This document shows positions 1 through 64,000 of a DNA stretch of 64,000 nt, piece by piece. Made by a program: the position numbers and the translations under genes. Location of the stretch: positions 96,001 to 160,000 of the forward strand of contig CAWBMV010000036.1 of the NCBI GenBank assembly GCA_963789955.1. Direction: 5' to 3'. The notes under the pieces were generated by a model. It was not told the DNA's origin, searched no databases, and saw only the letters and a program-made list of their open reading frames with translations. The stretch is from an uncultured Candidatus Rokubacteria bacterium. Its GTDB lineage: Bacteria; Methylomirabilota; Methylomirabilia; Rokubacteriales; CSP1-6. The stretch's first letter is position 1. Each line of letters begins with the position of its first letter.

Positions 1-548
1 GCGGCTGTTCGAGACGCCGTTCGGCTTCAACCTCTGGTTTCTCGGGTTGATGATCGCGCATCATGGCGGCGATCTACTGGGCGCTCGACCGCATGCTGTG
101 CTCGCCGTGGGGCCGCGTGCTGAAGGCGATTCGCGAGGACGAGACCGCCGCGGTCGCGCTCGGCAAGAGCGCGCGGCGCTTCCGGCTCGAGGCGTTCGTC
201 CTCGGCTCGACGCTCATGGGGCTGGCCGGCGCGCTCTACGTCAGCTTCATCGGCTTCGTCAGCCCGTTCGACTTCCTGCCGATCGTGACCTTCCAGGTCT
301 GGGCCATGCTCATCGTCGGCGGCAGCGGCAACAACCGCGGCGCCCTGCTCGGCGCGCTGGTCGTCTGGGCGCATCTGGGCGGTCTCCGGCGTCGCTCGTC
401 ACCAAGCTGGTGCCGCCGAGCCACGCCGCGCAGGGCGCCGCGGTCCAGGTCATCCTGATCGGTGCTGCTCCTGATGCTCGTGCTGCTCTTGCGCCCGCGC
501 GGCTTGATCGGCGAGGCGGCGGTTGTCTCGCGGCACGTGAACGATTAA
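1..548 (+). CDS. Branched-chain amino acid ABC transporter permease (LivM-like), 5' partial, frameshifted
   Basis: Motifs SPWGRVLKAIREDETAAVALGK, MLIVGGSGNNRGALLGA and C-terminal LLRPRGLIGE; stop TAA 546-548. Confidence 0.85.
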
Positions 549-604
549 GCTCCCTCCTGCTGCCGAGCGGTCACACCGAGGAAGCGCTATAGAGGAAGGA
601 CGAC

Positions 605-1878
605 ATGGAACGACGGCGACGGATTACGGTCGTGTTTGCGCTGGCTTTGATGGCGGGTGTGCTGTCCGCGGGCAGCGCGGCGGCGCAGAGCTGCCCGGTG
701 AAGATCGGCGGCATGCTGCCGCTGACCGGCTCGATGGCCCCGATCACCAAGAAGATCGCCCAGTCGGCGGAGCTGGCCATCGAGCACGTCAACGCAGGGC
801 GGCGGCATCAAGGGCTGCCCGGTGCAGTTCATTCTGCGAGACGACCAGGGACAGCCGACGGTGGGCGTGGACGCCGCCAAGTACCTGGTCGAGGTCGAGC
901 GGGTGCCGGCCTTCACCGGGACGATCTCCTCGGGCGTCACGGGCCCGATCATCTGCGTCGGTGACGGCGCCGTCGAAGGTGGTGCAGATCACGTGCTGCT
1001 CGACCGCGAGCCCCTTCACGCTCGACGGACGCAGCGGCGGGTACTTCTTCCGCACCATTCCCGACCAGCAAGACGCAGGCGTTTGCGACCGCCGTCGGAA
1101 ACCGCGCGGCGCGGCATGAAGAAGACGGTCGTCATCTACGTCAACACCGACTTCGGCACGGACATGCTGCGCTTCTACAAGGCCGCGGTCGCCAAGCTCG
1201 GGCGGCGAGGTGATCGCCGAGGTGCCGTACAACGACAACCAGACCGAGCTACCGGGCCGAGGTCACGAAGGCGCTCGCGGCGAAGCCCGAATCGCTGCTG
1301 CTGATCGGATTCCCGAAGGACGGCGTCACCATCGTGCGCGAGTGGCTGTCGCTCGGGCGGCACGAAGACGATCGCGCTCAACAACTCGATGCGCACCATG
1401 GACTTCGTCAACGGCGTGGGCGCGAAGTTCATCGAGGACGTCTTCGGCATGGACAACGCGCAGGTGGCGGGCCCGCACGTGGATGCGTTCAACACGGCGT
1501 TCGAGGAGAAGTTCAAGACCGACACCAAGGGACCGGGCGTGCACACGCAGTACGACGCCCTGATGGTGATGGCGCTGGCGATGAACATCGCCAAGGATCT
1601 GACGCGGCCCGTCGATCAAGGACGCGGTGCGCCGCGTGCACGTCCCGAACGGGACGCCCGTCGGCACGGGCCCGGCCGAGTACAAGAAGGCGCTCGAGCT
1701 CATCAAGGCCGGCAAGCCGATCAAGTACTTCGGCGCGACCGGGCCGATCGAGTTCGACGCCAACGGCGACGTGACCGGGCCGGCGCTCGTGTGGAAGGTC
1801 AAGGACGGCCAGATCGTGACCGACCGCATCATCACCATCGAGGACATGCAGGCCCTGTTCAAGCGCGTCGAGAATTGA
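605..1878 (+). CDS. Branched-chain amino acid ABC substrate-binding protein (LivJ/K-like), several frameshifts
   Basis: Signal peptide, VKIGGMLPLTG, RDDQGQP, C-terminal GATGPIEFDANGDV spread over ORFs 605, 822, 1210, 1389, 1627. Confidence 0.85.
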
Positions 1879-1890
1879 GCCCGCGAACCC

Positions 1891-2334
1891 ATGGTGCCGG
1901 CGCTCTCGCACTGTGTGACCGCCGAGTGCGCCGTGCCGGCGCGCCGCGCGTACGACTTTCTCTCGGACGGTCTCGAGGTGGGCCGATGGGCGCTCGGATC
2001 GTTCGAGGCCCGCAAGGTGGGCCGGAATCTCTTCCGCGGTCGTTCGCTCTTCGACGGCGCGGAAGTGCTCTACCGGCCGGTCGGGGATGCCGCGCGACTG
2101 ATCGTCGACTACCATGTGGGCACGAATGCGCGGACGCTCGCCCCGCGCGTCATGGCGCGCGTGGTTCCGGGTGACGCGACGGGTCGTGGCCGGCGCTCGT
2201 GCCTGGTGACCTTGATCGCCTGGCGTGACGCGTCGATGAGCCAGGCGCGCTGGGAACGTCTGGTCGCATGCCACGAAGTCGAGATCCGGCTGGTGCAGGC
2301 GCTGCTCGCTGGAAGGAGGCGCTCACGACGATGA
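1891..2334 (+). CDS. Hypothetical protein, possibly SRPBCC/START-like
   Basis: 147-aa ORF between operon genes; stop overlaps next start (ATGA). Confidence 0.55.
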   Translation: MVPALSHCVTAECAVPARRAYDFLSDGLEVGRWALGSFEARKVGRNLFRGRSLFDGAEVLYRPVGDAARLIVDYHVGTNARTLAPRVMARVVPGDATGRGRRSCLVTLIAWRDASMSQARWERLVACHEVEIRLVQALLAGRRRSRR

Positions 2335-3568
2335 TCGATCTGGCGCACTGCCGCGCACTCGACCTTCGTGATCCCCTGCGAGGCATGCGGGACCGCTTCG
2401 CTCGGCCGGCCGAGGACACCGTGTATCTCGACGGCAACTCGATCGGCGCGATGCCGGCCGACGCGGCGTCGCGCGTGGAACGCGTGATGCTGGACGGCTG
2501 GCGGGACGCGCGCCGCCGCGGCTGGAACCGCTACGACTGGCTGGAGAAGCCCTGGCGCATGGGCGAAGACCTGGCGCACATCCTCGGCGCCGGCAAGGGC
2601 GACGTGGTGTTCTGCGACAACACCACGATCAACCTCTACAAGATCCTCGGCTACGCCTGGCAGCTCGATCGCTCGCGGCCGGTGATCGTGACCGAGGCGC
2701 ACAACTTCCCGACCGACACGTACGTCGCGGAAGGGCTCACGCGCTTCGCGGGCGGCAACGCGTCGGTCCGCCGCATCGACAAGCCGGACGAGCTCGACGC
2801 CGCGCTCTCCGGCGACGTCGGCGTGCTCTACCTGAGCCACGTCGACTATCGCTCGAGCCGGCGCTGGAACATGGCGGAGGTCAACGAGCTGGCGCGCGCC
2901 CGAGGCGTGCTCACCATGTGGGACTGCTCGCACGCGGCCGGCGCGGTCCCGGTCGACCTGGCGGGCACCGGCGCCGATTTCGCCGTCGGCTGCGGCTACA
3001 AGTATCTCTGCGGCGGTCCGGGCGCCCCGGCGTGGCTCTACGTGCACCCGCGGCATCAAGAGCGCGCGTGGCCCGTGATCGCCGGCTGGATGGGCCACGC
3101 CGACGTCTTCGCGTTCGCGCCGACCTACGAGCCGTTGCGCGGCGTGCGGCGCCACCTGACCGGCACGCCGGGCATCATCGCGAACGAGGCGATGGCCGCG
3201 GCGGTCGACATCTGGCGCGACGTGAAACGCGAGGACCTGGCGTGGAAGCATCGCTCGCTGTCCGAGCTGCACGATCGCCCTGCTCGAGCAGGAATGCGGG
3301 AAGTTCGGCGTCATCGTCACCTCGCCGCGCAAGCTACGACGAGCAGGGGGGCCACGTCGGCTTCAGCCATCCGGGCGCCGGATCGGTCTGCGAAGCGCTC
3401 CTCGAGCACGGCGTGGTGAGCTCGTTCCGAAAGCCGGATGTGGTCCGCTTCGGCATCTCGCCGGTGGCGATCAGCCACGAGGACGTCTGGGTCGCGGTGT
3501 CCCGCCTGCGCCGCGTGCTCGAGACCGAGGTCTGGCGCGAGCCCCGGTTCAAGAAGGTGTCGGTCTGA
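2331..3568 (+). CDS. kynU: Kynureninase-like PLP enzyme, frameshifted near 3270-3330
   Basis: VYLDGNSIG, WDCSHAAGAVP, GCGYKYLCGGPGAP (PLP Lys), GWMGH, FRKPDVVRFG. Confidence 0.85.
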
Positions 3569-5652
3569 TGCGGGCGCGGCTGGCCGCCGACATCGGCGGC
3601 ACGTTCACCGACGTCGTCCTCGAGAGCCCCGCGGGCCGTGACACCGCCAAGGTGCTGACGACGGCGGCGCCGGAAGTCGGCGTGCTCGACGGAATCCGGC
3701 GCGTGCTCGCCGCGGCCGGGCTGCCGCCGTCGGAGGTCTCGGTCTTCGTCCACGGCACGACGCTCGCGACCAACGCGCTCATCGAGCGCAAGGGCGCCCG
3801 GACCGCGTTCGTCACCACCGAGGGGATGCGCGACATCCTCGAGATGGGCTACGAGAAGCGCTTCGAGCAGTACGACGTCTACATGGAGCGGCCGCTGCCG
3901 CTCGTGCCGCGGCCGCTGCGCTTCACGGTGGCCGGGCGGCGCGACGGCCGGGGGCGCGTCCTGCGCGAGCTGGACGAGGCCGGCGGTGCAGGCGCGTCGG
4001 CGAGCGGCTGCGCGCCGAGCGAGTCGGGGCGGTCGCGATCGGATTCATGCACGCCTATGCCTGGCCGGAGCACGAGCAGCGCGCGGCCGAGATCCTGCGC
4101 GCGCAGCTGCCGGCCGACGTCACGGTCTGCCTCTCGAGCGAGGTCTGCCCGGAGATCCGCGAGTACGAGCGGTTCTCGACGACCTGCGCCAACGCCTACG
4201 TGCGGCCGATGATGCAGGGCTATCTGCTGCGGCTGCGTGCCGAGCTGAACGCGCTCGGCATGACGTGCCCGTTGCTCCTCATGATGTCGGGCGGCGGCCT
4301 CACCACGCTCGAGATCGCGGCGCGGTTTCCGGTGCGGCTCGTCGAGTCCGGGCCCGCCGGCGGCGCGCTGCTCTCGTCCTGGATCGCCCGCGAGCGGGCG
4401 CTCGACCGCGTGCTGTCCTTCGACATGGGCGGCACCACCGCGAAGATCTGCCTGATCGACGGCGGCGAGCCCGAACGGGCGCGCTCGTTCGAGGTCGCGC
4501 GCGCCTACCGCAACGTGAAGGGCAGCGGGCTGCCGGTGCGCGTGCCGGTGATCGAGATGGTCGAGATCGGCGCCGGCGGCGGCTCGATCGCGCGCGTCGA
4601 TGCGATGCAGCGCATCACGGTGGGCCCGGACAGCGCCGGCGCCGACCCGGGACCGGCCTCGTACGGGCGCGGCGGCAGCGAGGCCACGGTGACCGACGCC
4701 GACCTGGCGCTCGGCCGCATCGATCCGGCGCGGTTCGCCGACGGCGCGCTTCAGCGCTCGACGTCGCGGCCGCCGCAGCGGCGCCCTCGCGACGCGACGT
4801 CGGCGCGCCGCTCGGGCTCGAGGCGCCGTGGCACGCGGCGGGCGTGTCCGAGATCGTCGAGGAGAACATGGCCAACGCCGCGCGCGTGCACGCGATCGAG
4901 CGCGGCCGCGTCATCGGCCGCTACACGATGATCGCGTTCGGCGGCGGCGCGCCGCTGCACGCGGGGCGGCTCGCGGAAAAGCTCGGCGTCGGCCGCGTCG
5001 TCGTTCCGCGAAGGCGCCAGCGTCGGCTCGGCGATCGGGTTCCTGCGCGCGCCGGTGTCGTTCCAGGTGGTGCGCAGTCATCGCGCCACCCTGTCCGCGT
5101 TCGACGCCGGCGTCGTGAACGGGCTGCTCGAGCAGTGCGCCGCCGCCGCGACCGACGTGGTGCCGCCGCGCGGTGCCCGAGGGCGATCTCGCGATCCGGC
5201 GCGTGGTCGATCTCCGCTACATCGGCCAGGGCCACGAGCTGCAGCTCGCGCTGCCCGACGGCGCGCTCGCAGACCGAGGACGCGCAGCGGCCTGCGCGCG
5301 CAGTTCGAGACGCTCTACGGCTCGATCTACGGCGTCACGATGCCGGACCAGGACGTCGAGTTCGTCACCTGGTCGGTGACGGTCTCGGCGCCGTCCGACG
5401 CGCCGCTGCCGGCCAAGCCGGTGCAGAAGCACGCCGCGCCGCCGCCGCGCTCGCGGCGCGACGTCTACGAGCCGGCGCTCGGCCGCATGGTCGCGTTCGC
5501 CGGTCTACCAGCGCGGCGATCTCGAGCCGGGATACGAGCTGGCCGGGCCGGCGCTGATCGAGGAAGGCCAGACCACGACCGTCGTGCCCGCGAGCTTCAC
5601 GCTCCACGTGGACGGCGCGGGCTATCTCGTCATGGAGAGCCGCGATGAATGA
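3568..5652 (+). CDS. Hydantoinase/oxoprolinase subunit A, frameshifted
   Basis: DIGGTFTD, HGTTLATNALIERKG, ESGPAGG, DMGGTTAK, IGAGGGSIA, LRYIGQGHEL. Confidence 0.9.
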
Positions 5653-7295
5653 GGCGCTCAAGCGCATTCACATGCAGGTGATGTGGAACCGGCTGATCGC
5701 CGTGGTCGAGGAGCAGGCGCAGGCCCTGCTGCGCACGGCCTTCGGCGCGATCACGCGCGAGGCCGGCGACCTCTCGGCGGGCGTCTACGACACCGGCGGG
5801 CGCATGCTCGCGCAGGCGGTCACGGGCACGCCCGGCCACGTCAACACGATGGCCGCCGCGGTGCGGCACTTCCTCGATCGCTACCCGATCGCGACCATGC
5901 GCCCCGGCGACGTCTTCGTCACCAACGATCCGTGGCTCGGCACCGGGCACCTGTTCGACTACGTCATGGTGACGCCGGTGTTCCGCGGCGAGCGGCCGGT
6001 CGGGCTCTTCGCGTCGACGTGCCATACCCCCGACGTCGGCGGCGTGGGCTTCTCCGCCGAGGCGCGCTCGGTCTACGAGGAAGGGACCTGCGTGCCGCAT
6101 ATGCGGCTCCGCGAGCAGGGCGCCATCGACGAGAAGATCTTCGCGATCATCATGGCGAACTCGCGCAACCCGATCGAGGCGCGCGGCGATCTACTGTCGC
6201 TGATCGCCTGCAACGACGTGGGCGCGGCGCGGCTGGCCGACATGATGCGCGAGTTCGATCTCGACTCGATCGACGAGCTGGCGCGGCACATCCTCGACAC
6301 GTCGCGCGAGGCCACGCGCGAGGCGATCCGGCAGCTGCCGCGCGGCCGGTTCAAGACGTCGATGACGCTCGACGGGTACGAAGCGCCGATCGAGCTCCAC
6401 GCGAGCCTCGAGATCGGCGACGGCGAGATCACCGTCGACTACGCCGGGAGCTCGCCGGTCTCGGGACGCGGCATCAACTCGCCGCGGTGCTACACCGAGG
6501 CCTACTCGGTCTTCGGGCTCAAGTGCCTCATCGCGCCGGCGATCCCGAACAACGCGGGCTCGCTCGAGCCCTTCCATGTCCTGGTCGAGGACGGCACGTG
6601 CGTCGCGCCGCTCCGGCCCGCGCCGGTCACCGCGCGCCACGTGATCGGGCAGATGCTGCCGGACGTGATGTTCGGCGCGCTCGCCCAGGCGCTCGACGGG
6701 CGCGTGCCGGCCGAGAGCGCGGGGTCGATCTGGGTGCTGCCGATGGCGGGGATGCGCGCGCCGGGCAAGCCGTTCAACGTGCTCAACGTCGGACTCGGCG
6801 GCACCGGGGCGCGTCCCGGCAAGGACGGGCTCAACACGACGGCGTTTCCGAGCGGCGTCGGCGTCGTGCCGGTGGAGATCACCGAGAACGAGTCGCCGCT
6901 CGTGTTCTGGGTCAAGGAGTACCTGCCGGATTCCGGCGGCGCGGGCGAGTTCCGCGGCGGGCTCGGGCAGCGCATCGAGATCGGCAACAGCGATCCGACG
7001 CCGTTCACCGTGGCCGCGGGCACCTTCGACCGCCTGCGCAATCCAGCGAGCCGGACGGTCCGGGGGGCGCCCCGGACGTCACGGCGCCGCGCGGCTGGCG
7101 TCGGGTACCGTGCTGGCCACCAAGGCCGTGCACACGATTCCGCCGGGCGACCGCATCGTGCTCGAGCTGCCCGGCGGCGGCGGCGTGGGCGATCCCGCGC
7201 AGCGCGCGAAGAGCCGCCTCGACGCCGACGTGGCCGCGGGATTGGTCAGCGCGGCCGGCGCCGCGCGCGACTACGGGCCGGGGCGCGAGCGCTAG
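5645..7295 (+). CDS. Hydantoinase B/oxoprolinase, frameshift near 7050-7100
   Basis: NDPWLGTGHLFD, HTPDVGG, DSGGAGEFRGGLG, LPGGGGVGDP. Confidence 0.9.
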
Positions 7296-7713
7296 CGACT
7301 CGGCCGACGGCGGACGTCGGCCGCCGGTCCGGAGCCTTGAGCGCCGTCACCTCGATCTCGACCTTCGCGTCGTCGACGGCCAGCGGTGAGCACACCGTCG
7401 TGTTCGCGGCGCGGGCGGCGCCGAGGCGCTTCTTGAGCACACCGGACACCGCTTCGACGTCGGCTCGATCCGGCACGAAGGCGCGCACGCGCACCACGTC
7501 GAGCAGGGCCGCGCCGGCATCGCGCAGCGCCCGCTCGATGATGTCGAGCGACATCTCGGCCTGCGCCTGGGCCGTCGGCGGCCACGTGTTCGTGCGAAGG
7601 TCGTAGCCGACCGTCCCGGAGACGAACACCCAGCGGCCGTCGACCACCGCGCGGGAGTATCCGGCGAGCGCTTCCCACGGGGATCCGCTGGAGACGAACT
7701 TTCTCGGGCTCAA
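7246..7713 (-). CDS. RidA/YjgF/UK114 family protein (3' end uncertain)
   Basis: SSGSPWEALAGYSRAVV, VFVSGTVG, KVEIEVTA; TTG start overlaps upstream stop. Confidence 0.85.
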   Translation of the reverse strand: MSPRKFVSSGSPWEALAGYSRAVVDGRWVFVSGTVGYDLRTNTWPPTAQAQAEMSLDIIERALRDAGAALLDVVRVRAFVPDRADVEAVSGVLKKRLGAARAANTTVCSPLAVDDAKVEIEVTALKAPDRRPTSAVGRVASARAPARSRARRRPR

Positions 7714-9179
7714 GGATCGACCTCCGCCTCGGCTTCGATCTCGACTTCGTAGCCGCCGATGAGTCCGGCGATCTCCACCAGCGTGTTGGCCGGCCGCACC
7801 GCGGCGAAGTAACGGCCGTGGACGCGCGCCACTGCTTCCGCGCACTTGGCGTCTCGCACGTAGATCCGCGTGCGCACCACGTCGTCGAGCTCGCCGCCGA
7901 GCGCCTCGATGGCGGCGCCGATCTTGTCGAGGACGTAGACGGTCTGGCCTTCCGCGTCGCCCGGACACACCATGGTGCTCTCGCCGTGGGTCGCCGTCGT
8001 GCCGCTGACCAGGATCCGACGGCCCGCCCGCAGCGCGCGCGCGTAGCCGGCGATCGGCTCCCAGCGGCTGCCGGAGTCGACCGCCGTGCGCGCGGGGCGC
8101 GCGCGGCCCGCTTTCGCGTGGAAGACACGCGGAAGGCTCGCCAGGTGGTGACTCAGATCGCCGGAGGCGGTGAGGAACGGCGGCTTTCGGTATTCGTCAC
8201 CGCAATCGCCGGGAATCTCGCGCAGCTGCGATTGCGCCTCGGCGAGCCGCGCCGTGTCCGCCTCGTCGAGGGCGAAGCCGAACACCGCCAGGTTGTCGCC
8301 GCGATGCTCGCGCTCGCCGAGCCGCGCGCCGATGATCACGGCGCCGACGGCCTCCTGCTCCAGCACCCAGCGCGTGGCGACGTTGGCGACCGAGACGCCG
8401 TGCTTGAGCGCGATGGTCCCGGCCGCCGCGAGGACGCGCTGCAGAGCGGCCCAGCCGCCGACCGTATCGACGAACCGCTTGTACTTCGACTTGCTCCAGT
8501 CGGGAATGGTCGTCGGCTCGGGCTGACCGACCCAGCGATCGCTGAGAAAGCCCCCGCCGAGCACGCCGTAGGCCAGGAGCTTCACGCCGCTCTCCCGGCA
8601 GACGTCGGTCATGCGCCCCGCCGGCCGGCGGTCGAGCAGCGAGAACGACACCTGGTTCGTGACGATCGGGATGCCGTGCTTGACGAGCAGGCGGAGGTGA
8701 TCGGTGTCGAAGTTGGTCACGCCGAGATGACGGACGAGCCCTTCGCGGCGCAGTCGATCGAGCTCGAGCATCGCGTCGAGATATCCGGGATGCCGGTACT
8801 GCCACCAGTGAAACTGCAGGAGGTCGACGCGCGGAACGCCGAGACGCTCGAGGCGCTGCCGCACGCCGGCGCGAACGACCTCCGGGGTCATCGGCCCGGG
8901 AGGCGGGCACCACTTGGTGAAGGCGGTGGCGCGGCCGTGACCGGCGCGCGCGAGATAGCGGCCGACGAGGAGCTCGGCGCTGCCGTAGTGGTCGGCCATG
9001 TCGAACGCGTCGAACCCCGCGTCGGCATACGCGCCGAGGGCGAGAGCGGCGGCATCGGGATCGAGCGGCGTGCCGTCGCGCTCCATGTCGGCGACCTGCC
9101 ACAGTCCGGTGAGCACGCGCGGCACCTCGAGCCCGGGCCCGAGCTCGATGCGCGGAGGGCGAAGTGGTCGGTCGGCCAT
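7710..9179 (-). CDS. Aldo/keto reductase fused to a C-terminal RidA domain
   Basis: FDMADHYGSAE, DLLQFHWW, GVTNFD; then SGSRWEPIAGYARA, VSGTTA, EVEIEAEA. Confidence 0.9.
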   Translation of the reverse strand: MADRPLRPPRIELGPGLEVPRVLTGLWQVADMERDGTPLDPDAAALALGAYADAGFDAFDMADHYGSAELLVGRYLARAGHGRATAFTKWCPPPGPMTPEVVRAGVRQRLERLGVPRVDLLQFHWWQYRHPGYLDAMLELDRLRREGLVRHLGVTNFDTDHLRLLVKHGIPIVTNQVSFSLLDRRPAGRMTDVCRESGVKLLAYGVLGGGFLSDRWVGQPEPTTIPDWSKSKYKRFVDTVGGWAALQRVLAAAGTIALKHGVSVANVATRWVLEQEAVGAVIIGARLGEREHRGDNLAVFGFALDEADTARLAEAQSQLREIPGDCGDEYRKPPFLTASGDLSHHLASLPRVFHAKAGRARPARTAVDSGSRWEPIAGYARALRAGRRILVSGTTATHGESTMVCPGDAEGQTVYVLDKIGAAIEALGGELDDVVRTRIYVRDAKCAEAVARVHGRYFAAVRPANTLVEIAGLIGGYEVEIEAEAEVDP

Positions 9180-9211
9180 GGTGCCGGACAGAGTAACATC
9201 GGGCGACAGAC

Positions 9212-10301
9212 ATGGCTCCCGAAGTCGTGACGCTCGCGCCGGGATTCACCGTCTCGCGAATCGCCAAAGGCAACTGGCAGCTCGCGGCGCGGCACGGCGC
9301 GCCCTACGCCGGCGAGGCGGCGATCGACGACATGCGCCGCTTCGTCGAAGCGGGGATCACGCTCTTCGATTGCGCCGACCACTACGTGGGCGTGGAGCAG
9401 CTGATCGGCGAATTTCGCCGCCGCCACCCCGAGCATGCGCGCCGACTGCGCGTGTCGACCAAGCTCGTTCCGGATCTCGAGTCGCTGCCACGCCTGAGGC
9501 GTCGCGACGTCGAGAGCATCGTCGACACGTCGCTCGCGCGGCTGGGCCAGGAGCGTCTGGACCTCGTGCAGTTCCACTGGTGGGACTACACGGTGCCGGG
9601 CTACGTGGAGGCGATGCACTGGCTCGACGACCTGAGATCGGCCGGCAAAGTCGAGCTCATCGGCACGACCAACTTCGACACGGCGAGGCTCTCGGAGATC
9701 GTCGCGAGCGGCGTGTCCATCGCGACGAACCAGCTCCAGTATTCGGTGCTCGATCACCGGCCCGAGAACGGCCTGGCCGCGTTCTGCGCCGCCCACGGCA
9801 TCAAGCTTCTCTGCTACGGAACGCTCGCAGGTGGCTTCATCGGCGAGCGTTGGCTCGGAGCGCCCGAGCCCACGCCGCCGTTCGCCAACCGCTCGCTCGT
9901 CAAGTATCGGCTGATCATCGAGGACTTCGGCGGCTGGCGTCGATTCCAGGAGCTGCTGTCCGCGCTCGAGGCGATCGCGAGGCGGCACGGTGTCAGCCTC
10001 GCCAGGGTCGCGATCCGCTACGTGCTCGACAAGCCCGGGGTCGCGGTCGCGCTCGTCGGCGCGCGCAACGCCGCGCATCTCGACGAGCTGCTGCAGGACG
10101 TGAGACTCGACGAGGGCGATCGGGATGCGATCGCGCGTGTCGTCTCGCTGGCGACCGGACCGCGCGGCGACTGCTACGAGCTGGAGCGGGTCGAGCGACG
10201 GCCCGCACAGCGCGATCATGTGGAAGAACCAGAACGCCGGCGGCGCGCCGGTCGACAGCCCGTATGCCGACGCACCGCCTGCCGCGGAAAGGAAGCGCTG
10301 A
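9212..10301 (+). CDS. Aldo/keto reductase, frameshift near 10195
   Basis: KGNWQL, FDCADHY, DLVQFHWW, GTTNFD, GDCYELER; shifted-frame tail ends TGA 10299-10301 overlapping next ATG. Confidence 0.85.
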
Positions 10302-10645
10302 TGAGCCAGACCGGCACCGATGAGTTCGAGCTCTACGATCTGCGGGTGGAAGTGATCGAGACCGGGAAGCCGTTCGTCATGCACGCGAAGCCGGGCGACA
10401 CCTTCGACGTGATCGGCGGCCGCATCGTCTTTCCACCCGGGCGCGAGCCGTCGTTCTCGCTCTACGCGATGCTGGCGGTGCTGCCGTTCATCCCGGCCAA
10501 GCAGCGCCCGACGCATCCCAACGACTGGATGACGACCGACACGGAGATCGCGAGCCCCGATCCGCACTGCGGCGCTCGCCTCCGCATCACGCGACTCGGT
10601 AAGCGCCAGCTTCGCCACGCCGACTACAGCGCCGTGCCGCTCTAG
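10301..10645 (+). CDS. TIGR04076-like family protein
   Basis: FELYDLRVEV, KPGDTF, PAKQRPTHPNDWMTTD, PDP; RBS GGAAAGGA. Confidence 0.75.
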   Translation: MSQTGTDEFELYDLRVEVIETGKPFVMHAKPGDTFDVIGGRIVFPPGREPSFSLYAMLAVLPFIPAKQRPTHPNDWMTTDTEIASPDPHCGARLRITRLGKRQLRHADYSAVPL

Positions 10646-11744
10646 GAGCTGCCTGGGCCGCCTCGATCTCCTCGGCGGTGTACCGGAAGGCCCGGAAGAC
10701 CCAGTTGTTGAGTCCGGGGCCGGTCGGCTCGTGGAAGAAGTGCGGGCTGACGAACTCCCACACGACCTCGCCGTCGCTCGTGACCTCGAAGATGCGCCCG
10801 TGAACGCCCTCGCAGATGAGGGTGTTGCCGTTGGCGAGCCGCTGCGCGTTCGAGATGTACGGGCTGAAGAATTCGAACAGCGATTGGTCGGCGTACTGCC
10901 AGACGATGGTGTTCGTGCGCGGATCCACTTCGATGACCCGCGAGAACGTGGCCGGATGGTCGCGCCGATGCGTGCCGTTGTCGAAGATCAGGAGGTTGCC
11001 GTTGTCCAGCGGCCGCGGGTCGTGCTGCTGGGCGAGCGGTGGACTGCCGAGCTGCCACACGATCTTCCCGGTGGCGCGCTCGATCATCACGACGGTCGAG
11101 ATGTTGCGGAAGCTCACCACGATGTTGCCACCGGCCGTTTCGGCGACGGTGTTGCCGTGCGTCCACTCCGCGCGGCGGTCCTGGAAGGTCATCGGGTAGG
11201 CCGCCGGGTCGAGATGCTCCCAGCTTCTCCATTCCCACACGATCCGGCCGCCGGTGGTCATCTCCACGAGGTAGTCGGCGTAGATCGTGCCGTTCGCCTC
11301 GGTGCCGGGCAGCCCACCCTGAACCCGGCGAGCGAGGTCGGCGGGCAGGGGACACAGGCACAGGAGGAGAACGTTGCCGTTGCGGAGCCGGCGCGCGTCA
11401 TGGTGATGATCCGGGTGCCTGACTTCCCACAGGATCTTGCCGTTCCAGTCGACTTCGAGGACCGCGCCGCCCTTGAAGCGTGGCCACGCCTCGAAGCGGT
11501 CGAGATCCTCCATGATCTTGCCGCCGTAGAAGAGATGGCCGTTCGGCAACAGATGGCCGTAGAGTCCCGGTCGGTAGGGCAGGCGCCAGGTGTGCGCGAC
11601 CTTCCCGTCCATGTTCAAGAGGTACACGGTGCCGTCGCCGTACATCGGCGCGAACAAGGTGTAGCCCGGCTGGGCCCGAGCAGGATCGTGGGCGATGAGC
11701 CCTGTCCGGCTCCGTCGGATCTTCTGCTGATCCACCATGCTCAT
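10587..11744 (-). CDS. Arylsulfotransferase (ASST)-like beta-propeller, no signal peptide
   Basis: HHDA, WTHGN, QQHDP, LIFDNG, SRVIEVDP, AQRLANGNTLI, VFRAFRY; 3' end overlaps the opposite gene. Confidence 0.75.
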   Translation of the reverse strand: MSMVDQQKIRRSRTGLIAHDPARAQPGYTLFAPMYGDGTVYLLNMDGKVAHTWRLPYRPGLYGHLLPNGHLFYGGKIMEDLDRFEAWPRFKGGAVLEVDWNGKILWEVRHPDHHHDARRLRNGNVLLLCLCPLPADLARRVQGGLPGTEANGTIYADYLVEMTTGGRIVWEWRSWEHLDPAAYPMTFQDRRAEWTHGNTVAETAGGNIVVSFRNISTVVMIERATGKIVWQLGSPPLAQQHDPRPLDNGNLLIFDNGTHRRDHPATFSRVIEVDPRTNTIVWQYADQSLFEFFSPYISNAQRLANGNTLICEGVHGRIFEVTSDGEVVWEFVSPHFFHEPTGPGLNNWVFRAFRYTAEEIEAAQAAPRAARRCSRRGEAGAYRVA

Positions 11745-11841
11745 GTTTGGCCGCCTCCGTGGAGCGCCCATTCTACGTAATCTTTACCTCGTAAGGTCGG
11801 CATCCTTTCGCCAAGCATCTGATTCGGCGTAGCCCACCTTG

Positions 11842-11857
11842 TGGCATACGCGTTGCT
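11842..11857 (+). promoter_or_regulatory. Sigma54 -24/-12 promoter
   Basis: TGGCAT-ACGCG-TTGCT, GG-N10-GC, 80 nt upstream of ATG 11937. Confidence 0.65.
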
Positions 11858-11936
11858 CCCTTCGACGAATGGCGCTCTGCCGAGAATGCTCGCCCGGCGG
11901 ACGTCAATGAATTCCCTGAGGAACCAGGAGGGAGCA

Positions 11937-12335
11937 ATGAAGAACAAGCACCTCGTCAAGCTCGTGGTGCCGCTAGTGGGTTTGGCGCTCGTTCTCGGCT
12001 GCTTCGCGGTCGACGTCCATGCGCAGGCCGCACCGCCGGCGCCGCCGGCCCAGCAGGAAGGAACGCAGCAGCCCGCCCCGGGCGCGACTGACAAGGGCGC
12101 CGCGCCGCAACCGACTACACCCGAGACACGGTCGCCGGCTCCGCAACCGGCCCCGAACGTGACGATCGAAAATCGGAGCGAGTCGCGGCCCAGCGCCGGG
12201 GAGCGCGGAAGAATTCTCGGCGTCGACCCGACGGTCGCGATGGTCATCGGCGCCGTGCTGCTCGTCGTCATCGTGATCGCGCTCGTGGCGATGTCCAAGC
12301 GGTCCGAGGACGTTCCGACTCATCACTCCGTGTAG
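11937..12335 (+). CDS. Hypothetical exported Pro/Ala-rich protein with C-terminal TM helix
   Basis: RBS AGGAGGGAG, signal peptide ending VHA, hydrophobic C-terminal segment. Confidence 0.7.
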   Translation: MKNKHLVKLVVPLVGLALVLGCFAVDVHAQAAPPAPPAQQEGTQQPAPGATDKGAAPQPTTPETRSPAPQPAPNVTIENRSESRPSAGERGRILGVDPTVAMVIGAVLLVVIVIALVAMSKRSEDVPTHHSV

Positions 12336-12350
12336 CCCTTCGAACCCGGC

Positions 12351-12389
12351 GGCGTGACCGATCGCGCGGTCACGCCGTCCGGTCACGCC
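12351..12389. terminator. Hairpin between convergent genes
   Basis: GGCGTGACCG-ATCGCG-CGGTCACGCC 10-bp stem plus a second copy of the right arm. Confidence 0.5.
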
Positions 12390-12401
12390 GCGGCCCGAGA
12401 G

Positions 12402-13559
12402 CTAGTCCACGACCGCGCGGACGAACCGCTCGACTTCGGCTTCGTCGTTGTAGTAGTGAACGCTGGCGCGCACGACCACCGGATGCGGCGGGTCGAGCTG
12501 CGGAGACGGCGCCTGGCTGCGGTGGACGTTGATGTTCATCGCCCGGAGGCGCCGTCGGGTGGCGTCGGGCTCCTCACCCGATTTGCGGAATGTCACGATC
12601 CCGCATTGCTCCACGCCGAGGTCGTGGACACTGATCCCTCGCTGCTTCGCGAGCTCGCGGCGGAGCAGCGCCGCGAGCGACTTGACGCGCGCCTCGATGG
12701 GCTCCAGACCGAGCGCCAGCGCGTAGCGCGCGGCGACACCCAGCCCGATCTGGCCGGCCACGTTGCGCTCCCAGTTCTCGAAACGCCGGGCATCGTCGCG
12801 GATCGTGTAGGTGTCCGCGCCGGTCCACGAAGCCGCCTCGAGGTCGATGAACGGCGGCTCGAGCGCGCCGATCGTGTCCCGCCTCACGTAGAGAAAGCCG
12901 GTGCCGCGCGGGCCGCGCAGGTACTTGCGCCCGGTCGCCGAGAGCATGTGGCAGCCGATCCGCTTGACGTCGATGGCGAGCTGGCCCACCGACTGACAGG
13001 CGTCGAGGAGATACAGAATGCCGTGGCGCGCGGCGACCGCGCCGACCTCGGCGGCGGGATTCACGAGGCCGCCATGAGTCGGGACGTGGTTGATGGCGAT
13101 GAGCCTGGTCCGCGGCTGGATCGCGCGCTCCAGCGCGGCCACGTCGACCTGTCCGGAGGCGTCGTTGTCGACGACGTCGATCTCGACGCCGACGCGCCGC
13201 TTCATCTGCAGGAACGCGAGATAGTTCGACAGGTACTCGGCGCGCGCGGTGATGATCCGATCGGCGGCGCGGAAGGGGATGGCGTAGAACGCCATGTCCC
13301 AGGCCCGCGTCGCGTTCTCCATGAACGCGATCTCGTCGGGGCTGGCGCCGATGAGCGTCGCGATTGCGGGATAGACGTCGGCCAGACGCTCGGCCGCATC
13401 GGCCGCGGCCTCATAGCCGCCGATCACCGCTTCGCGCTCCAGGTGGCCGGTCACTGCCTCGAGGACCGGCCGCGGCGGCAAGGACGATCCGGCGTTGTTG
13501 AAGTGGAGCACGTGGCCGACGCCGGGCGTGTCGGCTCTCAGGCGGGAAACGTCCAGCAT
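12402..13559 (-). CDS. Aminotransferase class V / cysteine desulfurase-like PLP enzyme
   Basis: [41 protein letters not shown]. Confidence 0.85.
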
Positions 13560-13663
13560 CGGCACGCCTTTCTTCCGGAAATGGTGCGCGAAATTCTGGC
13601 ATGCGAGCATGGGTGGGTCAAGCGCGCGCCGGCGAGTTTGCAGCGCGTGATAGGCTCTCGGCC

Positions 13664-16291
13664 GTGGTCACGATTGCGGCGCCCGAGGGGTTCGTTCCGT
13701 TCGAGCGCATCGCCATCGAGCAGAGCCTCGCGCGACGATTCGCCGAGCAGGTGAGCAAGGGTCCCGAGCGAGTCGCCGTCAAGGCGGGGTCGAGCAGCCT
13801 CACGTACGCCGCGCTCGATCGGCAGGCGAATCGCGTGGCGCACGCGATCCTCGCTCGAGGTCTTCGGCCCTCACCGATCGCGGTCGTCGTCGCCCAGGAC
13901 TCGGTGATCCCGGCGATCCTCGGCGTCCTGAAAGCCGGGCGCATCTACGTTCCGCTCGAGACGGCGCTGGGCGGCGAGCGACTCGGCTACATGCTCCGAG
14001 ACTCGGGCGCGACCGCGGCGCTGGTGAGCGGATCCGCGATGTCGTCCGTCCGGAGCCATCGCCGGCCCGGACGTCGATCTCATCGACATCGACGATCTCG
14101 CTCATGGTCTCAGCTCGGAAACGCCGTCGGTCGAGGTGGGCGCGGACGCGCCCGCGTACATCTACTACACGACCGGCTCGACCGGACAGCCCAAGGGCGT
14201 CGTCGATTCCCACCGTAACGTGCTCCACAACGTGATGCGCTACACGAACACGCTCTGTATCGGCCGGAACGACCGCCTGACCTTGCTTCAATCGCCAAGC
14301 TTCAGTGGCGCGGTGTCGAGCATGTTTTGCGCGCTGCTCAACGGCGCGACGTCGCTCCCGTTCGACGTCCGCCACGCGAGCGGGAGCGAGCTGGCCGACT
14401 ACGTCGACCACGAAGGCGTCACCATTTATCACTCGGTCCCGGCGATCTTCCGAAGCTTCCTGAGGGGAGACCGCGTCTTCCCCCGGGTCCGCGTGGTCCG
14501 GCTGGAAGGCGATCAGTCCGGACGCGTCGACGTCGCGCTGTTTCGCCGCCACTTCTCGGCCGGCTGCGTCCTGTCGAACGGACTCGGCACCACCGAGACC
14601 GGGCTCGCCCGGCGCTTCCTGCTCGGCAGAGACACCCCGCTCGCCGGCGACATCGTGCCGGTCGGCGATGCCGTCGACGACATGGACGTGGCGGTACTCG
14701 ACGACGCCGGAGCGCCGGTCGAGGTCGGAGAGGTCGGGGAGATCGCGGTGCGCAGCGACTACCTCGCTCTCGGCTACTGGAACCGCCCGGATCTCACCGA
14801 GCGGGCGTTCGCGCTCGACGCGGAGGGCCGGCGGTCCTACCGGACCGGCGATCTCGGCCGTCTTCGAACGGACGGACGTCTCGAGCATCTGGGCGCAAGG
14901 ACTCGCTCGTCAAGATCCGCGGCGTCTCCGTGTCGTTGACGATGGTCGAGGCCGCGCTCGCGTCATTGCCGAGCATTCGCGAGGCCGCCGTCGTCTCGAC
15001 GATGGACGCGCACGATTCGCGCCGGCTGATCGCCTACTACGTCGCCGGCGCCGGCGCCGAGCCGACCGCCAGCGAGATCAGGCGCCAGCTCGCGGAACGC
15101 CTGCCGCCTCAGATGATCCCGTCGCGTTACGTGAAGCTCGCGACGCTACCACTCAACCAGAACCTAAAGATCGATCGCGCGGCTCTTGCCGGCCCCGACC
15201 CGCGAGCGGCCGGGGCTCGACCACGCCTACGCTCCGCCCGAGGATCCGACCCAGGCCGAGCTGGTTCATATCTGGCAGGAACTGCTCGCGGTACAGCCCG
15301 TCGGGATCCGCGACGATTTCTTCGACCTCGGCGGTGATTCGCTTCTCGCGACAGCCATGATGGCGGCCATCGAGGACGCGCTCGGGATCGAGGCGTCGCC
15401 GTCGATCCTCCTCTCGGGATCCACGATCGAGCATGTCGCCGCGAGTCTGGCCCGGCCGGCGCAGCCCGATGCCGAGGTCGTTCCGGTGCAGGCCGGCGGC
15501 TCCAGGGCGCCCGTCTACTTTTTGCACGGCGACTATCTCGGACGCGGCATCTTTTGCCGCAAGATCGCCCGCGCGCTCGGCCCGGAGCAGCCGGTCTTCG
15601 CGCTGACGCCCTGCGGGCTCGATGGCGAAGCTGCGCCCCCCACGATCGAGGAGATGGCGGCCCGTCACCTGAGTGCGTTGCGTCGTCATCAAGCGCGCGG
15701 ACCCTATCGGCTCGTCGGCAACTGCAACGGCGGACTGGTCGCGCTGGAGATGGCGCGCCGGCTGGCCGAAGAGGGCGAAGCCGTCGAGCACGTGTTCGTG
15801 ATCCGCACCTCGGCGCAGAACGCCCGATTCAGCGCGGTGCGAAGATTGATCGAGCGGGCGGCCGCCTCCTCGGCATCGCCGGGGCGACCCAGCGCGATCT
15901 CGTCAGGCGGTGGCAATGGTTTGTGCGCGAGTGGAGTGCGGCCAAGCCGGCCCGCCGCGCGAGCCTGCTCGGCGCCAAGCTGGTGAAGCTGGCGCGGTTC
16001 CGGATCGAGCCGGCGCCGATGTCGCCGCGCGCCTCGGCTCCCGACGATCGAGCCGCGCTGATCGGCACGTTCAGCGAAGCGGCGGCCGACTATGTGCCGC
16101 TGCCCTACGACGGCAAAGTGGTGGTCTTCTGGCCCGTCGAGGATCCAGAGCCGGCCGGCGACGCGCTGAAGTCGTGGCGGCGGATTTCGCCTCGCGCGGA
16201 GGTCGAGACGATCCCCGGCGATCACCTCACGTCGATCACCGTGCACGGCCAGACGTTCGGCCGCCGGCTCGCCGCGCGGCTCGGCGCGTAA
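13664..16291 (+). CDS. Standalone NRPS-like A-T-TE protein, frameshifted
   Basis: [39 protein letters not shown]; carrier [23 protein letters not shown] and IPGDH. Confidence 0.85.
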
Positions 16292-16293
16292 GC

Positions 16294-17721
16294 TCAGGCC
16301 CGCAGGGCCGTGTACAACCGATGAACGTCGGTCCACATCTGCCTGTTCAGAAGCGAGAGGCAAGGCAGGTAGACCGCGGCGCCGATCAGGATGAGCACGG
16401 GAAGCCTGTAGCCGTTGGGCGCGCTCGCCAGGAACGTCCGGCCCACCGTGACCATGGCATACATGGCGCCGCCCGCCAGGACCGGATCTCGAAGCGTGCG
16501 CGCGACGTCGCGCACGGGAACCTCCAGCTTCTTGCAGTTCCGCGGAATCGTCATCGACAGCACGACGAGCAGGGCCACCGCCCACGCGGTCGCGAGCCCG
16601 TCGACGCCCCATCGCACGCCGATCAGGAAGCAGCTCGGCAGCACCAGGAGATTGATCCCCGTGTTCCAGAGGTCCAGCGCGCCCACGCCGATGATCGTGG
16701 TGGAGACGATGCCCGACACCATCCGAAGCGGGATGAGCAGACTGACCACCCGGAGCGGATACGTCGCGTCCTGCCACGTCGGACCGAGCGCCAGCTCGAC
16801 CAGCTCGGGTGCCACCGACGAGATTCCCCACATGACCGGAACGCTCACGAACCCGAGCAAGCGCAGGCCCGAGAGCAAGCGCTCGCGCAAGCGCGGACGA
16901 TCGTCCTGAAGCCGCGCCACCGCCGGGAACACCACCTGGTTCACGATGCTCATCACGCGCTGCATGGGCAACGTGGCGAGATGGAGCGAGACGGAATAGA
17001 GCCCGACCGCGCTCGGGGTGAGGAATCGCCCGGCGATCAGGACGTCCGACTGGTTGATCACCTGCCAGGCCAGCCGGCTCGTCGCCAGCGCGCCGCCATA
17101 GGTCACGTGACGCCCGACACCGCCGAGGCGGAAGACCGGCCACACGGTCTCTCCGCGCAGGAACATCGCGGATCGTACGCCGGCTCCCGCCAGGCTGCCG
17201 AGCACCAGCGACCACACGCCCGCGCCGTGAAGCGCGAGCAGCAAGGTGACCACGCTCGAGGCGAGCGCCGAGACGAGCTCGATCGAGGCGCTCCACTTGA
17301 AGTTCATGTCCCGATAGGCGAGCGCTTGCGGCACGATCGACACCGCCGCGAGCACGAAGTGCAGCGAGGAAACCTGGATCACGCTCGGCAGCACGGCTTC
17401 CTTGAAGAACAGGCCGGCCAGCGGCGCGCCCAGGGCGACCACGGCGCCGAGCCCGATGTTGAGTAGCATCGCGAGCCCCGCGACACGCGCCAGCGCCTCG
17501 CGATCGAGCTTCGGAGCCTGAACCAGCGACGCGCCCAGGCCCAGCTCGGCGGCCGTGGAGAAGATCGAGATGATCACGGCGCTGACCGCGACGACGCCGT
17601 AGTCGGCCGGCGCCAGCAGCCGGACCACGATCAAGGTCACCGCCCAGCTCACGGTTTGACTGATGAAGCGGGCGGCGCCCGTCCACTTGAGACCGGAAAT
17701 CGCTTGGCTCTCGATGCTCAT
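16294..17721 (-). CDS. Polysaccharide flippase (Wzx/PST, WzxC-like)
   Basis: RLLAPADYG, LGLGASLVQ, GAGVWSLV, VGLYS, VVFPAVARLQ; multi-TM. Confidence 0.85.
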   Translation of the reverse strand: MSIESQAISGLKWTGAARFISQTVSWAVTLIVVRLLAPADYGVVAVSAVIISIFSTAAELGLGASLVQAPKLDREALARVAGLAMLLNIGLGAVVALGAPLAGLFFKEAVLPSVIQVSSLHFVLAAVSIVPQALAYRDMNFKWSASIELVSALASSVVTLLLALHGAGVWSLVLGSLAGAGVRSAMFLRGETVWPVFRLGGVGRHVTYGGALATSRLAWQVINQSDVLIAGRFLTPSAVGLYSVSLHLATLPMQRVMSIVNQVVFPAVARLQDDRPRLRERLLSGLRLLGFVSVPVMWGISSVAPELVELALGPTWQDATYPLRVVSLLIPLRMVSGIVSTTIIGVGALDLWNTGINLLVLPSCFLIGVRWGVDGLATAWAVALLVVLSMTIPRNCKKLEVPVRDVARTLRDPVLAGGAMYAMVTVGRTFLASAPNGYRLPVLILIGAAVYLPCLSLLNRQMWTDVHRLYTALRA

Positions 17722-17815
17722 GAGGGGTCCGACGAGTAGTATGTCCCGCGACTCACCCGGTTGCGAAGCAAACGGATCACGCGAGGTGTCGGAGGAGCGG
17801 GCTGAGCGAGCGCGT

Positions 17816-18484
17816 CTACTCCTGAAGAGTCCTCAAACGCTCAACGGCCGGCGGAAATCCTGATGCGGCGGCCTTCCGATACCATTGCATCGCTTCGTTG
17901 CGATCGCTGCTCCCGCCGAGCCCCATCTCGTGGGCGCGGCCCATGTAGTACATCGCGAATCGGTCGCCGGTGTCGGCGCCTTTCCGGTACCACTGCACCG
18001 CTTCGTCGGGGTCCTTCATCAGCCCGCCGCGCCCGCGCTCGTACATGAGCCCCAGGCTGGCCATGGCTTGGCCGTTCCCGGCCTGAGCGCCGCGGCGATA
18101 CCACAGGACCGCATCCTGGTCGCTCCTCGGCAACCCGCCGCGCCCTTCCTCGTACATGCGCCCCAGGTTCGCCATCGCCGCCGCGTCGCCGAGCTCCGCT
18201 TGCCGGCGGTAGAGGCTCGCGGACACCGCCTCGTCTTGCATGCACGTTTCGATCTTGGTGAAGTCGGACCGCGACTGCACGGTCGCGCTCCACTGTCCGT
18301 CCGGCCGCACGTGATCGAGCGTGACGTCGCTGACGCTCGTGATGGTCTTGCACTCGGAGAACTTCGTCTTCACCCACCGTTGTTGGGCCGTGCTGGCGCA
18401 CGCGCCGGTGACAGTCAGCAAGATAAGGGCGAGCGCGGAGGCTCGAAGGCAGGCCGAGAAGGGAGCTCTTCCCGTGATGCGCAT
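17816..18484 (-). CDS. Sel1-repeat protein, probable lipoprotein
   Basis: Three repeats such as AMANLGRMYEEGRGG..AVLWYRRGA; lipobox-like TGAC. Confidence 0.85.
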   Translation of the reverse strand: MRITGRAPFSACLRASALALILLTVTGACASTAQQRWVKTKFSECKTITSVSDVTLDHVRPDGQWSATVQSRSDFTKIETCMQDEAVSASLYRRQAELGDAAAMANLGRMYEEGRGGLPRSDQDAVLWYRRGAQAGNGQAMASLGLMYERGRGGLMKDPDEAVQWYRKGADTGDRFAMYYMGRAHEMGLGGSSDRNEAMQWYRKAAASGFPPAVERLRTLQE

Positions 18485-18565
18485 TGCCGTGCTTCACAAG
18501 AACCATAGGTCGGACGAGAACACGTCGTCAACGCCCTTCTCGAAGATGTTTTGGCGACCCGGTGG

Positions 18566-18949
18566 TCAGACCGCGAGGCGAGCGCGAAGCATTTGCTTGA
18601 TCATCGAATCGAGTGTGGTAACGTCAACCGGTTTTTTCAGGACTGCGACACCGGGCTGCGCCGCGCGAGGATCGCCGACCACCGGTGAGCCCGTGACGAT
18701 GACCACCGGAATGTGGGGATCGCGCTGACGCAACGCCGCGAGGACTTCCCAGCCGCTCATGCCCGGCATCACGAGGTCGGTGAGCACTATGCCGTAGCGG
18801 CCGCGGTCGAAGAGATCGAGCGCCTCTTCCCCGCCTGCCGCAGCATCCGCGTGGTAACCGAGAGACCCCACCAGATCGACGAGCATGTCTCGGACGATCG
18901 TGTTGTCGTCCACCAGCAGGATTCTCGGATCCGGGTTCACCGGCGTCAT
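18566..18949 (-). CDS. Single-domain response regulator
   Basis: ILLVDD, TDLVMPGMSG, VIVTG, KKPV. Confidence 0.9.
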   Translation of the reverse strand: MTPVNPDPRILLVDDNTIVRDMLVDLVGSLGYHADAAAGGEEALDLFDRGRYGIVLTDLVMPGMSGWEVLAALRQRDPHIPVVIVTGSPVVGDPRAAQPGVAVLKKPVDVTTLDSMIKQMLRARLAV

Positions 18950-19109
18950 GCCCCCGTTACAGTGCTAACCCGATGCCACAGCCGGAAATCTCGGCAAGTG
19001 GCTGTCGTGAAAGGGTTCCTTCGACAGGCTCTATCATGCCGTGGAGTGGTCTGGTTGTGATCAGTCCGGCTCCCGGAATCACGGCTTACCGATGGTAAGC
19101 TTCTTTACG

Positions 19110-19568
19110 ATGCGCGTATTCGTCGGGCTACTCGCGGCGCAAGCCCTCGGATTGGCGGCCGTCGCCGCGGCAGGCGATAGGACCGCCGAGGAAGCACGGC
19201 CGAGGGTCGAGCATCATCTAATAGAGGCCGAGCAGATCGTCCGGCACTTCGAAACCGTGATCGCGGAGGACTGTCCCCGGTTCGATAGCTCCGCCGAACG
19301 TCGCGCCTACATCGACGACGAGGTCGAGCGCGTCGTGCTCCTGGTCGCGCACCTCGACGAGGCCTGGTCGGAAGCCAAGCGGACGTCGGACAAGGACGTG
19401 CGTCGAGCCGCCAAAGCGCCGCGGGCTCAGGTCAGCCACGCGCAGAGCCTGGTGACGAAGCTCCAGACCTGTGCCGGCGACGACGGGGCGAAGCTTGAGC
19501 CGCGAGTGGTCTGGCGGCGAATCGAACAGGAAGTGCCGCGCCGGCGGGCCGAGATTGCCCTCCCTTGA
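19110..19568 (+). CDS. Hypothetical exported protein
   Basis: N-terminal signal-like segment; extended -10 TGgTAAGCT 8 nt before ATG. Confidence 0.6.
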   Translation: MRVFVGLLAAQALGLAAVAAAGDRTAEEARPRVEHHLIEAEQIVRHFETVIAEDCPRFDSSAERRAYIDDEVERVVLLVAHLDEAWSEAKRTSDKDVRRAAKAPRAQVSHAQSLVTKLQTCAGDDGAKLEPRVVWRRIEQEVPRRRAEIALP

Positions 19569-20352
19569 TGCAGAGGAGCGCGAACTCCACGAGCGCGTCC
19601 TCGTCGCCGCCGGACGCCGCCGCATAGAGCCGGTCGGCCCGTTTCTCTTCCCACCAGACCAGCACGACGCCCCGTAGCGACGCGAAATAGAGCTCGGTGC
19701 CGTCCACGTGGCGCTCGGTCCAGCCGCGCCGGGCGAACGGAACCCGCCGCGTGACGAATAGCGAGATGGACCGGCCGCTGCGGTCGTAGAGGGCGTACGC
19801 CGCCGGGGCGTCCGCGACGGACGAGATACGCCCGCCGACCAGCCGCTCCGGGCGCCGCGCCACCGAGGGCAGGCGAACCGGGAACCCCAGGCGCCCCTGG
19901 AACCAGGTCCCCATCGTCGCCGGCTCCGACGTCATGAGCTCGAGCGCGCCGCCGTGCCCTTCGCCGTAGAGCAGATGCTTGCTCGCCAGCTCGGCCGCCA
20001 GCGGCGTCATCGGACGCGGCAATAACCGCTCGGTCGCGAGCCACGCCAGCACGGCGAGGCCCACGAAGCCCGAGACGACGCCGAATCGCACGACCAGCCG
20101 GCGCGCCGGATGGAGCTGCGCGGGCGGCCCCGTGTCGAGGTGGCAGAGAAGGTGGCCGCGGAGATGATCGGTCGGCACCGGCTCGGCGCGCGCCGCCTGG
20201 ACCAGCAGGCCGTGCAGGGCCGCCTCGGATTCGAGAATGCGGCGGCAGTTCTCGCAAACGGAAAAATGTTCGTGGGCCTGCAAGGTGGCGGCGACCGACA
20301 GCTCTCCGTCGAGATACGCGTCGATCACGCTCGGAACTTCGTCGCAGGTCAT
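19432..20352 (-). CDS. Zinc-binding transmembrane anti-sigma factor (3' end uncertain)
   Basis: YLDGEL, HFSVCENC (HxxxCxxC), TM helix, LVGGR; coupled to the sigma gene. Confidence 0.85.
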   Translation of the reverse strand: MTCDEVPSVIDAYLDGELSVAATLQAHEHFSVCENCRRILESEAALHGLLVQAARAEPVPTDHLRGHLLCHLDTGPPAQLHPARRLVVRFGVVSGFVGLAVLAWLATERLLPRPMTPLAAELASKHLLYGEGHGGALELMTSEPATMGTWFQGRLGFPVRLPSVARRPERLVGGRISSVADAPAAYALYDRSGRSISLFVTRRVPFARRGWTERHVDGTELYFASLRGVVLVWWEEKRADRLYAAASGGDEDALVEFALLCIKGGQSRPAGAALPVRFAARPLAAQASPRRRRHRSGASSPGSARG

Positions 20353-20909
20353 CAGATGCTCCGTGTGCCTCGGGTCGGTTCGCGAAGCTCGGTTCGCAGG
20401 AGTCGCCGCGCCCGAAAGAGGCGCGACATCACCGTTCCCAGCGGAATCGCGAGGATCTCGGAGATCTCCTTGTACGAGAAGCCACCGACGTGGGCGAGCA
20501 CCAGGGGCTCGCGATACGGCAAGGGTAGCCGGTCCAGAGCCTGGCGTACCTCGCCCAGCGGCGTGTCCTGGATGGGGCGCAGCGCCTCGTAGGTGTCTTG
20601 CAGCACCTCGCCGGCCTCGAGCAGGGGTGAGTCGATGACGTCGAGGCTGGCCGAGCGCGCCTGGCGTTCGATACGACGCAGGAAGATCGATCGCAAAATT
20701 GTGAACGCCCAGACCCGGCCGGCGGCGGGGCTGCGCAGCTGATCCATGCGTTCGAAGGCCCGGAGGCAGGTGTCCTGGGTCAGGTCCTCCGCCTCGGCGG
20801 CGTTTCCGGTCAGTCGCAGCGCGACCCGATAGAGATCCTCGAGATGCACGAGCACGTCCGCCTCGAATCGGCGGATGCGGTCGCGGGCGGCGTGCTCCGG
20901 TGCACTCAT
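20352..20909 (-). CDS. ECF sigma factor
   Basis: AEDLTQDT, FSYKEISEILAIPLGTVMSRLFRAR. Confidence 0.92.
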   Translation of the reverse strand: MSAPEHAARDRIRRFEADVLVHLEDLYRVALRLTGNAAEAEDLTQDTCLRAFERMDQLRSPAAGRVWAFTILRSIFLRRIERQARSASLDVIDSPLLEAGEVLQDTYEALRPIQDTPLGEVRQALDRLPLPYREPLVLAHVGGFSYKEISEILAIPLGTVMSRLFRARRLLRTELREPTRGTRSI

Positions 20910-20974
20910 TTCAGATACAGAGATACGTGAGCGAGCCGTTTTGTTCCCGGTGCCGATATGCCCGATCGCCCCAG

Positions 20975-21003
20975 TGGACAGGGGGGGACCCCTGCGGTAT
21001 CGT
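20975..21003 (+). promoter_or_regulatory. Sigma70-type promoter of a leaderless SDR transcript
   Basis: TGGACA-N17-TATCGT, 7 nt before ATG 21011, no SD. Confidence 0.6.
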
Positions 21004-21010
21004 GCGCGCC

Positions 21011-21805
21011 ATGGCCAAATCGCCGTTCTCGCTCGAGGGCAAGACCGCGATCGTCACCGGAGGCGGCACGGGCATCGGCAAATCGATCGCGATCGAGTTT
21101 GCGCGGGCCGGCGCGGACGTCGCCCTGTGCTCGCGGAAGCTCGAGCACCTCGAGCCGGTGGTCAAGGCCGTTCGCGACGTGGGCAAGCGGTCGTTCGCCA
21201 TGGCCATGGACGTGCGTCAGGAAGACCAGATGAAGGCGGTGGTCGATCGGGCCGTCCAGGAGTGGGGCCACCTCGACATCATGGTGAACAACGCCGGCGC
21301 CTCGTTCCGCGCCAAGCCCGAGGACATCTCCGTCAATGGCTGGAACACGGTGGTCGGTATCAATCTGACCGGAGCGTTCCTGGGATGCAAGTGGGCCGGC
21401 CGCCAGATGATGCAGCAGCAGACCGGCGGCGTGATCATCAACATCTCGTCGATCGCCGGCGTCTACGGCTCGACGATGATGCCGCACTACGGCGCCGCCA
21501 AGTCCGCGGTCATCACGCTCACGCGTGAGCTCGGCACCGCCTGGGGGCGCAAGGGCATCCGCGTGAACTGCATCGCGCCGGGACCGGTGGAGACCGAGGG
21601 CTACCTGGACGTGCTCAAACAGGCGGGGCCGGACGGCAAGAAAACGTACGACGCGATCGCCGCGCGTGTCGGCATGGGCCGATGGGGCAAGGTGGAGGAG
21701 ATCGCGTATCCGTGCGTCTTCCTGGCGTCCGACGCGTCGTCGTGGATGACCGGCGAGACGATCGTCATCGACGGCGGGCCCTCGCCGCGGGAGATGGAAG
21801 GCTAG
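21011..21805 (+). CDS. Short-chain dehydrogenase/reductase
   Basis: TGGGTGIG, NNAG, YGAAK, NCIAPG. Confidence 0.93.
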   Translation: MAKSPFSLEGKTAIVTGGGTGIGKSIAIEFARAGADVALCSRKLEHLEPVVKAVRDVGKRSFAMAMDVRQEDQMKAVVDRAVQEWGHLDIMVNNAGASFRAKPEDISVNGWNTVVGINLTGAFLGCKWAGRQMMQQQTGGVIINISSIAGVYGSTMMPHYGAAKSAVITLTRELGTAWGRKGIRVNCIAPGPVETEGYLDVLKQAGPDGKKTYDAIAARVGMGRWGKVEEIAYPCVFLASDASSWMTGETIVIDGGPSPREMEG

Positions 21806-21844
21806 ACGCTGCGCGGGCGCTCCTGTAGGATTAGGCCCTTGCGC

Positions 21845-21922
21845 GGTGACCGTAGCTCAATTGGTTAGAGCACTGGCCTGTGGAGCCAGGGGTTGTGGGT
21901 TCGATTCCCATCGGTCACCCCA
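21845..21922 (+). tRNA. tRNA-His(GTG)
   Basis: G-1:C73 pair, anticodon arm CTGGC-CTGTGGA-GCCAG, TTCGA, encoded CCA. Confidence 0.97.
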
Positions 21923-21946
21923 ACAAGAGAATATGCGTGGTACTCC

Positions 21947-22023
21947 GCGCCCGTAGCTCAGCTGGATAGAGCGTTGGCCTCCGAAGCCAAAGGCCGCAGG
22001 TTCGACTCCTGCCGGGCGCACCA
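21947..22023 (+). tRNA. tRNA-Arg(CCG)
   Basis: Anticodon arm TTGGC-CTCCGAA-GCCAA, TTCGA, encoded CCA. Confidence 0.97.
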
Positions 22024-22065
22024 CTTGGAGTCGAGTTCGCGATCGCGAGTCGTAAAAGGTGGGAC

Positions 22066-22141
<76 letters not shown>

Positions 22142-22256
22142 TTTTCTCGAGTAGTAGAAGCGCGCCGGTTGCGCGGTGTGGGGGAACTCGCTCCGCATCG
22201 CGCGACCCTTATCCCCCCTTGTCCCCCCTCGACATGAACCGTGCATCGCACGCACG

Positions 22257-22943
22257 TCAACGCATGATCAGCGTGGAAGGCAGCGAGGGCGCGCCAACGG
22301 GGAGCGGATTCTCCCAGCACTTGAGGAACCGGACGGCCCACAGCGGATCAAGAACACCGGTCAAACCCGCCAGGGCGTTGTCTCTCGCGAATGAGATTCC
22401 CGAACCCTCACCGGAGTCCCGGATCCTCGCGAGCGGCACGAATCCCCGAACGTAGGCAAAGTGTAGGTGCGGCGGCAGTTGCTTGGCCTTGAGCGCCCTG
22501 GCGTTTCCTGAATAGCCTATCGTGCCGATCGACTGCCCCGCGGTGACGTGGCTGTTCACGCTCACCTCGACCGTGTGCAGGTGGCCGTAGATGGTGTGGC
22601 CGCCGTCCTGGTGGTCGATGATCACCGTCTTGCCGAGCTTTCCCCAATCGCTTCGTGCCGCGACCATCACCGTTCCGTTCGCGACGGCAAAAATGGGCTC
22701 GCCCAGATGACCATTCAGATCCACGGCGCCATGAATGCCGTTCGCGCGCGCCGCTTCGAATCCGCCGCCCTCTCGCGCCTCGGAATCGCTGCCGCGCACC
22801 ATCGCGACTCGACCGAGCGGGCACGTCGTGCCGGACGCGGGGTCGACCAGAGGAGAGTCCGGCTGGGCGTTCGTGACGAATGGCATCGCGACGGTGAGAA
22901 CGGCGGCCAGCGCAACGACGGCGCTTGTCATAGGCAAGTCCAT
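22257..22943 (-). CDS. M23 family metallopeptidase, exported
   Basis: HGAVD (HxxxD), YGHL, GYSGN, PHLHF (HxH); signal peptide. Confidence 0.88.
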   Translation of the reverse strand: MDLPMTSAVVALAAVLTVAMPFVTNAQPDSPLVDPASGTTCPLGRVAMVRGSDSEAREGGGFEAARANGIHGAVDLNGHLGEPIFAVANGTVMVAARSDWGKLGKTVIIDHQDGGHTIYGHLHTVEVSVNSHVTAGQSIGTIGYSGNARALKAKQLPPHLHFAYVRGFVPLARIRDSGEGSGISFARDNALAGLTGVLDPLWAVRFLKCWENPLPVGAPSLPSTLIMR

Positions 22944-23017
22944 GATGGAGCCTGCGGGGGCGCGAAACGCATCCCACCCACGATGTGTTCGCGCCCCCCG
23001 AGCTCAGGGGTCGATCC

Positions 23018-23338
23018 TCACTTCGGTTGTTCGACCTGGCCACCTGGGGCAGGCTGGCTGTTCCCCAGGGACAGCCGGGTCAGGACCTTGTCGCCGTTCT
23101 CTTGTTCCCGGTACATGGCGACGACGAGCATGCCCTGTTCGAGCGCGCCGGGCCGGAGCATCGACCCGGGCGGCGTGAGCAACATCGTCCCGTCCTTGAG
23201 GGTGATCTGGGTCCCGGTTTGATCGATGCTCTGTACCTCGCCGACGAGCATCTTCTCCTCCGCCTGCGTTTGAGCGCCGGCGAACGTCGGGGCGAGACCC
23301 ACCATCGCGAGCAGACCAGCGAGCAGCAACTTCTTCAC
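23018..23338 (-). CDS. Small exported protein (DUF1344/OB-fold-like)
   Basis: RBS CAGGAGGA, GTG start, signal peptide, GEVQSID..ITLKDG. Confidence 0.65.
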   Translation of the reverse strand: MKKLLLAGLLAMVGLAPTFAGAQTQAEEKMLVGEVQSIDQTGTQITLKDGTMLLTPPGSMLRPGALEQGMLVVAMYREQENGDKVLTRLSLGNSQPAPGGQVEQPK

Positions 23339-23589
23339 TGAATCCTCCTGCGCCGCAGATGTGCGGCGGCGATCGGTGATGACTGCCGAACGGTGATGAC
23401 TATTGAAGGCGGCAGCTCGGTCGTGAATCCAGTGGGGCATTCCTTCAACGCCGGATCGGGGTTTTCCCTCGGAGCGGTCGCTGCAGCTTGACTGTCTTGT
23501 GCGGAGCGGTAGGTTGGGAGTCGTAGGACGCCTCCGCAATGTCGTCGTAATCACCAATCAATCTTCATTGCAGCGTCCACGAGGGACAA

Positions 23590-25056
23590 ATGACATCAAG
23601 TGTCGACGTGCTCATCATCGGCGCCGGCCCGGTCGGTCTCTTTCTGGCGAACGAGTGTGCGCGGCGGTCGCTGCGCTGGCGGATCGTCGAGCAGCGACCG
23701 CGGCAGTCCGAGCATTCGAAGGCGCTCGCGGTGATGCCGCGCACCCTCGAGATCTTCGACATGGCCGGCATCGTCGCGCCGTTCCTCGAGGCGGCCAATC
23801 GCGTGACCTCGGTCGCCGTGGTAACCCACGGCCATCGGCTCGCACAGATTCCGTTTGCGCCGCCGGACACGCCGTACCCGTTCGTCGCGATGGTGCCGCA
23901 AGATGTGACCGAGGCCCTGCTCGTGCAAGCACTCCGGAGCAGAGGAGGTGCCGTCGAGTACGAGACCTCGTTCGTGTCCGCATCCCAGGACGACGCCGGC
24001 GTCGACGTCGTTCTGGACCACCGGGGAACGCAGTCGACGGTTCGGGCCGCCTTCGTCGTCGGATGCGACGGGGCTCACAGCGCCGTCCGGCATGAGCTCG
24101 GCCTTCCGTTCGAAGGCGCGCCGTACGACGCGACCTTCATGCTGGCCGATATCGACACCAACGACGCTCTGCGCGGGGACGAGCTACAGCTGTGCCCGCA
24201 CGAGGACGGCCCGCTCGCGATCTTTCCGATGAGCAGCCGGCGGCGGCGAATAGTGGCCAGCGTCCGCAAGGGCGACGGGGACGCGCCAACGCTCGGGGAC
24301 GTGCGTTCGGTGCTCGCGCAGCGCGCCCCCAGGGGCCTCGAGGCGCAGTCCCTGAACTGGAGCAGCTATTTTCGGATCCAGCACCGGCAGGTAGCGCACA
24401 TGCAGGTCGGGCGGATCTTCGTCGCCGGTGATGCGGCGCACATCCACAGCCCGTTCGGCGGGCAGGGCATGAACACGGGCCTTCACGACGCCTGGAATCT
24501 CGCCTGGAAGCTCGATCTCGCCATCCGTCACCGCGCCCGACCCGAGCTGTTGGAGAGCTATACCGCCGAGCGCGAGCCGGTCATCCGGGACGTCATCGAG
24601 ACGACGCACCTCATCACGAGAGCCTTGGGAACGGCGAGCCGATTCGCGCAGGGCCTTCGCGATATCGCGATTCCGCTCGTGTCGCGCCTCGCGCCGTTCC
24701 GGTACCGCTTCGTGCAGAGGATCTCTGAGCTCGGCGTGGACTATCACGGGAGCGCGATGGTCGAAGGTCCGGGCCACCGGTATTTCGACGAGTCTCTGCG
24801 CGGGGGTCGCGGCATCAGCAACCGGTTCGTGCTGCTCGTCGGTGCAGACGACGAGTCCGAGACGGCGGCCGAAGCCCGGCGCCTGGCCGACGACTATCGC
24901 AATGTCGTCGAATTGCGTTCCGGCGCGCATGCGGGGATCGCGCTGGTTCGTCCGGACGGCTACACGGCCTACGAGGCGTACCGCGGCGCTCCCTCCGCGG
25001 CGCTCGAATCCGTGCGCGAGGTGCTCGAACGCCAGGTTGTCGGCTCGACGCGGTGA
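23590..25056 (+). CDS. FAD-dependent monooxygenase (PheA/TfdB-like)
   Basis: GAGPVG, GCDGAHSAVR, GDAAHIHSPFGGQGMNTG, LVRPDG. Confidence 0.92.
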   Translation: MTSSVDVLIIGAGPVGLFLANECARRSLRWRIVEQRPRQSEHSKALAVMPRTLEIFDMAGIVAPFLEAANRVTSVAVVTHGHRLAQIPFAPPDTPYPFVAMVPQDVTEALLVQALRSRGGAVEYETSFVSASQDDAGVDVVLDHRGTQSTVRAAFVVGCDGAHSAVRHELGLPFEGAPYDATFMLADIDTNDALRGDELQLCPHEDGPLAIFPMSSRRRRIVASVRKGDGDAPTLGDVRSVLAQRAPRGLEAQSLNWSSYFRIQHRQVAHMQVGRIFVAGDAAHIHSPFGGQGMNTGLHDAWNLAWKLDLAIRHRARPELLESYTAEREPVIRDVIETTHLITRALGTASRFAQGLRDIAIPLVSRLAPFRYRFVQRISELGVDYHGSAMVEGPGHRYFDESLRGGRGISNRFVLLVGADDESETAAEARRLADDYRNVVELRSGAHAGIALVRPDGYTAYEAYRGAPSAALESVREVLERQVVGSTR

Positions 25057-25212
25057 CGGCCGACCCGTCCCGACGGCCAGGGCGCTGTAACGGGCACTGA
25101 CGGGCGAAATTTCGGGAACCGGGCAAAAAGCCCGAGATCTGGAGCGCTCCGCCGAACACCGACTCCTCCGCAACGTCGCGGATATGCAGCACTCCTGCGC
25201 GCATCGCAGCCT

Positions 25213-25228
25213 TGGCAAGGCGAGTGCT
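25213..25228 (+). promoter_or_regulatory. Possible sigma54 promoter
   Basis: TGGCAA-GGCGA-GTGCT, GG-N10-GC, upstream of ATG 25293. Confidence 0.45.
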
Positions 25229-25292
25229 CTACGGAAGGCTCCGAGAGATGAGGCTGGGAGCATTCGATCACCCAACCTGGAGGAGCTTAAGC

Positions 25293-26684
25293 ATGACGAT
25301 CAGCGCCACAACGCTCGAAGGATCGCGGACCAACGTGAACGACGCGGACATCGCCAGCCTGCGAAGCAACGTGCGCGGCGAGCTCGTGGTCGCCGGAGAC
25401 GCACGCTACGACGAGGCGCGCCGAGTCTGGAACGGTAACGTCGATCGCCGTCCGGGCCTCATCGTGCGGTGCACGGGTGCGGCGGACGTTCAGCAGGCCG
25501 TGAACTTCGCGCGGTCACTCGGGCTCCTCGTCTCCATCCGAGGCGGCGGCCACAGCGCACCGGGGTACGGCACGAACGAAGGCGGTCTCGTGATCGATCT
25601 GTCGCCCATGAAGGGCATCCGTGTGGATCCCGACGCGCGCACGGTCTCGGCGCAGGGCGGCGTGCTCTGGCGCGAGCTGGATCACGAAACGCAGGCGTAC
25701 GGTCTCGCGACGACGGGCGGCACCGTGTCGAACACGGGGATCACGGGCCTCACCCTGGGCGGCGGCCTCGGGTGGCTCATGGGCAAGCACGGGTTGACCG
25801 TCGACAACCTGATCTCGGCCGATCTCGTGACCGCCGACGGGGAGTTCCGCAAGGCGAGCGCGAAGGACAACCCGGATCTGTTCTGGGCGCTGCGCGGCGG
25901 CGGCGGCAACTTCGGCGTCGTCACGTCCTTCGAGTACCGACTGCATCCGGTCACGCAGGTCCTCGGCGGTATGGTGATCTATCCCCTCGATCAGGCGCGC
26001 GACGTCCTGCGCTTCTATCGCGACTTCTGCAACACCTTGCCGGACGAGGCGGAAGCGTACGCGGCGCTACTGACCGCGCCGCAAGGCATGCCGGTCGCCG
26101 CGCTGATCCTCGGCTACAACGGACCGATCGCCGAGGGTGAGAAGGTGCTCGCGCCGGCGCGGCGGTTCGGCAAGCCCGTCGCCGACGTCGTCGCGCCCAT
26201 GCCGTACGCCGCCCGCCAGCGCATGCTCGACGAGCCCAACGCCACGCACGGTCTGCAGCGGTACTGGCGCTCGGCGTTCACCGAGCAGATCTCGGACGGG
26301 TTGATCGACGTCATGGTGGACGGCGCGTCGAGCTTCAGCTCGCCGCTCAGCGCCCTGCTCTTCTTCCACATGCACGGGGCCGCGACGCGGGTCTCGCCGC
26401 TCGCGACCGCCTTCGCGCCGCGGCGCACGCAGTGGGATTTCGACGCTATCGGCCAGTGGGCGGACGCGGGACAGTCCGCGACGCACACGGGGTGGGTGCG
26501 GGCGCTCTGGACCAAGCTGGAGCCGCATCTGAAGGGCAGCGCGTACGTGAACCATCTCGCGGCGGATGACCGGCCCGAGAAAGTCCGCGCTTCGTACGGG
26601 GACAACTACGCGCGTCTGCGCGCGCTGAAGGCGACCTACGACCCGAAGAACCTCTTCCGCGTCAACGCGAACATCGCGCCCTGA
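25293..26684 (+). CDS. FAD-binding oxidoreductase with BBE domain
   Basis: RGGGHS, GLTLGGGLG, LFWALRGGGGNFG, YDPKNLFRVN. Confidence 0.92.
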   Translation: MTISATTLEGSRTNVNDADIASLRSNVRGELVVAGDARYDEARRVWNGNVDRRPGLIVRCTGAADVQQAVNFARSLGLLVSIRGGGHSAPGYGTNEGGLVIDLSPMKGIRVDPDARTVSAQGGVLWRELDHETQAYGLATTGGTVSNTGITGLTLGGGLGWLMGKHGLTVDNLISADLVTADGEFRKASAKDNPDLFWALRGGGGNFGVVTSFEYRLHPVTQVLGGMVIYPLDQARDVLRFYRDFCNTLPDEAEAYAALLTAPQGMPVAALILGYNGPIAEGEKVLAPARRFGKPVADVVAPMPYAARQRMLDEPNATHGLQRYWRSAFTEQISDGLIDVMVDGASSFSSPLSALLFFHMHGAATRVSPLATAFAPRRTQWDFDAIGQWADAGQSATHTGWVRALWTKLEPHLKGSAYVNHLAADDRPEKVRASYGDNYARLRALKATYDPKNLFRVNANIAP

Positions 26685-26751
26685 CGGGCAAGAGTGTGCA
26701 GGACGCCGGGCTATATTGCGTCCCGGCGATCGGCCGATGAGGTGACTCTGA

Positions 26752-26802
26752 GGCCACGCGGCGGGCACTCCGGCGAAAGCCGGCGGTGCCCGTCGTGGTT
26801 TT
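26752..26802 (+). terminator. Long GAAA-capped hairpin followed by T tract
   Basis: CCACG..GCGGGCAC-T-CCGGC-GAAA-GCCGG-CG-GTGCCCGT-CGTGG-TTTT. Confidence 0.6.
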
Positions 26803-26920
26803 AGCCGGCCGGGCTTTCCGCGCACCTTGTTCCGGGATCGTGAGCCAATCGAGCGCCGCGCGGTCCCGAATTGGAGCAGTACAAAGCGCGACGGAAACTG
26901 GATACTGAACGTCGCATAGC

Positions 26921-28153
26921 ATGCTAGAGGACGCCTCGCGTAGCGTGCCGGAGTCCGCGTATGCGTGGACCCGGCTCTGTGCCGCGCTGCTGCTGTCGGC
27001 CATCGGCGGCGTCGGCATGTGGTCGGTGATCGTGGCCCTTCCGGCGGTCCAGGCCGAATTCAACGTCGCGCGCTCCGCGGCCTCGCTGCCCTACACCATG
27101 ACAATGATCTGCTTCGGCTTCGGCGGCATCCTGATGGGGCGCCTCTCCGATCGCTTCGGCATCATCGTTCCCGTCGTAGGCGGGGCGATCTCTTTGGCGA
27201 TCGGCTATGCAGTCGCCGGCCAGGCGACAAGTCTCTGGCAGTTCACGCTGGCCCAGGGGCTGCTGGTGGGTGTGGCCAGCTCGGTCGCGTTCGCACCACT
27301 GATCGCCGACACGTCACTCTGGTTCACCCGTCATCGCGGCATGGCCGTGTCGATCATCGCGAGTGGCAGCTACCTCGCGGGAACGGTCTGGCCGCCGGTC
27401 GTGCAGCACTTCATAGAACGCGAGGGCTGGCGCCGGACATACCTGGGCATCGGCGTCTTCTGCGTCGCGACCATGCTGCCGCTGGCGCTGGCCCTGCGAC
27501 GGCGGTCGCCGCTCACCCAGGCGACGTCCGCGACATCGCATGTCGTGTCGCGGGCGCTGCAGCCCTTGGGAATGTCGCGTGGGGCCCTGCAGACCGTGCT
27601 GATCATCGCCGGCCTGAGCTGTTGCGTCGCGATGTCGATGCCGCAGGTGCACATCGTGGCGTACAGCGGTGACCTGGGGCATGGCGTCGCGCGCGGCGCG
27701 GAGATGCTGTCGATGATGCTGGGCTTCGGCGTCGTGAGCCGCCTCGCGTCGGGCTGGATCTGCGACCGCATCGGCGGACGGCGCACGCTGCTGCTCGGCT
27801 CGAGCCTGCAAGCCCTGGCGCTGGTCTTGTTCCTTCCGTTCGACGGCCTCGTCTCACTCTACGTCCTGTCGGCGCTGTTCGGTCTGTTCCAGGGCGGAAT
27901 CGTGCCCGCCTATGCCGTCATCATCCGGGAATTCTTCCCTCCCGAAGAGGCCGGAGTGCGCGTCGGCACGGTGCTCATGGCCACCGTGTTCGGCATGGCG
28001 CTCGGCGGCTGGATGTCCGGCGTGATTTTCGACCTGACCGGTTCCTATCAGGCCGCGTTCCTCAACGGCATCCTGTGGAATCTGCTGAACCTCGGCATCG
28101 CCGTGGGCCTGCTGCGGCGACCGGGGAGACCGTTCGAGCACGCGCAGCCGTAG
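26921..28153 (+). CDS. MFS transporter
   Basis: [27 protein letters not shown]; multi-TM. Confidence 0.9.
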
Positions 28154-28229
28154 TCTCGACGCCGCCCTGTCGATTTGGCGCCTCGCCGTTCGATCTCTAG
28201 ACAGACAGCACAGCGCAGAGGAGGCATCC

Positions 28230-28728
28230 ATGCCGAAGACCACACAAAAAATCACCCCGTTCCTGTGGTTCGACAGCCAGGCCGAAGAGGCCGCGAATTT
28301 CTACGTGTCGATCTTCAAACAGTCCAGGGTCGGCGCGATCACCCGCTACGACGACGAGGCGTCGAAGGCTGCCGGACGACCGAAAGGCTCGGTCATGACG
28401 GTCGAATTCGAGCTCGACGGGCAAAAATTCACAGCCCTGAATGGCGGGCCGCATTTCAAGTTCACCGAGGCGATCTCGCTCGTCGTGAACTGCGACGACC
28501 AGAAGGAAGTCGATCATTTCTGGGGCAAGCTCTCGGCCGGTGGCCAGGAGGTCCAGTGCGGCTGGCTCAAGGACCGGTTCGGCCTGTCCTGGCAGGTCGT
28601 CCCCGACAGCGCTCATCGAGATGCTGCAGGACAAGGATCCCGAGAAGTCGAAGCGCACCATGGCGGCGATGCTGAAGATGAAGAAGCTCGACGTCGACGC
28701 GCTGAAGAGGGCGTACGACGGACGGTAA
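28230..28728 (+). CDS. VOC/PhnB-like protein, frameshift near 28610
   Basis: [42 protein letters not shown]. Confidence 0.88.
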
Positions 28729-28892
28729 CCCCCGTCGCCGGCGCCGCCGCCGGCGCGAGGCGTGGCGCGCTCGCGCGCCGTCGACGCGCATGATAGATTT
28801 CGCGGGTCACCTCGCGCCGTTCGGCGGGCTGTATCCTGTCGGCTCGTCCGAGACAATCCAGGCGAGGCGGAGCGCCGTTCCCCGACTCGTCA

Positions 28893-30716
28893 TTGCGACA
28901 AGCTATCGCACGTCGACTGAGCCTCATCGGCTTCGCACTGGCGGCCGTCCTGCTCGTCATCGCGGGCGGGGCCGCCTGCGATCGTCTGGCGGAGCTCCGC
29001 CAGGCCAACCGCTGGGTCGAGCACACGCTGACGGTTCAAGCGGGCCTGGCCCAGGTCCTCTCGCTCCTCAGCGACGCCGAGACGGGGCAACGAGGCTTCC
29101 TCCTCACCGGCCAGTCGACGTACCTCGAGCCCTACGACGCCGCGCGCATCCGCCTCCCGCAAGAGCTCGAGCAGCTCCGTCGGCTGACCCGTGACAATCC
29201 CAGCCAGCAAGAACGCATCGCGGCGCTCGAGAAGTTGAGCCAGCAGAAGCTAGCCGAGCTGAGCGCGACCATCACGGCGCGCGCGAGTCGGCGTCCCGGC
29301 GAAGCTGCGCGCATCGTGCTCAGCGGTGAAGGCAAGCGGACGATGGACGAGATCCGCGCTGTTGTGGTCTCGATGCACGCCGAAGAAGGGCGACTCCTGA
29401 CGGAGCGCACCGAAGTGCAAGCGCAACACGGCCGGCACGCCATCCTGGCGATCCTCAGCAGCCTGGCGCTCGCGCTCGTGATCGTGGCGGCGGCCGTCCT
29501 CACCCTGAGCAAGGTGGAGCGCGAGCGGGATCGCGAGCGCGCGGCCAGGACGACGGCCGAGGAGGTGGCGGCGGCGATCGCCCTCTCCGAGGAGCGCCTC
29601 AAGGTCACCCTTGCGAGCATCGGCGACGGGGTGCTGGCCACCGATACTCAGGGGCGCATCACCCTGCTGAATGGCGTGGCCGAGGCGTTGACGGGATGGA
29701 CCGAGGCCGAGGCCGTCGGGCGCGGAGTCGAAGAAGTCCTCGTCATCGTCAACGAAGAGTCGCGCCGGCCCGCCGAGCAGCCGATCGCTCGAGTGCTCCG
29801 CGACGGCATGGTCGCCGGCCTGGCGAACCACACGGTCCTCATAGCGAGGGACGGGCGCGAGACCCCGGTCGACGACAGCGCGGCGCCGATCAAAGGGAAG
29901 GATCAGCGCATCGTCGGCGTGGTCATGGTGTTTCGTGACATCACGGGGCGCAAGCGGGCGGAGGGCTGCGAGCGCGCGGTGCGTCGTGAGGCCGAAGAGG
30001 CGAACCGCTCGAAGGACGAGTTTCTCGCGATGCTCTCCCACGAGCTGCGCACGCCGCTCAACAGCATCCTCGGATGGGCGCGCCTGCTTCGCGATGGACA
30101 GACCACCCTGAAGCAAAGGGAACGGGCGCTCCTCTCCATCGAGCGGAATGCGCAGCACCAGGCACGGCTGATCGAGGATCTCCTCGACGTGTCACGGATC
30201 GTCTCGGGCAAGCTGACGCTCGAGATCCAGCGCGTCGACCTGGCCACCGTCATCGACGCAGCCCTCGACCTGGCCCGGGCCGCCGCCGAGTCCGCGGGCG
30301 TCGAGATCGTGCTCGACCTCCATCCGTCGACTCCGCCGATGATCGGGGATCCGGCGCGCCTGCAACAGATCGTCCTGAATCTCATTTCGAACGCGGTCAA
30401 GTACACCCAGCGCGGCGGCCGGGTGGAGATTCGCCTGCACCAGGCGGACGCATCGGTCGAGCTGGTCGTGCGAGACACGGGCATCGGCATCCGCCCCGAC
30501 TTCATGCCGCATCTGTTCGATCGATTCCGACAAGACGAAGCGGGCGCGCGGGCCCAGGGCGGCCTCGGCATCGGCCTGACGATCGTCCGCCACCTCGTCG
30601 AGCGTCACGGGGGAACGATACGGGCCGCCAGCGCAGGCGAGGGACAGGGCTCGACGTTCACGGTTCGGCTGCCGATCAACCACGCACACGGCGAAGCCGC
30701 CGGGCGATCGATCTAG
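28893..30716 (+). CDS. CHASE3-PAS sensor histidine kinase
   Basis: DAETGQRGFLLTG, SIGDGVLATD, SHELRTPLN, NLISNAVKY, GGLGIGL. Confidence 0.92.
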   Translation: MRQAIARRLSLIGFALAAVLLVIAGGAACDRLAELRQANRWVEHTLTVQAGLAQVLSLLSDAETGQRGFLLTGQSTYLEPYDAARIRLPQELEQLRRLTRDNPSQQERIAALEKLSQQKLAELSATITARASRRPGEAARIVLSGEGKRTMDEIRAVVVSMHAEEGRLLTERTEVQAQHGRHAILAILSSLALALVIVAAAVLTLSKVERERDRERAARTTAEEVAAAIALSEERLKVTLASIGDGVLATDTQGRITLLNGVAEALTGWTEAEAVGRGVEEVLVIVNEESRRPAEQPIARVLRDGMVAGLANHTVLIARDGRETPVDDSAAPIKGKDQRIVGVVMVFRDITGRKRAEGCERAVRREAEEANRSKDEFLAMLSHELRTPLNSILGWARLLRDGQTTLKQRERALLSIERNAQHQARLIEDLLDVSRIVSGKLTLEIQRVDLATVIDAALDLARAAAESAGVEIVLDLHPSTPPMIGDPARLQQIVLNLISNAVKYTQRGGRVEIRLHQADASVELVVRDTGIGIRPDFMPHLFDRFRQDEAGARAQGGLGIGLTIVRHLVERHGGTIRAASAGEGQGSTFTVRLPINHAHGEAAGRSI

Positions 30717-30750
30717 GAGCGGTGCGCGTCGGGCGGCCGGCCCGCCCGAG

Positions 30751-31662
30751 TCACTGGTACCGCTCGGCGCTCCAGTCGCGGGCCACGTCGATCAGGGTGG
30801 AGATGATCGTGCGGTCGCTCGCGCAGGCGACAATCCCGGGCAGGCGAAACATGTTGGCGCGTTCGTCGCGCCACATCCGGCGAAAGTCCACCGGCCGGCC
30901 GTCGTGCACCCAGAGCGCGTCGCCGCCAAATACGCGCGCGATGTGCATGCACACCGGGAAGTCGTAGACGTTCGGCGTGTGAAACAGGGCGCCGCCCAGG
31001 TAGCCGCTCGCCATCAGCGGGAAGAGGCTCCCCGGAGTGTCACCGCCCAGCACGCCGTCGAGCCCGGCGGCGCTGACGGCACGGGCGCGTTCCGCTTCGC
31101 GGCCGAGGAAGCCGCTGACGAGAATTCGCCGGCTCTCCGGACGGCGATTCAATGTGAGCGGCGGCAGGGCATCCAGCGCCGGCCGGGCCGCAACCGTGCA
31201 GTCGTCGGGCCCGAGGACAATCCGATCGTCGCGCACCTCGAGCCAGGTTCCCTCGGCGCCCTCTTCGGGCAGATAGACCAGGGAGTAGTGGATCGTCTCC
31301 GGGTTCCGCAGGTGGAGCATGACCGCGTAGCGATTGCCCGTGCGGTCGCGGTATTCGCGCGTGCCGTCGATCGGATCGATGGACAGCACCCACTCGCTCT
31401 GCTCGGCGAATCGGGCGAGGTCGCCCGAGCTTTCTTCGGCCTCGATCCGGCAGCGGCGGACGGTGGGGCCCATGTCGCGGAGTGCCGCGACCAGGATCTC
31501 CTGCACGGCCAGGTCGGCGAGCGTGAGCGCGTCGGTGTCGGCCGAGCCGGAGTGCTTGCCGCTGAGGGAGATGTCGTGGCGGCGAAGCTGCCGCGCCAGC
31601 GCGCCCGACCAGCGAACGGCGCGCGGCAGCTCCGCCGCGAGGAGTCGGATCAGCTCGTTCAC
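30751..31662 (-). CDS. Inositol monophosphatase-like family protein
   Basis: TLADLAVQE, AEE, IDPIDGT, YD. Confidence 0.8.
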   Translation of the reverse strand: MNELIRLLAAELPRAVRWSGALARQLRRHDISLSGKHSGSADTDALTLADLAVQEILVAALRDMGPTVRRCRIEAEESSGDLARFAEQSEWVLSIDPIDGTREYRDRTGNRYAVMLHLRNPETIHYSLVYLPEEGAEGTWLEVRDDRIVLGPDDCTVAARPALDALPPLTLNRRPESRRILVSGFLGREAERARAVSAAGLDGVLGGDTPGSLFPLMASGYLGGALFHTPNVYDFPVCMHIARVFGGDALWVHDGRPVDFRRMWRDERANMFRLPGIVACASDRTIISTLIDVARDWSAERYQ

Positions 31663-31672
31663 GCCCGCGCGC

Positions 31673-33361
<1,689 letters not shown>

Positions 33362-33390
33362 TTACCAGTTGCTGTACGTGTTCAGGGCAA

Positions 33391-33423
33391 ATAAAAAAGC
33401 CTCCCCGGGTTACGGGAGAGGCT
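33391..33423 (-). terminator. Attenuator terminator upstream of leuA
   Basis: Minus strand AGCCTCTCCCG-TAAC-CCGGGGAGGCT followed by T tract. Confidence 0.85.
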
Positions 33424-33453
33424 CTTTCGGCGCGCGCCCGAGGGGACGCGCGC

Positions 33454-33528
33454 CTAATTCAGGGACAGGCTCGCGAGCCGGAAATCTGCGCTCGTCGTCC
33501 TCACGGTTTCAAGGGTCATCGGTTTCAT
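33454..33528 (-). CDS. leuA leader peptide MKPMTLETVRTTSADFRLASLSLN
   Basis: 24-codon ORF with 3 Leu codons in the last 7 sense codons, directly before a GC hairpin and terminator. Confidence 0.7.
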   Translation of the reverse strand: MKPMTLETVRTTSADFRLASLSLN

Positions 33529-33538
33529 GTGTCCGCAT

Positions 33539-33567
33539 ATTGTCCGAGTTCACGCCCCCATTGTCAA
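33539..33567 (-). promoter_or_regulatory. Sigma70 promoter of the leu leader
   Basis: TTGACA-N17-GACAAT on minus strand. Confidence 0.7.
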
Positions 33568-33635
33568 CTCCGACTGTTGCGGGTAGCCTCTGGGGTGACA
33601 CCCGCTCAGATGCGGTCTCGCGAGAGGAGCCGGAG

Positions 33636-34196
33636 ATGTCAGAGCGCAATTCGGTGTGGTTCCGTCCGCTATGGTTCGGCCTGCTCATCGCTACAAGTGC
33701 GGCGATCACCACGGTATTCACGTGCGTCACGCCGTTTGCGGCGTTCGCGGTGATCGCCGCGGTCACCTTGTCGCGGCGTGACGCGGTGATGCTGGCGGTG
33801 GCGCTCTGGCTCACCAATCAGGCCGTCGGGTTCGGCCTGCTCCACTATCCGTGGACCGCGTCGACTCTCGCCTGGGGCGTCGCCCTCGGCGGCGCCGCTG
33901 TGATCGGCACGCTCGGCGCCCTCTGGGTGTTCCAGCGCCTCGCATCGCGGCCGTCGCTCGCTCAAAACGGCGCGGCATTCGGCGCGGCGTTCGTCCTCTA
34001 CCAGCTCACACTCTACGCGGTGGCGGTGTCGTGGCTCGGCGGGACCGACATGTTCGCACCCGGGATCGTCAGCCAGGTGCTCGTGATCAACGCGGTGACG
34101 CTGGTCGGGCTCTTCGCGCTGCGCCGGGTGGTCGCGGGAGCCGCGCTACTGATTCATCGGCGCCGCGCTCACGCTTCGCCCGCGCGACTGGCGTAG
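33636..34196 (+). CDS. Hypothetical membrane protein
   Basis: About 5 hydrophobic segments; RBS GAGGAG. Confidence 0.7.
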   Translation: MSERNSVWFRPLWFGLLIATSAAITTVFTCVTPFAAFAVIAAVTLSRRDAVMLAVALWLTNQAVGFGLLHYPWTASTLAWGVALGGAAVIGTLGALWVFQRLASRPSLAQNGAAFGAAFVLYQLTLYAVAVSWLGGTDMFAPGIVSQVLVINAVTLVGLFALRRVVAGAALLIHRRRAHASPARLA

Positions 34197-35457
34197 GCGC
34201 CCGCCGAGACCTCGCGCAGCCGCCGCTCGAGAAACCGGCGCTCGCTGTCGTTGGTGACCAGCGCGAGCGCCCGCGCGTAGCTCTTCGCCGCTTCCTCAGC
34301 GGACCCGAGGCGGCGCAGCAGGTCGGCGCGCGCGGCGTGCAGCAGGTGATAGCGCGTCGAGATCGCCGCCGGCCGCGAGCGCATCGATGAGCGCGAGCGC
34401 CGGCGCGAGGGCCGTCGACCATCGCGACCGCCACCGCCCGGTTCAGCGACACGACGGGCGAGGGCTGCAGTCGCTCGAGCAGATCGTAGAGGCGCACGAT
34501 CTGCGGCCAGTCGGTGTCCTCGGCCCGCGCCGCCCGACAATGCACGGCCGCGATCGCCGCCTGCAGCGCGAACGGCCCGGGCCGCCGCGCAGCGCCTCCT
34601 CGACGAGCGGCAGCGCCTCGGCGATCTGCGGCTCGATTCCAGCGGCCGCGATCCTGCTCTTCGAGAAGGACGAGATCGCCCGCCTCGTCGAGCCGGGCCT
34701 CGCGCCGCGAATCGTGCAGCAGCATGAGGGCCAGAAGCGCGGTCGCCTCCGCCGGCGTCGCGGCGCCATCAGCGCTCGCACGAGCCGCCCGAGCCGGATC
34801 GCCTCGGCGCAGAGGTCGGTCCGCACGAGCGGCTCGCCGCGGGTCGCCGCGTAGCCTTCGTTGAAGATGAGATAGATCACGGTCAGCACCGCGTCGAGCC
34901 GCGCCGGCATGTCCTTCGTGTCGGGCACCGAGTAGGGAATGCCGGCGTCGCGGATCTTGCGCTTGGCGCGCACCAGCCGCTGCGCCATCGTCGCGGCCGG
35001 CACGAGAAAGGCGCGCGCGATCTCGTCGGTCTCGAGGCCGCCCAGCGTGCGGAGCGTCAGCGCCACCTGCGCCTCGAGCGCCAGCGCGGGATGGCAGCAG
35101 GTGAAGATCAGCCGCAGGCGATCGTCGGGAATCTCGGTCGGGATCGTAGTCCGGCTCCTCGGCCATGTCGGGCCGGCCTCGGACGCCGCGTACGTGTCGA
35201 GCTTCTCCTCGAGCCGCGCTCGGCGCCGGATGCGGTCGATCGCCTTGTGGCGCGCCGTCTGGATGATCCAGGCGCGCGGGAACTCGGGGACGCCGGCGGT
35301 CGCGCCACTGGTCGACCGCGGCCGCAAACGCCTCCTGGGCGGCCTCTTCGGCCACGTCGAAGTCGCCGACGAGCCGGATCAGGGTGGCGACGATCCGGCC
35401 CCAGTCGGAGCGATAGACCGCGTCGACGGCCGCGCTGGCTCCCACGAGGGGTTCCAC
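34169..35457 (-). CDS. Long ECF sigma factor with C-terminal extension (YciI-associated type), frameshifted
   Basis: [51 protein letters not shown]. Confidence 0.88.
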
Positions 35458-35524
35458 GGTAGATAATTTACGCCGGGTGTCGATCCCGCCACGTCGCCGT
35501 TCGACTCACTGACGGAGGGGCACG

Positions 35525-35875
35525 GTGAAATATCTGTTGCTCGTATATCTCGACGAGACCTGGGAAAAGCGCAGCCTGGCCGAGCGCCAGGAGGCCTACT
35601 GGGGCCAAGTCAAAGCGCACAGAAGAGCTGCCGCGGCCAGCTACCTCGGGGGCAATCCACTGCACCCGACGTCGACGGCGACGAGCGTCCGGGTGCGAGA
35701 CGGCAAGCGCCTCCTGACCGATGGCCCGTTCGCCGAGACGCGCGAGCATCTCGGCGGGTATATGCTCATCGACGTCGAGAACCTCGACGAGGCGATTGCC
35801 ATCGCGGCGCGAGGCCCTCTGGCGCGCGTCGGTACCATAGAGGTCCGTCCGGTCCGGGAGGGCCCGCCGGCGTAG
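35525..35875 (+). CDS. YciI/DGPF family protein
   Basis: TDGPFAETREHLGGY, IEVRPV. Confidence 0.9.
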   Translation: MKYLLLVYLDETWEKRSLAERQEAYWGQVKAHRRAAAASYLGGNPLHPTSTATSVRVRDGKRLLTDGPFAETREHLGGYMLIDVENLDEAIAIAARGPLARVGTIEVRPVREGPPA

Positions 35876-35968
35876 CGCCGCGGAGCTCGTCACATATGCG
35901 GCCGAACGCTGGGAGCAGCCGGCTCACGCTGTCGCGCCCGAATTGAAAATCGCGGAAGGGGATTGAGC

Positions 35969-36445
35969 ATGACGTATGCGCTGTGGATCGTCCAGGTATT
36001 GCTCGCGCTGTTGTTTCTGTTCGCCGGCGCCATGAAATTCATCATGCCGATCGAGGAGATGACCAAGGACATCCAGTTGCCGGCCGCCTTCCTTCGATTC
36101 ATCGGGGTGGCCGAGATCGTCGGCGCGATCGGCCTGATCGTGCCCTCGCTCCTCCGGATCCGTCCGGGGCTGACGCCTCTGGCCGCCGTGGGCCTGGTCA
36201 TCATCATGATCGGCGCGACGGTGTTGAGCCTGATGATCGGTGGCGTCGTGATGGCGCTGATGCCGTTCGTGATCGGGCTCCTCGCGGCGTTCGTGGCCTA
36301 CGGCCGCTGGAAGCTGGCGCCGGTCGCCGGCTCGCCCAGGGCGCGGCGTTTCGCGAGGCTCGGTGAGCCGTGCTGCTCAAGATCCTCCTCGCTGTCGCCG
36401 CGATCGTGGTGCTGGTGGTCGCCGTATTCGCGGTGCTCGTCGTGA
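35969..36445 (+). CDS. DoxX-like membrane protein (true stop may be near 36366)
   Basis: LWIVQVLLALLFLFAGAMK, FIGVAEIVGAIGL, LTPLAAVGL, VAYGRW. Confidence 0.82.
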   Translation: MTYALWIVQVLLALLFLFAGAMKFIMPIEEMTKDIQLPAAFLRFIGVAEIVGAIGLIVPSLLRIRPGLTPLAAVGLVIIMIGATVLSLMIGGVVMALMPFVIGLLAAFVAYGRWKLAPVAGSPRARRFARLGEPCCSRSSSLSPRSWCWWSPYSRCSS

Positions 36446-36921
36446 TGCAGCCGTCCGAGTTCCGCATCCAGCGGAGCGCCACCATCGCCGCGCCCGCGCC
36501 GGTGGTGTTCGCGCAGGTCAACGATTTCCACAACTGGGAAGCCTGGTCTCCGTGGGCGAAGCTCGATCCGTCGGTCAAGAACTCGTTCGAGGGCGCGCCC
36601 GCCGGCACCGGGACGTCCTTCGCGTGGGCCGGCAACAGCAAAGTGGGCGAGGGTCGCATGACGATCGTCGAGAGTCGGCCGAGTGAGCTCGTGCGGATCA
36701 AGCTCGAGTTCCTGGAACCGTTCGCGGCGACCAACACAGCGGAGTTCACGTTCAAGCCTGAGGGTGATCGGACCGCTGTGACGTGGAGCATGGACGGCCA
36801 CAACAATCTCGCGGCCCGCGCGATCGGCCTGGTCGTCAACATGGACAGGTTTCTCGGCGGTGAGTTCGAGAAGGGCCTGGCCAGCATGAAGTCGGTGGCG
36901 GAAGCCTCAGCCACGAAATAG
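36370..36921 (+). CDS. SRPBCC/polyketide cyclase family protein
   Basis: VNDFHNWEAWSPW, WAGNSKVGEGRM, FEKGLASMK. Confidence 0.88.
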   Translation: MLLKILLAVAAIVVLVVAVFAVLVVMQPSEFRIQRSATIAAPAPVVFAQVNDFHNWEAWSPWAKLDPSVKNSFEGAPAGTGTSFAWAGNSKVGEGRMTIVESRPSELVRIKLEFLEPFAATNTAEFTFKPEGDRTAVTWSMDGHNNLAARAIGLVVNMDRFLGGEFEKGLASMKSVAEASATK

Positions 36922-36943
36922 GGATTGGAAGGGAGAGAAGACC

Positions 36944-37069
36944 GTGCGATTCATGGTGCTGGTGAAAGCGGACACGAATTCAGAGGCCGGCGTGCTCCTC
37001 GCCGGCGAAGGGCTCCATCCGAGGTCGGCGCGAAGAACGCAACGAAGAAGTAGGAGGACCACCGCATGA
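36944..37069 (+). pseudogene. Internally deleted YciI-family remnant (41 aa)
   Basis: MRFMVLVKADTNSEAGVLLAGEGLHP then unrelated tail; no DGPF motif; RBS GGAAGGGAG. Confidence 0.65.
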
Positions 37070-38183
37070 GCCGCGTGAGAGTACTGATCGGCACTCGAAA
37101 AGGCGCCTTCGTCCTGACCTCTGACGGCAAGCGCGAACGCTGGGACGTGAGCGGCCCGCACTTCGGCGGCTGGGAGATCTATCACATGAAGGGATCGCCC
37201 GCCGACCCGAATCGAATCTACGCGTCGCAGTCGAGCAGCTGGTTCGGCCAGGTGATCCAGCGCTCCAGCGACGGCGGCAAGACCTGGGAGACGGTCGGCA
37301 ACAAGTTCGCCTACGAAGGCGCTGTCGGCAACCATCTCTGGTACGACGGAACGCAGCACCCGTGGGAGTTCGCGCGCGTCTGGCATCTCGAGCCGTCGCT
37401 CGACGATCCCGACACGGTCTACGCCGGCATCGAGGACGCCGCGATGTTTCGCACGACCGACGGCGGCCAGACGTGGCAGCGAGCTCACCGGCCTGCGCAA
37501 CCATCCGTCCGCGCCGGAGTGGCAGCCGGGCGCTGGCGGCATGTGCCTGCACACGATCCTGCTCGATCCAAGGCATCTCGGGCGGATCTACATCGCGATC
37601 TCCGCGGCGGGCGTCTTCCGGAGCGACGACGCCGGCGAGACGTGGCGGCCGATGAATCGCGGGCTCGTGTCCGAGCAGATCCCGAATCCCGACGGCCGAG
37701 GTCGGCCACTGCGTGCATCGGATCGCCATGCATCCGTCGCGTCCGAACGTGCTGTTCATGCAGAAGCACTGGGACGTCATGCGCAGCGACGATGCCGGCG
37801 AATCCTGGAAGGACGTCGGCGGAAACCTGCCGACCGATTTCGGCTTCCCGATCGATGTGCACGCGCACGAGCCGAACACCGTCTACGTCGTCCCGATCAA
37901 GAGCGACTCCGAGCACTATCTGCCCGACGGCAAGCTGCGCGTGTACCGCAGCCGCACCGGCGGCAACGAGTGGGAACCGCTGACGAAGGGGCTGCCGCAG
38001 AGCCACTGCTACGTCAACGTGCTGCGCGACGCGATGGCCGTCGATTCGCTCGATCCGTGCGGCGTCTATTTCGGCACGACCGGCGGTCAGGTGTACGCGT
38101 CGGCGGATGCGGGCGACAGCTGGGCGCCGATCGTCCGCGATCTGCCGTCGGTGGTGTCGGTCGAGGTACAGACGCTGTCATGA
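37066..38183 (+). CDS. BNR/Asp-box beta-propeller (sialidase-like), frameshifted
   Basis: Repeated SxDGGxTW boxes, IGTRKG, PTDFGFP, YFGTTGG. Confidence 0.85.
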
Positions 38184-38476
38184 TCCGGGTCGTGCTCCCG
38201 GCGCATCTTCGGACGCTCGCGCGCGTCGAGGGCGAGCTGAAGCTCGACGTCGAAGGACCGGCGACTCAGCGGTCGATCCTCGACGCGCTCGAAGCCGCCT
38301 ATCCGATGCTGCGCGGGACGATCCGCGATCAAGTCAATGGGCAGCGCCGCGCCTTCGTGAGATTCTTCGCCTGCGAGCAGGACGTGTCGCAGGACTCGCC
38401 GGACGAGCCGCTCCCCGAAGCGGTCGCCACCGGCGTCGAGCCGTTCCTGATCGTCGGGGCCATGGCCGGGGGCTAG
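38180..38476 (+). CDS. MoaD/ThiS ubiquitin-like protein
   Basis: 98 aa, ends AMAGG; ATGA overlap with upstream gene. Confidence 0.88.
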
Positions 38477-38490
38477 GGAGAGCGAGCGCG

Positions 38491-39717
38491 ATGACGCGAA
38501 GGATCTTCTACGGGTGGTTCATCGTCGGTTCGGGCATCGTCGTCACCTGCGTCGGCGTCGGCGCGATGCTTTCGCTCAGCGTGTTCCTGCAGCCCATGTC
38601 CGAAGCGATGGGCTGGTCGCGTACGGGCATCTCGACCGCCGCGCTCATCACCTGGCTTTGCATGGGCATCAGCGCGTTCGTCTGGGGCGCGCTTTCCGAC
38701 CGTTTCGGCACCCGCGCGGTCGTGCTCAGCGGCGGTGTCCTGCTCGGCCTCGGCCTGGTGACGGCGAGCCGGGCGGCCACCCTCGGTCAGTTTCAGCTCC
38801 TGTTCGGCGTGCTCGTCGGGGCCGCGGCGGGGAGCTTCTATGCGCCGCTGACGGCGACGACCACGCGCTGGTTCACGCGCAATCGCAGCCTCGCCGTGGC
38901 ACTGGTCTCCGCGGGGCTGAGCCTCGGGTCCACGACCGTGGGACCGCTGGCGCGCTGGCTCATCACCAGCTACGACTGGCGCACCGCCATGCTCGTGATC
39001 GGCGACCTCGCATGGCTTCTGATCATCCCCGCCGCCTTGCTGGTGCGTGAGCCGCCGCCCTCGACGGATCCGGTCGCGATAGCTGCGGCCGCGACGGAGG
39101 GCCCCGGTTTCACGGTGGGGCAGGCGCTGACCTCACCGCAATTCGCCGCGATCGCGCTCGCCTTCTTCGCCTGCTGCGCGGCGCACTCCGGCCCGATCTT
39201 CCACATGATCACGCACGCGATCGATCACGGCGTGTCGGCGATGGCCGCCACCACCGTGCTCAGCGTCGCGGGCCTGGCGTCGCTGAGCGGCCGGATCATC
39301 TGCGGGCTCGTCGCCGATCGCATCGGCGCCAAGCGTATGCTGTTGATCGGTCTCTCGATGCAGGCGGTCGCCGTGAGCCTCTATGTCTTCACGAACACGC
39401 TCGGGAGCTTCTACGCGCTCGCGATTCTGTTCGGCTTCAGCTACGGCGGCGTGATGCCGCTCTACGCGATCCTCATCCGCGAGTACTTCGGCGCCCGCAT
39501 CATGGGAACGACCTTCGGCGCGGTCTCCGCGATCTCGACGCTCGGGATGGCGCTGGGACCCTGGGCCGGCGGGTGGCTCTACGACACGCTCGGCGGCTAC
39601 TTCTGGCTCTACATGGGCTCGTTCGGGATCGGTCTCGGCGCGGTGGCGATCGCGTTGACGTTCCGCCCGCCGCGCCGGGTGCCGGTGGTGCTTCCCGCTC
39701 CGAGCCTGGCGCACTGA
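38491..39717 (+). CDS. MFS transporter
   Basis: FYGWFIV, GALSDRFG, GLVADRIG. Confidence 0.9.
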   Translation: MTRRIFYGWFIVGSGIVVTCVGVGAMLSLSVFLQPMSEAMGWSRTGISTAALITWLCMGISAFVWGALSDRFGTRAVVLSGGVLLGLGLVTASRAATLGQFQLLFGVLVGAAAGSFYAPLTATTTRWFTRNRSLAVALVSAGLSLGSTTVGPLARWLITSYDWRTAMLVIGDLAWLLIIPAALLVREPPPSTDPVAIAAAATEGPGFTVGQALTSPQFAAIALAFFACCAAHSGPIFHMITHAIDHGVSAMAATTVLSVAGLASLSGRIICGLVADRIGAKRMLLIGLSMQAVAVSLYVFTNTLGSFYALAILFGFSYGGVMPLYAILIREYFGARIMGTTFGAVSAISTLGMALGPWAGGWLYDTLGGYFWLYMGSFGIGLGAVAIALTFRPPRRVPVVLPAPSLAH

Positions 39718-39743
39718 GCCACGCCAGGCCCGGAGCGGGGACG

Positions 39744-41460
39744 CTAGAAGTTCAGCCCCTCGGGCAGCGGCCCGACGATGGGCACCTCGAAGAATGGTCC
39801 GGCACCGTCCGGATCGATGACGACGGTGCCGTCGCTCTCGAAGAACGTCGCGATCTGCTCCTGAGCCGCCAGCGCCAGAGTGGCCACCGTCACCGGTAGC
39901 GGCGGTGCGGCGATGTTGGTCAGGAACGTATGCGGGTTGGCCGGCGCGCCGGGCACGGCGAGCCGCACGAGATCGTTGCGGAAGAAGGTCGAGCGATCGG
40001 TGAGCTCGCCGGCGCGGAAGATTGCGGTCGCCGTCGGGTTCGGCACGGTCTGATCGCCCTTGGCGAACTGGATGATGACCGGCGGCGGATCCGTTTCGCG
40101 GAGCGGGTGCTTTCTCAGATGGGGAGCGTACGCGACCGGGTTGCCCGACTGGGAGACCCACTCGGTGTTGTCGAGCACCACCTGGATCTCCATCGCTCCG
40201 GGGACGTTGTTGATGACCGCGGGCTGATTCCGTAGCGGCACGTTCTCGTTGAAGCCCCACGCCGGCGGCGCCAGCGGGCCCGCGTTGAGGAGCGACGGCA
40301 CTCGGCTTGCGAGCGAAATGCCGACCAGCGGACGAAACGCCGGGCTGAGACGCGCGATCTCGATGATCGGTCCGCCCGGAACGTTGGGTACGCCCGCCCG
40401 AATCGAGTCCTCGAGCGCGAGTAGCTTGACGCCATAGATGCCGCCGAACGACTGCCCGGCGTAGTAGATCTTCCGGTGACTCAACCCCGCGATGCCGCCG
40501 GTCTCGATGACCCGCACGAGCTGCATGAGGTCGGCCACCGTCTGTCGGAGCGCGTCGCGGTTGCCGATGATGCCGCGCGGCGGCAGCGCGTTCGTGCCCT
40601 CGGTCGAGTCGATGTTGCCGTTGCCGTCTTGATCGATGCCGCGGCCGCCGTCCGGAATGGTCATCGGCGCGCCCACGTTCGGCGTGATGACCAACGTCCC
40701 GGCGGCGCCGCCGCCGTGGCCGACGACGTTGATGGCGATCGTCGCGATACCGTGGCGCGCGAACGTCGCGGCGACCGCGAGCGGAGCGCCCTGCTTGCTG
40801 TCGGTGAAGCCGTGCCCGAAGATCGCCACCGGCCAGCCGCCCGCGGGCGGCGTCCCGGCCGGAAGCACCAGATTGAAGAACAGCGTGTTGACACCCTGAA
40901 CCGCGGGCACGCCGGTCCGCGTCCCGACCGGCGGGATGAACTTCGCGGATGTCTCCCAGTCGGGTGAGTCGAAGCGGCCGAAGGCGACCGAGCCAACCGC
41001 GCCGGGGAAGATGCCGAGGGCCGCCACCGGGAACACCGACGAACTGATCGCCGTCGGGTCCGCCAGATTCGTTTTGACCTGGCGGTTCCACACGATCGAC
41101 GTCGGCGTCAGATTGCCGAGCTCGAAGCTCGCGAGCAGCGTGGCCGGTTTCGGGCGATGGCTCTTGATCTCGTGCCGGATCTTCTCGAGGACGGCCGTCG
41201 CGCTGAGCGTGCTGAATACGCTCGCCGCCACGACGCGCTGTCCGCGGATCTTGACCTTCTCCAGTGCCTCGCGCAGGTCCCTGCGATAGTCGCCGAGGCT
41301 GCCGCCGTGATGGCCGCGCTTGCCGTCGTCGAGGAAGTCCTCGAGCGCGTCGCCTCCGACTCGCCGCCCGTCTGCGCCACGCACCCCGTCGGTCACGACC
41401 AGGAGATAGCGCGTGTGCTGGTCGAGGAGCTCGTCGGACTCCGCGTGCAGGGTGTTGCAC
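39744..41460 (-). CDS. Lipase-like alpha/beta hydrolase, apparently lacking its N-terminus
   Basis: WPVAIFGHG, YAGQSFGG, GDQTVPN, NPHTF; no clear start codon, RBS or signal peptide upstream of NTLHAESDELL. Confidence 0.7.
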
Positions 41461-41626
41461 GAGTTCGCCTTCGTGATGCCAGTCGCTGAAGCTGAAGGGC
41501 GCGACAGGTTCGACCGTCGCGCCGATCGCAATCAGATAATCGCGATCGCGTCGCCCAGCGGCCGGCGCTAGCCCTTCAGGTTAGAATCAAAGGTAGGGAG
41601 ACGCCTCGACGTGACGGCGCGGATCG

Positions 41627-42922
41627 ATGCGATCTGAGCAGGGTGTGACTTCTCAGGCCGCAGCGCTCCGGCCGCTCGCCCGCGAAAACCCTGACGAAAC
41701 GTCTCGGGTCTTTACCCGACCGCTCCAGAAGCCGGCGCCTCAGATCGGCGGTGCGCTGACGGTGAGTCTGGTGCGAAGCCTTGACGAGCTGAGAGGCCAT
41801 CGGCTCGAGCTCGAGGATCTCGCCGGCGACTCGCTCGAGAGCAACGTCTTCTATGAGCCGATTCTGGCCGAGCCGGCGGTGCGGAGCTTCGGTGCCGGGA
41901 AACAGCTCGAATTCGTCCTGGTGTACCGGTCGGAGCCGGGCGCGCCGGGGCGAGCTCCCCAGCTCTGCGGGTTCTTCCCCTTCGAGCGGACCGCGCACTA
42001 TCGCGGGCTGCCGTTCACGGCGCTGACGTCGTTCAAGCACCTGCACTGCTTTCTGTGCACTCCCCTGATTCGCCGGAACGGTGCGAGCCAGACGTTCGCC
42101 ACGGCGCTCGACTGGCTGGTCGCGCAGTCCGGTGCGACCTTGATCGAGCTGCGATCGATCGGCGCGGAAGGGCCCGTGCATCAGCTCCTCGTGCAAGAGT
42201 TGCAGGCGCGGCGGCGGCCATTCTGGGTGCGGAACTGGTCGACCCGCGCGTTCTTCGAGCCCGGCGCCGACGCCGAGAGCTATCTGCGCGGCGCCATCTC
42301 CGGGTTGGCCTTGAAGGAAGTCCGGCGAAAAGAACGGCGTCTCCGTGAGCAGGGCCGCCTGGTCTGGCGAGAGCTCGAGCTCGCCGAGGATGCGCGCCCG
42401 TGGCTCGATGCCTTTTTGCGGCTGGAGGCGAGCGGCTGGAAAGGGCGCGGACGCAGCGCGCTGGCGTGCAACGCGCTCGAGAGCGAGTTCTTCGTCTCGG
42501 CGGCCACCGCCGCGCATGCCCGCGGGCGCCTGATGCTCCTGGGATTGTTCCTCGACGACCGGCCGCTCGCGCTCAAGTGCAACTTCATGGCCGGCGACGG
42601 AGGGTTCGCGTTCAAGATCGCCTTCCACGAGGCCTATCGAGCCTTCTCGCCGGGATTCCTGCTGGAAATCGAAAACGTTCGGCGCCTGCATCGACGGACC
42701 GACATCCGCTGGATGGACTCGTGCGCCGACGCGCAGCACGCGATGATCAACCGGCTCTGGCCCGGCCGGCGCACGATCACCACGGTTCTCTTCGGCACCG
42801 GCCGCGCGCCGGGCGATCTGCTCGTCTCGCTGATGCGGCTGCTCCGCTGGGGACGGCGGACTCTGACCAGGCCGTCGCGGGCCGGCGCCCGCGCCGAGAC
42901 TCCTGATGGAGATTCCACGTGA
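41627..42922 (+). CDS. GNAT family protein (CelD/BcsL, Acetyltransf_6-like)
   Basis: NVFYEP, LCTPLI, FLRLEASGWKG, FKIAFHEAYRAFSPG, MDSCA. Confidence 0.82.
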   Translation: MRSEQGVTSQAAALRPLARENPDETSRVFTRPLQKPAPQIGGALTVSLVRSLDELRGHRLELEDLAGDSLESNVFYEPILAEPAVRSFGAGKQLEFVLVYRSEPGAPGRAPQLCGFFPFERTAHYRGLPFTALTSFKHLHCFLCTPLIRRNGASQTFATALDWLVAQSGATLIELRSIGAEGPVHQLLVQELQARRRPFWVRNWSTRAFFEPGADAESYLRGAISGLALKEVRRKERRLREQGRLVWRELELAEDARPWLDAFLRLEASGWKGRGRSALACNALESEFFVSAATAAHARGRLMLLGLFLDDRPLALKCNFMAGDGGFAFKIAFHEAYRAFSPGFLLEIENVRRLHRRTDIRWMDSCADAQHAMINRLWPGRRTITTVLFGTGRAPGDLLVSLMRLLRWGRRTLTRPSRAGARAETPDGDST

Positions 42923-43827
42923 TCAACTCGACCGTCACCGCACCCGAGCGCGCGTCGCTCCTGCAGATCGACCCGCAGCGATTTCAGGAGCGCTTCGATC
43001 GCCAGCCGTTCCTCGTCCGGCACCGGCTCGACGATCATCCCTTGTTCTCGCTGCCGCGTCTGATCGAGCTGGCCCGGGCGCTGCCCGAAGACCAGGTCGA
43101 ATACAACGCGGGCGACGTGCCCGTCAGCCTCGACCCGACCCGAACGCCTCGCACGGGGCTCTCGATCGACGAGACCATCCGCCGGATCGAGGAATGCCGG
43201 TCGTGGATGGTGTTCAAGAACGTCGAGCGCGACCCGGCGTACCGCGGGCTCCTCGATACGTGCCTGGACCAGGTCCGCGAGCATTCCGAGTCGGCCTGGC
43301 CCGGGATGGGCCGGCGCGAAGGCTTCATCTTCGTCTCGTCGCCGGGTTCGGTGACGCCCTACCACATGGACCCCGAGCACAACTTCCTGCTGCAGGTACG
43401 CGGACAGAAGCACGTCAGCCTGTTCGACGGAGAGGACCGCGAGCTCCTCACCGAGCGCGAGCTGGAGAAGTTCTACGCTCGCGGCCACCGCAACCTGGTC
43501 TTCGCCGACGCAAACCAGCAGAAGGCCCAGGTCTTCGCGCTCGCGTCCGGCGACGGGCTCTACTTTCCCGTGACCTGGCCGCACTGGGTCAAGAACGGCT
43601 CGCAGGTCTCGGTGTCGTTCAGCATCACGTTCCGGACGGCGTCGTCCGATCGCCGCGAGGTGCTCTATCGCGTCAACGAGCGGCTGCGGCGAGTCGGGAT
43701 CCGCCTGCCGCCGGTGGGCCACTCGGAGCTGGTCGACGGCGCCAAGTATCAGGCCTTCCGGACCCTGGCCCGCGCGCATCGCTTGTTCGGAGGCCGCGGC
43801 ACGCCCGCCATACGAAGCTACCAGTGA
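42919..43827 (+). CDS. JmjC/cupin-like protein
   Basis: TPYHMDPEHNF (HxD) and PHWVKN distal His. Confidence 0.8.
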   Translation: MINSTVTAPERASLLQIDPQRFQERFDRQPFLVRHRLDDHPLFSLPRLIELARALPEDQVEYNAGDVPVSLDPTRTPRTGLSIDETIRRIEECRSWMVFKNVERDPAYRGLLDTCLDQVREHSESAWPGMGRREGFIFVSSPGSVTPYHMDPEHNFLLQVRGQKHVSLFDGEDRELLTERELEKFYARGHRNLVFADANQQKAQVFALASGDGLYFPVTWPHWVKNGSQVSVSFSITFRTASSDRREVLYRVNERLRRVGIRLPPVGHSELVDGAKYQAFRTLARAHRLFGGRGTPAIRSYQ

Positions 43828-43834
43828 GGCACGC

Positions 43835-44989
43835 ATGCGCGCGGTGACGCGCCGATCACGTACGCTTCCGACCTTGCTCCTGATTCTGGTCGCGACCTTG
43901 ATCGGCGTCGGGTGCGTTTACAGCGGCTATCTCGCGAACATGCTCCCGACCGCCGCCGCCGAGCTCGACGAGCTCACGCTGCCACCGGGCTTTCGCATCG
44001 CCGTCTACGCCGCCGACGTGCCGAACGCCCGGCAGATGGCGCTGGGGCCGCCAGGTGTCGTGTTCGTTGGCTCGAACGCGGCGGGCAAGGTGTACGCGGT
44101 GGTGGATCGCGACGGCGGCAACCGCACGGTGCACGTCGTGGCCAGCGGCCTCAGCATGCCGAGCGGGATCGCGTTCCGCGACGGCGCGCTCTACGTCGCC
44201 GCGGTGAACCGCATCCTGCGCTACCGTGACGTCGCCCGCGATCCGGCGCACCCGCCGAAGCCCGAGGTCGTCACCGACGCCTATCCGTCCGACCCGCATC
44301 ACGGCTGGAAGTTCATCGCGTTCGGACCGGACGGGCGGCTCTACGTGCCGGTCGGCGCGCCGTGCAACATCTGTACGCCTCCGGGGCCGCTGCACGCCAC
44401 GATCACGCGGCTCGACCTCGCGGGCGGCCGGCCCGAGGTGGTGGCGCGGGGCGTGCGGAACAGCGTCGGCTTCGACTTCGATCCGGCGAACGGGGATCTC
44501 TGGTTTACCGACAACGGTCGCGACTGGCTCGGTGACGACCAGCCGCCGGACGAGCTGAATCATCTGACCAAGGTCGGCGAGCATTTTGGATTCCCGTTCT
44601 GTCACGGCAACGGCCTGCGCGATCCCGAGCACAACGCCGGGCGCGCCTGCAGCGAGTTCACGCCGCCGGCCCGCGAGCTCGGCCCCCACGTGGCGGCGAT
44701 CGGCATGCGCTTCTATACCGGCCGGATGTTTCCTGAGAAGTATCGCGGCGGCGTCTTCATCGCCGAGCACGGCTCGTGGAATCGCTCGACGCCGATCGGC
44801 TACCGCGTCTCCTTCGTGAAGATCGAGAATGGGCGCGCCACGTCGTACGAGCCCTTCGCCGCGGGCTGGCTCAAGGGCGGCGCCGCGTCGGGCCGCCCGG
44901 CCGACGTGCTCGTGATGCCCGACGGCGCGCTGCTCGTGTCCGACGACAAAGCCGGCCGCATCTACCGCATCACCTACGCCGGCAGCTAG
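43835..44989 (+). CDS. Glucose/sorbosone dehydrogenase family protein
   Basis: FGPDGRLYVPVGAPCNIC, GVRNSVG, TDNGRD, EHGSWNR, VSDD. Confidence 0.88.
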   Translation: MRAVTRRSRTLPTLLLILVATLIGVGCVYSGYLANMLPTAAAELDELTLPPGFRIAVYAADVPNARQMALGPPGVVFVGSNAAGKVYAVVDRDGGNRTVHVVASGLSMPSGIAFRDGALYVAAVNRILRYRDVARDPAHPPKPEVVTDAYPSDPHHGWKFIAFGPDGRLYVPVGAPCNICTPPGPLHATITRLDLAGGRPEVVARGVRNSVGFDFDPANGDLWFTDNGRDWLGDDQPPDELNHLTKVGEHFGFPFCHGNGLRDPEHNAGRACSEFTPPARELGPHVAAIGMRFYTGRMFPEKYRGGVFIAEHGSWNRSTPIGYRVSFVKIENGRATSYEPFAAGWLKGGAASGRPADVLVMPDGALLVSDDKAGRIYRITYAGS

Positions 44990-45071
44990 CCTCCGCTATC
45001 GTTCCCCCGTCCGAAGCCCCGTTGCCGGTACAATGGGCGCCGGTTCGACCTGTTCGTTAGGAGGAGTACCA

Positions 45072-45764
45072 ATGGACGCATGGACGACGAATTCAGTCCA
45101 GACGGCGGATCGAGTCTCCGCCTTCCTCTGGAAAGTGTACGGATGGATGGCCATCGGCCTCGGTCTCACGGCGATGGTGGCGTTCGCGGTGGCCGGCTCA
45201 CCGGATCTGCTCAGGGTGCTGGTCGGCAACCGCCTCGTGTTCTTCGGCCTCGTGATCGCCGAGCTGGGGCTGGTCTTCTACCTGTCCGCCCGGGCGGATC
45301 GTCTCGCCCCCGGCACGGCCGCCGGCCTCTTCGCGCTCTACTCGGCGCTGAACGGCGTCACCCTGTCCGCGATCCTGCTCGTCTACACGGGCGAGTCGGT
45401 GACGATGACCTTCGTGGTGACCGCCGGCATGTTCGGCGCGCTCGCGCTCTTCGGCTCGACGACGAAGCGGAGCCTGGCGGGCGCCGGGCAGTTCTTCATG
45501 ATGGGCCTGGTCGGCCTCATCCTGGCCTCGCTCATCGGCATGTTCTGGCACAACGACGCGCTGCAGTTCCTGATCTCGATAGTCGGCGTCATCGTCTTCA
45601 CCGGCCTCACCGCGTGGGACGCGCAGCGGCTCAAGCAGATGGCGCTGGCCCTGCCGCAGGGCCAGGTGGGGTCCTACGCCGTCGTCGGCGCGTTGTCCCT
45701 CTATCTCAACTTCATCAACCTCTTCCTGATGCTGCTGCGCTTCACCGGCAGCCGTCGGGAATGA
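45072..45764 (+). CDS. Bax inhibitor-1/YccA family membrane protein
   Basis: KVYGWM, TAWDAQRLK, ALSLYLNFINLF. Confidence 0.92.
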   Translation: MDAWTTNSVQTADRVSAFLWKVYGWMAIGLGLTAMVAFAVAGSPDLLRVLVGNRLVFFGLVIAELGLVFYLSARADRLAPGTAAGLFALYSALNGVTLSAILLVYTGESVTMTFVVTAGMFGALALFGSTTKRSLAGAGQFFMMGLVGLILASLIGMFWHNDALQFLISIVGVIVFTGLTAWDAQRLKQMALALPQGQVGSYAVVGALSLYLNFINLFLMLLRFTGSRRE

Positions 45765-45807
45765 GGTAACGAACTCACGAACCGCGCATCCCAGAGGAGA
45801 TCGATCG

Positions 45808-47334
45808 ATGCGGCATCTCCGTGTTGTCGCGTGTGTCCTGCTCGTCGTGTTCGCCGTCGCCGCCCCGGCGGCGGCGGCCCCCGAGGGCCAGCTGACGTGG
45901 GGCGTACACATCTCGCTCGCGCCCACCTGGTTCGATCCTGCCGAGACCCAGGGCCTCATCACGCCCTTCATGCTCCTGTACGCGATCCACGACGCAATGG
46001 CCAAGGCGATGCCCGGGAACACCACCGCGCCGAGCCTGGCCGAATCGTGGCAGATCTCGCCTGACGGGCGCGTCTACGATTTCATGCTCCGCAAGGGGGT
46101 AAAGTTCCACAACGGCGACCCGCTCACCTCCGAGGACGTGAAATTCTCGTTCGACCGGTACCGGGGCGCGAACGCCAAGCAGCTCAAGGATCGCGTCGCC
46201 GCCGTCGAGACGCCGGGCCCGCTCCACGTGAGGTTCCGGCTGAAGAACCCCTGGCCCGACTTCATGACGTTCTACACCGCGGCCAGCGGCGCGGGCTGGA
46301 TCGTACCGAAGAAGTACGTCGAGAAGGTGGGCGACGAGGGCTACAAGAAGGCGCCGATCGGCGCCGGCCCGTACAAGTTCGTCTCGTTCTCGCCCGGCGT
46401 CGAGCTGGTGATGGAGGCGTTCGACGGGTACTGGCGCAAGACGCCGAACGTCAAGCGTTTCGTCTTCAAGGTCATCGGTGACGAATCGACCCGTCTGGCC
46501 GCGCTGAAGCGCGGTGAGATCGACATCGTGTACTCAATCCGCGGCGAGCTGGCCGAGGAGCTGCAGCGGACACCTGGGCTCGCGCTGAAGCCGACCGTGA
46601 TCCAGTCGCCGCAGTGGGTGAGCATGCTGGATCAGTGGGACCCGAAATCGCCCTGGCACGACCGGCGCGTGCGCCTGGCGGCCAATTTGGCGATCGACCG
46701 CAAGGCGATCAACGACGCCATCACGCTCGGGCATTCCCGGCTGACGTACAGCATCATTCCGAGCACGTTCGACTTCTACTGGCAGCCGCCGACGTACGCG
46801 TTCGATCCCGCGCAGGCCAAGAAGCTCCTCGCCGAGGCGGGGTTCCCCAACGGCTTCGACGCCGGCGAATACTACCTGGACATCGCGTACGCGAACGTGC
46901 AGGAGGCGGTCGCCAACTATTTCCAGCAGGTCGGCATCCGCACCAAGCTGAGGCCTGTGGAGCGCGCGTCCCACTGGGCGAGCTATGCCGACAAGAAGTA
47001 CAAGAATCTCGCGTACACGGCGAGCGGCGCGTTCGGCAACGCGGCCACGCGGCTGGAGACGTTCGTCGTCGCGGGCGGCGCGTACGTCTACGGCAGCTAT
47101 CCCGAGATCGACTCGCTGTTCAAGGACCAGGCCGCGGAGATGGACCGCAAGAAGCGCGAGGCGCTCCTGCACAAGATCCAGCAGATCGTGCACGAGAAGA
47201 CGATGGTGATCCCGATCTGGGAGCTCGCGTTCATCAACGGCCAGGGCCCCCGGGTGCAGGAGTCGGGACTCGGGCTCATCCCCGGTCACGCCTACTCGGC
47301 GCCCTACGAAGACGTGAAGCTCAAGGCGAAGTAG
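45808..47334 (+). CDS. ABC substrate-binding protein family 5 (orphan)
   Basis: PSLAESW, LRKGVKFHNG, DVKFSF, PIGAGPYKF. Confidence 0.92.
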   Translation: MRHLRVVACVLLVVFAVAAPAAAAPEGQLTWGVHISLAPTWFDPAETQGLITPFMLLYAIHDAMAKAMPGNTTAPSLAESWQISPDGRVYDFMLRKGVKFHNGDPLTSEDVKFSFDRYRGANAKQLKDRVAAVETPGPLHVRFRLKNPWPDFMTFYTAASGAGWIVPKKYVEKVGDEGYKKAPIGAGPYKFVSFSPGVELVMEAFDGYWRKTPNVKRFVFKVIGDESTRLAALKRGEIDIVYSIRGELAEELQRTPGLALKPTVIQSPQWVSMLDQWDPKSPWHDRRVRLAANLAIDRKAINDAITLGHSRLTYSIIPSTFDFYWQPPTYAFDPAQAKKLLAEAGFPNGFDAGEYYLDIAYANVQEAVANYFQQVGIRTKLRPVERASHWASYADKKYKNLAYTASGAFGNAATRLETFVVAGGAYVYGSYPEIDSLFKDQAAEMDRKKREALLHKIQQIVHEKTMVIPIWELAFINGQGPRVQESGLGLIPGHAYSAPYEDVKLKAK

Positions 47335-47342
47335 CGAAGGCG

Positions 47343-47377
47343 GTAAGGAGGCCGCGGTCGTGCGGCGGCCTCCTTAC
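47343..47377. terminator. 13-bp hairpin between convergent genes
   Basis: GTAAGGAGGCCGC-N9-GCGGCCTCCTTAC. Confidence 0.65.
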
Positions 47378-48201
47378 TTGAAGCGGTCGACCCCCGTCCC
47401 ACGGTAGAGAATTTTCGCCGACTGCGCGACCACGGCGGCGTGGTGGGCGCGGGCCTCCGGCGCCAGGTCGGACGCGGGCGGGTGCTCGGGCGCGAAGTGA
47501 CGGTAGTCATCGACGCCGCGCACCAGCATCGCGCTGTCGCCGTCGCCCGCGATCTGCCGCACGTACGTCGGGATGTAGCGGATCGCGAAGCCGATGCGCC
47601 GGTCGTCCGACCGGTTGGCGGGCGAGCCGTGCACCATCCGAACGTGATGCAGGGACATCTCGCCGGCGCGCAGCAGGATGTCGACGCCGCGCGCCTCATC
47701 GACCTCGACGGCGATCTCCTGGCCGCGCGAGAGCAGATTGTTCGGCGCGAAGGTGTCGCGATGCTCGAGCTGCGCGTCGTGCGAGCCCGGGACCATCCGC
47801 ATCGCGCCGTTCTCGACCGTCGCGTCGGTGAAGGCCACCCACGCCGTGAGGACGTCCGGCGCGCTCAGCCCCCAGTAGGTGGCGTCCTGATGCCAGGAGA
47901 CGTACGCGGAATCGCGCGCTTCCTTGATGAAGAAGCTCGTGCTCCACGCGAGGAGGTTCGGTCCGAGGACGTCCTCGACCGCGTCGAGAATCGACGGGTG
48001 GCGCACGAGGTCGGCCAGCCACGTGAAGAGCAGGTGCGGCTTGTGGCGGATCTCGCCACTGAGCCGGCCGCCGTGCTCGGCCTCGACGGCCTCGAGCCGC
48101 CGGCGCAACGCCAGCGCCTCGCCCGGGGACATCACGCGAACCGGAAAATAGAATCCGTCCCGCCGGTATTGCTCGACCGCGGCCGAAGCGAGTCTCGTCA
48201 T
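47374..48201 (-). CDS. Phytanoyl-CoA dioxygenase family Fe(II)/2OG enzyme
   Basis: SWHQDATYW, ENGAMRMVPGSH, HGSPAN, RRIG. Confidence 0.9.
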   Translation of the reverse strand: MTRLASAAVEQYRRDGFYFPVRVMSPGEALALRRRLEAVEAEHGGRLSGEIRHKPHLLFTWLADLVRHPSILDAVEDVLGPNLLAWSTSFFIKEARDSAYVSWHQDATYWGLSAPDVLTAWVAFTDATVENGAMRMVPGSHDAQLEHRDTFAPNNLLSRGQEIAVEVDEARGVDILLRAGEMSLHHVRMVHGSPANRSDDRRIGFAIRYIPTYVRQIAGDGDSAMLVRGVDDYRHFAPEHPPASDLAPEARAHHAAVVAQSAKILYRGTGVDRFK

Positions 48202-48869
48202 CGGGTCATGGGCCTCGGGTCGATGGTACCCGAAGAGGCGCGCGCCCACACGGCGTACAACGGATCCCCACGCTCCGGCGACCGGTCCTCGTCCTTCACG
48301 TCGGCCCAACCGCCGCCGGCGTCGAAATAGGCGCGCACGAGCCCCACGTGCTGTGCGTCGGTGGTGTCGAGCCAGACGGCGACCGCCTTCGTCGGGAAGC
48401 ACCGGTTCGAGAACGATACGACGAAGGGCGCGCCCGGCCGCAGCACGCGGCGCACCTCGCGAAGCAGGCGCGCGGGATGGATCACGTACTGGATCGAGAC
48501 CGCGCACATCCCGCCGTCGAACTCCGCGTCGTCGAAGGGCAGCCGCGTCTCGCGATTCACGTCGTGGACGACGTGGGCCGTCAGGTGCGGATTGTCGGCC
48601 ATCTCCTCGGCGTTCAGACCCAGGCCGACGACGGACCCTGCGCGAAAGCCCGGCGGCAGGTGGCTGCGCCAGCTGCTCATCAGATCGAGCAGGCGGCCGC
48701 CCGGCGGAAGAATCTCGGCATACAGGCCACCGAGCGCGGCGATCGCGCCGTCGTCGATGTGGACGACCTTGCGCGGAACGACATAGAAGCGATCGTCTGG
48801 AGACTCGTCGTCACGCGTGAAGGCGAGCGGCGACAGCAGACCGTCGCCGGCGGGCGCCTCCGCGTCCAT
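48198..48869 (-). CDS. Class I SAM-dependent methyltransferase
   Basis: LDLMSSWRSHLP, RRVLRPG, FSNRCFPTKAV. Confidence 0.85.
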   Translation of the reverse strand: MDAEAPAGDGLLSPLAFTRDDESPDDRFYVVPRKVVHIDDGAIAALGGLYAEILPPGGRLLDLMSSWRSHLPPGFRAGSVVGLGLNAEEMADNPHLTAHVVHDVNRETRLPFDDAEFDGGMCAVSIQYVIHPARLLREVRRVLRPGAPFVVSFSNRCFPTKAVAVWLDTTDAQHVGLVRAYFDAGGGWADVKDEDRSPERGDPLYAVWARASSGTIDPRPMTR

Positions 48870-48874
48870 CTTTG

Positions 48875-49252
48875 CTAGCTCTCGGGCGAGACGGTGGCGT
48901 AGAAGCTACTGTCCATGCTCTCCATATAGATCTGGCGCTTGCCCCCCTGGTCGACGTACAGCTTGAGCGAGCCCTCCTGGATCGGCGGCGCCATCTGATA
49001 CGTCGCCTGCCCACCCACCACGGCCACGGTCCCTCGAGCCGTGGTGCTTCCCCAGATCGCGATCAGCGTTCGATCGGGGGAGATCGTGAGGTAGAGGAAA
49101 TCGACCCGCGGGCCGATCGTCGCCGAGCCCTTCCACTTGCCGACGAGCTGATCGATGCTGGTGACGGGTGTCGCCGGTGTGGCCGACGCGCACGCTTGAA
49201 CGACGAGCAGCAGGACCGCGAGCACCACGAAACGAAGCTGTCGCATGGTCAT
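48875..49252 (-). CDS. Hypothetical lipoprotein
   Basis: Signal with VQAC lipobox-like motif; RBS GGAGGGG. Confidence 0.65.
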   Translation of the reverse strand: MTMRQLRFVVLAVLLLVVQACASATPATPVTSIDQLVGKWKGSATIGPRVDFLYLTISPDRTLIAIWGSTTARGTVAVVGGQATYQMAPPIQEGSLKLYVDQGGKRQIYMESMDSSFYATVSPES

Positions 49253-49362
49253 CCCCCTCCGGCCGCGAGCCTGCCCTGCGCCGCGGTCCTCCGTAATTGG
49301 ACCTTGGTCCCGGCGCCAGGGGCGTTCGACCCGGCCGCGAGGTACGATGAGCCAGACGCGCC

Positions 49363-50040
49363 ATGCGTATTCTCGTCGTCGAGGACGATCGGAAGGTCGC
49401 GAGCTTCATCCGGCAGGGGCTCGAAGAAGAGGGCCATACCGTGGAAGCCGCCGCCGACGGTGACGCCGCGCTCGACCTGCTGCTCGGCGCGGACCCCTAC
49501 GATCTGATCGTCCTCGACGTCATGCTGCCCAAGCGCGACGGCTTCGCGGTGCTCAAGGCCGCGCGGCAGTCGGGGGTACTCTCGCCCGTCATCATGCTCA
49601 CTGCGCGCGACAGCGTCGCCGACAAGGTGACCGGGCTCGATCTCGGCGCCGACGACTATCTGGCCAAGCCGTTCGCGTTCGACGAGCTCCTGGCCCGCGT
49701 CCGCGCGCTGTTCCGGCGCGGCTCGGAGCGGCGAGCCCCCGTGCTCCGGCTGGCCGACCTGACGCTCGATCCGGCCACGCGCAAGGTGGAGCGGGCTGGG
49801 CGTCGGATCGAGCTCACCACGCGGGAGTGGGCGCTGCTCGAGTACTTCATGCGCAATGCCGGGCGCATTCTCACGCGCCCGATGCTGGTGCAGCACGTGT
49901 GGGGGCTCGACTTCGACCCGGAGAGCAACATCGTCGACGTGTACGTCGGCTATCTCCGCCGCAAGATCGACGGCCCGCAGGAGCAGAAGCTCTTCCACAC
50001 GATTCGCGGAGCGGGCTACGTCCTGAAGGACGAGCCCTGA
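49363..50040 (+). CDS. OmpR family response regulator
   Basis: LDVMLP, GADDYLAKPF, VDVYVGYLRRK, TIRGAGY. Confidence 0.95.
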   Translation: MRILVVEDDRKVASFIRQGLEEEGHTVEAAADGDAALDLLLGADPYDLIVLDVMLPKRDGFAVLKAARQSGVLSPVIMLTARDSVADKVTGLDLGADDYLAKPFAFDELLARVRALFRRGSERRAPVLRLADLTLDPATRKVERAGRRIELTTREWALLEYFMRNAGRILTRPMLVQHVWGLDFDPESNIVDVYVGYLRRKIDGPQEQKLFHTIRGAGYVLKDEP

Positions 50041-50042
50041 CG

Positions 50043-51434
50043 ATGCGCCCGCTCTCGATCCGCGCGCGGTTGACGCTCTGGTACACGGGCGTCGTCGTCG
50101 CTATCCTGCTCCTGGTCAGCGTCGCGGCGTACTCGCTCTTACGCTGGCACCTGTTCAACGATCTCGACGCGTCACTGTTCACCGTGGCCGGTGTGCTCCG
50201 CGACGCGCCGCCCGCGGACCCGGCCGCGCCGCTGCCGCCCGACCTCGAGCCGCTAGTGCGCGAGTTCCTGGGCGCGGAGTTCGCCGACGCCCTGATGCAG
50301 CTCCTCGACCCGCAGGGCCAGGTGCGCTCCCGCGCACTGCGGCCGGCCCTGCCGCTCTCGCGTGCGGCGCGGATGAACGCGTTGCGCGGCGAGCCCACGA
50401 TCGAGACGGTCGACCTCAGCACGGGAGACCGGGCGCGGCTGCTCACGATGCCGGTCGTACGGGCCGGGCGCGTCGTCGATCTGGTCCAGGTGGCCATGCC
50501 GCTGCGCCGGACGCATCAGACACTCGTCCGGTACGTCGAGACGCTGCTGGTGCTCGTCCCGCTGGGCGCGGTGCTCTCGGCGGTCGGCGGCTGGGTGCTG
50601 GCGCGCCGCGCGCTCCGGCCGGTCGATCGGATGTCGCAGAGCGCCCTGCGGATCAGCGCCGAGGACCTGAGCCGGCGCCTCGAGCGCCGGGGGACGCAGG
50701 ACGAGATCGACCGCCTCGCCGATACGCTCAACGCGATGCTCGCGCGACTGGAAGCCGCGTTCAGCGAGATGCAGCGCTTCACCGCCGACGCCGCGCACGA
50801 GCTGCGGACTCCGCTCACGGCGCTGCGGGGCGGAATCGAGATCGCGCTTCGCGCGGAGCGCTCGCCCGACGAGTATCGCCGCGTCCTCGTCTCGAGCATC
50901 GAGGAAGTCGATCAGCTCATCCGTCTCGCCGAGGACCTGCTGCTGCTCTCGCGATCCACCGTCGGCCTCAACGTCACCCGCCAGCCGGTGGACCTCGAGC
51001 CCCTGTGCCTCGAGGCGCTCGAGCTCGGCGTGCGCCTGGCCAAGGGCAAGGGCGTCATGGTCAGCCTCGGCGCCACGGCCCCCGCGGTAGTGCAGGCAGA
51101 TGCCGGCGCGCTGCGCCGGGCGCTCCTGAACCTGGTCGACAATGCGGTCAAGTACACGCCCGCCGGCGGCACCGTCGCGATCTCGCTCGAGCGGACACCC
51201 GCGGGCGCCACGCTCGCAGTCGAGGATACCGGCATCGGCATCGATCCGGCCGACGCCCGACGCATTTTCGAGCCTTTCGTTCGGCTCGACGCCGGTCGCA
51301 GCCGCGATACAGGCGGGAGCGGGCTCGGACTGGCCATCGCCCGGTCCATCGTCGTCGCCGCCGGCGGCACGCTCGAGGTCGAGAGCCGCCCAGGCGGCGG
51401 CAGCCGCTTCACGATCCGCCTCCCCGCCGCCTAG
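50043..51434 (+). CDS. HAMP sensor histidine kinase
   Basis: Two TM, DEIDRLA, AHELRTPL, NLVDNAVKY, GSGLGL. Confidence 0.95.
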   Translation: MRPLSIRARLTLWYTGVVVAILLLVSVAAYSLLRWHLFNDLDASLFTVAGVLRDAPPADPAAPLPPDLEPLVREFLGAEFADALMQLLDPQGQVRSRALRPALPLSRAARMNALRGEPTIETVDLSTGDRARLLTMPVVRAGRVVDLVQVAMPLRRTHQTLVRYVETLLVLVPLGAVLSAVGGWVLARRALRPVDRMSQSALRISAEDLSRRLERRGTQDEIDRLADTLNAMLARLEAAFSEMQRFTADAAHELRTPLTALRGGIEIALRAERSPDEYRRVLVSSIEEVDQLIRLAEDLLLLSRSTVGLNVTRQPVDLEPLCLEALELGVRLAKGKGVMVSLGATAPAVVQADAGALRRALLNLVDNAVKYTPAGGTVAISLERTPAGATLAVEDTGIGIDPADARRIFEPFVRLDAGRSRDTGGSGLGLAIARSIVVAAGGTLEVESRPGGGSRFTIRLPAA

Positions 51435-51567
51435 TCAGACACCATTCCGGGCTAAGAGGCTTCTCATCCCCGTTTCACGACTGGCTTACGTCTCGCCGAT
51501 AAGGTGAATGCCGTGACACAATCGCGCACGAGAAGTGCACGCGATAACGAAAAGGGGAGGCGAACTC

Positions 51568-53040
51568 ATGAGGATCTTGAACAGCAATCGGCGCTGGGCA
51601 GCGCCCATCGTTGCCCTGGTTGCCGTCGCGGCCATGGTGGGGTTGCTGCCCCACTTCGGCTTCACGAGCGCGTCGGACGCGCCGATCTGGACAGAGCACG
51701 CCTCCGCGCAGGCCGTCCAGATCCAGGCGCCGGACTGGGTGCGCCTCAGCAAGGAGGCGATGCCCGCGGTCGTGAACATCAGCTCCAAGCTCAATGCCGA
51801 ATCGGCGATGCCGCCGCAATTGAAAGGGCAGCCCGACGATCGCTCGATGGATGATTTCTTCAAGCGCTTCTTCGGTGAAGGGCCGGAGCAGCGTCGTCCC
51901 GCGCGGGCCGGCGGCTCGGGCTTCATCGTGAACGCGAATGGGTTCATCATCACCAACAACCACGTCGTCGAGAACGCGGCCGACATCCAGGTGAAGCTCG
52001 ACGACGGGCGCGAGCTCCCGGCGAAGGTCGTGGGGCGCGACGCCAAGACCGATCTCGCCCTCCTGAAGATCGACGCCACCGGATTGCCGGTGATCCCCCT
52101 CGGTGATTCGACGGCGCTTCAGGTCGGCGAGCCGGTAATGGCGATCGGCAATCCATTCGGGCTGGAGCAGACCGTGACGACCGGCATCGTCAGCGCGACC
52201 GGCCGAGTGATCGGGAGCGGTCCGTACGACAATTTCATCCAGACCGACGCGTCGATCAATCCGGGCAACAGCGGGGGCCCGCTGATCAACGCGCGCGGTG
52301 AGGTCATCGGCATCAACACCGCCATCTTCAGTCGTGGCGGCGGGTCGGTCGGGATCGGCTTTGCGGTGCCGTCGAGCCTGGCCAAGACCGTGATCACGCA
52401 GCTCGCCGATCATGGCACGGTCGAGCGCGGATGGCTCGGCGTGTCGATCCAGCCGCTCACCAAGGAGCTCGCCGCGAGCTTCAAGCGCAGCGACACGAGC
52501 GGCGCGCTCGTCTCGGCGGTGATGGAAGGCTCTCCAGCGGACAAGGCCGGCGTGAAGGCCGGTGACGTGATCGTCGAGTTCAACGGCAAGAAGATCGCGA
52601 AGGCGACCGATCTGCCCGGCCTCGTGGCCGACGTGCCGGTCGGGAAGGACGTGGCGATGGTGGTGATGCGGGAGGGCAAGGAGCAGGGCCTGAACGCGCA
52701 CATCGCCAAGCTCGAGGACGAGTCGCGCGCCAAGGTCGCCGCCGAAACCGACGGCAAGGGCAAGCTGGGCCTGTCCGTGCAGCCCCTCACGCCACCGATG
52801 GCGCGTGAGCTCGGGCTGAAGGTGAAAGAGGGTGTGCTGGTCCGCGACGTCGTCGAGGGCGGCCGCGCGGCCGAAGCCGGCATCCGCGCCGGTGACGTGA
52901 TCGTCGAGGTCGACCGCCGGCCGGTCCGTACGATCGAGGACTTCATGGCGCGGCTCGACAAGCAGGCCAAGGACGCGCCGGTCGTGATGCTCGTGAATCG
53001 CGACGGCCAGACGATGTACGTGGCCATTCCGGCCGTGTAG
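51568..53040 (+). CDS. DegP/DegQ (HtrA) serine protease with two PDZ domains
   Basis: TNNHVV, TDLALLK, INPGNSGGPL. Confidence 0.95.
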   Translation: MRILNSNRRWAAPIVALVAVAAMVGLLPHFGFTSASDAPIWTEHASAQAVQIQAPDWVRLSKEAMPAVVNISSKLNAESAMPPQLKGQPDDRSMDDFFKRFFGEGPEQRRPARAGGSGFIVNANGFIITNNHVVENAADIQVKLDDGRELPAKVVGRDAKTDLALLKIDATGLPVIPLGDSTALQVGEPVMAIGNPFGLEQTVTTGIVSATGRVIGSGPYDNFIQTDASINPGNSGGPLINARGEVIGINTAIFSRGGGSVGIGFAVPSSLAKTVITQLADHGTVERGWLGVSIQPLTKELAASFKRSDTSGALVSAVMEGSPADKAGVKAGDVIVEFNGKKIAKATDLPGLVADVPVGKDVAMVVMREGKEQGLNAHIAKLEDESRAKVAAETDGKGKLGLSVQPLTPPMARELGLKVKEGVLVRDVVEGGRAAEAGIRAGDVIVEVDRRPVRTIEDFMARLDKQAKDAPVVMLVNRDGQTMYVAIPAV

Positions 53041-53051
53041 CTCGAGTCTTC

Positions 53052-53077
53052 CCGGGGGGAGCGACGGCTCCCCCCGG
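53052..53077. repeat. Perfect 11-bp inverted repeat (terminator or REP-like)
   Basis: CCGGGGGGAGC-GACG-GCTCCCCCCGG. Confidence 0.6.
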
Positions 53078-53141
53078 ATCTCTTCCCGCTGAGACGAAGG
53101 TCCGAGTAGCCGAGCGATGCTCATCGCGGTATGCCACTAGC

Positions 53142-53408
53142 GTGGAACCCACCCGTCGGTTCGGGAATGCTGCAGCGGTCGTCCTGCTTCTCGTCAGCTT
53201 ATGGCTGGCCGGCTGCGCCACGTCGGGCGGCGACACGTGGACGAAGCCCGGTGGGACCGAGCAAGAGCGCAGTCGCGACACTATGGACTGTCTGACCCAA
53301 GCCAAGCGCGTGACGCCCGGCGCGGGCGGACCGGCCGAGACGGTCAACCAGGATCGCTACCGGCGCTGCATGACGGACCGCGGCTACACGTCGGGCCCGG
53401 CGCAGTGA
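53142..53408 (+). CDS. Small hypothetical lipoprotein
   Basis: LAGC lipobox, WTKPG, DC..RCMTDRGY. Confidence 0.7.
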   Translation: MEPTRRFGNAAAVVLLLVSLWLAGCATSGGDTWTKPGGTEQERSRDTMDCLTQAKRVTPGAGGPAETVNQDRYRRCMTDRGYTSGPAQ

Positions 53409-53421
53409 TTCCGGCTCGGGT

Positions 53422-55050
53422 CTAGCCCAGTCGCTCGCGCGCGGCCTCGCGCAGCCGCGATTTCTGGACTTTGCCACTCGACGTCATCGGGAGCTCGTCG
53501 ACGACGAATGCGTGGCGCGGGATCTTGAAGCTCGCGATCCGTCCCCGACAGAACGCGAGCAGATCGTCCGGGACGACGGTGGCCCCCGGAGCAGGCTGCA
53601 CGAAGACGACCCCCACTTCGCCGAGCCGAGCGTCGGGGTAGCTGACGACGGCCGCCTGCCGGACACCCGGGTAGGTGCCGAGATAGCTCTCGACCTCGGT
53701 CGGATCGACGTTCTCGCCGCCGACCTTGATCATGTCCTTGTAGCGGCCGACGAAGCGGAGATGGCCGTCGGCGCGCAGGATGCCGGCGTCGCCGGTGTGG
53801 AACCAGCCGTCGGCATCGATGGCGCGCGCGGTCGCTTCGGGATCCCGGTAGTAGCCCTGCATGAGGTATCGCGTCCGGACCACGATCTCACCCGGCGTGC
53901 CGCGCGGCTGCTCGTGGCCCGTGTCGGGATCGATCACGCGCACCTCGAAGCCCTCGCACGGAAGTCCGGACGCTTCGCACGCCTGCTCGTCCGTCGAATC
54001 GAGGAGCGACATCGAGATCGTCGCGCCGACTTCCGTCATGCCGTAGGCGGTCAGGTGTCGCAGCGGCGCCAGGGCCTTGCGCGCGCGATAGAGGATCGGC
54101 GTCGCGCTCGCCGCGCCGGCCGCCATGATACCGGTGCGCAACGTCGACAGGTTGCGCGGCCGCGCGTCCTGGGCGTCGATGAGGAGCTTGAGTTGCGTGT
54201 CGAAGCCGTCGATATGAGTCGCGCCTTCGCGCTCGACGAGATCGAGCGCCTCGTCGGCGTCGAACGTCTCCGTGAGAATCTGCCGGTAGCCGACCAGCAG
54301 CGAGCCGAGCGGCCCGTCGACGTAGCCGAAGATGTGAAAGAGCGGAAGGTAGTTGACGAAGACGTCCCGCTCGGAGGACTGCAGGCGCCGGTAGCGGTCG
54401 GCCATGTGAGCGAGCAGTGTATGGTCGCGCATCACGCCTTTGGGGAACCCCGTCGTTCCCGACGTGTACATGATGAACGCCGTGTCGCTGGGACGCACTG
54501 CCGCCGCCCGCGCGGCCAGACGGGCCGGGTCGACCGCGGCGGCCGACGCCAGGAGCTCGGGCCAGCCCCAGGCTCCCGGATACTGCCGATCGCTCAGGAC
54601 GACCACCCGCTCCAGATCGGGCAGTCGTGCGCTCCGCACGCGCCGGCTCTCACCGCCGCCCTCGAACGACGCGAGCTCGCGAACCATTCCGAGGTAATCG
54701 ACGGGCCCGGAGACATCGTGGGTCATGAGGGCCGCCGCGTTCGATCGCTCGAGGACCTGCGCCAGATCGACGGTCCGGAATCGCGTATTGATCGGCACGT
54801 GGACGGCGCCGATCTTGGCCAGGGCGAACATCGCGAAGATCCACTCGGGGCAGTTGAGGAGCCAGAGCGCGACCTTCTCGCCCGGCCCGACGCCGATGTG
54901 GATCAGCCCGCGCGCGAGGCGGTCGACCTCGGCGGCGATCTGACGGAACGAGAAGCGACGATCGCGGAAGACGAGGGCCTCGCGGTCGCCCCACCGCGCG
55001 GCCGCCGTGTCCGTCAGGTCGCCGAAGCGGGTGACCGAGCGTGCGTCCAT
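53422..55050 (-). CDS. AMP-binding acyl-CoA synthetase
   Basis: YTSGTTGFPKG, YGMTE, FHTGD, GGENV, SGKVQK. Confidence 0.92.
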   Translation of the reverse strand: MDARSVTRFGDLTDTAAARWGDREALVFRDRRFSFRQIAAEVDRLARGLIHIGVGPGEKVALWLLNCPEWIFAMFALAKIGAVHVPINTRFRTVDLAQVLERSNAAALMTHDVSGPVDYLGMVRELASFEGGGESRRVRSARLPDLERVVVLSDRQYPGAWGWPELLASAAAVDPARLAARAAAVRPSDTAFIMYTSGTTGFPKGVMRDHTLLAHMADRYRRLQSSERDVFVNYLPLFHIFGYVDGPLGSLLVGYRQILTETFDADEALDLVEREGATHIDGFDTQLKLLIDAQDARPRNLSTLRTGIMAAGAASATPILYRARKALAPLRHLTAYGMTEVGATISMSLLDSTDEQACEASGLPCEGFEVRVIDPDTGHEQPRGTPGEIVVRTRYLMQGYYRDPEATARAIDADGWFHTGDAGILRADGHLRFVGRYKDMIKVGGENVDPTEVESYLGTYPGVRQAAVVSYPDARLGEVGVVFVQPAPGATVVPDDLLAFCRGRIASFKIPRHAFVVDELPMTSSGKVQKSRLREAARERLG

Positions 55051-55061
55051 CGTGCTGCCGG

Positions 55062-55697
55062 CTACGGGATGCCGAGGAGCTTGTGCGTCTGCAAGCTCAG
55101 GCGCCATCGCGGATGCTCCAGACAGTATTGGACGGCGAGCTGCGTGTTGCGCAGACGATCGGGGCCGTCCATCGGCTGCAGGAAGAAGTGGGTGAAGGGC
55201 AGACCCTGCAGCGATTCCGGGTCGATGCCGGCTTGTGGGTAGATCAGCTTCAGCTCGTTCCCCTGTCTGAGCACCAGCTCCGCCCCGGCCTTCGGACTCA
55301 CGCAGACCCAGTCGATCCCGTCGAGCCCGGGTTGCGTCCCATTCGTCTCGATGGCGATCGTGAAGCCTTCCGCGTGCAGCGATTTGATGAGCGGCGCGTC
55401 GAGCTGCAGCAGCGGCTCGCCGCTGGTACAGACGACGAAGCGCGACGCGGCTTCGCTCGACGGCCAGGCCGCCGCGACGGCCTTCGCGAGTGCCTCGGGC
55501 GAGGCGAAACGACCGCCTCCCGGGCCGTCGACCCCCACGAAATCGGTATCGCAGAAGCGGCAGGCGGCGGTGGCCCGATCCGGCTCGTGCCCGGACCAGA
55601 TGTTGCAGGCTGCGAATCGACAGAACACGGCCGGACGACCGGTGTTGGCGCCCTCGCCCTGGAGCGTGTAGAAGATCTCCTTCACCGCGTAGCTCAT
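55062..55697 (-). CDS. queE: 7-carboxy-7-deazaguanine synthase, CX14CX2C radical SAM type
   Basis: [45 protein letters not shown]. Confidence 0.95.
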
Positions 55698-56401
55698 GGG
55701 GATGCCGGCGTCGTCGGCCGATACGCGATCGGATCGCGGGTCCCGCTCTCGCGAAAGCCCTTGAGGCGCAGCAGGCAGGCGTCGCAGGCGCCGCATGCGG
55801 CGCCGTCGCTCGCGGGGTCGTAGCAGGACGTCGTCAGCGAGTAGTCGACACCGAGGGCGAGACCGGCGCGGACGATGTCGGCCTTCGTCATGCTGATGAG
55901 CGGCGTGTGAATGGTCAAGCGCTTGCCCTCGACGCCGGCCTTCGTCGCGAGGTTCGCCATGTGCTCGTACGCCGCGATGTACTCGGCTCGACAGTCCGGA
56001 TAGCCGCTGGCGTCGAGCACGTTCACGCCGATGAACAGATCGCGCGCGTCGAGCACTTCGGCCCAGGCGAGCGCGAACGACAGAAAGATGGTGTTGCGCG
56101 CGGGCACGTAGGTGACGGGAATCCCGTGGCCGATCTCCGCGAGCGAGCGCGCCTTCGGGACGTCGATCTCGCTCGTGAGCGCCGAGCCGCCGAAGCGCCG
56201 CAGGTCGACCGGCACCACGATGTGCCGCGTGACGCCGAGGTGTTTCGCGACGTCCGCGGCCTTCTCGATCTCGATGCGGTGACGCTGGCCGTAGTCGAAG
56301 GTCAGCGCATAGAGCGTGAAGCCCTGCGAGCGCGCGATGGCGGCGGAGGTGCTGGAATCGAGGCCTCCGCTCAGAAGGACCACCGCCCGTCGCTCCACCA
56401 T
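55694..56401 (-). CDS. queC: 7-cyano-7-deazaguanine synthase
   Basis: LSGGLDS, YGQRH, TYVPARN, GYPDCR, SCY..CGACDAC. Confidence 0.96.
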
Positions 56402-56413
56402 GGGCTCCTCGAT

Positions 56414-57553
56414 TCAGCTCCGCGTCGGCAGCTCGACGACCCCGCTGCCGAGCACCGACAGCTCGCCGTCCTGATTGCGCGCTTCCTGCTCGATCTCGAC
56501 CAGGTGCCGGCCGTTCTCGATGCGCTTCGTCTTGACCGTGCCGTCGATCCGCAGGGTGTCGCCTTCGGGGTTGTGGCGGCGGATCTTGCAGTACGCGCCG
56601 CGGAGGAACCCGTCGTCGCCCATCCAGTTGGTCAGATGATGTGTGAGCCACGAGCACCGCTCGGGGCCGTAATCGTAAGCCCCCGGCGCGCCGACCATGG
56701 TCGCGAACTCCTGCTCCCAGTGGACGCGCTCCGGGCAGTCGGGAATGCCGAAGCGGTTCTTGATGCCCAGACCCGAATGACGATGCACCTGCTTCCAGGC
56801 GAGCTTGTTCGCCCGGATGTAGAGGCCGCCCCAGCCCTGCGCATAGGCGATGAAGCCCGTCACGGTCATCGGCCCCTTCGCCATCGTCGGCAGCCGCTCG
56901 CCCTCGCGCACGTCGTCCCAGTACCGCGGGGTGCCGCCGCGGATCTGCTCGTTCGCGTAGAGCCGGTAGACGTCGGCGAGCTCCTCGTCGGTGTAGCGCT
57001 TGGGAGGCTTCGCCTTCACCGCGGTGTACTTGGTCCCGGCTTCGCGCGCCTGGTCACGATCGGTGCGAAAGCACCAGCTGTCGGCGGCGGCGACGAGGTC
57101 CCCGCGCTGGTTGTAGAAGTCGACGTGATAGACCTGCTGGATCGAGCGGCCCGCGAACGTCGTCTGGTGCTCGATCAGCTCCTTGAGCCATGCCTCGGTC
57201 GTGATCGCGTCGTTGCGCCGCACCGGGTGGTGCCACGTCCAGTCCGCCCCGGCCCACATCGCGTGCACGCCCGGCAGCCCGCCGACATAGCCCGAGATGA
57301 TCCGGCTCGTGGCAAAGAGAAAGCTCGGCGGCGCGACCACGCCACCCCAGCGTGTGCCGGCGGCGTACTCGGGATCGCACCAGAGCGGGTTGTCGTCGCC
57401 GATGCCGTGCGCGTAGTGGCGCAGGTTGTCGCGCGTGGCCTCGTGGCACCACGGCTCGAGCGTGTCCGTGATCTTGACGCCGATCCGGCGGCGCAGGTCA
57501 TCGAGGCCCTGCTCGGTGATCTTCGGAAAAAGCGTCGTCGTCTCACGGGGCAT
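56414..57553 (-). CDS. Double hot-dog (MaoC-like) acyl dehydratase
   Basis: YAHGIGDDNPLW, APPSF, HAMWAG, YWDDV, TNWMGDDG. Confidence 0.82.
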   Translation of the reverse strand: MPRETTTLFPKITEQGLDDLRRRIGVKITDTLEPWCHEATRDNLRHYAHGIGDDNPLWCDPEYAAGTRWGGVVAPPSFLFATSRIISGYVGGLPGVHAMWAGADWTWHHPVRRNDAITTEAWLKELIEHQTTFAGRSIQQVYHVDFYNQRGDLVAAADSWCFRTDRDQAREAGTKYTAVKAKPPKRYTDEELADVYRLYANEQIRGGTPRYWDDVREGERLPTMAKGPMTVTGFIAYAQGWGGLYIRANKLAWKQVHRHSGLGIKNRFGIPDCPERVHWEQEFATMVGAPGAYDYGPERCSWLTHHLTNWMGDDGFLRGAYCKIRRHNPEGDTLRIDGTVKTKRIENGRHLVEIEQEARNQDGELSVLGSGVVELPTRS

Positions 57554-59110
57554 GCGTGGGCTCCACGGCGCTCGCCTCGGATTCGCGAAGCGCCTTGCGG
57601 TTGACCTTGCCGGCGGGCGTCTTGGGCAGCGCCGCCACGAACGCGACGCGCCGCGGGTATTCGTGCTGGCTGAGCCGCGTGCGCGTGAAATCCTGCAGCT
57701 CGCGGGCGAACGCGTCGTCGCCGCCGCGCGCGCTCACGATGAACGCCTTGACCACCTGGCCGCGCAGCGCGTCGGCGACGCCGATCACCGCCGCCTCGCG
57801 CACGTCCGGATGCCGGAGCAGCACGTCCTCGATCTCGATCGCGCTCATGGTCCAGCCGGCCGAGATGATGACATCGTCGGCGCGCCCGGCGTGATAGAAG
57901 TAGCCATCGCCGTCCACGTGGCCTCGATCCTTCGTCGGAAACCAGGCATCGCGTCGCCACACCTTGATCTCGCCGATCTGGTCCGGCGGGCAGGGACGTC
58001 CGTCGGCGTCCTGCACCTCGACGCGGACGCCGGGGACGGGCTTTCCGAGTGCGCCGGGCTTGACGGCGTAATCGGCGGCGCCCGGATAGTCGGCCAGGAT
58101 CACACCGACCTCGGTCGTCCCGTACATGCTGCACACGCGCGTGCCGAACGTCGCCTCGACGAACGCGCGTGCTGGCGCTGTCCATCGGCTCGCCGGTGAA
58201 CGACAGCTTGCGGATGCCGTAGCGATACGCGCCGGCCTGTCCGGAGCTCTTCAGCATGCGATAGTGCGTCGCCGCGGCCGCCACGTTGGTCACGTCGTAC
58301 TCCTGCAGCGCGCGGAGCATCCGGACCGGATCGAACTTGCCGGCCATCGTCCCGGTGGTGACGCCGAGCGCCAGCGGCGCGAGCGTGCCGTGCCAGAGGC
58401 CGTGCCCCCACGCGGGCGAGGACGGGCAGAAGAAGCGATCGCCCGGCCGGATGCCCGTGCCGTAGAGTGCTGCGACCATGAGCGCGACGATCGCGCGCTG
58501 GGGATGGCGCACCGCAGCCGGCAGCTCCCGCGTCGTGCCCGACGTGTACTGAAAGACCGCGAGGTCGTCGGCGGCGCTCCGCACCTCGTAGTGGGCCGGG
58601 AGCGCCGCCAGCGTGGACAGCGAACGCGTCGTCGGCCACCACGACCTCGAGCCCGGCGATGGCGCGCGCGGTGTCGGCCTTCTCGGCGTTGGTCAGCAGG
58701 AGCCGCGGCGTGCAGTCTTCGACCCGCAGCCGGACACCGTCGGGCCCGAACAGGGTGAACAGCGGCACCGCGATGGCGCCGCGCTTGATGGCGCCGAACA
58801 GGGCGGCGTAGAAGGCCAGCGACGGCTCGAGCATGATCGCCACGCGGTCGCCGGGGGCGACGCCGCGCGCCGCGAGCCAGTGGGCGAAGCGCGCGGACCA
58901 CTCGGACAGATCACGAAACCCGAGCGTCTCGTCGCGCCCGTCGGCATGGGCGACGCGGACCGCGACGCGACCGGAGCCGGCGTGCCGGTCCAGGCACTCG
59001 ACGGCGATGTTCAGCGACTCGCGGCCGCCGTCGAAGAGCGACCACAGCGCCGCGGATTGGAAGTGCCGGTGGGCGTCGGCGTAGGCCGTGTAGTCCGTCA
59101 GTCGCATCAT
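57543..59110 (-). CDS. Acyl-CoA synthetase (AMP-binding), frameshifted
   Basis: LNIAVECLDRH, YTSGTT, YGTTE, GRADDVI, LPKTPAGK. Confidence 0.88.
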
Positions 59111-59142
59111 GGCTCCCGGGTCCCATTGTATAAGGACAGCGC

Positions 59143-60378
59143 ATGACCTCGGGTCGCGGCGGACTCTTGCTGGGCGGCGCCTTCGTGACCTTCGCCATCA
59201 GCGCCGCGCTGATGCATTCCTACGCCGTCTTCCTGGTCGCGTTCCTCGAGGAGTTCGGCTGGAGCCGCGCCGAGACGTCGCTGGCCTTCTCGGTCTCCGC
59301 GTTCGTGAGCGGTGCGAGCGCGCCCTTCGTCGGCGCGCTCGTCGACCGCCTCGGGCCTCGCCGGCTCGTGCTGCTCGGCGGGGGCGTGCTGGCGCTCGGG
59401 CTCCTGGGCAGCGCCTACGTCGTCGCGCTCTGGCAGCTGGTCGTGCTCTACGGCATCCTCATGACGCTCGGAGCCAACTGCCTTGGGCTCGTCGTGTTCG
59501 TGCCCATCCTCTCGCGCCGCTTCGTGAGCAATCGGGGCATGGCGATCTCGATCGTCCAGTCGGCGAACGGCTTCGCGCGCGCCGTGTCGGCGCCGCTCGC
59601 GCAGATCCTGATCTCGACGATCGGCTGGCGGCACGCGTATCTCGCGCAAGCGGCGCTGATGGGTGTGCTCGTCTGGCCACTCGCCGCCCTGTTCCGGCGT
59701 GATGAGCCGCCGGCGCCCGTCGCGCCGCCGAGCCCGTCGTTCCGGGGCGAGGGCGTCGGCGCGGGTCCTCCGGCGCGCCGCGACTGGACCCTGGCCGAAG
59801 CGATCGCCACGTCACACTTCTGGCTCCTGTTCACGGTGTACCTCTGCACGGGCCTCGGGAGCTTCTTCGTCTCGCTGCACCAGCTCGCGTTCGCGGTCGA
59901 TGCCGGGTTCGACAAGCTCTACGCCGCCAGCGTGCTCGGCCTGGGCGCCTTGTTGTCCGTCGGCGGCACGATCGTCACGGGGACGCTCTCGGATTACATC
60001 GGCCGTGAGGTCTCCGCCGTCCTCGCCTACGCGGTCTCGATCGTCGGCGTGATCTGCGCGCTCTTCATCACGGGCCCTGGCGACGCCTGGCTGCTCTGGA
60101 TCCACGCGTGCTTCTTTGGCCTCACCTGGGGCGCGCGCGGCCCGGCGATCACCGCCAAGACCGCCGATCTGTTCCCGGGGCGAAACCTGGGCACCATCCT
60201 GGGTGTCATCACGGTCGGCACCGGCATCGGCTCGGCCGTCGGCGCGTGGGGCGCCGGCTGGATCTTCGACGTCTCCGGCAGCTATCGGCTCGCGTTCCTG
60301 GCATCGATCGCGTCCTACCTGGTGGGCTGCGTGGCGTTCTGGGGGCTGCGCCGGCCGCCGACGCGGCAGGTGGTATAA
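59143..60378 (+). CDS. MFS transporter
   Basis: GALVDRLGPRR, GTLSDYIGRE. Confidence 0.9.
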   Translation: MTSGRGGLLLGGAFVTFAISAALMHSYAVFLVAFLEEFGWSRAETSLAFSVSAFVSGASAPFVGALVDRLGPRRLVLLGGGVLALGLLGSAYVVALWQLVVLYGILMTLGANCLGLVVFVPILSRRFVSNRGMAISIVQSANGFARAVSAPLAQILISTIGWRHAYLAQAALMGVLVWPLAALFRRDEPPAPVAPPSPSFRGEGVGAGPPARRDWTLAEAIATSHFWLLFTVYLCTGLGSFFVSLHQLAFAVDAGFDKLYAASVLGLGALLSVGGTIVTGTLSDYIGREVSAVLAYAVSIVGVICALFITGPGDAWLLWIHACFFGLTWGARGPAITAKTADLFPGRNLGTILGVITVGTGIGSAVGAWGAGWIFDVSGSYRLAFLASIASYLVGCVAFWGLRRPPTRQVV

Positions 60379-60387
60379 CAGTCGGCG

Positions 60388-61512
60388 ATGGACTTCCACG
60401 CGTTCATGTACGTCACGATCGGGCGGCGCCGCGAGCTCGAGCGGGGTATGGCCGGCAAGGATCCCGTGCTCTACCAGCGCATGCTGGACGAGATCGGGGA
60501 GTATGCGCGCACGTGCGATTCGACCGGCTGGTCGGGCATCGGTATCCCCGAGCATCACCTGCAGATCGAGGGGTTCGAGCTCGGTCAAGATCCGGGCCTC
60601 ATGGCGATGTTCCTCGGCACGCACGGCCCGCGCCTGCGCATCAACCAGTTCGGCTACGTGCTGCCCACGCACAATCCGCTGCGCGTGGCCGAGCACGCGG
60701 CCACGCTCGACCATCTGCTCGGCGGCCGGCTCAACGTCGCGTTCGTGCGCGGCTATCAAGCGCGATGGTTCGAGAACTACGCCGCCGTGCCCGGCGCCAA
60801 GGCCACGGGGCCGTGGAACCGCAAGAGCGACGAGGACGCGCGCAACCGCGAGCTCTTCGAGGAGTGCGTGGCCATCATCAAGACCGCGTGGGCCAACGAC
60901 ACGTTCGCCTTCAAGGGCAAGTACTGGTCGTACCCACCGGAAGGCCAGCGCCAGCCGCATCCGCATCCGGTCTACCTGAAGTACGGCCGCGGCGTCGACG
61001 CCGACGGTACGATCCGCGAGGTCGGCATCGCGCCGCGCCCGTTGCAGAATCCGATTCCCGTCTACTCGGGCTTCACGCATAGCCTGCAAACCTCGCTCTA
61101 CTGGGCGCGGGAAGGCGGCAAGCCCATCGTGATGGCCAGCGAGATGGACTTCTGCGAGATGCTCTGGAGCCGCTATCGTGAAGAAGCCGAGCGTCACGGC
61201 CGCGACGTGCCGCGCGGCGAAGAAGCGGCGTGGGGCGGCTATCTCGTGCTCGCCGACACGAAGAGCGAGGCGGAGGCGTGGGCCGAGGACTGTCTCTGGA
61301 TGTGGGACTCGTGGTCCGTGCCCTTCGGCCAGGACCGGCCGCCGCTCCTGATCGGCGACGCCGACACCGTCACGCGCATGATCGAGAACGCGGCGCGCCA
61401 CGTGCCGTTCAACGAGATGTTCCTGCTGTTCGGCCAGGGCATTCTCGAACGCGACCGCTGCGTGAAGACGCTCGAGCTGTTTGCCGAGAAGGTCATTCCC
61501 CGGTTCCGCTAG
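60388..61512 (+). CDS. LLM class flavin-dependent oxidoreductase
   Basis: PEHH, NPLRVAE, LDHLLGGRL, RPLQNPIP, LFAEKVIP. Confidence 0.9.
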   Translation: MDFHAFMYVTIGRRRELERGMAGKDPVLYQRMLDEIGEYARTCDSTGWSGIGIPEHHLQIEGFELGQDPGLMAMFLGTHGPRLRINQFGYVLPTHNPLRVAEHAATLDHLLGGRLNVAFVRGYQARWFENYAAVPGAKATGPWNRKSDEDARNRELFEECVAIIKTAWANDTFAFKGKYWSYPPEGQRQPHPHPVYLKYGRGVDADGTIREVGIAPRPLQNPIPVYSGFTHSLQTSLYWAREGGKPIVMASEMDFCEMLWSRYREEAERHGRDVPRGEEAAWGGYLVLADTKSEAEAWAEDCLWMWDSWSVPFGQDRPPLLIGDADTVTRMIENAARHVPFNEMFLLFGQGILERDRCVKTLELFAEKVIPRFR

Positions 61513-61539
61513 TGCGCTCGAGCCTACGCCGGTGATGTC

Positions 61540-61980
61540 TTGCGCGCCCTGCTGCTGACGCTGCACGTTCTCGGAGCGTGCGTGTGGACGGGCGGGCATC
61601 TGGTGCTCGCGGTCGCCGTGCTTCCGCGCGCGCTGGCTCGACGCGATTCCCGCATCCTGCGCGGATTCGAGGAGCCCTTCGAGCGGATCGGAATTCCTGC
61701 GCTCGTCGTTCAGGTGCTGACCGGGCTCTGGCTCGCCGGTCAGTTCGTCCCGATAACCCGCTGGCTCGCGTTCGGCAGCGCGCTCGAAGTGCGTGTGGGC
61801 ACGAAGCTGCTCTTGCTCGGACTCACCGTGGCGCTCGCGCTCCACGCTCGGCTGCGCGTGATCCCCCGTCTCGACGAGTCCGGCCTGGGGCTGCTCGCGA
61901 CGCACATCGTGATCGTGACGGTTCTGGCGGTCGCCCTCGTCGTCGTCGGCGTCAGCTTTCAGACGGGCCGGCTCTTTTAG
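61540..61980 (+). CDS. CopD-like membrane protein
   Basis: LHVLGACVWTGG, QVLTG, ALHAR; 4 TM. Confidence 0.7.
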   Translation: MRALLLTLHVLGACVWTGGHLVLAVAVLPRALARRDSRILRGFEEPFERIGIPALVVQVLTGLWLAGQFVPITRWLAFGSALEVRVGTKLLLLGLTVALALHARLRVIPRLDESGLGLLATHIVIVTVLAVALVVVGVSFQTGRLF

Positions 61981-62011
61981 CGACGCGCGCCGGCGAACCC
62001 GCGGTCCCTCG

Positions 62012-62350
62012 CTATGCCCTGATCATCACGAGGATCATCTTGAATGGCGTGATTGCCTTGACCGCGTGTGGCTGACCGGCGGGCAGCCTGAGAAGTTGGC
62101 CCGCTGAAACGTCGTGGGCGAGGCCCGCGATGGAAATTTCCGCCTTTCCGTCGACTCCAAGGACCAGCGCGTCATACGGCGCGGTATGCTCGCTGAGCGC
62201 TTCGCCCGCGTCGAATGCGAACGCGGTCACGGTGCCGGCGGACTTCTTGACGAGCGTACGGCTGACGACCGAGCCCGGCTGATACTCGACGAGCCCGAGC
62301 TGCGCGATCACTCCTTGGAGCTCGCCCGCATGTTTTGGATCGGCGGTCAC
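62012..62350 (-). CDS. Cupin domain protein
   Basis: YQPGSVVSR, FAFDAGEALSEHTAPYDA, PHAVKA, FKMIL. Confidence 0.85.
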   Translation of the reverse strand: MTADPKHAGELQGVIAQLGLVEYQPGSVVSRTLVKKSAGTVTAFAFDAGEALSEHTAPYDALVLGVDGKAEISIAGLAHDVSAGQLLRLPAGQPHAVKAITPFKMILVMIRA

Positions 62351-62415
62351 GAAGCTCTCTCCTGGTACATCGCGTCCTCCTGGCTTGTCCCAGAATAGTC
62401 CCGGCGTTCCGGTGC

Positions 62416-63300
62416 TCAGCGCGAGAAAAAGTCTCGGAGATTCGCGTAGGTCTCGTCGGGCGCCTGCTCGGCTGGATAGTGGCCGCAGGGCAGCGCGATG
62501 CAGCCGGCGAGATTGGTGACGTAGGTCGACCAGCCCTTCTCGTATCCGTAGAACTTGGCCGTGTGGCTCTGGCCGCCGACGATCACCAGCACGGGGCAGG
62601 CGATCTTGTTCCCCGCGTCGAGGTCTTTCTTGTCCATCTCGAAGTCGATCGTGGCGCCGGCGCGGTAGTCCTCGCAGACGCCGTGGATGTTCTCGGGCGT
62701 GCAGCAGCGCACGTATTCTCGGATGGCGTCTTCGGTGAAGCCGCCCTTGCCCAGCCCCTGGGAGCCGAGCTTGAGGCGGATGTAGTACTCCTCCTTGCCG
62801 GCCAGGAGACGCTCGGGGAAATCGTACGGCTGCGCCATGAACGACCAGTGATAACTGTTGAGCGCCCATTCGCGCGTGACGTGCGTCCACACGTGATGGG
62901 TCGGCAGGATGTCGATCGCGCAGAGCTTCTGCACCGCCGCCGGATGGTCGAGCGTCATGCGATAGGCGGTGCGCGCGCCCCGATCGTGGCCGGCCACCAT
63001 GAATCGCTCGAAGCGGAGCTCGCGCATGACGTCGACCTGGTCCTGCGCCATGCGTCTGAACGAGTAGTTGCTGTGGTCGGGTAACCCGCGGGGCTTGCCG
63101 CTGTCACCGTAGCCGCGCAGGTCGGTGGCGACCACGGTGAAGTCCTTGGCCAGGCGCGGAGCGACGAAGCGCCAGTGGTAGTACGTGAGCGGATTGCCGT
63201 GCAGGAGCAGCACCGGCGGGCCCGATCCGCCCACCACCCCACGGATCGTCACTTGTGGATCGCTGGTCTGGATGTCGAAGCGGCGGAAGCCCTCGTACAT
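62416..63300 (-). CDS. Alpha/beta hydrolase, haloacetate/fluoroacetate dehalogenase-like
   Basis: LLHG, DLRGYGDS, GHDRGAR (Asp nucleophile plus Arg), YHWSF, CEDYRA, CGHY. Confidence 0.85.
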   Translation of the reverse strand: MYEGFRRFDIQTSDPQVTIRGVVGGSGPPVLLLHGNPLTYYHWRFVAPRLAKDFTVVATDLRGYGDSGKPRGLPDHSNYSFRRMAQDQVDVMRELRFERFMVAGHDRGARTAYRMTLDHPAAVQKLCAIDILPTHHVWTHVTREWALNSYHWSFMAQPYDFPERLLAGKEEYYIRLKLGSQGLGKGGFTEDAIREYVRCCTPENIHGVCEDYRAGATIDFEMDKKDLDAGNKIACPVLVIVGGQSHTAKFYGYEKGWSTYVTNLAGCIALPCGHYPAEQAPDETYANLRDFFSR

Positions 63301-63378
63301 CGCGCCCTCCTGGCTTGTGCGAGAGTTTATCCTGCTCCCGGGTAGGGCAACAGACGGAGCACCGACAGGAGGGCACGA

Positions 63379-64000
63379 GTGGTGGGCTTTGAGATCAGGA
63401 CGGCCGAGGAGTTCGCCGCGCGCGACCTGCAGAGCCTCTGGCCGGCTCGACGCGCCGCGCGCGGGAGGCCGGAGTTCCGGCGTGTCCTCCAGCTCTTCGT
63501 CGAGCGAGGCGGACCGGTTCTCATCGACGAGATGTCCCAGGCTCTCGTTGCTCTGGATGACGAGGACCTGATCCGTATCCAGGACGGGAAAATCGACGTC
63601 GCGTATCCCTTTACGGCGTCGCCCACTTCGTTTGCGGTACGGCTGCCCGATGGTCAGGAGAGGTTCGCCTGCTGCGCCGTGGACGCGCTCGGCATCGCGC
63701 CGATGATCGGGCAACCGGTCGAGATCCGCTCGCGCTGCCATCATTGCGGGGCGCCGCTCGATCTGACGTCGACCCCGGAGGGGCCGCGACCTGAAGGGTC
63801 GGACGTGATGCTCTGGATCGGCCAGCGGGCCGACGATCGCTGCAAGATCGCCGATTCGCTCTGAACGACGATCAACTTCTTCCGGTCGGAAGAGCACCTG
63901 AGGGCGTGGCGAGCCGAGAATCCAGCCGCAGAAGGCGCCGGCACCACGCTCATCGAAGGCTTCAAGCTCGGCGCGCGAATCTTCGGCGGCCTGCTCACAG
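63379..64000 (+). CDS. MerB-like organomercurial lyase, probable selenoprotein (TGA 63862-63864 read as Sec), 3' partial
   Basis: [20 protein letters not shown], then [34 protein letters not shown] open to window end. Confidence 0.8.
63877..63894 (+). promoter_or_regulatory. Candidate bacterial SECIS element
   Basis: TTCTTCC-GGTC-GGAAGAG hairpin, loop starting 20 nt after the TGA. Confidence 0.7.

Follow-up and report, generated by a model that had tools for sequence, protein, structure and literature searches.

The window analysed here is a stretch of 64,000 nucleotides of one contig from an uncultured Rokubacteria genome that is 87% complete and 5% contaminated. A gene encoding a MerB-like protein runs over its right-hand end, and the following features were assigned to this gene and its surroundings:

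62416..63300, minus strand: divergent alpha/beta hydrolase gene, found where relatives have merR and probably outside the system
63322..63333, plus strand: conserved upstream 12-mer ending in the -10-like TATCCT, a putative right-hand remnant of the relatives' MerR-type operator/promoter, significant in orthologues
63367..63372, plus strand: predicted ribosome-binding site AGGAGG of the MerB-like gene
63379..64000, plus strand: predicted MerB-fold selenoprotein gene, 211 aa (M1 to R211), of which 14 bases extend beyond the window end (stop at 64012-64014)
63670..63684, plus strand: C98-C99-A-V-D102 segment, with C99 and D102 corresponding to MerB Cys96 and Asp99
63736..63747, plus strand: C120-H-H-C123 segment, with C120 corresponding to MerB Cys117, a probable remnant of the second treble-clef knuckle
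63862..63864, plus strand: UGA, predicted Sec162, equivalent to the catalytic Cys159 of MerB
63877..63894, plus strand: predicted SECIS hairpin with a 7-bp stem and a GGUC loop that begins 20 nt past the UGA, encoding F167-F168-R169-S170-E171-E172

The reading frame starts at GTG 63379 and meets TGA 63862-63864 as codon 162. As an earlier reading of the sequence alone (the sequence-only reading) had claimed, the frame stays open beyond this TGA for 45 codons up to the window end, and in the contig it continues for 49 codons overall until the real stop at 64012-64014, which shares bases with the ATG start of an enoyl-CoA hydratase-like gene. Taken alone, this open tail was rejected as evidence for recoding, since in this 68% GC genome at least 50 open codons follow the TGA in 6373 of 13525 long TGA-ending frames, which means that about 47% have such a tail by chance. 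The suspicion that the gene had been annotated as truncated was borne out by the protein collection, which holds a 161-aa product from the window's contig; among the best 30 representative proteins, 22 stop one residue ahead of the Sec column (counted by eye). In its N-terminal winged-helix domain (window 63510-63545) the window protein is 12 residues shorter than its nearest relatives, a shortening that is also found in a second strain copy and in an independent metagenome contig. The second copy is located on contig C2, which repeats approximately 23 kb of the window's contig (C36:134500-163600) at 87-97% identity; this was considered to fit a co-binned strain rather than a paralogue, and C2 probably represents such a strain.

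The UGA is almost certainly decoded as selenocysteine, a prediction built on homology and conservation and not on the open tail or the hairpin energy by themselves. A search for the genes selA, selB, selC (tRNA-Sec) and selD found all four in the host genome above curated cut-offs. The selD gene (contig C6:164350-165330) has its own in-frame UGA and hairpin, and is frameshifted soon after in the assembly. When the read-through product was aligned to solved MerB proteins, the UGA (U162) fell on the Cys159 column; of the 31 homologous loci fetched, 29 have TGA in this column and two have TGC. Matches were obtained in 47 of 61 related genomes; of the 42 with an E value of at most 7e-28, 40 contain one TGA and two contain none. 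The selA gene is above its cut-off in all 35 genomes carrying a close UGA form, while one Cys-form genome (98% complete) has no selA and the other one does. Within the Methylomirabilota, 92 of 151 genomes have PF03243, and an in-frame TGA was present in 104 of 127 matches according to a hand count that takes in more distant families too. The tallies over the 61 related genomes, the 151 genomes of the phylum and the hydratase loci discussed below include the unpublished genomes G025, G105 and G140, on which no individual claim depends.

Selection on the region beyond the UGA was estimated from eight sequences of the window's group, in which the pooled pairwise dN/dS (the pairs not being independent) amounts to 0.23 ahead of the UGA and to 0.12 beyond the hairpin, indicating that the tail is under purifying selection. 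Four of 24 public sequencing runs were compared with the gene. An independent DNA contig from a soil metagenome spans the UGA and, among the differences listed, has neither a Cys nor a Trp codon there, because all of its A-to-C, A-to-G and T-to-C changes fall outside this codon. In one sediment RNA run the contigs cover the entire gene, which is compatible with its transcription without proving it. The genetic code of the host can be regarded as standard, and a reassigned TGA was therefore rejected, because TGA ends 1877 of the 3061 long genes, more than any other stop, and no tRNA among 58 apart from tRNA-Sec has a UCA anticodon. It is highly improbable that translation really ends at the UGA, or that this codon stems from a sequencing error or has been reassigned, leaving a truncated product or a pseudogene: although indel errors do occur near the gene in the assembly and open tails are frequent by chance, the second strain copy and 40 of 42 close matches have the UGA too, no Cys or Trp codon replaces it in the soil contig, the tail is conserved, and both stop usage and anticodons speak for the standard code. 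The three observations that had been named beforehand as counter-evidence (reads with a Cys codon, a genome lacking selABC, and homologues with neither Cys nor TGA at this column) did not arise.

A rough genome-wide scan for selenocysteine, which missed the window's gene and SelD and contains false matches, shows other typical selenoproteins, including two FdhA genes. Further motif-labelled candidates in the genome are presumably Prx/TlpA-like redoxins, GrdB-like, two UGSC, AhpD/CMD-like, DsrE-like, MoeB and ArsC-like proteins. Deng et al. reportedly predicted 63 selenoproteins in one Methylomirabilota genome in 2026.

The hairpin following the UGA (stem 63877-63883, loop GGTC 63884-63887, stem 63888-63894) has the geometry described by the sequence-only reading, with its loop at +20; in the two FdhA genes of the same genome the hairpin loops likewise begin at +20. 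Its folding stability is modest (z -1.9 for 27 nt and z 0.2 for 49 nt) and was considered weak evidence for a SECIS on its own, so conservation was used in its place. Four hairpin codons, Phe-Phe-Arg-Ser, are identical in 29 of 29 UGA loci, including the six-fold Arg codon CGG and the Ser codon TCG, whereas control Arg codons situated four and seven codons further on use six and three different codons in the UGA loci. In both TGC (Cys) forms the hairpin is disrupted. The predicted SECIS hairpin is thus conserved beyond coding needs, being frozen in UGA forms and lost in Cys forms. A wider scan yielded 80 loci, of which 76 were readable; all 76 have TGA and 75 have the hairpin core, a count that is biased towards Sec forms, as one of the two seed patterns includes the hairpin peptide. 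The proposed lower stem (63857-62 with 63901-06) is present in the centroid fold of the window sequence but did not hold up across relatives, because the codon of its 3' arm varies among them (six Arg codons). A fourth match to the hairpin pattern in the genome (contig C22) falls within a sigma-factor-like gene but not in its frame, and was discarded as a chance match.

The protein matches Pfam MerB (PF03243) with 105 bits against a cut-off of 27, over model positions 1-126 and spanning the UGA. In the alignment to MerB proteins of the PDB, C99, D102, C120 and U162 correspond to Cys96, Asp99, Cys117 and Cys159, so that the earlier placement of Cys96 and Asp99 in the CAVD motif and of the TGA at Cys159 was correct. 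C99 and D102 are found in 27 of 27 aligned members and C98 in 25 of 27. An AlphaFold2 model computed from 27 sequences has a mean pLDDT of 86.8, with values below 50 in the Sec loop (model residues 149-161), and all 11 Foldseek matches of this model with E up to 0.001 are MerB (best 3f0o, E 4e-11, TM 0.65). The modelled 211-aa read-through product accordingly has the MerB fold, with a predicted Cys99-Asp102-Sec162 site.

The CHHC motif had been described as an extra element of this protein, a view that must be dropped because its first Cys, C120, is the conserved MerB Cys117; the second, C123, is present in 18 of 27 aligned members. According to the available text of one study (PMC4999995), MerB arose from duplicated treble-clef zinc fingers. 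In our own mapping, C120-x-x-C123 and a later F-C-S-x-x-H would represent the ligands of the second finger. The ligand set C-x-x-C...C-x-x-x-H is complete in 22 of 42 Cys outgroup proteins, whereas in 81 of 82 clade members the third ligand is Arg, which makes an intact zinc site unlikely. We infer that CHHC is a remnant of the zinc knuckle of the fold. The Arg is encoded by the hairpin CGG, and the SECIS thus seems to have overwritten a zinc ligand of the second finger.

The relatives of the gene are frequently found in mer-like operons. Mer-type neighbours are present within 4 kb in 26 of the 80 loci (merR-like 22, merT-like 15, HMA/MerP-like 12, merF-like 8, zinc-ribbon 23 and glutaredoxin 20), while 54 loci, many of them on short contigs, have none within this distance. 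The usual order is a divergent merR followed by Sec-merB, glutaredoxin, zinc ribbon, merF, merT and merP; MerE- and MerC-like genes are also found among the MerT-, MerF- and MerP-like neighbours. The glutaredoxins of these operons have the motif UxxC in 22 of 22 cases, and Sec was found in 12 of 13 HMA motifs, the MerP-like neighbour having UxxU in 10 of 13. For all seven regulators tested the mercury MerR model TIGR02051 gave the best score (118-137, cut-off 150.85), with scores only a few bits lower on the CueR and CadR/PbrR models. One relative's MerF passes its cut-off. The merA gene is above its cut-off in two of the 61 related genomes, and the window's genome is not one of these; in two loci its place is taken by a flavin disulfide reductase that has Sec and lacks the C-terminal Cys pair, and two loci carry an additional near-canonical Cys MerB. 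No metal efflux ATPase was seen in the relatives' loci inspected.

Individual loci illustrate this variety. L049 (genome G039) and L051 (G051) have in-frame UGA codons in the lyase, MerP-like (UxxU), glutaredoxin (UxxC), zinc-ribbon and flavin disulfide reductase (CxxxxU) genes, and L049 also carries a near-canonical Cys merB. In the subclade of L058-L061 Sec-merB is flanked on one side by an ECF sigma/anti-sigma pair and on the other by genes for a rhodanese and a dehydrogenase E1, and other subclades adjoin unrelated genes. A second, distant MerB-like family is represented in the host genome on contig C14 (approximately 83700-84450, minus strand; L011, L163), where it is frameshifted in the assembly; its first site reads C-x-x-E, a UGA stands in the Cys159 column, the GGUC hairpin is the same, and the next gene is one that we take to be an amidase. 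In its relatives L154 and L155, UGA occupies both catalytic columns.

The history of the window's copy was investigated with a FastTree tree of 140 sequences and an IQ-TREE tree (LG+G4) of 51 selected rows, for which the columns of Sec and of the hairpin had been masked. In both trees the window's group is nested within the mer-context members, the branches concerned being starred in the IQ-TREE tree, and a tree uniting the mer rows without this group was rejected (AU p 0.00017), a hypothesis that was prompted by the first tree and for which one locus, having HMA as its sole such neighbour, was given no label. Upstream of the gene, a MerR-type dyad operator between -35 and -10 elements is present in 20 of 21 MerR loci. 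Judged by a matrix of this operator, the basal member of the window's group retains a decayed MerR operator, with a score of 24.8 against a background maximum of -6.2 in 3000 draws. The right half is significant in six of six relatives of the window's group; in the window alone the remnant is not significant (10% of the background reaches it). The Cys forms nest among the Sec forms (AU p 0.037), which suggests, weakly, that they are reversions from Sec.

In the window's genus the gene is located between the divergent hydrolase and the hydratase, among flavin monooxygenases. Further upstream (window 55000-59110) are queC, a queE-like gene and genes for a MaoC-type dehydratase and an acyl-CoA synthetase. 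The synthetase gene is whole in relatives; here it is divided among frames, probably due to indel errors. Outside the genus, merB was adjacent in none of 18 loci of hydratase orthologues (70-82% identity), so a functional coupling to the hydratase is unsupported. Tree nesting, operator remnants and these 18 hydratase loci together indicate that the gene left a MerR-controlled operon, retained the -10 element and landed before the hydratase. The window's copy can therefore be described as an orphan of a MerR-controlled mer-like operon, placed beside catabolic genes in one genus and still under purifying selection. The statement that no mer genes are in view stands for the host genome as well, in which merA, merT and Hg-type merR were not found (87% complete); what it seemed to imply does not, since the gene has its origin in a mer-like operon under MerR control and the absence is secondary. 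For the same reason the oxygenase-rich surroundings probably say little about the substrate, and the adjoining catabolic genes are probably incidental. The MerR-family matches of the host genome were rejected as mercury regulators by sequence and position, and its three best MerA-like matches are below the cut-off, the two inspected having no C-terminal Cys pair. The glutaredoxin, zinc-ribbon and MerP-like partners of the relatives' operons were not found in the host genome either.

The most likely function is an organomercurial lyase-type chemistry with a selenolate, which we consider somewhat better than an even proposition, and the protein is best read as a predicted organomercurial lyase or trap. 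In MerB, according to the available text of a review, two cysteines bind R-Hg, Asp99 protonates the carbon, and MerA then takes Hg(II). In the window's gene, SelB and tRNA-Sec at the GGUC hairpin almost certainly carry translation through the UGA to give the 211-aa protein. By analogy with MerB, R-Hg+ or a similar soft organometal cation would be bound by its Sec162 selenolate and Cys99, and Asp102 would protonate the carbon to release R-H. Since a selenol is ionised at neutral pH, Cys99 or water, and not residue 162, would supply the proton that Asp102 relays. The metal remaining on Se would be held tightly. Where relatives have the operon, MerA is likely replaced as acceptor by the glutaredoxin (UxxC), the zinc-ribbon protein with Cys or Sec and the MerP-like protein (UxxU); in the window's genome, since neither MerA nor these partners were found, turnover would take place via general thiol or selenol redoxins, or would be slow. 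Several observations weigh against the organomercury reading: the scores are far below those of canonical MerB models, merA is above its cut-off in only two of 61 related genomes, 54 of 80 loci have no mer-type neighbour within 4 kb, the Sec loop has a pLDDT below 50, and 12 winged-helix residues are missing.

The metal handled may be other than mercury, because the regulators miss the MerR cut-off and score only a few bits lower on CueR and CadR/PbrR. The same selenoprotein and chemistry could act on another soft metal or organometal(loid), such as organolead, organotin, organoarsenic or Cu/Ag/Cd, with an operon that is merely mer-like. We regard this as unlikely. In its favour are regulators that fall between the MerR, CueR and CadR/PbrR models, a merA that is nearly always missing, a gene far commoner than merA in these soil genomes, and the same reservation voiced for SaoL in the available text of Haft and Gwadz (bioRxiv 10.1101/2022.07.06.499078). 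It is countered by neighbours that are MerT-, MerF-, MerE-, MerC- and MerP-like, by the near-canonical Cys MerB in two loci, and by inspected loci in which no metal efflux ATPase was seen.

A stoichiometric trap or chaperone, in which the selenolate captures Hg(II) or R-Hg+, possibly ending as HgSe, and shields other selenoenzymes with little or no cycle of C-Hg cleavage, appears a little less plausible still. No MerA was found to unload a product, many other selenoprotein candidates in the genome would need protection, the copper chaperone NosL has the same fold, and selenoamino acids turn methylmercury chemically into HgSe, as stated in the available text of a review. However, the catalytic acid Asp99 is invariant (27 of 27), and the Sec glutaredoxin that follows the gene in operon-bearing relatives suggests recycling.

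Recruitment into the neighbouring catabolism (flavin monooxygenases, acyl-CoA synthetase, hydratase, hydrolases), for instance as a C-S or C-metalloid lyase, is improbable. The overlap of the stop with the hydratase start, an arrangement kept in the window's group, would agree with it, as would the presence of both an orphan-type and an operon copy in some genomes (G006, G015), but the hydratase orthologues outside the genus have no adjacent merB, the window's group has no new conserved residues, and other subclades adjoin unrelated genes.

A wider picture can be proposed tentatively, as a possibility to which we give clearly less than even weight: a selenium-based, MerA-independent organomercury system widespread in soil Rokubacteria, of which the window gene would be an orphaned, still selected lyase. 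MerR would then switch on Sec-MerB, the glutaredoxin with Sec, the zinc-ribbon protein with Cys or Sec and uptake genes of a Sec MerP/MerT type; demethylation would fall to the lyase, and disposal of Hg(II), possibly as HgSe, to a selenol relay. Surveys of mer genes would in that case overlook an abundant group of soil demethylators, because gene callers cut such genes at the UGA. In Methylomirabilota, merB is likely much undercounted, because surveys that require Cys159 discard the truncated products. In the available text of one study (PMC8261052), about half of the MerB-encoding genomes are without MerA and their disposal of Hg(II) is an open question, for which the Sec glutaredoxin and UxxU partners would offer a concrete candidate route. 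The clade also offers a case in which Cys has been exchanged for Sec by nature at a catalytic site that is well studied, and the naturally occurring Cys forms can serve as controls.

Compared with known families, the gene is placed by its sequence in a large Rokubacteria-centred clade, separate from SaoL and canonical MerB. None of the NCBIfam models covers this clade. NF041115 (UxxU metal-binding selenoprotein), the best score for the C-terminal part of the relatives' MerP-like neighbour, and NF045683 (MerT/CopZ selenoprotein) model the metal-binding partner, not the lyase. In the consulted part of a 2026 review (PMC13188914), a table of 119 selenoprotein families has SaoL as its sole MerB-type entry, as does the available text of a 2022 selenoprotein review. 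The main texts of deep-Sep and BSepDB and one BSepDB supplement, which is possibly incomplete, contain no MerB term. No description of the clade was found in the literature searched; Haft and Tolstoy 2025, Deng et al. 2026 and the bioRxiv supplements were outside this search and may list it.

Canonical MerB (EC 4.99.1.2) shares with the window protein PF03243 over the full length, the winged-helix and catalytic domains and the retained Cys96, Asp99 and Cys117. The signature Cys96, Asp99, Cys117 and Cys159 given in the available text of PMC8261052 differs at its last position, where the window protein has UGA/Sec162; it also has no Cys160 and has an additional Cys before Cys96. It reaches 63 of the 193 bits required by NF009710 and 52 of the 200 required by NF033555, with 22-25% identity to MerB (PDB 3F0O, 3F2G, 1S6L; MerB2 5C17). 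As in classical mer operons, relatives of the window gene are divergent from a merR-like gene and accompanied by merT/merF/merP-like genes, but classical operons have no glutaredoxin or zinc-ribbon partners, and merA is mostly missing in the relatives.

SaoL is the only protein for which Sec at this position of the MerB fold was known hitherto. It resembles the window protein in its MerB fold, in Cys-x-x-Asp with Sec at the Cys159 column, in an identical residue numbering (C99/D102/U162), in database entries truncated approximately 50 residues early, and in a function that is only inferred in both. The window protein scores 61 bits on the SaoL model (NF040728) against a cut-off of 140, matching model positions 48-126 only. 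In the available text of Haft and Gwadz (bioRxiv 10.1101/2022.07.06.499078), SaoL has a CU dipeptide, a nine-gene SAO locus and anaerobic hosts, whereas the window clade has LU in 28 of 29 UGA loci and FU in one, and no part of the SAO locus nearby; the window neighbours are a hydrolase, a hydratase and monooxygenases, and SaoC, sought genome-wide in a search without a positive control, gave no match. The hosts of SaoL are strict anaerobes, while those of the window clade are soil and groundwater Rokubacteria and a few members of other phyla. The available text of the same preprint reports that no selenoprotein was found in mercury resistance, in contrast with the window clade, where Sec-MerB is linked with mer-like operons under MerR control in bacteria that are common in soil.
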